DNA of 33,652 nucleotides from a virus (taxonomy: Duplodnaviria > Caudoviricetes), in IMG/VR virus record IMGVR_UViG_3300027362_000020, positions 1-33,652 of that record, one strand, 5' to 3'. Positions 1 through 33,652 of this stretch are shown here, piece by piece. Below the pieces are notes generated by a model. The model searched no databases, was not told where the DNA came from, and saw only the letters and a list, made by a program, of their open reading frames with translations. The translations under genes were made by a program, and so were the position numbers. Position 1 is the stretch's first letter, and each line of letters opens with the position of its first letter.

Positions 1-58
1 GCATGATAAAACTATATTGGTAAATTGACGAGTTTTATTAAAAAGGATTAGATAATTT

Positions 59-490
59 ATGGAATATGAAAGCAAAGACCTTTGTTTTACAAAATCTATA
101 GAGGGATTCCCAGGATATTTAATCTGCAAAGACGGAAGGGTGGTTTCTTTATCCAAAAGGATCCATCAAAGCCCGACTCAATCAAGAATCGTTCGGGGAA
201 AGTTTTTTAAACTTCGCCCCAATAGATATGGATATTGTCAGGTTAACTTAGGTCCATCAAAAAGCTCTAAAAGAGTATATGTTCATCGATTGGTTGCCGA
301 GGCATTTATTCCAAATCCAGAAAATAAGAAAGACGTTAATCATAAAAATGGTATTAAAACAGATAATAGAATTGAAAATCTTGAATGGGTCACGAGATCT
401 GAAAACTGTTTACATTATTATAGAATATTAGGCGGGAGGCCGCATGGAAAGTATAGAGGGGAGTCAGATGGAAGTCTTTATAAAATGTAA
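59..490 (+). CDS. NUMOD4/HNH homing endonuclease
   Basis: N-terminal IEGFPGYLICKDGRVVS (NUMOD4-like); VHRLVAEAF...VNHKNGIKTDNRIENLEWVTRSEN (HNH_3 motif). Confidence 0.9.
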   Translation: MEYESKDLCFTKSIEGFPGYLICKDGRVVSLSKRIHQSPTQSRIVRGKFFKLRPNRYGYCQVNLGPSKSSKRVYVHRLVAEAFIPNPENKKDVNHKNGIKTDNRIENLEWVTRSENCLHYYRILGGRPHGKYRGESDGSLYKM

Positions 491-1835
491 AGGATCTGGC
501 GAAATGCGGTTGGATGATATGGTTCCTTTTCAAGGTGGACTAAAAGACCTTAGCGAAAAGAACTATTTCAAATTAAGAAAATCAATTTTGGAGAAAGGTT
601 ATATTTCTCCCTTTTTCCTCTGGGAAGATAAGGTTGCAGATGGGCATCAAAGACTTCGCACTCTTTTAAAAATGCGCGAAGAAGGAATCGCCATGCCCGA
701 AATGTTTCCTATAGTTAAAATAGAAGCACCAGATGAAAAAACAGCAAAAAAAATAATTCTAGCCATATCCTCTCAGTATGGAACCTTGGGGAAACAAAAT
801 TTATATGAGTTTATTTCGGAAATAAATATGGACTTTCCAGAATTGGATTCGGCGTATGAATTTGATGCGATAGATTTTCCGGACTTCGAGCGTGAATACT
901 TTAATGAAACTCCCGGAACAATTGAGGGTGAAGATTCCATTCCAGAAGATGCCCCGACTATTTCAAAGCTGGGGGATATTTGGCATTTGGGGAATCATAA
1001 AATAATGTGCGCTGATTGTACGGTTGGGGAAAATGTTAAGAGGTTAATGGGGAATGAAAAAGCAAAAATATTATTCACCTCGCCGCCTTATTCAGATCAG
1101 AGAGGCTATGAAGGGGCCAATGTTGATGTAGATTTTTTAATAAATTTCATCCCCACATGGAGTGATTTTACAGAATTATTTTTTATTAATCTTGGAATGA
1201 AAAGGAAAGATCATTCTATTATACCCTATTGGAATCAATATTTAGAAACCGCATATAAATCAAATTTAAAATTACTCTCTTGGTTAATTTGGGATAAAGG
1301 AGAGGCCGGATCTGTGACCAACATGACAACCATGTTTTCAATCGAGCATGAATGGATATTTGTCTTAGGCAAAAATCCTATCAAATTGAATAAGACGGAG
1401 ATATGTAAAATGGGAGGCATGGAAGCCAGCAATTCAGTAAGGGAAAAAGATGGAATCATAACCCCGAGAGGTAATTTTGTAGTAGATAATTTTAAACAGA
1501 TGGGAACCGTCATACGTCAATCCCCTCAAAAAGGTAAAAGACTAAGCATGGAGCATCCTGCCGTTTTCCCTATGAAGTTGCCCGAAAAATTTATTTTAGC
1601 TGCCACTAATGAAAAAGATTTAATCATTGACCCATTTCTAGGATACGGAACAACTTTAATCGCTTCTGAAAAAACTAACCGCAAATGTTTCGGGGTGGAA
1701 ATTTCTGAAAGATATTGTGATTTAACAGTTCAAAGATTCGCCGACTTCACCCACCAATCCGATAATATTTATTTGGAAAGGGACGGGGAAAAAATCCCCT
1801 ACTCCGCTCTGGTTGACTTAAATCCTATCCTATAA
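468..1835 (+). CDS. ParB-like N-terminal domain fused to a beta-class DNA methyltransferase (probably N4-cytosine)
   Basis: DGHQRL ParB/Srx motif. TSPPY (motif IV) precedes DPFLGYGTT (motif I). ATG 468 has GAGGGGAG upstream, so it is preferred over the ORF-track start at 444. Typical pre-terminase position. Confidence 0.85.
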   Translation: MEVFIKCKGSGEMRLDDMVPFQGGLKDLSEKNYFKLRKSILEKGYISPFFLWEDKVADGHQRLRTLLKMREEGIAMPEMFPIVKIEAPDEKTAKKIILAISSQYGTLGKQNLYEFISEINMDFPELDSAYEFDAIDFPDFEREYFNETPGTIEGEDSIPEDAPTISKLGDIWHLGNHKIMCADCTVGENVKRLMGNEKAKILFTSPPYSDQRGYEGANVDVDFLINFIPTWSDFTELFFINLGMKRKDHSIIPYWNQYLETAYKSNLKLLSWLIWDKGEAGSVTNMTTMFSIEHEWIFVLGKNPIKLNKTEICKMGGMEASNSVREKDGIITPRGNFVVDNFKQMGTVIRQSPQKGKRLSMEHPAVFPMKLPEKFILAATNEKDLIIDPFLGYGTTLIASEKTNRKCFGVEISERYCDLTVQRFADFTHQSDNIYLERDGEKIPYSALVDLNPIL

Positions 1836-1847
1836 GACAATAAATTT

Positions 1848-2234
1848 ATGCTAGATAAAACCAAACCCGAAAATAAAATGGGACCACCTACCAGGGATTT
1901 CAACTGGGAAGTATTTTATAAATATTTAAAAACCAAGCCCACCCTTGCCGATGCCTCGGAATTTATGTCCACCGAAGGAAATAATATTTCCGAAGATACC
2001 ATTGCAAGAAGGGTAAGAGAAAAACACGACTGCACTTACGCGGAACTTAGAGAGAAAAAAATGGCAGGGGTGCGCAGGGCACTTGTCCAGAAGGCGCTAG
2101 ATATGGCACTGAATGGCGGCAATGCTACCATGCTAATCTTTTCCCTAAAGAACCTTTGTGGCTGGCGGGATATTCCAATTGAAGAGGAAGACGAAGATAT
2201 TCCTTTAAAAATTAAATTTAAAAAGTATGGGTGA
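1848..2234 (+). CDS. Small HTH / terminase-small-subunit-like protein
   Basis: HTH-like LADASEFM...ISEDTIARRVRE. C-terminal ALNGGNATMLIFSLKNLCGWRD resembles phage TerS-like proteins. Located before the terminase. Confidence 0.5.
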   Translation: MLDKTKPENKMGPPTRDFNWEVFYKYLKTKPTLADASEFMSTEGNNISEDTIARRVREKHDCTYAELREKKMAGVRRALVQKALDMALNGGNATMLIFSLKNLCGWRDIPIEEEDEDIPLKIKFKKYG

Positions 2235-2646
2235 GCGTGGTCGCGGGAGTTCTGATCTTCATTCCCTAAGATTAAGATCCGCCGAGCGTATAACCCCTCC
2301 TGCTGAGATATCGGAATCTGCTAAAGAGGTCTGGGATTCGATTGTAAACTCCCTTCCTGCAAATCATTTTGTGGAATCGGATTGCGCCTTACTTCATACT
2401 TATTGTGAGGCTTATGTTAATTGTTTGATAGCCCTGGATAAACTTAAGACCGCTAAGTGGGTTTATAAAGATATTAAGGGAATTGAGCAGCGGAGCAAGT
2501 GGATCGATGTTCTAAAAAGCCAGCAAACTTCTATGGCGCTCCTTGCGACAAAACTTATGATCTGTCCATCTTCCCGCATCGATGACATTCACCATAACCC
2601 AATGGTAAAACCAAAGTCTAAGCGCGAAGATTTAATCAATGGTTAA
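2227..2646 (+). CDS. terS: Terminase small subunit, P27 family
   Basis: PPAEISESAKEVWDSIV, DCALLHTYCEAY and KLMICPSSR fit the P27 family pattern; overlaps the terL start. Confidence 0.85.
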   Translation: MGERGRGSSDLHSLRLRSAERITPPAEISESAKEVWDSIVNSLPANHFVESDCALLHTYCEAYVNCLIALDKLKTAKWVYKDIKGIEQRSKWIDVLKSQQTSMALLATKLMICPSSRIDDIHHNPMVKPKSKREDLING

Positions 2647-4231
2647 AAAGAAAATTAAATTATCTCTCCCAGAGAAAATGATTAAGTTTATAGAAACCCT
2701 TCGCCAACCTACAGGGGACGGAGTCGGATCCCCCATGAAGCTAATGGATTTCCAAAAGGAAATGATCCGGGAAGTTTATGGCCCCTTAAATCCGCAGGGA
2801 TATAGAATAGTCAACGAGGCGGTGCTTTCCATCGGTAGGAAAAACGGCAAGAGTTCCCTTTGCTCCGCAATTGTTTTATGCCATTTCTTTCTGCCGGAGC
2901 TCTCCATTACCAATCAGGAAATATTACTTCTCGCTTGGACCCGCGAACAATGTGGAGCTTTATTTAAATCAATTGCGGAATTTATTAAATTAGATACCGA
3001 GCTAATCCACGACTTTTCTATTTCCGATTCCAGAAAAATAATAAAGCATATAGGATCAGGCGGTGAGTGCCGGATAGAGAGTGCTGAAGCGGCGTCATTA
3101 CACGGGAGAAACCCCTCACTTGTTTTAATCGATGAGATTGGAAACTTCTCCGCAGAGAAGGCCAGAGAAATTTATTCCGTTGTCACTACCGGCTTCGGTG
3201 CCAGGAAAGAATCTTTAGTTTGGTTACTCTCAACCCAATCCGCCTCCGACAATCACATTTTTTCCGAGAAGGTTGATTATGTAAAAATGGTCAATCGAGG
3301 GGAGATAACCGATCCAAGAATAAAAGGATTTGTTTATGAAGTTCCAGATGAGCTAGACGCTTGGGATGAAAAAAATTGGATACTTGCTAACCCAGGACTT
3401 GATGTAATTAGGTCCAGGGATGAAATGAGGAAGAAAGCAGACGAGGCGAAAAGATTGCCCGCCCAGGAAGCATTCTTTCGGCAACTCTTTCTAAATCAAC
3501 GGGTGGATAGCTTCACCCCTTTTATTACTAAATCTTTATGGCAGAAAAATAATCATAGAGTTGAAATAGAAAAGTTAATCGGGAGGCCTTGCTACGGAGG
3601 GCTTGACCTTTCGGCGAAAACCGATTTAACTGCTTTCGTTTTAATATTTCCAGATGATAACGACCCCGCAAAATTTGATGTTCAATCTTTTTTCTGGAAA
3701 CCCCATGATACTTTAAGAGATCATAGCTTGAGGGACCGGGTACCTTTTGAGACTTGGCATAAGCAAGGATGGCTTTTTACCACGCCTGGAAATAGCATTT
3801 CATACGACTACGTTGCCAAACAAATTTATGATCTCTCACAAAAATATAATATCAAGGGAATACATTATGACAGATGGGGGATGACCACCATGAAAAGCGC
3901 ACTCGACTCCATCGGGTGCCCAACTCCACTCGAACCATGCGGGCAAGGCTTCAAAGATATGGGCCCTTGCTGTAATATTTTAGAAGAATTAATTTTAGAT
4001 GCCAGACTTCGGGCGGGGCTTAATCCAGTTCTCACCTGGTGTGTGGCCAATACTGTGGTTATATCGGATCCTGCCGGTTCCAGGAAATTTGATAAGGCAC
4101 GCAGCTTTGGCCGTATCGACGGAACCTTAGGATTATCAATGGCGCTTCGTTTGTGGGAATTACAGCGGCATAACGCTACTTCCTGCTATGATGACCCCGC
4201 TTTTATCGCCTATATGACCGGTTCTGCCTAA
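2639..4231 (+). CDS. terL: Terminase large subunit
   Basis: Walker A GRKNGKS, Walker B VLIDE, ANPGL, nuclease motifs GGLDLSAKTDLTA, YDRW and RIDG. Confidence 0.97.
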   Translation: MVKKKIKLSLPEKMIKFIETLRQPTGDGVGSPMKLMDFQKEMIREVYGPLNPQGYRIVNEAVLSIGRKNGKSSLCSAIVLCHFFLPELSITNQEILLLAWTREQCGALFKSIAEFIKLDTELIHDFSISDSRKIIKHIGSGGECRIESAEAASLHGRNPSLVLIDEIGNFSAEKAREIYSVVTTGFGARKESLVWLLSTQSASDNHIFSEKVDYVKMVNRGEITDPRIKGFVYEVPDELDAWDEKNWILANPGLDVIRSRDEMRKKADEAKRLPAQEAFFRQLFLNQRVDSFTPFITKSLWQKNNHRVEIEKLIGRPCYGGLDLSAKTDLTAFVLIFPDDNDPAKFDVQSFFWKPHDTLRDHSLRDRVPFETWHKQGWLFTTPGNSISYDYVAKQIYDLSQKYNIKGIHYDRWGMTTMKSALDSIGCPTPLEPCGQGFKDMGPCCNILEELILDARLRAGLNPVLTWCVANTVVISDPAGSRKFDKARSFGRIDGTLGLSMALRLWELQRHNATSCYDDPAFIAYMTGSA

Positions 4232-4248
4232 CTTTTAGACACTTTTAC

Positions 4249-4277
4249 TTGACTATATTGCGCTTTTGCCATACTTT
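4249..4277 (+). promoter_or_regulatory. Putative sigma70 promoter for the brnT/brnA pair
   Basis: TTGACT (4249-4254), 17 bp spacer, TACTTT (4272-4277), upstream of ATG 4293. Confidence 0.55.
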
Positions 4278-4292
4278 TGGCAATATCCATCC

Positions 4293-4574
4293 ATGCAATT
4301 TGATTGGGATCCTAAAAAAAATATTAAGAATATCCTCGAGCATAGGGTTGATTTCGAGGATGCTAAAGAAGTTTTTGAGGATCCTTATCGGCTAACCTTC
4401 AATTCGGATTCTAGACATTCTACATTGGAGTGCCGAGAAGTATGCATCGGTAAAATTGATGATGGAATTTGCACAGTGAGATTTGTTAGAAGAAATAATA
4501 TAATAAGAATAATAGGCGCCGGGTTTTGGCGAAAAGAAAGGAGGATTTATGAAGAAAAAAATAAAATACACTAA
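4293..4574 (+). CDS. brnT: BrnT family (DUF497) ribonuclease toxin
   Basis: MQFDWDPKKNIKNILEHRVDFEDAKEVFEDP...E.R..CIG...IRIIGA...RKERRIYE. ATG 4293 preferred over TTG 4266. Confidence 0.88.
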   Translation: MQFDWDPKKNIKNILEHRVDFEDAKEVFEDPYRLTFNSDSRHSTLECREVCIGKIDDGICTVRFVRRNNIIRIIGAGFWRKERRIYEEKNKIH

Positions 4575-4788
4575 CGGTCCAATTGGAAAATGGAAAATGG
4601 TCGAGGATACCTTGCCACCACCAGAGGAATTTCTAGCAGGTTCTGGCCCTGGAAAAAAGATAACTCTGGCATTGGACGAAGAGACTATTAATCTTTTTAA
4701 GGGATTTACTAAGGCAAATAAAAGGTCTTATCAGAAATTAATCCGATTGGTACTTTGGCGATATGCTAAAGCAAATTTCCATGGGTAG
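4549..4788 (+). CDS. brnA: BrnA/CopG-like (RHH) antitoxin
   Basis: LPPPEE...KKITLALDEETINLFK...YQKLIRLVL; overlaps the toxin gene; AAGGAGG RBS. Confidence 0.82.
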   Translation: MKKKIKYTNGPIGKWKMVEDTLPPPEEFLAGSGPGKKITLALDEETINLFKGFTKANKRSYQKLIRLVLWRYAKANFHG

Positions 4789-4945
4789 GTATCTTTACAT
4801 CCTCCCCAATATCATATCCCTAATCACCTTTTGCTTTTTATATGCAAGCAAAATCCCCTCCCATTGGTATGAGTGGATGCTGGTGGTTTTGATAGTGGGG
4901 AATGTTTTGGGGTTGAGGGTGAGGATTAGGAAGAAAGTCAAATAA
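4781..4945 (+). CDS. Small two-TM membrane protein
   Basis: Two hydrophobic stretches and a basic C-terminus; ATG 4781 overlaps the end of brnA. Confidence 0.5.
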   Translation: MGRYLYILPNIISLITFCFLYASKIPSHWYEWMLVVLIVGNVLGLRVRIRKKVK

Positions 4946-4948
4946 TTC

Positions 4949-4979
4949 TTGACGCTTTAAATCTTCTTCTATATATATT
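4949..4979 (+). promoter_or_regulatory. Putative promoter for the HNH / RAMP gene / array unit
   Basis: TTGACG (4949-4954) followed by TATATATT (4972-4979), just before ATG 4985. Confidence 0.4.
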
Positions 4980-4984
4980 CCACG

Positions 4985-5398
4985 ATGCATCAAAGCCATA
5001 TAAAAGGCAGACCTCGAAAGAAGCAAAGAGAGGACTGGATTGAATTCCGACAAATAATAATTGACCGAGACAAATTCTGTCTTGGGTGTCATTCCATTGA
5101 AAATTTACAAGTTCACCATAATTCTTATGCCAATTTCAATGAAGAGAAATTGGAAGAATTGGGGACTTTTTGTAAACCCTGTCATACCGCAATAACTAGT
5201 TCTTTGAGAGAAAGAAGATATCTAATAACAAGGAGAAGATTAAATGGTAAAAAAACTGAAATTAAAGTTAATAGGAGTCGCCCCCCTAATAACGCACAAC
5301 AACCAAGGGGTGGATCCGCTAAACGAGTACGCAAAAGCAATAAAACAAATCTCTGGAAAAAAGCAAAAGACGGAGGCCGATCTTTACGAATTAGGTAG
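4985..5398 (+). CDS. HNH endonuclease (Zn-binding)
   Basis: RDKFCLGC...LQVHHNSY...L.TFCKPCH; the last 155 nt overlap the next gene. Confidence 0.8.
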   Translation: MHQSHIKGRPRKKQREDWIEFRQIIIDRDKFCLGCHSIENLQVHHNSYANFNEEKLEELGTFCKPCHTAITSSLRERRYLITRRRLNGKKTEIKVNRSRPPNNAQQPRGGSAKRVRKSNKTNLWKKAKDGGRSLRIR

Positions 5399-5819
5399 AT
5401 TGGAGTTTGAATCTGGTCTGTATATAAACGAAAAAGACCAAGTGATTCTACCTTCTAAGATTTTCGAGGGAATGCTTATTAATGGGGCCAAAAAGTTTAA
5501 AGAAGGACCAGCAGCGAAAGCGGGTGCCTTTGTCGAGGAAGATTCCTTACTGGAATTTAAAGATATGAAAACAAAAGGACAAAATCTTTTTGAAAAAAAA
5601 GAATATGTCTTTAGGGCCCCCGTAAAAGTTCAACAATCAACCATTATAAGAACTAGACCCATTTTTAATAAATGGTCCACAACTTTTGAAGTTCAATTTT
5701 TCCCGGATGTTTGTCAAAAAGAACAAATAATTAAATGGATTGAAAGGGCAGGAGAAGTTGTAGGAGCAGGAGATTATCGTCCTAGATACGGGAGATTTAC
5801 CGTTCAAGTTTTGAAATGA
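5244..5819 (+). CDS. Stand-alone RAMP/Cas7-like RNA-binding protein (Vipr-like), associated with the downstream pentamer array
   Basis: RAMP-like layout: N-terminal strand LKLIGVAPLITHN, ILPSKIFEGMLINGA helix motif, RTRPIF..W, C-terminal Gly-rich loop VGAGDYRPRYGRFTV. AGGAG RBS at 5231-5235. No other cas genes in the window. Confidence 0.75.
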   Translation: MVKKLKLKLIGVAPLITHNNQGVDPLNEYAKAIKQISGKKQKTEADLYELGRLEFESGLYINEKDQVILPSKIFEGMLINGAKKFKEGPAAKAGAFVEEDSLLEFKDMKTKGQNLFEKKEYVFRAPVKVQQSTIIRTRPIFNKWSTTFEVQFFPDVCQKEQIIKWIERAGEVVGAGDYRPRYGRFTVQVLK

Positions 5820-5823
5820 TCTG

Positions 5824-5893
5824 GATTTGGCGCGGTCGGATAGGCTTCGGCATGGCAAGGTTTGTCTCGGCTTGCTAGGGTTCCGCAGGGTTC
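5824..5893 (+). ncRNA. Putative guide RNA unit 1 (14 pentamers)
   Basis: GATtt GGCgc GGTcg GATag GCTtc GGCat GGCaa GGTtt GTCtc GGCtt GCTag GGTtc CGCag GGTtc. Confidence 0.65.
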
Positions 5894-5930
5894 GGATTTT
5901 TATTTTAAAATCGGAAAACTTTTATCCCAC

Positions 5931-6015
5931 GATGTGGCTGGGTGTGGTTCCGTCCGGTTCGGTTTGGTGCTGTGTGATTTGGCGCGATTCGGTCTGGCAT
6001 GGCTCGGTAGGGTAA
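5931..6015 (+). ncRNA. Putative guide RNA unit 2 (17 pentamers)
   Basis: GATgt GGCtg GGTgt GGTtc CGTcc GGTtc GGTtt GGTgc TGTgt GATtt GGCgc GATtc GGTct GGCat GGCtc GGTag GGTaa. Confidence 0.65.
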
Positions 6016-6050
6016 GGATTTATTTTTAAATTGAAACCCACTATTCATAG

Positions 6051-6130
6051 GGTCCGACTTGATTTGGTCGGGTGGTGTATGGTCAGGTGCGCTCAGCTTG
6101 TGTCGGGTTTGATGTGGTTTGGTCAGGTGA
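6051..6130 (+). ncRNA. Putative guide RNA unit 3 (16 pentamers)
   Basis: GGTcc GACtt GATtt GGTcg GGTgg TGTat GGTca GGTgc GCTca GCTtg TGTcg GGTtt GATgt GGTtt GGTca GGTga. Confidence 0.65.
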
Positions 6131-6164
6131 GGATTTATTTTAAAAACGAAACATTTTATCCTGA

Positions 6165-6239
6165 GGCTAGGTGTGATGTGATTTGCTAAGGCAGGATTCG
6201 ATATGGCATGGTCTGGTTTGGCGCGATGTGGTTCGGTAA
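6165..6239 (+). ncRNA. Putative guide RNA unit 4 (15 pentamers)
   Basis: GGCta GGTgt GATgt GATtt GCTaa GGCag GATtc GATat GGCat GGTct GGTtt GGCgc GATgt GGTtc GGTaa. Confidence 0.65.
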
Positions 6240-6243
6240 ATAG

Positions 6244-6269
6244 GGGAGGGCTTTTGCTCTCCCTTTTTT
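6244..6269 (+). terminator. Intrinsic terminator closing the array
   Basis: GGGAGGGC-TTTT-GCTCTCCC stem-loop followed by TTTTTT. Confidence 0.85.
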
Positions 6270-6308
6270 CCTATTTAATTCCTTCTAATTATACTTTAAA
6301 CTATCGGC

Positions 6309-7619
6309 ATGGGTATTTTAGAACGCATAAAACAAGTATTTGCACCGCAAGATACTACTAATGTCAATTTTTCTTCACTTCCCATCTATTCTTTGCATGG
6401 AGAGCACGTAAATTCCGAATCAGCTATGAGACAATCTTGTGTTTTTGCTTGCGTGAAAGCAATTTCAGAGGTTACGGCATCTTTGCCCATAAAGGTTTAC
6501 AAAACAGATTGGATATCTGACAGGGAATTTCTCCCAAATCACCCCTTATATTATCTTTTGAACTTCAGACCAAATCCCCTCCAAAGTGGTTATGAGATAA
6601 AGCAACAGATTGCGGCTTCCTTGGTTCTCCACTCTGTTGCTTATGTTTTCGTCCAGCGGGATATTTATGATCGTCCTGTGAGTCTAACGCCTATAGATCC
6701 TTCATTAGTCAGTGTTGTTTGGAACGATTCGCATACCGATTTAATTTATTATGTTGGCGAGATAGGATTAAAATTAACTGGTCAGACATTTACCAAAAGA
6801 GAAATTCTGCATATTAGAGGTTTTTCTAAAGGGGTAATTAATCCCCTTTCCCCCATAAATTATGGAAGCAAATCAATTGGATTGGATATTTCCCTACAAA
6901 AACATCAAGAGAGCAGCTTTGGCCCAAATTCCAGCAGGCCCGGCGGAACCATAGAGGGTCCGAATCCAATTTCGAGTGAAGTCGCAAAACGGGTTTTGGA
7001 ATTATTCCGAACTAGCTATACGGGAAATGCTAATACAAATAAAATCATGCTTTTGGATAATGGATTAACTTTTAAACCAATTTCAATGAATGATAATATT
7101 TCATTACAACTCATCGAAAATAAAAACGCATCACTTGGAGATATTTGCAGATTCTTTATGGTCCCTGGACCTGTTATAGGATTTACAAAAGATAGCTCAT
7201 ACCAAACTGTGGAGCAAGTAATTTTGACTTGGCTCAACTTCTGTTTGAAGCCCCTCTTTCAATGTTTCGCTCAGGCGTGCGCGCGCGACCTTCTGAAAGA
7301 AAGGGACGTAATGAACTATGAAATCAGTTTCGATTATACGACGGTGCTTACTGGCGGACTAGATAGCACATCCCAGTCACTCGCTAGACTGGTACAGGGT
7401 GGAATTTTTACACCCAATGAAGCTCGCTCTTATCTTGGAAAAGATGGAGTTGATTCCCCGGCGTGTGACCAATTGTTTATCCAACAGAATATGACAAGTG
7501 TAGATCAACTTCAAAAACAATCGGAACAAGCCGATCAATCTTCCCAAGTACAGCAAGAAGCTGCACAATTAAATAAAACGATCCTTGAAGAACAGATAAA
7601 ATTATTAAAGGAGATATAA
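6309..7619 (+). CDS. Portal protein, HK97 family
   Basis: VFACVKAISEVTASLP, HPLYYLLNFRPN, EILHIR, ICRFFMVP, TPNEAR motifs. Confidence 0.95.
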   Translation: MGILERIKQVFAPQDTTNVNFSSLPIYSLHGEHVNSESAMRQSCVFACVKAISEVTASLPIKVYKTDWISDREFLPNHPLYYLLNFRPNPLQSGYEIKQQIAASLVLHSVAYVFVQRDIYDRPVSLTPIDPSLVSVVWNDSHTDLIYYVGEIGLKLTGQTFTKREILHIRGFSKGVINPLSPINYGSKSIGLDISLQKHQESSFGPNSSRPGGTIEGPNPISSEVAKRVLELFRTSYTGNANTNKIMLLDNGLTFKPISMNDNISLQLIENKNASLGDICRFFMVPGPVIGFTKDSSYQTVEQVILTWLNFCLKPLFQCFAQACARDLLKERDVMNYEISFDYTTVLTGGLDSTSQSLARLVQGGIFTPNEARSYLGKDGVDSPACDQLFIQQNMTSVDQLQKQSEQADQSSQVQQEAAQLNKTILEEQIKLLKEI

Positions 7620-8368
7620 TGTTTCATCAATACCCCCAACTTAGAGCTAGAACAAAAGAATGGTTTAAAGTATCCGCCAAAGAATCCAAGGAAGGGGAGG
7701 TAATCGGTCAGGTGGAAATTCTCGACGCCATAGATGAAATGTTTGGCCTTAATCCTTCCGAGCTAATCGCTAAAATCCGAGCGATGGATGTGGACCGAAT
7801 TCACGTGGCGATTAATAGTCCAGGAGGTAGCGTTTTTGGCGGCCTTGGAATTTATAGCGCTTTAAAAGCTCATCGCGCGAAGGTGACCACCGAAAATATG
7901 TCATTGGCCGCTTCAATTTCCTCAGTCATTTTAATGGCAGGAGATGAAGTATTCCAAAGAGAAAATTCCATGATGATGATTCATAAAGCTTGGTCTTTGA
8001 CCGCAGGAAATTCAAAAGAACTAAGAGATACAGCTGAAATTTTAGATAAAATTGATACCCAACTTATTTCCATTTATGCTGGAAAAACAAAATTAGATCC
8101 TTCTGTGATTGAAAGTTATTTAGAAGCTGAGAGTTGGTACACAGCCGCTCAAGCTCAAGAACTCGGTTTCGCCCATACTTTAGAATACGAAACCTTGCAG
8201 GCCAAATCAGCTTTCGATTTATCTATATATAAAAACACCCCGGACATTCTTAAAAAAGTAACCAATGAGGCCCTATTAGCAAAAGCAAAGGAAGAAGAAG
8301 ATTTAAAACGGGCATCTTTGCAAAAAGAATTTTTACGGAGAAGAATTGAACTAGCAGAATATTTATAA
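7619..8368 (+). CDS. Head maturation protease, ClpP-like
   Basis: INSPGGSVF, LAASISSVI, MMMIHKAW, ESWYTAAQAQELGF. Confidence 0.93.
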   Translation: MFHQYPQLRARTKEWFKVSAKESKEGEVIGQVEILDAIDEMFGLNPSELIAKIRAMDVDRIHVAINSPGGSVFGGLGIYSALKAHRAKVTTENMSLAASISSVILMAGDEVFQRENSMMMIHKAWSLTAGNSKELRDTAEILDKIDTQLISIYAGKTKLDPSVIESYLEAESWYTAAQAQELGFAHTLEYETLQAKSAFDLSIYKNTPDILKKVTNEALLAKAKEEEDLKRASLQKEFLRRRIELAEYL

Positions 8369-8418
8369 TACACGCAGCGAAAGCTCGTTAAACATTTTTG
8401 ATATAAAAAGGATTTTAT

Positions 8419-9594
8419 ATGAACCAAAAAGAACTAATCGATGAGAAAATAAAACTCATCAACGATGCCAGAGCAGTACACGAAAAAGAAACGCTTTCTG
8501 AAATCGATAAAGAACAATTCGACAAGATTATGAACCGGGTGACAGATATCAATGGAACCCTAAAGAGAATGGACACCATTTCCAAGATTGAAGAAGAAGA
8601 AAAGCCAAAAGCTAAATTCTTTGAACCGGAAATGCCACAATCTTTCCAGGATAAAAGAAAAACCGAGCAATATGAGAAAGCGTTCATCGCCTATTTAAAG
8701 CAAGGTTACCAGGAACTAGCTCCTGAGTTTAAAAACATTTTAACCGTTGGAACTCCCGCCGCGGGCGGAGTGTTGGTCCCGATATTATTGGAAGGCATGA
8801 TTCAATCGGGCCTTTTCCAACAGGACGTACTTAGACAACTTGCCAAGGTCATCACCACCACCAGCACATTGGATATCCCGATCTCAACTAATTTTGGAAC
8901 TGCTGTATTTACTCCGGAAGCGGTTGCGGCTGGTGGAACAGATCCAAGTTTCGTACTAAAAAGATTGTCAGCTTTCAAAATGACCAAGCTAACCCAAGTT
9001 TCAATGGAGTTAATGCAAGATAATGCCGTCAATCTGATGGAATTTTTATCTGAATCCTTTTCCAGAGCAATGGCAACCCTTGAAGGAAATGCCTTCCTAA
9101 ATGGAACTGGGATTGGGCCTGCATCTCCAATTCTAGGAATTTTAAATGACCCGGCTTTACTTACAACTCCTGCCGCAGGAGCAGCGACCATAACTGACGT
9201 TGATCTTTTGAATCTAAAACATTTTGTATCACCTCCTTATCGAGCTAATGCCTCTTGGTTAATGCATGATACGACTTACAAAATTTTAGCGGGAATGAAA
9301 GACCTCAACGGACAATTTTTGCTTCGCGTGAGTTTATCAGCCGATTCATCTGACATGCTTTATGGAAATCCAATTTATATTTCTCCATACATGCCGGTAC
9401 CTGCCACTACTAAAGTTTCCGTTCTATACGGAGATTTTAGATATGGAGTATGGATTGGGGACAGAATGAATACTTCACTTCAGATTCTCAATGAGAGATA
9501 TGCTGAGCTTGGGTTAACGGGCTTTCTGCTAACTCGCAGAAGTGACGTGTTATTGACCTACCCTCTAGCAATAGCTGGTTTAAAGCATCCATAA
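8419..9594 (+). CDS. Major capsid protein, HK97 fold
   Basis: Coiled-coil N-terminal delta domain, GGVLVP, VSMELMQD, AFLNGTG...P.GIL, MKDLNGQFL, GDF. Confidence 0.95.
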   Translation: MNQKELIDEKIKLINDARAVHEKETLSEIDKEQFDKIMNRVTDINGTLKRMDTISKIEEEEKPKAKFFEPEMPQSFQDKRKTEQYEKAFIAYLKQGYQELAPEFKNILTVGTPAAGGVLVPILLEGMIQSGLFQQDVLRQLAKVITTTSTLDIPISTNFGTAVFTPEAVAAGGTDPSFVLKRLSAFKMTKLTQVSMELMQDNAVNLMEFLSESFSRAMATLEGNAFLNGTGIGPASPILGILNDPALLTTPAAGAATITDVDLLNLKHFVSPPYRANASWLMHDTTYKILAGMKDLNGQFLLRVSLSADSSDMLYGNPIYISPYMPVPATTKVSVLYGDFRYGVWIGDRMNTSLQILNERYAELGLTGFLLTRRSDVLLTYPLAIAGLKHP

Positions 9595-9606
9595 TAGTTA
9601 AACATC

Positions 9607-9630
9607 GGGGGACTTCGGTCCCCCTTTTTT
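9607..9630 (+). terminator. Intrinsic terminator after the capsid gene
   Basis: GGGGGAC-TTCG-GTCCCCC followed by TTTTTT. Confidence 0.9.
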
Positions 9631-9652
9631 CCGCACTTATGTCGGAGGTATT

Positions 9653-9832
9653 TTGAAGATAAAGTTAAAAGCGAGTTTTGGCGGAGCATTTACAGGAACC
9701 TATGGCGACATAGTGGAAATGGACGATAAATCCGCCCTCACCTTAATTGAAAAATCTTTAGCTGAAGCTGTAATCGAAGAACCCCCCAAACTAATCCCTA
9801 AAATTATTAAAGGTAAAAAAAGTGGAAAATAA
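9653..9832 (+). CDS. Small post-capsid protein, 59 aa (not in the ORF track)
   Basis: GGAGG RBS, TTG start; MKIKLKASFGGAFTGTYGDIVEMDDKSALTLIEKSLAEAV...; overlaps the next start. Confidence 0.7.
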   Translation: MKIKLKASFGGAFTGTYGDIVEMDDKSALTLIEKSLAEAVIEEPPKLIPKIIKGKKSGK

Positions 9833-10937
9833 TTTATTAGATATAATAAAAACCGTTAGGGATCTTAAAGAGGCCAAGCTTAATGCGGTTCAAATTAAAG
9901 ATTTAATAACTTATTCCATAGACCAAAAAAAAAATGAACTTATCGGACCTGCGGGCGAGAAAGGAGAGCGAGGAGACAAAGGCGATTCAATCCTTGGGCC
10001 TCGTGGATTACCCGGCCCGCGTGGAAATAATGGAACGGGAATTGAGAAAATTGATATCACCGAATCCGAGCATCAAGTAGCTTTATCCATCCATACAACG
10101 GATGGAAAAATAAAAAACTTTCCAAATATCAGAGGACCGCGCGGACAACGGGGAAAAATTGGCGACCAAGGTCCACAAGGCCTAATTGGGCCGACTGGAC
10201 CTACTGGAAATCCGGGACGTGATGGAGAACTTTTTAAATTTGTCGGTGGTTATATTCCCGGAAAATCCTATAACAAGAATGATATCGTTACTTCTAGAAA
10301 TGGCTCCCTTTATTTAAGTTTAAAAGATAACAATACCGCACCACTTGATGATAAGAAATCCTGGGATCTAATACTTCCATATCCAGTGAACTACAAATCC
10401 GGAACTCCTACGGGGGCCAGCAAAGGCGGAGTAAGCGTTTGGCTGCCATCCAATTTCTACGCCACCGATGCCTTTGTTTGGATAGATAATAAAATTTATC
10501 GATCCCTAACAACCCAAACAAGTACCGCAAACTTTTATAACGATTACCGCGCAGGAAATTGGGTAAACATGAGCGACGGCGATGCCGTCCAACCTTTATT
10601 AAATGGAGCAACCAATGTTAGGTTAGATGCCCTGAAATTTATTCCCACACAATATAGAATGATAATTTGCGATCTTGTTTGCATGAGAAAATCCTCAACC
10701 GTTGCGGATTCTTATTTTAAATTGACCATAACTTGCATTTGGAATGGGACCGCCTGGATTAAGAACGAATCATCTAAAACTTATTTCCCAGGCGCGCCCG
10801 ATGATATCACATTTACAATTAATACCGATGGGGGAAATCAAAACGCCCTGATTTTGGGCTACACCACCCCCGCGCTCGCGGGCGCGTACGATGCCGCCTT
10901 TTCAAAAGTCTTTATATCTTTTAGAGGGATAATTTAA
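9822..10937 (+). CDS. Collagen-repeat virion fibre/decoration protein
   Basis: Two Gly-X-Y runs, then short aromatic modules (YNKNDIV...LYLSL...W; WLPSNFY...IYRSL...NW). Confidence 0.7.
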   Translation: MENNLLDIIKTVRDLKEAKLNAVQIKDLITYSIDQKKNELIGPAGEKGERGDKGDSILGPRGLPGPRGNNGTGIEKIDITESEHQVALSIHTTDGKIKNFPNIRGPRGQRGKIGDQGPQGLIGPTGPTGNPGRDGELFKFVGGYIPGKSYNKNDIVTSRNGSLYLSLKDNNTAPLDDKKSWDLILPYPVNYKSGTPTGASKGGVSVWLPSNFYATDAFVWIDNKIYRSLTTQTSTANFYNDYRAGNWVNMSDGDAVQPLLNGATNVRLDALKFIPTQYRMIICDLVCMRKSSTVADSYFKLTITCIWNGTAWIKNESSKTYFPGAPDDITFTINTDGGNQNALILGYTTPALAGAYDAAFSKVFISFRGII

Positions 10938-13900
10938 TGAAGCTAATAATATTTTTAATCCTAATGTTAAATGCCCTAGCGGATACGAATTATTTTTCTA
11001 ATGCCCAAATCGGAAATGTAAGCAATTTGGATCCCAAATTAATCCTGCAATTAAATTCCACAACCCAAGGGAGTTTATTCGCGCCCAAAATGACAACCGC
11101 CCAAAGGTTACTGATCACGCCTCCAATCCCAGGAGGAACAGTCGTTTTCGATACTGACTTAAATGCTTACATGGGATGGAACTCCTTAAATTTAACCTGG
11201 AAAGCAATCGGGGGAGGTGCCGCATCTTTAAGCAATTGGACGCCTACAACCGTTTATAAAATAGGGGATTCAGTAGTTTCTCAGGCGGATAGCAATGATG
11301 TTTTCAGATCGCTTACAGATCATACATCCAGCGCTTCTTTTAATGCCGATCGTTTGGCAAATAATTGGGAGAAAATATCTCCGACTTATTTTAAATTATT
11401 TGTTCCTGGCACTCAATATTTCACCGGAGATTTGATTAAAACCTTCGATGAACAATTATTTTTAGCTAGGATAAACTTCATAGCTGATGTAGATCCGGTT
11501 GTAGATATATCCCTTAGGAATATGGAATTTAGATCTCCTAATGATTTGACTACTGCCCCTCTTAGAGGTGGCGTGGTGACCTACGGAGCACCTAACTATA
11601 ACGTAACCGCAGGAAACGGAGTAATTGTCACTAATGGTGGAACTCCTTTCTCTCAGGTTAATCCTGTAACTTGGAACGCTGCCGTTTTAACCATGCCTAA
11701 TCCTACAGGGTATAACACCATTCAAGTTAGTGGCACAGGAGTTGTGTCCGCAGTATCAGGAATAAGCGGAGCATTAGCTAGCAAGCAGAATATGGTATTG
11801 GCAGTTGTATTTGCCCCTAACAATGAAATCATGCCTATAGGTACAGCTACTGTTGACCATGGCAATGACATGAGAACCCTATCAATTATGATTGGTATAG
11901 TTCGAAATGGAGTTATCTTTACGGGTAACCCCAACCAGACATTCCTAACTACCTCTGGAAGTCTATTCTTTAATGGTCTAGGAAAAGGAACTGAGACACC
12001 TAATGTAAAATCTTGCCCTGCTCAACCAGTAACCTCATTTCGTTTATATGATAGGGATTCCGATCTTGGAGTAACTACAACTATTCCTAATGCTCAGTAT
12101 GATGTGGGCGGAGTGCTTACTGCCATTCCGGGAACAAACTGGACTTACTTTAAAATCTATCTGGCACCGAATTGTAATATTATTTTGCAGTATGGTCAGG
12201 ATACTGCTCCAACTAAAAACGAAATCATCGCTTTGCAAGACGTAAACATTGATGCTTATATTCCAAATCCTCAGTTGCAAGGCATAGTGAAATTTGTCGG
12301 TATAGTTTATTTCCAAAAAGCAAATCTAAACTTCGCCAGTAACGTAACTACTCAATGGGTAAACTCTGGTCTTTTCGGAATGGGTGTCAGCGGTAGTGGA
12401 AGTTCTATTACTGCTACTGGTGATATTCTAGGGCCTGCAGTCTCTATTGATAATCACCCCATGCTATTTGATGGCACTACTGGAAAGCTAGCTAAGGATA
12501 GTTCATTCACCACATTCAATACTGACGGAAGTGTTTTATTTCAAGGTGGAAATTCCCAATTAACTGTCGACAGACCGACAGGTTCATTGAACTTAAGACA
12601 TAACGGAATGACCTTTGCAGATATCGCAAGCACATTCTCCCTATCTATTTTGCCTGCTCCTGTACCTACAGGAAATCAAACTATAACTTTTCCGCCTAAT
12701 CCACCATTAGCTAATCAAATTTTAAAATCTGATGCCTTCGGACAATTAAGCTGGGTTCCCGGTGGTTCACTTACTAATTGGCAAGGAACTCATGATTATG
12801 TATTAGGTGAGACGGTTGTATCTCCAACAGATAGCAACGATATATTCAGGGCATTGTTGGCGCATACATCTACCGCTAGTTTTGATGCCGATAGATTAGC
12901 AGGTAATTGGGAAATAATTTCTCCATCCCATTTCATTCCATTTACTCCCGCTCAACAATATTTTGTTGGAGATTTGATCAGGACTCAAGATGGTGGTATT
13001 TGGAGAGCAACTTCAAATTTTATTGCCTCTGCTACAGCTACTATTGATGTTGCTGCTGGAAGAATGGAAATAATGTCACCTGTTGATTATACTACTTCCT
13101 TAACATCTGGTGGTGCAGTTACTTTCGCTGCCCCAAATTATCAAATAGCAGCGGGAACAGGATTAATAGTTACAAATGCTGGAACTCCGTTTTCTTCTTT
13201 TCAAAATGTAAATTGGAATGCCACAAATATTCCAGAACCACTTCCTAATCCTGGTGGAGTAAATACAATTTCAGTTAATAGTGCGGGAATTGTTTCTGTC
13301 TCAACAGGGCTTGATTCTCCGTTAAGTGCAAAAACTTCTATAACATTAGCTAATATATTTGCTCCCACTAGAACCATAACTCCCAGAAATGGCCCCGCTA
13401 CCGATCATGGAAATAGCATTAGATCATTATCTGTTCTGATGGGAATGCTTAAAGATAAAATAGAATTTACTGGCAACGCTGATAATACTTTTCAAACTAA
13501 AGCAGGCTCAATTTATTTTGATGGAATAGCGCCGGGTACTGAACAACCAAATATTATAAATTGTCCGGTACAATTAATTACTAATTTTAATTACTACGAT
13601 CAAGATACAACCATATCAACCAACCAAACTCTCTTAGACACTTATAATTATGATTTAGGTGGAATCATGACAGGTATCCCCGTTGGAAATTGGAGTTATA
13701 GTAAAATATTCCTATCGCCTAATTGTCGAGTGTATGTCCAGCATGGACAGCAATTTGCGGCCACTGAGGCAGCGATAATTGCAGCAGAGGAATCTGGCAG
13801 AAGTTCTTATGTTACAAACCCTGCTCTAACTATCGGGGTGAAATTTGTTGGTATAGTTTTCTTCCAAGCTCAAACCAATGTCCTTACCGAAGGGCCGTTC

Positions 13901-15733
13901 GTTACTTGGGTTAACTCCGGATTGTTTGGCATAGGTGTCGCTGGAAGTGGCTCAACAGTTACAACCAATGGGGATGTTTTTGGCCCGGCATCTTCAGTAG
14001 ATAGAGCAATAGCGGTCTTTAGCGGAGGCGGTGGAAAAACATTAATAGATACACCTCCTACTATTGATTCAACAGGAAGTATCGCAGGAGTTCAAAATTT
14101 ATCCGTTAAAGGTTTAAATACAAATCCTCAAAGTGCTCTAAATCTTTCTGCCGTAAATTTTGCAACAGGAAGAAGCGGTACTGGAGCTCTGTCAGCAGGA
14201 CAAACTTCTGCCGATGTTTCTTTTGGATTTGGTGCCAATGGAGATTGGAGACATTTCATAGCTACTTACCATGATGGCGGTGCTGCCTTAGTTAAAAATA
14301 ATCAATTCAGATTTTATGTTCAGAACTCTACCACATCAACAGATTCAATAGCACCGAATGGCACAGGTAATGCTATGGCGATGGCAATTACTCCGGTAGG
14401 CACAGGTATCTTAACTACCGACCCTTTTACGGCATTGGATGTTGTTGGAGATATAATAACTTCCTTTCATGGAAATACTTCTCCACATAATGTTGCTGAA
14501 GTAGGGACTAGAGCTATCGGACACGTATCTGGAAATTCATTTACTAATCAATTTGCTGGGATGAAAGTAGAAATTAAAGCTGTAGAATCGTCCCACCTTA
14601 CCACCAAGCCTGCTATGGCAAACAACTCGGATATATTATGGACTACTTGGGGAAATTCTCTTTGGAATACTAAAGAAGTAATGAGATTAACTGCTAGAGG
14701 AAGGCTTGGAATAAATACCAATACTCCGCAGGCACTACTCCATGTAAACGGACAATCTATCTTTGGAACTGTTCAAGCTGCTGCTGATGTAGCTAATGCC
14801 GGGGTTGCCAGAGTAACTGTAACAGGCCCCAATGGAAATGCCAATGGCCCACACAATTCATGGAACAATGATTCCGACCCATATCCAGTAAGACATTTTC
14901 TAAACTGGACGCATGATAATATCTGGGATTGTTGGGATTGCTATTATGGGTATGATGCTGGCGGAGCAAATATTAATTTAAGAGGTTCTAATACAAGTTC
15001 CGCTTTTAGATGGACTAAGACAGCTACTGATTTAATTTTAGGTGTTAATGCTGCTCCTACCGCAGGCGGAGTTATAACTACTACAAATAAATTTTGGCTT
15101 AATGAAACTGGAACAGTTAATGTTGCCGACATTTTAGTCGCAGGCCCCGGCGGTGTTGATATTTTAGGTAACGGTACTTTAAATAGATTAGGACAAGAAT
15201 CAATCAGAATGCAGAATGCTCCTGTTTGGACATATGGAGGTTTTGCTGGAATAGGAAATAACCCGATGCCGCTTCCAGCAGGCAGTAACGGACTTCGCCA
15301 AGCTAATGCTAACTTCGCTGGTGGCAATGGATGCTGTGTTTATACTCCTGCAATTAGAGCAGCAGGAAGTCCTTTTTATGTCTATGTTGAATCCACTTGG
15401 GGAACTGCTGTGGGTGGAGATAGGACAAATCACCCAGGAATTAATCAGTCGGTACCTACAGGCTGGGTAGCTACCTATATTTCAAATGGAACTACTTGGG
15501 AGTATCAAGGGAAAACGACCACTACAGAATTTAATGCTGGTTTGACCTATATAACAAGCACTACTAATCCCGGCAAAGGAAATGCTGGAAACTATTTAAG
15601 GTCTTCTGGAAATGGTCAATTATATTGGTCAGCAACGGTAGTAGCGGATGAGGCACTATCAGCAGAGGTAGCATCCCAGAAAAAACAAATAAATGATTTA
15701 ATTAAGAGAATTAAAAAGTTGGAGGCAAAATAA
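10937..15733 (+). CDS. Large fibre/adhesin-like protein with an internal duplication
   Basis: 1598 aa, rich in G/T/N/S. LNSTTQGSLFAPKMTTAQR and GRLGINTNTPQALLHVNG are fibre-like motifs. C-terminal coiled coil. Confidence 0.65.
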   Translation: MKLIIFLILMLNALADTNYFSNAQIGNVSNLDPKLILQLNSTTQGSLFAPKMTTAQRLLITPPIPGGTVVFDTDLNAYMGWNSLNLTWKAIGGGAASLSNWTPTTVYKIGDSVVSQADSNDVFRSLTDHTSSASFNADRLANNWEKISPTYFKLFVPGTQYFTGDLIKTFDEQLFLARINFIADVDPVVDISLRNMEFRSPNDLTTAPLRGGVVTYGAPNYNVTAGNGVIVTNGGTPFSQVNPVTWNAAVLTMPNPTGYNTIQVSGTGVVSAVSGISGALASKQNMVLAVVFAPNNEIMPIGTATVDHGNDMRTLSIMIGIVRNGVIFTGNPNQTFLTTSGSLFFNGLGKGTETPNVKSCPAQPVTSFRLYDRDSDLGVTTTIPNAQYDVGGVLTAIPGTNWTYFKIYLAPNCNIILQYGQDTAPTKNEIIALQDVNIDAYIPNPQLQGIVKFVGIVYFQKANLNFASNVTTQWVNSGLFGMGVSGSGSSITATGDILGPAVSIDNHPMLFDGTTGKLAKDSSFTTFNTDGSVLFQGGNSQLTVDRPTGSLNLRHNGMTFADIASTFSLSILPAPVPTGNQTITFPPNPPLANQILKSDAFGQLSWVPGGSLTNWQGTHDYVLGETVVSPTDSNDIFRALLAHTSTASFDADRLAGNWEIISPSHFIPFTPAQQYFVGDLIRTQDGGIWRATSNFIASATATIDVAAGRMEIMSPVDYTTSLTSGGAVTFAAPNYQIAAGTGLIVTNAGTPFSSFQNVNWNATNIPEPLPNPGGVNTISVNSAGIVSVSTGLDSPLSAKTSITLANIFAPTRTITPRNGPATDHGNSIRSLSVLMGMLKDKIEFTGNADNTFQTKAGSIYFDGIAPGTEQPNIINCPVQLITNFNYYDQDTTISTNQTLLDTYNYDLGGIMTGIPVGNWSYSKIFLSPNCRVYVQHGQQFAATEAAIIAAEESGRSSYVTNPALTIGVKFVGIVFFQAQTNVLTEGPFVTWVNSGLFGIGVAGSGSTVTTNGDVFGPASSVDRAIAVFSGGGGKTLIDTPPTIDSTGSIAGVQNLSVKGLNTNPQSALNLSAVNFATGRSGTGALSAGQTSADVSFGFGANGDWRHFIATYHDGGAALVKNNQFRFYVQNSTTSTDSIAPNGTGNAMAMAITPVGTGILTTDPFTALDVVGDIITSFHGNTSPHNVAEVGTRAIGHVSGNSFTNQFAGMKVEIKAVESSHLTTKPAMANNSDILWTTWGNSLWNTKEVMRLTARGRLGINTNTPQALLHVNGQSIFGTVQAAADVANAGVARVTVTGPNGNANGPHNSWNNDSDPYPVRHFLNWTHDNIWDCWDCYYGYDAGGANINLRGSNTSSAFRWTKTATDLILGVNAAPTAGGVITTTNKFWLNETGTVNVADILVAGPGGVDILGNGTLNRLGQESIRMQNAPVWTYGGFAGIGNNPMPLPAGSNGLRQANANFAGGNGCCVYTPAIRAAGSPFYVYVESTWGTAVGGDRTNHPGINQSVPTGWVATYISNGTTWEYQGKTTTTEFNAGLTYITSTTNPGKGNAGNYLRSSGNGQLYWSATVVADEALSAEVASQKKQINDLIKRIKKLEAK

Positions 15734-15826
15734 ATGCTTATACCATTTTTGGCAACAGTCGGAATTTTACTATTTGCAGGCGGCGCGGTTTATTACTTTA
15801 GAAAGAAAAAGAAAAAGAAAAAATAG
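15734..15826 (+). CDS. 30 aa single-TM micro-protein with a poly-Lys tail (not in the ORF track)
   Basis: MLIPFLATVGILLFAGGAVYYFRKKKKKKK; GGAGG upstream; exactly fills the gap between its neighbours. Confidence 0.6.
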   Translation: MLIPFLATVGILLFAGGAVYYFRKKKKKKK

Positions 15827-16353
15827 TGCGCAACCGGGTTTATATTTACTTTTCCAAACCAAAATCTATTTTCTGGTTTCCTTTATCTTTTATAATTAGG
15901 CTAATAGAATCCCCAACTAAATGTAAATTATGGCATTCATCCCATGCCGCAATTGAATTAGATGAGAATGTTTATGAGGCGATCCTTTTCATTGGCGTTA
16001 GAAAAATTCCCTTTCATTCCTGGCTTAAAAAGAATCACATGGAAAAAAAGTATTACCTGGATATCTCGGAGGACGACTTTGAAGATATCTTTTATTTCTG
16101 CGAAGGATCCATAGGAATACCCTACGCAACGCTAGAATTATTTGGTCTATTATATTCCAAAATAATGCTGCATTTATTTAATCGTCAGATTAAAAATCCT
16201 CTGAATATAATATCACGCAAGGTTAAGTGTACTGAATTTGTCCTTGAATCCCTTTCCAAGGTTCACAAAATAGATTTAAAATCAGACATAAATAATATCG
16301 GGGTGCGGGATGCGGAACTTATTATCGCCCCTATTTGCAAGGAGATACTATGA
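15826..16353 (+). CDS. Permuted papain-like (YiiX/YebB-type) enzyme
   Basis: His before Cys: SHAAI...VYEA...GIPY...KCTEFV. Confidence 0.65.
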   Translation: MRNRVYIYFSKPKSIFWFPLSFIIRLIESPTKCKLWHSSHAAIELDENVYEAILFIGVRKIPFHSWLKKNHMEKKYYLDISEDDFEDIFYFCEGSIGIPYATLELFGLLYSKIMLHLFNRQIKNPLNIISRKVKCTEFVLESLSKVHKIDLKSDINNIGVRDAELIIAPICKEIL

Positions 16354-17120
16354 AAATCATTCTAATACTTTTGCTTTCGCTCCCTATCTTCGCCGAAGAA
16401 ATTGGGGATTTTACAAACTACTATTTGAAGGGAAGAAAAACTCATTTCATTAACCCAGGTCGATTAGACGAAACCCAGGATCAGCTTTACGTGGAATCCA
16501 AAGGCGAAGTAGGTTTCAAAAAAGATAATTACTTTCTAGGTGCTACCGGTGAAAGATTGTCCGCTGCCATTATGCCGGTAGATAACTTTGGACTATCAGC
16601 TTTTATTTCTGCTTTCAATGGGGAAGGGATAGAAAAATACGGAGCAAGATTTGGAACCAACCTAGCGGAGAACTATAATTTCTACGTTGGTTTTGAAGAT
16701 GCAAAAGATAGCAAGTTTACCCCAGTCTTAGGACTTGGACTAGAAGTTTTAAAAGGTGCTTTATTCTTGGAATACAACGGACAATTAAGTTCCCCCGATG
16801 AGTATAACTATCTGGCAGGCTGGGGAAAAATTTACGATAACTTTTTTGGCGATTTAACTTATGCCTCGGATAACTTTAAAAATAGGGCATTAGCGATAAC
16901 CGTTGGTGGAAAATCCCACCTCTTTGAAAGATTGATTGGGACCGCTGCCATTTCCAAAGAACTTTATTTCACCAAAGAACTAAAGGCATCCACCCACCTT
17001 CAATGGTTTCCAACCAACAGACTTGAACTTTATTTAATAAATAATTTCATGGCGTTTGGTTTAGCGGATCCTAAGTACGGTGATTTCGATGTGAACGTTG
17101 GCCTTTCCTATTATCTTTAA
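16350..17120 (+). CDS. Putative outer-membrane beta-barrel protein
   Basis: Signal peptide MKIILILLLSLPIFA, alternating amphipathic strands, C-terminal DVNVGLSYYL; AGGAG RBS before ATG 16350. Confidence 0.6.
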   Translation: MKIILILLLSLPIFAEEIGDFTNYYLKGRKTHFINPGRLDETQDQLYVESKGEVGFKKDNYFLGATGERLSAAIMPVDNFGLSAFISAFNGEGIEKYGARFGTNLAENYNFYVGFEDAKDSKFTPVLGLGLEVLKGALFLEYNGQLSSPDEYNYLAGWGKIYDNFFGDLTYASDNFKNRALAITVGGKSHLFERLIGTAAISKELYFTKELKASTHLQWFPTNRLELYLINNFMAFGLADPKYGDFDVNVGLSYYL

Positions 17121-17129
17121 GGAGGATTT

Positions 17130-17387
17130 ATGGTTGACGAGATTAAAGATCCTGCGCCTAAGCAATCAATTAAGGATGTATTTTTTGAAGAAGTCGACGG
17201 AGCAGCTAAGGTGTTGATAAGAAAAATAATATCCCCAACAAGTTTGGGGATAGTTATTATAGCTTGGGTGATAGCATCTTTAGGGATTTCTATATATGTC
17301 CGGCAACAAAACCTCTGCGATAAGCCTAGAGTTGAATTGGGGAAATATTTAAAATCCAGATTGCTTTGTGAAATTAAAGAAAACTAA
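17130..17387 (+). CDS. Single-TM membrane protein, possibly holin/lysis accessory
   Basis: One TM segment; strong AAGGAGG RBS; near the endolysin. Confidence 0.4.
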   Translation: MVDEIKDPAPKQSIKDVFFEEVDGAAKVLIRKIISPTSLGIVIIAWVIASLGISIYVRQQNLCDKPRVELGKYLKSRLLCEIKEN

Positions 17388-17503
17388 TAGAAGAAAATAT
17401 AAGATTTATAAATCGATATTATTGCCTAAAAAGGCGAGTCAAAGATATTATGGTAATCGTAAACCTACCTATGGAAGGGTAACAAAATATAGGAGGGAGA
17501 TTT

Positions 17504-18178
17504 ATGAAAAAAAGAAAGATAAATAAGAATAAATTGTTTTACAAAGGAAGCAAATTTGGAAGGCTTTTAGTGCTTGAAGATCTACCCAATAAGGGAAAGC
17601 AACCAAGGTTAAAGGCTATTTGTGATTGTGGAAATATCAGAGACTATTTTTCCCAGGCATTAAAGAATGGGAATACTACGTCTTGTGGTTGCTATAGGGA
17701 TTCGCTTTTGATTACCCATGGAGAGTACAAAACCCCTGAATACCGAGCAATGATAAACGCCCAGCAAAGATGCACTAATTCTAAAAGAAGGGGATATGAG
17801 AATTATGGCGGGAAAGGAGTCAGATTCCTTTTTAAATCTTACGAGGAATTTATAAATCATGTTGGAAAAAGAACTTCGCCAAAACATTCCTTGGACAGAT
17901 ATCCTGACACGGATGGAAATTATGAAATTGGTAATGTTCGATGGGCTACGAGACTTGAGCAGAATCTAAATCGAAGGAAGCCTAAGAATGATAATATCCC
18001 CAGAGGGGTTTCGGTCAGAAATTTGAAAAATGGCGGACATACATATACTGCTAGAATTACTTTAGATTATAAAGTAAAAACCTTGGGGGTATTTCCGACA
18101 ATGATCCAAGCGGAAAAGGCATATCTGTTTGCTTATTTTAGGGCGTATAAAGAAATGCCGCCTGAATATAGAGGATGA
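17504..18178 (+). CDS. HNH homing endonuclease with a C-terminal AP2-like domain
   Basis: FGRLLVL, CDCG, TTSCGC, NYGGKGV, SLDRYPDTDGNYEIGNVRWATRLEQ; RGVS...YTARI...LGVF.T...A. Confidence 0.85.
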   Translation: MKKRKINKNKLFYKGSKFGRLLVLEDLPNKGKQPRLKAICDCGNIRDYFSQALKNGNTTSCGCYRDSLLITHGEYKTPEYRAMINAQQRCTNSKRRGYENYGGKGVRFLFKSYEEFINHVGKRTSPKHSLDRYPDTDGNYEIGNVRWATRLEQNLNRRKPKNDNIPRGVSVRNLKNGGHTYTARITLDYKVKTLGVFPTMIQAEKAYLFAYFRAYKEMPPEYRG

Positions 18179-18179
18179 A

Positions 18180-18623
18180 ATGAAGGTAGATTTTTCTGAA
18201 ACGGAATTTATCAGAACTTGGGAGGGATTTAGTTTATCGTCCTATCGTTGCAGCGCTGGTGTTCTCACTTGCGGTTGGGGTTGTACTGGTCCTGATATTT
18301 TGGCTGATACTGTTTGGACCGAGGAATACGCCAAAGAACGATTTATGAAAGAGATTGATCTTTATTGTGAAAAGCTAACCAAATGTTTGCCTCCCAATAT
18401 AACTAAGAATAGGTTCCTCGCTTGTTTAAGTCTCAGTTACAATATCGGACTTCCCGCCTTCCAAGCATCTACACTTTTAAAGTGTCTGAAGGTAAATGAT
18501 TACGGAGGAGCCGCAGAACAGTTTTTAGTTTGGTCAAAAATTTCCGTTAATGGAAAGAAGATATTTAATAAAGGTTTACATAATCGCAGGAAAGCCGAAC
18601 AACTTATATTTCTAAAAGGTTAA
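18180..18623 (+). CDS. Endolysin, GH24 phage lysozyme
   Basis: WEGFSLSSYRCSAGVLTCGWG (E-x8-C-x5-T), SLSYNIG, STLL, GLHNRRKAE; ATG 18180 preferred. Confidence 0.93.
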   Translation: MKVDFSETEFIRTWEGFSLSSYRCSAGVLTCGWGCTGPDILADTVWTEEYAKERFMKEIDLYCEKLTKCLPPNITKNRFLACLSLSYNIGLPAFQASTLLKCLKVNDYGGAAEQFLVWSKISVNGKKIFNKGLHNRRKAEQLIFLKG

Positions 18624-18992
18624 ATGAGCGAATCCGATATCCAGAAAGAGGTAATGAAATACCTCAAAACAATCCCCAATAGTAAAACCATTCGCTTAGA
18701 CGGGCAGGGAACTATAATTAAAGGAAGGGTGGTTAAACAAAATAAAACTTTCCTGGATATTTTATTTCTTTATAACGGACAATCATTTTTCCTGGAAGTC
18801 AAAACCCCTGCCGAGAAAGAGTTTATTCTTAAACATTGGGACCGCCTTTTAGAGGGCAATTTTAATCAGGAGGATAAGACTTTAAAAAGATATAAGAATC
18901 AAATAGAAGAGGTTAAGGAGATTCAGGGAACCGGAAATATTGCAGAGTTTGTTTCATCCCTCAATGAAGTTAAGGAATTGATCGCCCATTAA
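18624..18992 (+). CDS. VRR-NUC / PD-(D/E)xK nuclease
   Basis: MSESDIQKEVMKYL...DIL...FFLEVKT...Q. Confidence 0.75.
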   Translation: MSESDIQKEVMKYLKTIPNSKTIRLDGQGTIIKGRVVKQNKTFLDILFLYNGQSFFLEVKTPAEKEFILKHWDRLLEGNFNQEDKTLKRYKNQIEEVKEIQGTGNIAEFVSSLNEVKELIAH

Positions 18993-19092
18993 GCACGTAG
19001 GTTTTCCACATTAATCACCTCCCAAAACCCCTAAACTTATCCAAGAATCTTGCCACAGATATTAATTTGATTGGCATAAATTTAATGATTGT

Positions 19093-19314
19093 TTAATCTA
19101 TATCGCCCAGGTCATATTGCCTTCCCTCAATCCAATTCCATACTTGATCCGATTTTCCATCGAGTATCATCTCATGGGGTGACTTTCCTAGGAAATTTAT
19201 ATTGGATGTTCGCATAAAATGAATAGCTTTAAATCTATCCTTATTGAAAAAAACTCTTGCTACATATCTGGTGATGATAAGAATAATTAAATTTCTTTCT
19301 GATAAATTTTCCAT
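19093..19314 (-). CDS. Xre/MbcA/ParS antitoxin C-terminal (DUF2384-like) domain protein
   Basis: FFNKDRFKAIHFMRTSNINFLGKSPHEMILDGKSDQV matches the F.....A..W....N..L.G..P..L...G....V pattern. Confidence 0.6.
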   Translation of the reverse strand: MENLSERNLIILIITRYVARVFFNKDRFKAIHFMRTSNINFLGKSPHEMILDGKSDQVWNWIEGRQYDLGDID

Positions 19315-19597
19315 TAATCTATTTTATATAACTGGTAAAGAAAAGGGACCCCTTTTTATCGAGGTCCCTTAACTTTTCTTGGAGCTTCAAATAACTAAGA
19401 GTGAAAAAACGGATAAGAAAATCATACCATAAATTAACAAAATAAAAGGAGGAAAAAATGGGTAAGACAAAGAAAAAAACTAAAAAGACTTCGCCAGCAA
19501 AAGCCAAGTAATTTAATTTAGTAAAGGCCCTCAAGGACGAGGGGGTGTCGAAAGACATTCCCTTAGTATGAGGGCAATTTTATGTTAGGATTAACCC

Positions 19598-20437
19598 ATG
19601 ACCAGCCTTGAATATTTAAAATTAACGCTCGGGATCGCCTTAGATAAACCCGCTACCGCGACATTTGAATCTGCGACATTTACTGCGGTAACTCCTGGAA
19701 CTATTGGAAACAGCATTATCTTGGCCATTGCAATTGGGGACACCCCTCAACAAGTAATTGATGCCTGGAATCTAGTTCCAGCGAATGTGAATAATCAAGT
19801 ATCGGTTATTGGTGGACCGGCAACCTTTGTGGGCGCAAGCCCAACGCTCGCACTTACTGGGGGAGTTGATGAGGACCATTCCAGGGATGCCGAGCTTCAG
19901 GCGTATTTAGATTTAGCGGTTGGCTATATCGATGATTATATGAACCGGCAAATGTTGGCGGGGGATCATTTGGATATTATCCAGGAGCCAAAACAATTTT
20001 CATCTATTATCACAAAGAACTGGCCCATAAATAGTGTTGCTTATATTGCCTCAAAAGGGGTGATGCAAACCTTAACCGATTATAAAATTTATAACTCTTT
20101 AGGAAAGATAATTCTTTTCACTCCCGAATATATTCAGATGCCCATCGATGGAACTTTTGTCGAGGTTCAATACAACGCCGGCTATGCTCCTGGGACTGAG
20201 CCTGCATGGTTGATTCAGGCCATAGCAATGACCGCAGCTTCAATTTATGGATCAAAGGGCGGAGGTGGATCTGTTACGGCAGGAACAATTAAATCAGAAT
20301 CGATTACCGGGGTTTACTCGGTAAGTTATTTTTCACCTAACGAGCAAACCCAAACGGCGTCGGTATCCGTAGGCTTTGGGATAATTCCTGATTCAGTTAC
20401 CGCGGTTTTAGATGCCCATAAAAATAGGTTGATTTAA
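19598..20437 (+). CDS. Head-tail adaptor (gp6/gp15-like) with an inserted domain
   Basis: SLEYLKLTLGI...D..RDAELQAYLDLAVGYIDDYMNR, WPINSV, VEVQYNAGY, IKSESI..YSVSY. Confidence 0.8.
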   Translation: MTSLEYLKLTLGIALDKPATATFESATFTAVTPGTIGNSIILAIAIGDTPQQVIDAWNLVPANVNNQVSVIGGPATFVGASPTLALTGGVDEDHSRDAELQAYLDLAVGYIDDYMNRQMLAGDHLDIIQEPKQFSSIITKNWPINSVAYIASKGVMQTLTDYKIYNSLGKIILFTPEYIQMPIDGTFVEVQYNAGYAPGTEPAWLIQAIAMTAASIYGSKGGGGSVTAGTIKSESITGVYSVSYFSPNEQTQTASVSVGFGIIPDSVTAVLDAHKNRLI

Positions 20438-20770
20438 ATGGATATAACTCCCGTCACTTCTTTTTATACTTATGTTTTTAATCGAATCGGCGAGACTGGT
20501 TCTTTTTTAATAAATACTGGGGCAGCTTTTAACACCATTCCCAATGTTTTAATGGTTGCCTTGTTGCCTCATACCCAAGTCGATGGCATCGGAACAATCC
20601 CTGAGACTTCTTTTAAAGTTCTAATCCGCGGATCAGATTTAGTCCTTCCTCCCAAAATGAGTGACCGAATTATTTTCAGGGGAAAGCAATATACCTTTAC
20701 CGAACAGGATCCGGTCAGTCTTTCAATAAATGGAACGGTGGTCGCCTACTCTCTAATCGTGAGTAATTAA
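20438..20770 (+). CDS. Head-tail joining (closure) protein
   Basis: Size, position, and P...DRII..G..Y motif. Confidence 0.6.
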   Translation: MDITPVTSFYTYVFNRIGETGSFLINTGAAFNTIPNVLMVALLPHTQVDGIGTIPETSFKVLIRGSDLVLPPKMSDRIIFRGKQYTFTEQDPVSLSINGTVVAYSLIVSN

Positions 20771-21436
20771 ATGGTCACAATAAACGCCAAACAAATATCG
20801 GTTCAACTAGGAAAGATAAGCAAAGAAACCCCTCAGCTTTATCGGGCCTTTATGTATAAAACTTTGAAGGTCGCTGAGGCGGATGTTAAGGCCACACAAA
20901 ACTTTGACGGCACCCTTTTAGTAGATAAAAGCCCTAGAAAATCTCCCGCTAAAGTAAATCTAAACGGACAACTTCAATTAATAGATCAGGTGGATATTTC
21001 AGAAGTAATTAGATCAGCGGAGCAATTATATTATCAGATAGCCCCGGTCACAACCGGAGCATATAAAAGGGATGTCAGATGGTTGGTAGGTGGGAGCCTG
21101 GTCAATCTTCCTTTAATTGGGGATCATAAAACGGCAATCCTCACCAACATAAGTCCTTATAGTCGCCGCATGGAGTTCGGAAAGAAAGAAACTAATATAA
21201 CCCAAAGCAGATATAGAAAGGTAAGAGGCAGGATTAGAATCAAAAAAAAGATTACCAAGCGGTGGGCCGCGGAGGCACCGGAAGGGGTTTTATTAAAAGT
21301 AACTGCCATGTTAAGATCAAGGCATAAAGATTTAATTAGGTCAGGAAAAATATATATTAAGTTTAAAAAGATAACCGGAGTAGCAGGACCACTTTCTAGC
21401 TACCCTGGAATAATAATTGGAAGGTCAAAAAGATGA
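20771..21436 (+). CDS. Tail completion protein (HK97 gp10-like)
   Basis: APVTTGAYK, N.SPYSRRMEFG, QAP-like EAPEG. Confidence 0.7.
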   Translation: MVTINAKQISVQLGKISKETPQLYRAFMYKTLKVAEADVKATQNFDGTLLVDKSPRKSPAKVNLNGQLQLIDQVDISEVIRSAEQLYYQIAPVTTGAYKRDVRWLVGGSLVNLPLIGDHKTAILTNISPYSRRMEFGKKETNITQSRYRKVRGRIRIKKKITKRWAAEAPEGVLLKVTAMLRSRHKDLIRSGKIYIKFKKITGVAGPLSSYPGIIIGRSKR

Positions 21437-21852
21437 GTTCCCTTGCAGCTAAAACTTTAATCAAAGCAGATTTCACAGCCAATTGGGTCGCGACTCCTTG
21501 GTTTGATCTAGCTGACTATTTAAACCTTGCAGATGTTCCGGTTGCCAATGAAACTAATACTTGGTTGGGCCTTGAGTTTCCTCCGGCGACGGATGCTAGA
21601 GTGACGATAGGAATCCCGATTCAATCTAGGGAAACCGGATTAGTTGTAATTCATTGTATGGTTCCCGACGGATTCCCTGCTACGGTAGGAGATACATTAG
21701 CAGAACAGGCAAGAAATTTTCTTAGATGGAAAAGATTAGGGAATCTTACTTTCGGAGATATAAATACACCTCAGCAATATCAAAATGACCTCGGAGCTTT
21801 TAGGGACTTCGCATTCACGTGCAATTATTACTTTGACCAATTTACCCCTTAA
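21433..21852 (+). CDS. Tail terminator protein
   Basis: Position before the tail tube; RETGLVVIHCMVPDG resembles terminator proteins. Confidence 0.65.
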   Translation: MSSLAAKTLIKADFTANWVATPWFDLADYLNLADVPVANETNTWLGLEFPPATDARVTIGIPIQSRETGLVVIHCMVPDGFPATVGDTLAEQARNFLRWKRLGNLTFGDINTPQQYQNDLGAFRDFAFTCNYYFDQFTP

Positions 21853-21891
21853 CTTTAAAATTGGTTTATAACAAATTGAGAGGATTTTCCC

Positions 21892-23067
21892 ATGTCGTCA
21901 AGTAACCTAGTTTCCGTAACCATGCTGAAAGAAGTTACCGCAGGGACAACCCCTCCCGCACCCGCACCTTTTGAAACAATGAGGTTTACAAGCGAATCCC
22001 TCAATGGGGCTGCCGAAACGATTGCTTCAGAAGAGTTGAATCCCAGTCGCGCAAGTGCCGGAGTGATCAATGTAGGTTTAACTGTAAATGGGGACATAAA
22101 TGCGGAGTTCTCTCCTTCTCCAATATATAAAGAACTAATTTTATCGGCGATGATGAGCCCTAGTTGGACTGCCGCAGTTAGCTCAACAGCGGCTAGCTAC
22201 GTTGTGGACAATGTTGCCAAAACCATTACAGGTGCAGGCGATGATTTAACAACAATTTTTACCGTCGGAAGTACGGTTAAACTAGATACTGGATTTGTTG
22301 CTAATCAGGGAAAAGCGGTTTATATAAGCGCCGTCACTCCGACGGTTGTAACTTATGTCGGGGAATTGGTTAATGAAACCGCGGCAACAGGAGTTTTAAA
22401 AAGCCCTGAATCGGTTGGCATCGGCGGAGGCGCAAATACAACCGTGCATTCATATACTTTGTCTAAACAATTTTTGGATTTAGTAAATAAATCTCTGACC
22501 TATAGAGGCTCCACAGTTAATACTTGGTCGATGGCATACGAATGGGGGCAAATAATTCAAACTGTTTTTGGCTTTGTTGGTTTAGGGTGGGAGGTTCCTG
22601 CTTTGCCTGTTACAGATGGTCGAACAATAAATCCCGCCACAACTCAAGCTCCGCTAAATGGATCTTCCCAAGTAGGTACTATCCTCATAAATAATCAAGA
22701 TTTGAATTTATGTTTTTCCAGTTTAAATATTGCTTTGAATAATAACGATAGATCGAACCAATGTATAGGAAGGCTCTCAAGTACTTCCGTAACACCTGGC
22801 CAGGCACAAATCGACGTGACGGCTTCCCTCTACCTGGGGGATAATAGTTGGGAATTTATCCAGAAAAAAATAACAAATGAAAGTGTATCTCTATATGTTG
22901 TAGCGAGTTCCGCAGAGGGCGGGATTGCGATACTTATTCCGGCGCTAACCGTCCCAGGGACAAATGATCCATTAGCTTCAGGGCCAAATACGGACGTTAT
23001 GCTTGAATTGGTCGCGAGTGCGCGACAGCCCGCCACAGGCAATCTTATGACCGTTTACTGGTTATAG
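21892..23067 (+). CDS. Major tail tube protein
   Basis: EVTAGTTP, RFTSESL, SEEL...R, GDINAEFS pattern of siphophage tube proteins. Confidence 0.85.
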   Translation: MSSSNLVSVTMLKEVTAGTTPPAPAPFETMRFTSESLNGAAETIASEELNPSRASAGVINVGLTVNGDINAEFSPSPIYKELILSAMMSPSWTAAVSSTAASYVVDNVAKTITGAGDDLTTIFTVGSTVKLDTGFVANQGKAVYISAVTPTVVTYVGELVNETAATGVLKSPESVGIGGGANTTVHSYTLSKQFLDLVNKSLTYRGSTVNTWSMAYEWGQIIQTVFGFVGLGWEVPALPVTDGRTINPATTQAPLNGSSQVGTILINNQDLNLCFSSLNIALNNNDRSNQCIGRLSSTSVTPGQAQIDVTASLYLGDNSWEFIQKKITNESVSLYVVASSAEGGIAILIPALTVPGTNDPLASGPNTDVMLELVASARQPATGNLMTVYWL

Positions 23068-23128
23068 TGTCTAAAGTTTGGTCACTATGCCCATTTATAT
23101 ATAGATGAATTTATTGATATGATATTAT

Positions 23129-24337
23129 TTGTCTATGGGCGGAAAAAGAAAATACTCAGACAAAGAAGTTAAAATTGAATTATCCAAATTTACCTCAACA
23201 AAAGATTTAATTGAAAAATCTATGTGGGCATATGCCGCTGCTAAAAGAAGAGGATTTTTAGAAGAATTTGAATTAACCCAAAATACTCAATGGTCTAAAA
23301 AAACTGACTTAGAACTTCATGAAGTTGCTAAAAAATTTAAATTTAAAAGCGATTTCTGCAAAGAACTACCTGGGGCATATAACGAAGCTAAAAAAAGAGG
23401 GCTGTTCAATCTTATAACTAGTCATATGGGGAAAAAGGTTTTTAGACAATATACAGATGAACAAGTAATCCTCGAAGGTAAAAAGTTTGAGACTAAAAAA
23501 GATTTTAGGAAATTTTCAATTAATTTTTATACGGTGGCAGTTAAAAGAAAGTTGATTTATGATCTTGAACCTTTTTGGACTCCTTCAGGAAGCAAATATT
23601 TCCGTTGTATTTATGCTTTAATATTTCCTGATAAAGCAATTTATTTTGGTTTATCATTGGATTTCTCCGAAAGAATAAATTCCCATTTGAGGAAGTCCTG
23701 TAATAAATATGTCAGAGAATTGTTAAAAACCCAAACACCAAAAATAATTCAATTAACTGGATATATGGAAAGACAGGATGCCAGGGTCTTGGAGAGGTCA
23801 AAAATAAAAGAATTCAAATCTAGAGGATGGAGGGTATTGAATATAAAAAATGGCGGAGAATTGGGTGGATTAGTAGAAAAATATTCTGATGAATCTATTA
23901 TGGAAAAAGTAATGGATTGTAAGTCTATGGCCGAATTTAGAGAAAAATATCCTTCTTTTTATAGCTTGGCTGCTCAAAGGAGATTGATTGAAAAGTGTCA
24001 TGCAATTTTCGGTACGGAGGCTCAAAAAAGCAGGGCCTTGGTTACCTTTGAGGAATGCCTAGACATGGCAAAAGATTTAAAAGGAAGATCAGAGTTATAT
24101 AAAAAATCTACCAGACATTATATGGCAGCCAAAAATAATGGTTGGTTGGACCTTATTTTGCCTTTGATATATAATCCTCAAGGCAAATATGAGACTTTTG
24201 AAGAATGCCAAAAGGCTGCCGCGCAATGTGATAGCAGATGGGATTTCAGTAAGAAATTTAGAGTAGCTTATTATACGAGTAGAAAAAACGGATGGATGGA
24301 TATATTCTTTAAGGATAAAAGGAAGAAAAATGAATGA
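23129..24337 (+). CDS. GIY-YIG endonuclease flanked by six helical repeats
   Basis: CIYALIF...IYFGLS....R...H, later LE...I and LN...GG; start may be ATG 23135. Confidence 0.75.
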   Translation: MSMGGKRKYSDKEVKIELSKFTSTKDLIEKSMWAYAAAKRRGFLEEFELTQNTQWSKKTDLELHEVAKKFKFKSDFCKELPGAYNEAKKRGLFNLITSHMGKKVFRQYTDEQVILEGKKFETKKDFRKFSINFYTVAVKRKLIYDLEPFWTPSGSKYFRCIYALIFPDKAIYFGLSLDFSERINSHLRKSCNKYVRELLKTQTPKIIQLTGYMERQDARVLERSKIKEFKSRGWRVLNIKNGGELGGLVEKYSDESIMEKVMDCKSMAEFREKYPSFYSLAAQRRLIEKCHAIFGTEAQKSRALVTFEECLDMAKDLKGRSELYKKSTRHYMAAKNNGWLDLILPLIYNPQGKYETFEECQKAAAQCDSRWDFSKKFRVAYYTSRKNGWMDIFFKDKRKKNE

Positions 24338-24752
24338 TTTATATAAAGAATTTGGGACCAATAAAGAACTCGAACAGGGCGGAGTAAAGGTTTCTCCTAT
24401 AGATGGAATATATTTTTGGGTTAAAAGAACTGGTGGTGCCAATAAAGCCTATTCGGAAGCAGCGACCAAAAGGCTTCGTCCTTATGTTCAAAAGTTCAAT
24501 AACGGAAAAAGTATCCCGCTTGATATCGTTCAGAATATAAACATAGAATTGTTTGTAGAGTATGCTCTTACAAACTGGGAAAATGTAACCGACCGCCAAG
24601 GTAATCCTCTTCCATTCAATAAAGAAAACGCCACAAAATTACTTCAAGAACTTCCAGAACTCTACTCCTTTTTAAGCGACTCCGGATCAGATTTGTCCCT
24701 CTTTCAAAATAGCGAGGTGGAGGAAATCTCAAAAAAGTCATCGAATGCTTAG
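24330..24752 (+). CDS. Tail assembly chaperone (gpG-like)
   Basis: Lies between tube and tape measure; NWENV.D..G..LPF.KENA..LL...PEL. Confidence 0.85.
   Translation: MNDLYKEFGTNKELEQGGVKVSPIDGIYFWVKRTGGANKAYSEAATKRLRPYVQKFNNGKSIPLDIVQNINIELFVEYALTNWENVTDRQGNPLPFNKENATKLLQELPELYSFLSDSGSDLSLFQNSEVEEISKKSSNA
24731..24737 (+). promoter_or_regulatory. -1 programmed ribosomal frameshift site A AAA AAG
   Basis: In-frame tcA AAA AAG near the end of the chaperone; the -1 frame stays open to TAA at 25048. Confidence 0.85.
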
Positions 24753-25048
24753 GTTGGTTAGACAAGTGGGCGGGCAAAGATGAGTTCTACGATTTCTTAG
24801 AATCAACAGGTAAATTATCCGACAAAGATATTAAACCCGACTTTGACGAAGTAGTATTTTACATCGAATCCTTTATTGATTTATCCACCGAGCGAACCAT
24901 CGGAATGGCACTTGGACCGATCCCCATATCTAAAATCATTTCCTATCAACTTCATTTTGGTTTATCAGAAGAATTTGTTAACATAATAAGGCAAGTGGAT
25001 AGTTTATATTTGAAGGAAGTGGATAACAAAACCAAAAAGGCGAAGTAA
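24737..25048 (+). CDS. Frameshifted C-terminal extension of the chaperone (gpGT-like; not in the ORF track)
   Basis: VIECLGWLDKW...FIDLSTERTIGMALGPIPISKIISY...IRQVDSLYL; stop overlaps the tape measure ATG. Confidence 0.85.
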   Translation, partial: VIECLGWLDKWAGKDEFYDFLESTGKLSDKDIKPDFDEVVFYIESFIDLSTERTIGMALGPIPISKIISYQLHFGLSEEFVNIIRQVDSLYLKEVDNKTKKAK

Positions 25049-27117
25049 TGGCGGTTACCGGAGAGCGTCTAATTTACGATATAACAGTGAACAGCAAAGG
25101 CGCGAGTCAGGAGCTTAAAGATTTTGATAAATCCGTCCAGCAATTAAATAAGTCCACCCAAAATATATCTAAAACATTCGACGTATTCAAAGGAGTTTTA
25201 GCAGGCTACCTCAGTTTCCAAGGCGCGAAAGCATTTTTAGCCCTTGCGGAAGGCATGCAGGAGGCACAAACAAGATTAGTTATTTTAACCGGATCCATGG
25301 AAACAGCTTTAGCGGTTCAAGAAGAACTTTTCCAAATAGCTCAAAAACAAAACGTAGCTTTAAAAGATTTATCAAAAGCATATATAAAAATAAGTCCTGC
25401 ACTCCAAGAACAAGGAAAGAGCCAGGCGGAGATATTAAAATTTACCGATGCTTTAATTTCCTCTTATAAACTAATCGGTCAAAGCACAGACGAGGCGGCA
25501 CAATCAGTTTCTAATCTTGCCGATGCCTATGCCTCTGGGAAAATAGATTCCGGACAACTTAATCAAGTCCTTCTAACCAACAGGGAATTATTAAAAGCGG
25601 TATCTAAAGAATTAGGTGTAACGGAAAAGGAACTCCGTAAACTTGCCAGGGCAGGAAAAGTATCTGGTGAAGATTTGTTCAGCGCCGTAACAAAAGCTGC
25701 TGACGAATGGGAGAAAAAAGCATCCCAGCTTCCAGTCGGAATATCCGAGGCGCTAACTAATTTAGGAAACTCCCTCGCTAAACTTGCCACAAATTTCGCC
25801 CCCGTTATTGACGTGATAGCCAAAGGACTTCTCTTTATCGCTGATAATTTCGAGGCTGCGGCAGTAGGGGTTGGAGTATTCACCGCCGCCTTATTAATCG
25901 CCACAGGCGCCGTTACGGGGCTTAATATCGCCCTTTTAGCTAACCCCGTAACCTTAGCAGCGGGGGCTTTAGCAGCAGCGGCAATTCTTATTTATAAGAA
26001 TTGGGACGGGATTAAAATATTTTTCCTTGAATTATGGGAGGTGACGCTTCCTAATGCGGTGGATGAGTTTACAATATTTTGGATTAAATTTGTAAATGTC
26101 ATAACCAATTTCTTCAAAGAAGGAATGAATGCCATCATAGAAGTTTATAATAATACTATTGGAAAGATCAGCGGGAAAAAGATAGAGCCCTTCCAGTTAG
26201 AATTTAATCTCGATGAGATAAAAGAAATCAATCAGGCGATAGAAGATAGAACTCTTGCCTTTGATAAATATGTTTTGTCCTTAGATAAGGTGGTAGTTAA
26301 AACCGATGAGTTAAATAAAAAAGGACAGGTAAAAATCTTTGGTCCAGATTTAACCGAAGCTGATTGGGCATGGGTAGATGAGATTTGGAATGTCGGCGAT
26401 GCGATGGATGCCCTCGCTGAAAGGACAGAGAATCTAAAAGAACAACTAAGAGGATTGCAAGAGAACGATCCATTCGGAGGTTTCCAAATTGGTATCCAGC
26501 AAGCGATAGCGGAAGTTCCGACCCTAACGGAATCCTTTGCCAAATTAGGGCAGGATTTATTTAAAGACCTAACCAAATCTCTTTCTGATTTCGTTAAGAC
26601 CGGAAAGCTAGAAATGAAAGATTTATTTAATTCCATTATTGATGGGCTTATTCAAATCGGTATTCAAAAAGCATTGGTAGCAGCTATAGGAAATGTATCT
26701 TCAGAAGGTGGAGGCGGTTTGCTAGGACTTCTATTTGCTAAAGGCGGCGTATTTAAAAACAGTGAGGTCACCCCTTTTGCTAAAGGCGGAGTGGTGGATA
26801 AGCCAACAATATTTCCTTTCGCTGGTGGAGTTGGCTTAATGTCGGAACGTGGGGCGGAGGCAATCATGCCCCTTCACAGAGATTCAAGCGGATCACTCGG
26901 AGTAAAATCCGCCGGTCAAGTTGGTTCATCAACTCAAGTAAATGTTTATAATCAGACAAATGATTCTGATGTGGAAACTAAAGAGTCAACCGATCCAAAC
27001 GGCATGAAAAAAATTGACGTTTATATAAAGACTAAAATTAAATCCGTTTTCGCCTCAGGGGAAATGGATCGAACCATGAGCACCAGTTTTGGTCTATCAA
27101 GATCAGGGAGTAGATAA
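25048..27117 (+). CDS. Tape measure protein
   Basis: Ala/Leu-rich helical protein with a tape_meas-like N-terminal domain, IYKNWD, and C-terminal FAKGG...E.GAEAIMPL. Confidence 0.93.
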   Translation: MAVTGERLIYDITVNSKGASQELKDFDKSVQQLNKSTQNISKTFDVFKGVLAGYLSFQGAKAFLALAEGMQEAQTRLVILTGSMETALAVQEELFQIAQKQNVALKDLSKAYIKISPALQEQGKSQAEILKFTDALISSYKLIGQSTDEAAQSVSNLADAYASGKIDSGQLNQVLLTNRELLKAVSKELGVTEKELRKLARAGKVSGEDLFSAVTKAADEWEKKASQLPVGISEALTNLGNSLAKLATNFAPVIDVIAKGLLFIADNFEAAAVGVGVFTAALLIATGAVTGLNIALLANPVTLAAGALAAAAILIYKNWDGIKIFFLELWEVTLPNAVDEFTIFWIKFVNVITNFFKEGMNAIIEVYNNTIGKISGKKIEPFQLEFNLDEIKEINQAIEDRTLAFDKYVLSLDKVVVKTDELNKKGQVKIFGPDLTEADWAWVDEIWNVGDAMDALAERTENLKEQLRGLQENDPFGGFQIGIQQAIAEVPTLTESFAKLGQDLFKDLTKSLSDFVKTGKLEMKDLFNSIIDGLIQIGIQKALVAAIGNVSSEGGGGLLGLLFAKGGVFKNSEVTPFAKGGVVDKPTIFPFAGGVGLMSERGAEAIMPLHRDSSGSLGVKSAGQVGSSTQVNVYNQTNDSDVETKESTDPNGMKKIDVYIKTKIKSVFASGEMDRTMSTSFGLSRSGSR

Positions 27118-27467
27118 TGCCTCCAGAAACGTGGCCGATTTCGTTACAGACGCTTTTAGACGACAGCTATGGGGAAACCCAAAAGCCTAGAACCTTGACG
27201 ACCGACGTGGCAATTGGTCCAACAAAAAAGCGTTTGCAATATACCAAAGAAATGCCAGTCCTTGATTGCTCCATAATTGTTACGATGGCGGGATATCAAA
27301 CCTTTAAACAATTTTATAATGTAACTTTATCGGGCGGGGTAAAAACTTTCACTTATAATCATCCCGTTTCCCAACTACCTTTGACTTATAGATTCTCCGA
27401 AGAGCCCCAGCTATCTGCTATCGGTCCCTTACATTTTAGAATTAATATGCAATGGGAGCAATTGTAA
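27117..27467 (+). CDS. Distal tail protein (lambda gpM-like)
   Basis: WP..L, GP.K.R, F..FY...L.GG...F...HP. Confidence 0.75.
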   Translation: MPPETWPISLQTLLDDSYGETQKPRTLTTDVAIGPTKKRLQYTKEMPVLDCSIIVTMAGYQTFKQFYNVTLSGGVKTFTYNHPVSQLPLTYRFSEEPQLSAIGPLHFRINMQWEQL

Positions 27468-27941
27468 ATGCCAAGGACGCTTACTCAACCAACCCTTACC
27501 CAATTATTTCTACAGGAAAGCTCCGATCCTTTTTTAATGCTCCTAACAATCGCCCACCCAAACTATACAACCGTTCGATTGGTAAATAATAATGAGGATA
27601 TAATATCCAGGACTTTAACTTTTACCGCTTTAGCAATGAAAATAATTTTACCGACCGATGATGGGGAATCAATACCTAAGATGCAAATAGTTTTAGATAA
27701 TGTCCCCTTAGAATTAATGGATGAATTCCGATCAACAACCACTCCGGCAAATGTTACGATCGAGGCGATACTTGCTTCTCGTCCCGATGTGGTAGAAATA
27801 TCTATAACCGATTTGATTCTGACTAATATCTCTTATGACAATCGAAAGATAACCGCTACACTTGGATTAAATGATTTCTTTAATCAGCGGATCCCCGGTG
27901 AAATTTATTCACCCCAACTTTACCCTGGTATGTTTACCTGA
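27468..27941 (+). CDS. Tail tip protein (DUF1833, gpL-like)
   Basis: LLTIAHP...RLVNN..DI, C-terminal Y.P..YPGMF. Confidence 0.8.
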   Translation: MPRTLTQPTLTQLFLQESSDPFLMLLTIAHPNYTTVRLVNNNEDIISRTLTFTALAMKIILPTDDGESIPKMQIVLDNVPLELMDEFRSTTTPANVTIEAILASRPDVVEISITDLILTNISYDNRKITATLGLNDFFNQRIPGEIYSPQLYPGMFT

Positions 27942-28321
27942 TGGAAAAACTAATTGGGATCCCATTCACTCCTTTAGGCAGGAGCTACCAAGGAGCAGAT
28001 TGCGCAGGATTGGTGATCCTTTTCTACCGGGACATTTTAAAAATAAGCCACGAACAATATTTAATTTATACTGATGTTTTAGCGGATAATGAATCTAAAA
28101 TATTCTACGCCTTAGATAATGCCAAATTTAAAAGAGTGGATTCCCCCAAGCTTCCAGGAGATTTGTTAGTTATCAGAACCTATGGGCTGCCTGCCCATTT
28201 GGGGATTTGTTACAATGATAGATATTTCCTGCACACCCTGGATAGGATAGGATCACATTTAGCTGAATATGATAATCCTGCTTGGACGAGGCGAATAGAG
28301 TCAAGGTGGAGAATGGTGTGA
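27941..28321 (+). CDS. NlpC/P60 tail assembly protein (gpK-like)
   Basis: IGIPF...GR...GADCAGLV...PGDL...HLGI...FLH. Confidence 0.88.
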   Translation: MEKLIGIPFTPLGRSYQGADCAGLVILFYRDILKISHEQYLIYTDVLADNESKIFYALDNAKFKRVDSPKLPGDLLVIRTYGLPAHLGICYNDRYFLHTLDRIGSHLAEYDNPAWTRRIESRWRMV

Positions 28322-31300
28322 CCGAGATAATTAAGGCCAACAAAATTAATCTTAGCTATCGTCCACACTTTTTGGATTCCACTACCATTTATAAATACTA
28401 CAACCGCGACGTTACTGTTGAAGAAATAATAGTTTCATTAAATATCCACCATGAACTTTTGCCTCAAGTCCTAGTCCAAATAGGCGGGGTAAAGATCCCA
28501 AGACCGAATTGGCATTTGGTAAGACCGCTTCCTGGTGCAATGGTCTTTATCTCATTAGTACCAATGGGCGGCGGTGGAGGCGGCAATAAAAGTTTAATCC
28601 AGGGGATTATTGGAGTTGCCTTAATAGCTGTGGGGGTAATCGGATTCGGGTTATCCGCAGGACTTACCTCTTCTTTGATATTAACAGGTGCGGGCATGGT
28701 GCTATCTGCAGGTGCTTCAATGTTATTTCCCCCACCAAAACCAGCGCTGTCTCAATCAAGATATAACTCCCAAGAATCTTCCCAGACTTATTTATTAGGC
28801 TCATCCTCAAATGCTTTTAAGCCTTTCGGTCCAGTGCTAAAATTATACGGCACCCATAAAATGTTTCCCACTATAGCCGCCAAACCTTATACCCAGTGGA
28901 ATGCCAACAATAACGATTTTTACACAGTCTTTGATCTGGGGATCGGAAAGGTGGATAGAGATACCCTTCAAATCTATATCGGATCAACTCCGCTATCAAA
29001 TTATTCAGATATTAATTATAATATTATTTATCATCCGGCGGAAAAATTTCAGATTTATTTAAACGATTATGAAACCGAATCTTTCCAAGTCTTAATCCCC
29101 ACAGGTGGGGAAGTAATAAGAAACACCAAGGCGGATACGGAGGAATTCCAAGTCGATATCGCTTTCCCGCAGGGTCTATATTCCCTTGATTCCAATGGAA
29201 ATATTTTATCTGAATCAGTGGAAATATCGATTGAATATCAAGATGCGGCGCTGGTCTGGCATACTTATTCGGACGCTCCCAGATATGACCTAGGGACATC
29301 TGGGGATTCCACCTCGATCAATAGGCCCATTACCCTTTATAACAATAAGGCATACACCTTCAGTTATTATAATACTGTTTGGGGAGTATCCACTTACCCA
29401 ATCACCACAACTTATTATTATATTGCCAAAGGAACCACCTCAATACGTGCCAATGTCATGCCCCCAAATGGTTCAACGGTAAATATTAATGGGGCGAAAT
29501 ATAAGGTTCTTTCAAATAATGGAACTTCCATCACGATAGATAAGCCCATTCCGACAGAGATTTTTTTATATACATCCACTTCTTTATCTACAAGCTATAA
29601 TGTTCCAGGGGTTTTAAAGCTCACCGCCAATAAACAAAATCCAACTTATTTCACTTTAATTGTCGGAGGGCTGCCCCCTGCGATTTACCCAATAAGAATT
29701 AAAAAGATAACCACATCAGGGGCAGGATCCCTTAAGCATATAAATGAAATGTATCTCGCCCAAATTAAATCGGTTAAATATAAAGCACCGATTGTAACCA
29801 CGATCCCTCATACCTTTTTGGAAATGAAAATTAAAGCGAATGAGCAGCTATCGGGAACATTAGACAATGTTTCTATTATCGGAAGCTCTGTTTTAGATAC
29901 TTGGGATGTAACGGCGGGTGCTTGGGTGGAAAAACCTACCAATAATCCCGCCTGGATATTTGTGGATATTTTAACCGGACCTGTTAATGGAAACCCGGTA
30001 TTAAAAGACAGGCTTCATTTGCCGTCTATTATCGAGTGGGCAAACTATTGCGATACTTTGAGGACTTTCAATTTCACGATGGAAGGGCAGACAGCGCCCG
30101 TTACTGAAAAAAATTCCGTCTGCTCATTCGTTTTAGATTTCGATACCACCGTCATGCAACTCCTAACCCAAGTATGCTCCGCTGGTCGGGCAACCTTTTC
30201 TGTTATCGGTGGAAAATATGGGGTGATAATCGACCAACAAAAAACCATCCCGGTGCAAGTCCTGACCGAGAGAAACTATAATAACTTTTCCAGTTCTCGA
30301 AGCTATATAAAAATGCCCCATGCCCTCAAAGTTAAATTTGTGGATCCTGAATCGGATTGGAATATTTCTGAGCAGCTGGTTTATAATACCGAGGATGGGT
30401 ACAACGCTGGAAATTCTACTATTTTTGAGTCTATCGATACTTTCGGTTGCAATACTCCTTCTTTCGCTTGGAGGCTAGGACGTTACTGGCTCGCTCAGAC
30501 CAGACTCAGACAAGAGAAAATAAATATTGAAATGGACTTTGAAAACCTGGTTATGCTTAAAGGCGACCTAGTGGATTTCCAATCACAAATAATGAAGGTG
30601 GGCGGATATCCGGTTCGGATAATAAGAATCACCGGAGCAACTATTTATTTTGATACCCCCATCGATAGCCCTGGCGGCACTCCTGGATTTGAAGTTAGAA
30701 CTAGAGCAGGTACAATTATATCAGGACAACTAACAAGCGTTGCTCCCAATGGACTTTCAGTCACAGTCCCCAATAGTTCTGGAATGAACGTTGGGGATTT
30801 ATTTGTTTTTGGGATATTCACCAGAACTTCGATTAAATGTTTGGTGGAAAATATTGTTCCATCAGATGATATGAAGGCTTCTGTTACTTTGGTGGAATAC
30901 GCTCCGGCGATATTCAATGCAGACATTGGACCGATACCGCCTTACGATCCACAGATAAATCCGCCGGGAGCTTTAGAGAGTACGCCTCCTAAAATCGACA
31001 ACGCCATTTTACAAGAAGAAATAATTTATCGAAACACCCAAGCTATCTCCAAAATAAATATTAATATTTTTGTTCCACCGGGAACGGTTTGGAATGCTAC
31101 CGCTATTTATTGGCTGAATGAACTTCTCGAATGGGAATTAGTACAAACTATTGCAGGCTCCGCCCTTGAATTCTTCCTTGAAGAACCAGCTTCGGAAAAC
31201 TTTAAAAACATTGTTAAGGACTTGGAATTTTCTTATAGATTTTCCCTGATAGGAAACAATGGAAACCATTTGCCAGTCGAGAGTTTGGATACATATTCGA

Positions 31301-32406
31301 TTATATTGAAGGGTGATTTAGTTTTACCTCTGCCGCCCGCTAAATTATCCATGAACACCCAAGTAGATACCCTCCTTATAACTTGGGATCCGCCATTGGG
31401 AGTGCCAGATTTAGGAGCATTCCTAGTTAAATATTCCCCGACATTTGATACCAATATTTCTTTCAATGAATTTTCTTTTTTCATAGATAAAGTCCCTGCC
31501 CTTGCTACATCCGTTAAAGTATCATTTCGTCCAGGGCAATACGCAGTTAGATCGATGGACACTTCAGGAAATGTTTCAGCGGAGTCGATTCGGGCAATTG
31601 CATCTTCTCCGGATGTAATCTTAACCAAAAATATTTCCAGTTATTCGCCTGAATCTTTAGGATGGCCTGATACAAAAAAGGACGTTGTTGTAATTTCAAA
31701 TGAGATTCAATTACTTCAAACTGCCCCGAATGCTACGGTAAATATCGGCTACTACTATTTCAATAATCTTTTAGATTTAGGAGAAATCTATACTGCCAGA
31801 GTGAGTTCTTTCCTTCAAGGGTATGGTTTAGAACTTGGCGTCTATTTAACCCATGCATCCTGGGATCCAATGTCTAATCGTGCGGCGATGAATGATGTGG
31901 CGGAAGATGAGGCAAAATATTATTTAGAGGTTCGCCTTACCAATCAAACATTTTTTATTTCTTTCTGGGCGGATATGGCATCAATAAATCCAATTGCACA
32001 GGGAGCAGTTCAATGGTCGCCTTGGCAAAAGATATTTGTTGGGGACGTCACCACTCGCCTAATTGAGTTTAGAATTGTCCTTGAGAGAAATAGTACAAGA
32101 TTAAATATTACGCCAGTTGTTAAATCAGGAAAAGTTGATGTGGAAATTCCTTTTACCCAAAGAACTTTCACCGATGAAATTGTTCCGGGAACTAGAAATT
32201 TTGTGTTCAACCCGCAATTTTGGGAAGTCCCTTCTTTATCGATTATCGCCCAGGACTTACAAACTGGAGATTATTATACCGTTACCAATAAAGATGGGAT
32301 CGGATTTGATCTTAACTTTTTTGATTTGAATGGAATTCCGGTTACTAGAACCGCGGATATTCAAGCACTCGGAACGGGCAGGAGATATATACAAGTTCTA
32401 GGTTAA
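28318..32406 (+). CDS. Central tail tip / host specificity protein J with a fused gpI-like N-terminus
   Basis: GTG 28318 overlaps the upstream TGA, with a GGAG RBS. Ubiquitin-like region plus GGGG and a hydrophobic segment, then TNNPAWIF.D.L and FN3-like segments. Confidence 0.88.
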   Translation: MTEIIKANKINLSYRPHFLDSTTIYKYYNRDVTVEEIIVSLNIHHELLPQVLVQIGGVKIPRPNWHLVRPLPGAMVFISLVPMGGGGGGNKSLIQGIIGVALIAVGVIGFGLSAGLTSSLILTGAGMVLSAGASMLFPPPKPALSQSRYNSQESSQTYLLGSSSNAFKPFGPVLKLYGTHKMFPTIAAKPYTQWNANNNDFYTVFDLGIGKVDRDTLQIYIGSTPLSNYSDINYNIIYHPAEKFQIYLNDYETESFQVLIPTGGEVIRNTKADTEEFQVDIAFPQGLYSLDSNGNILSESVEISIEYQDAALVWHTYSDAPRYDLGTSGDSTSINRPITLYNNKAYTFSYYNTVWGVSTYPITTTYYYIAKGTTSIRANVMPPNGSTVNINGAKYKVLSNNGTSITIDKPIPTEIFLYTSTSLSTSYNVPGVLKLTANKQNPTYFTLIVGGLPPAIYPIRIKKITTSGAGSLKHINEMYLAQIKSVKYKAPIVTTIPHTFLEMKIKANEQLSGTLDNVSIIGSSVLDTWDVTAGAWVEKPTNNPAWIFVDILTGPVNGNPVLKDRLHLPSIIEWANYCDTLRTFNFTMEGQTAPVTEKNSVCSFVLDFDTTVMQLLTQVCSAGRATFSVIGGKYGVIIDQQKTIPVQVLTERNYNNFSSSRSYIKMPHALKVKFVDPESDWNISEQLVYNTEDGYNAGNSTIFESIDTFGCNTPSFAWRLGRYWLAQTRLRQEKINIEMDFENLVMLKGDLVDFQSQIMKVGGYPVRIIRITGATIYFDTPIDSPGGTPGFEVRTRAGTIISGQLTSVAPNGLSVTVPNSSGMNVGDLFVFGIFTRTSIKCLVENIVPSDDMKASVTLVEYAPAIFNADIGPIPPYDPQINPPGALESTPPKIDNAILQEEIIYRNTQAISKININIFVPPGTVWNATAIYWLNELLEWELVQTIAGSALEFFLEEPASENFKNIVKDLEFSYRFSLIGNNGNHLPVESLDTYSIILKGDLVLPLPPAKLSMNTQVDTLLITWDPPLGVPDLGAFLVKYSPTFDTNISFNEFSFFIDKVPALATSVKVSFRPGQYAVRSMDTSGNVSAESIRAIASSPDVILTKNISSYSPESLGWPDTKKDVVVISNEIQLLQTAPNATVNIGYYYFNNLLDLGEIYTARVSSFLQGYGLELGVYLTHASWDPMSNRAAMNDVAEDEAKYYLEVRLTNQTFFISFWADMASINPIAQGAVQWSPWQKIFVGDVTTRLIEFRIVLERNSTRLNITPVVKSGKVDVEIPFTQRTFTDEIVPGTRNFVFNPQFWEVPSLSIIAQDLQTGDYYTVTNKDGIGFDLNFFDLNGIPVTRTADIQALGTGRRYIQVLG

Positions 32407-32433
32407 TGAATATTATAAATTAAGGAAAATATT

Positions 32434-33652
32434 ATGAGTCAATTGCCAATAAGCCATTATCCGATCAATCCGAACACTACGTCAGGAACTTTTTTGGCAA
32501 CTATCTTAAATGATACCGAGCAGGCACTTTTATCCGCTCAAAGCGGATCCACAGCACCGCCAGTTGCTCTTGCCGGAACATTATGGTTAGACACCTCCAA
32601 TGGTACCTCATACGTTTTAAAATTTTATACTGGTGTTGTATGGATGGTTTTAAATACCTTCGACCCTTCAACAGGTGTCGGATCGGTTTCTGGTCAAGCG
32701 GTATCGAGCGTTAATACCAGGATCGGCGCGGTGAAAATTAAAGAATTATATGATTCAACGGAAACCGTAATTTTAGCGACCGGAACTACAGACGGAATCG
32801 ATATGGTCGTAAATATTGAAGCCGATCCCAATGCCAATCTACTTCCCACGATGGGCAGGATCGCCTACGATTCCACCAAAAACCAATTCGTAGGCAGGGA
32901 TAACACCTCCTGGAAGCCCCTTGGAGGCGGTAGTTATACCCAATATCCTTTAGAGGTAATCCCCGATTTAGGATCAATATCGAATTCTAATATTGCCGGA
33001 TTACAATTTCGCCCATTATCTTCGGCTTCTGATATAACCATCGGCGCGGTTCCGTTTTCTATTCCGGCACCTCTTTGGCAAGGTGGCGTTGTTATCGCCG
33101 TTAAAAATAGTGGAACTTTCAAAATTACCTTTGTTGATTCAAATGCCACCGCATCCGGTTTAGTAACCATTGATCCGATAGAATTAGAACCAAATAAAAC
33201 CGCGCAGTTTATTTTCGATAATGTAACCAATAGATGGTATCCCTCAGGCGGTGCCGGAGGTGGAGCAGGAAAATTCATAAGCTATCCTGTTCAAACCGTT
33301 ATCGCTGCCGGAACAATAACTGCCCTTCCAGATAAGTTTTTCCAATGGCGACCGATTAATTCTGGCGCAAATGTAACTTTATCTACCACTCCGTTCGGGG
33401 ATGCCACCTTATTCGGCGACGCTTTGGTTTTAAATATTTTAAACAATGGTGCCAACAATATAGTTTTTCCCGACGGAGTCGCTACTCAATTCGGTCTATA
33501 CAATAACGGAGTTCCTTTCACCTTATCCCCTGGGACTTTAGCTTCCTTTCAATATGATAAAGTCGGGGAGCGTTTTTATCTCGTAGGATCATCTGCTTCC
33601 TCAAGTGGAGGCGGAGGTGGTGGAGGGGTTGCCAATGACCAAACCGCCGTTG
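32434..33652 (+). CDS. Tail fibre protein, 3' truncated by the window (not in the ORF track)
   Basis: Open frame from ATG 32434 to the window end: MSQLPISHYPINPNTTSGTFLA...SGSTAPP...GTLWLDTS...AVSSVNTRIGAV. Confidence 0.8.
   Translation, partial: MSQLPISHYPINPNTTSGTFLATILNDTEQALLSAQSGSTAPPVALAGTLWLDTSNGTSYVLKFYTGVVWMVLNTFDPSTGVGSVSGQAVSSVNTRIGAVKIKELYDSTETVILATGTTDGIDMVVNIEADPNANLLPTMGRIAYDSTKNQFVGRDNTSWKPLGGGSYTQYPLEVIPDLGSISNSNIAGLQFRPLSSASDITIGAVPFSIPAPLWQGGVVIAVKNSGTFKITFVDSNATASGLVTIDPIELEPNKTAQFIFDNVTNRWYPSGGAGGGAGKFISYPVQTVIAAGTITALPDKFFQWRPINSGANVTLSTTPFGDATLFGDALVLNILNNGANNIVFPDGVATQFGLYNNGVPFTLSPGTLASFQYDKVGERFYLVGSSASSSGGGGGGGVANDQTAV

Follow-up and report, generated by a model that had tools for sequence, protein, structure and literature searches.

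What is a five-base-periodic tract aimed at, when a phage carries it directly upstream of its own portal gene? The tract lies in a virus record of 33,652 bases (the window, meaning the whole stretch of DNA analysed) and comes from an HK97-like phage, here called the carrier, whose genes for packaging, heads and tails it contains. A sequence-only reading had proposed that the last unit of the tract, read with one base skipped per pair, decodes to a diverged homologue of the carrier's own portal protein, and that it is a guide complementary to the portal gene of a related, competing phage.

The VIPR locus and its setting

The interval between the terminase and portal genes contains a BrnT-like toxin gene, a likely antitoxin, a small membrane ORF, an HNH-like ORF, an ORF of 191 aa and the periodic tract. 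The features that matter for the argument are as follows.

4985-5398, + strand: HNH-like ORF, 137 aa, a possible accessory (vap) gene (PHROG HNH endonuclease, E 2.9e-5; Atlas HNH clusters, 0.95-0.96)
5244-5819, + strand: vipr gene, 191 aa, predicted guide-binding protein of the RAMP fold (phmmer, profile, predicted fold)
5824-5893, + strand: guide unit 1, 14 pentamers (pentamer parse)
5936-6015, + strand: guide unit 2, 16 pentamers (pentamer parse)
6051-6130, + strand: guide unit 3, 16 pentamers (pentamer parse)
5894-6164, + strand: three related AT-rich spacers or tails between the units, at 5894-5935, 6016-6050 and 6131-6164 (repeat families D3, D4, D20)
6165-6239, + strand: guide unit 4, 14-15 pentamers, fitting the portal gene of close relatives (pentamer parse, gapped matches)
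6242-6272, + strand: terminator-like hairpin at the end of the array (fold z -4.14; none of 200 shuffles equally stable)
6309-7619, + strand: carrier portal gene, HK97 family, directly downstream of the array (Pfam Phage_portal, E 2.4e-73; HK97 portal 8cez, E 1.1e-35)

The 191-aa protein has no Pfam family match. It aligns over residues 3-190 with the solved Vipr of SUSP1 (PDB 36pp; phmmer E 8.4e-27, profile search E 1.6e-55), and its model (pLDDT 94.9) has Csm3/Cas7-type RAMPs as Foldseek matches; homology and fold matches together mark it as a RAMP homologue of the single-RRM kind, with a thumb and a G-loop. The RNA and DNA contacts that passages of the structure paper give for SUSP1 Vipr (H17, K82, R138, D177, W178, R179) fall on carrier H18, K83, R138, D177, Y178 and R179 in the phmmer alignment, from which the GGY-reading residues (H17, R138, D177, W/Y178, R179) and the strand clamp (K82) of published systems can be read. 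SUSP1 K88 and R39 align to P89 and K40, which we count against our main reading. The carrier's Vipr is about 30% identical to Felixounavirus-type Vipr proteins; its ORF is intact, and the first 155 bases are shared, in a different frame, with the HNH-like ORF at 4985-5398.

Behind vipr, the array (5824-6239) comprises four GGY/NN guide units and is the only five-base-periodic tract in the window. Published systems have, next to vipr, noncoding tracts of 9-16 pentamers that follow GGY/NN or some related consensus; the four units here have 14-16 each. The triplet is GGY in 37 of the 60 pentamers, with G at the first position in 55, G at the second in 42 and a pyrimidine at the third in all 60. 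Canonical triplets make up 8 of 14 in unit 4, the rest being five GAT and one GCT, and this too counts against the main reading, as does the absence after unit 4 of the spacer or tail found downstream of units 1-3; the triplets of units 1-3 are degenerate too. In VIPR systems each repeat tract is followed by a conserved, structured 3' tail. Folded alone, the AT-rich spacers here form no stable structure (z about 0) and none stands 3' of unit 4, and the spacer between units may instead serve as a 5' leader or processing site. A CRISPR mini-array was considered and rejected, as the tract shows five-base alternation and not direct repeats with contiguous spacers, and Rfam gave no CRISPR repeat in the array at gathering score. 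By its sequence, the locus at 5244-6239 is a VIPR system.

The window ends within the tail region and a replication module was not seen in its 33,652 bases, so it is probably a partial genome. Across the window and the relatives L005, L006 and L013, the terminase-portal interval (window 4232-6308) is a variable cargo slot, holding the toxin-antitoxin-like pair, HNH-like ORF and VIPR in the window, a GIY-YIG repeat protein in L006 and other nuclease-like ORFs in L005 and L013; a piece of about 145 bp from a small membrane ORF is shared, at 89-97% identity. Further HNH- or GIY-YIG-looking ORFs (motifs judged by eye) interrupt the structural genes at 59-490, 17504-18178 and 23129-24337, and the tail region includes an ORF for 261 aa (16335-17120) with a signal-peptide-like start and no PHROG family.

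The carrier was found in groundwater and freshwater-sediment DNA runs, seven of the 12 listed, which may be one campaign, containing at least half of the sampled words; among the matches listed there were no RNA runs. In run X1 a single contig covers 4883-7700 with 0 differences, so the array and the portal gene are physically linked, and the array is identical in contigs L002-L004. A search of genome_contigs found no relatives of the carrier and no host, and the best listed matches of its capsid to annotated phages reach at most about 34% identity. No other close VIPR locus was found in viral_contigs, nor vipr in any of the fetched loci of relatives, which are fragments.

Unit 4 and the portal genes of related phages

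The pairs of unit 4 had been transcribed correctly as ta gt gt tt aa ag tc at at ct tt gc gt tc aa, over 15 pentamers. The fifteenth may be the 3' end and not part of the guide, and scores below are mostly over 14 pentamers (28 read bases). As had been reported, the one-skip reverse complement fits 9 of 14 residues of a segment of the carrier portal, in frame (EVAKRVLELFRTSY).

6978-7019, + strand: the carrier's own counterpart of the unit 4 target (a match at 19 of 28 read bases; 7 of 14 units mismatched)

The five remaining residue differences had been called conservative; T/V scores 0 in BLOSUM62 and is neutral. At the nucleotide level we recover the count of 7 of 14 matching dinucleotides, and agree that this match is unconvincing: 19 of 30 bases over 15 units is no better than the best off-rule matches (17-23 bases, leaving aside each unit's own array at skip 3). 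The argument had been placed at the protein level, and there it holds. Over 33 window ORFs the best BLOSUM score, 54, falls at the portal site, and shuffled pairs gave a mean of 30.5 and a maximum of 49, none of 3000 reaching 54 (0 of 600 in six frames); by the count of compatible residues alone, a value of 9 or more turns up in 18 of 3000 shuffles. Against window ORFs, both orientations of units 1-3 and the same-strand reading of unit 4 stay at chance level. No self target reaches 80%, the best skip-1 self matches being 19-20 of 30-32 bases in a window that is probably partial, and at the portal site never more than two consecutive units match.

Searching viral_contigs (IMG/VR) with the 14-dinucleotide skip-1 pattern of unit 4 gave a single exact match (28 of 28), in contig L001 (lineage A), where about 1e-5 would be expected by chance in 2e11 positions, an assumed upper size. 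The match covers portal codons 224-237, homologous to the self site, and reads ETAKRIMELFKTTY; every skipped base is the third of its codon and the guide complements the coding strand, which supports the proposed complementarity to the sense strand of a related phage's portal gene. With the fifteenth pentamer the match is 29 of 30, and gaps of 0, 2 or 3 on the same contig give at most 17-18 of 28, as against 28 at a skip of one. L001 is 75-77% identical to the carrier in DNA over terminase, portal, protease and capsid, its portal being 79% identical. L006 and L012 are further recoveries of the L001 contig, which leaves a single exact target sequence at the DNA level. The large terminase ORF is split in L001 (6069-7265 and 5661-6014, - strand) and in L011 (2410-4002), by mutation or assembly error.

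Portal searches added four further lineages, and at the homologous site the guide matches 28 of 28 read bases in lineage A (L001), 27 in B (L013, L020, L021), 25 in C (L005, L011, L014), 24 in D (L015, L017), 22 in E (L016) and 19 in the carrier, whose own portal is thus outscored by all five other lineages. Scores of 28, 27, 25 and 24 lie above the 80% match that VIPR targets in other mobile elements show under a one-nucleotide skip that is mostly at the wobble base. At the site, what separates lineage B from A is 7 of the 14 wobble bases and a single first codon position. The portals of D and E are just 54-58% identical to the carrier's, yet they match the guide better than it does; portals at most 36% identical give background scores. 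Among 13 portal proteins of the close cluster that cover the site, all 14 residues are compatible in 10 and 13 of 14 in 3, a further member being a fragment that lacks the site and was left out.

Among the pieces listed, lineage A pieces with 0 differences occurred in three of the four runs that contain the carrier (X1, X2, X3), and those for run X4 included no difference-free piece. The pieces are 151-251 bases long with a depth of 2-3; of those listed, not one extends across the target site, and the four runs may be the window's own source. By their relatedness, the carrier and its kin may share a host.

For units 1-3, exact 10-dinucleotide patterns had no match in viral_contigs, nor did 13 dinucleotides of unit 1 in metagenome_contigs or 12 of unit 2 in genome_contigs, and unit 1 with up to three mismatches was not found in two distant virus records. 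In 443,862 bases from 45 fetched loci, counting duplicates, units 1, 2 and 3 matched at best 20/28, 22/32 and 21/32. A looser unit 1 pattern gave eight loci, the best (23/28, ten 5' units perfect) being in L046 at the start of a 48-aa HTH-like ORF (1398-1544, - strand) upstream of terminase-like genes. We treat this as a lead only, because the pattern itself largely dictates 18 of its bases and a search for homologues came back empty; by our estimate 23/28 is no more than a collection of such size gives by chance. Decoded units 1-3 did not exceed shuffles against Vipr homologues and the proteins of 10 close loci (best 10/300, in one of 12 tests). No target was established for units 1-3, so the case for kin as targets covers unit 4 and does not extend to the whole array, which counts against the main reading.

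A divergent patch in the carrier portal

The guide footprint lies inside a block of the portal gene that sets the carrier apart from its relatives.

6930-7073, + strand: divergent portal patch, residues about 208-255, around the guide footprint (identity comparison, scan statistic)

Over residues 209-255 the carrier is 55-57% identical to five close kin, as against 78-83% elsewhere in the portal, and the kin are 81-100% identical among themselves. The block was picked after the data had been seen and a scan statistic was run on that account: a single 47-residue window collects 14 of the 29 carrier-only residues, a concentration that one of 5000 permutations reaches. The 30 other scans, of lineages and genes, had 25 of 2000 as their smallest value. 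When pseudo-guides were drawn from the lineage A portal, 28 of 381 windows equalled or exceeded the kin-minus-self contrast of unit 4, and the 20 best, which were listed, all lie in the patch.

The patch has three times the length of the footprint and stands as far from the kin as do lineages D and E. On sequence comparison, recombination that brought it in from an unsampled lineage is therefore a more likely origin than point selection on 14 codons. Residues shared with outgroups were not significantly enriched in the patch (9/14 against 7/15, p 0.46). Because any surviving guide needs a low self match, the overlap of guide and patch is compatible with either having come first. Mosaicism runs through the family: relative to the carrier, L021 has a TerL 96% identical and a portal 75% identical, L013 has a capsid at 95%, and L016 a portal at 54% and a protease at 87%, and L013 and L020 have a common portal and capsids at 95% and 80%.

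The patch aligns to residues of about 222-270 of the HK97 portal, which we take to be the clip domain. Published work describes the portal clip as meeting the terminase. Strict co-evolution of clip and terminase was considered and is a poor fit to the patch, as the TerL of L021 is 96% identical to the carrier's and its portal is of the kin type. The carrier portal model had a mean pLDDT of 45.9 and was set aside.

Probable silencing of kin and its meaning

We put at about 0.8 the probability of the following reading as a whole. Unit 4 is a VIPR guide that, by the one-base-skip code, matches the portal gene of the carrier's close relatives; it likely directs Vipr to silence a rival's portal gene and, since the kin match is 28 of 28 and the self match 19 of 28, the carrier's diverged copy likely escapes. 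As VIPR has no PAM, self-tolerance would rest on mismatches at the target site alone. By analogy with SUSP1, a + strand transcript would be cut or ended into RNAs of about 100 nt, Vipr would coat the GGY triplets of the unit 4 RNA, each NN would pair with the first two positions of a codon on the coding strand of the rival, and the filament, once bound, would block transcription about 670 bp into the rival portal gene. Polar effects of the block would likely reach the protease, capsid and tail genes that follow the portal, and a relative that co-infects or is resident would then form no heads. From this analogy we infer competition and silencing between the carrier and its kin. Two points bear on the scheme: perturbation of GGY abolished silencing in SUSP1 (10.64898/2026.04.26.720920), and the carrier's portal might complement the rival during co-infection, which counts against the main reading.

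Destruction of the same target, with the HNH-like ORF as an accessory nuclease that cuts bound rival DNA, is unlikely. That ORF lies directly upstream of vipr and is missing from the slot in L005, L006 and L013, and both HNH-bearing Vap proteins and nuclease-encoding types have been described; the nuclease types, however, are tied to cellular defence islands (10.64898/2026.04.26.720920), and HNH genes are common cargo beside packaging genes in the carrier's phage family. Slightly less probable is a relic, a guide once copied from or tuned to the lineage A portal and no longer used. The six non-canonical triplets among 14 in unit 4, its missing downstream tail and an array invariant across the carrier's contigs would suit a relic, but all 28 read bases still fit an extant, co-occurring lineage, each of the 60 pentamers keeps its pyrimidine at position 3, the triplets of units 1-3 are degenerate as well and the vipr ORF is intact. 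Autoregulation, in which the guide binds the carrier's own portal gene weakly and delays late genes, with the kin match due to ancestry, is very improbable, for although that gene adjoins the array and holds the best skip-1 match in the window, 19 of 28 (68%) is at background level and below the 80% cut-off for natural targets, at most two consecutive units match, and five other lineages match better, even with portals 54-58% identical.

The silencing reading places the carrier beside several known systems. Like the VIPR of SUSP1 and the type II system of Pseudomonas fulva (10.64898/2026.04.26.720920, 10.64898/2026.04.26.720927), its locus is phage-borne, with a Vipr homologue, an array of 14-16-repeat GGY/NN units, a one-nucleotide wobble skip, a target in another phage and no self match of 80% or more. 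It differs in its more degenerate triplets (37/60 GGY) and AT-rich spacers and in having an HNH-like neighbour upstream in place of a downstream vap1; as targets, the text of those papers names satellites, regulators of lysogeny and further VIPR loci, whereas the carrier's is the orthologue of its own adjacent core virion gene. The solo and anti-VIPR vrRNAs of SUSP1-family phages (10.64898/2026.10.15.759431) also guide against relatives, match self less well than the rival and have wobble-aligned footprints, but are aimed at vipr, vrRNAs, satellites or REP elements. The mini-CRISPR arrays of the viruses SPV1 and SPV2 (Medvedeva et al. 2019, PMC6858448) likewise target close relatives in one population, with the orthologous self locus mutated and the target near the array, and heterotypic superinfection exclusion was proposed there; they use contiguous spacers and host Cas proteins, whereas the carrier has a phage-encoded effector, a gapped code and no PAM.

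In the text and supplement PDF of 10.64898/2026.04.26.720920 and the available text of 10.64898/2026.04.26.720927 and 10.64898/2026.10.15.759431, portal or other kin core genes were not found as named VIPR targets, though data tables S1-S4 and figures may list structural-gene targets; the word portal is absent from the first two and from that supplement, and in the passages of the last it is confined to the methods. We found no further literature devoted to VIPR. The gapped code, the one-nucleotide skip and the argument from wobble escape, which the sequence-only reading implied to be new, are set out in two papers of 2026 (10.64898/2026.04.26.720920, 10.64898/2026.10.15.759431), and neither the code nor wobble blindness is therefore new here. 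What the analysis adds is the resolved kin target, the natural mismatch series and the divergent self patch.

P0002, a Vipr homologue 57% identical to the carrier's, and P0136, a lineage B portal, both have a longest contig of 44,126 bases. From this equal length, the targeted lineage B may carry a VIPR of its own elsewhere in its genome. A wider and tentative reading, which we think more doubtful than probable, makes VIPR a kin-exclusion weapon that reshapes the virion core: about 47 portal codons, probably of the terminase-docking clip, would have been swapped for a patch from a distant lineage so that a PAM-less, wobble-blind guide against the portal of the phage's own family could be carried, at least one targeted lineage would have its own Vipr, and a reciprocal guide war would drive the divergence of kin.

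The locus provides a resolved natural triplet of guide, target and self for a system first described in 2026. The graded series (28, 27, 25, 24, 22 and 19 of 28) is a usable measure of VIPR mismatch tolerance and of self-discrimination without a PAM, and the match to both A and B, despite differences in half of the skipped bases, is natural wobble blindness in a system whose Vipr is far from those characterised. Should the patch have arisen in response to the guide, VIPR would count among the forces that shape how the most conserved phage genes evolve.
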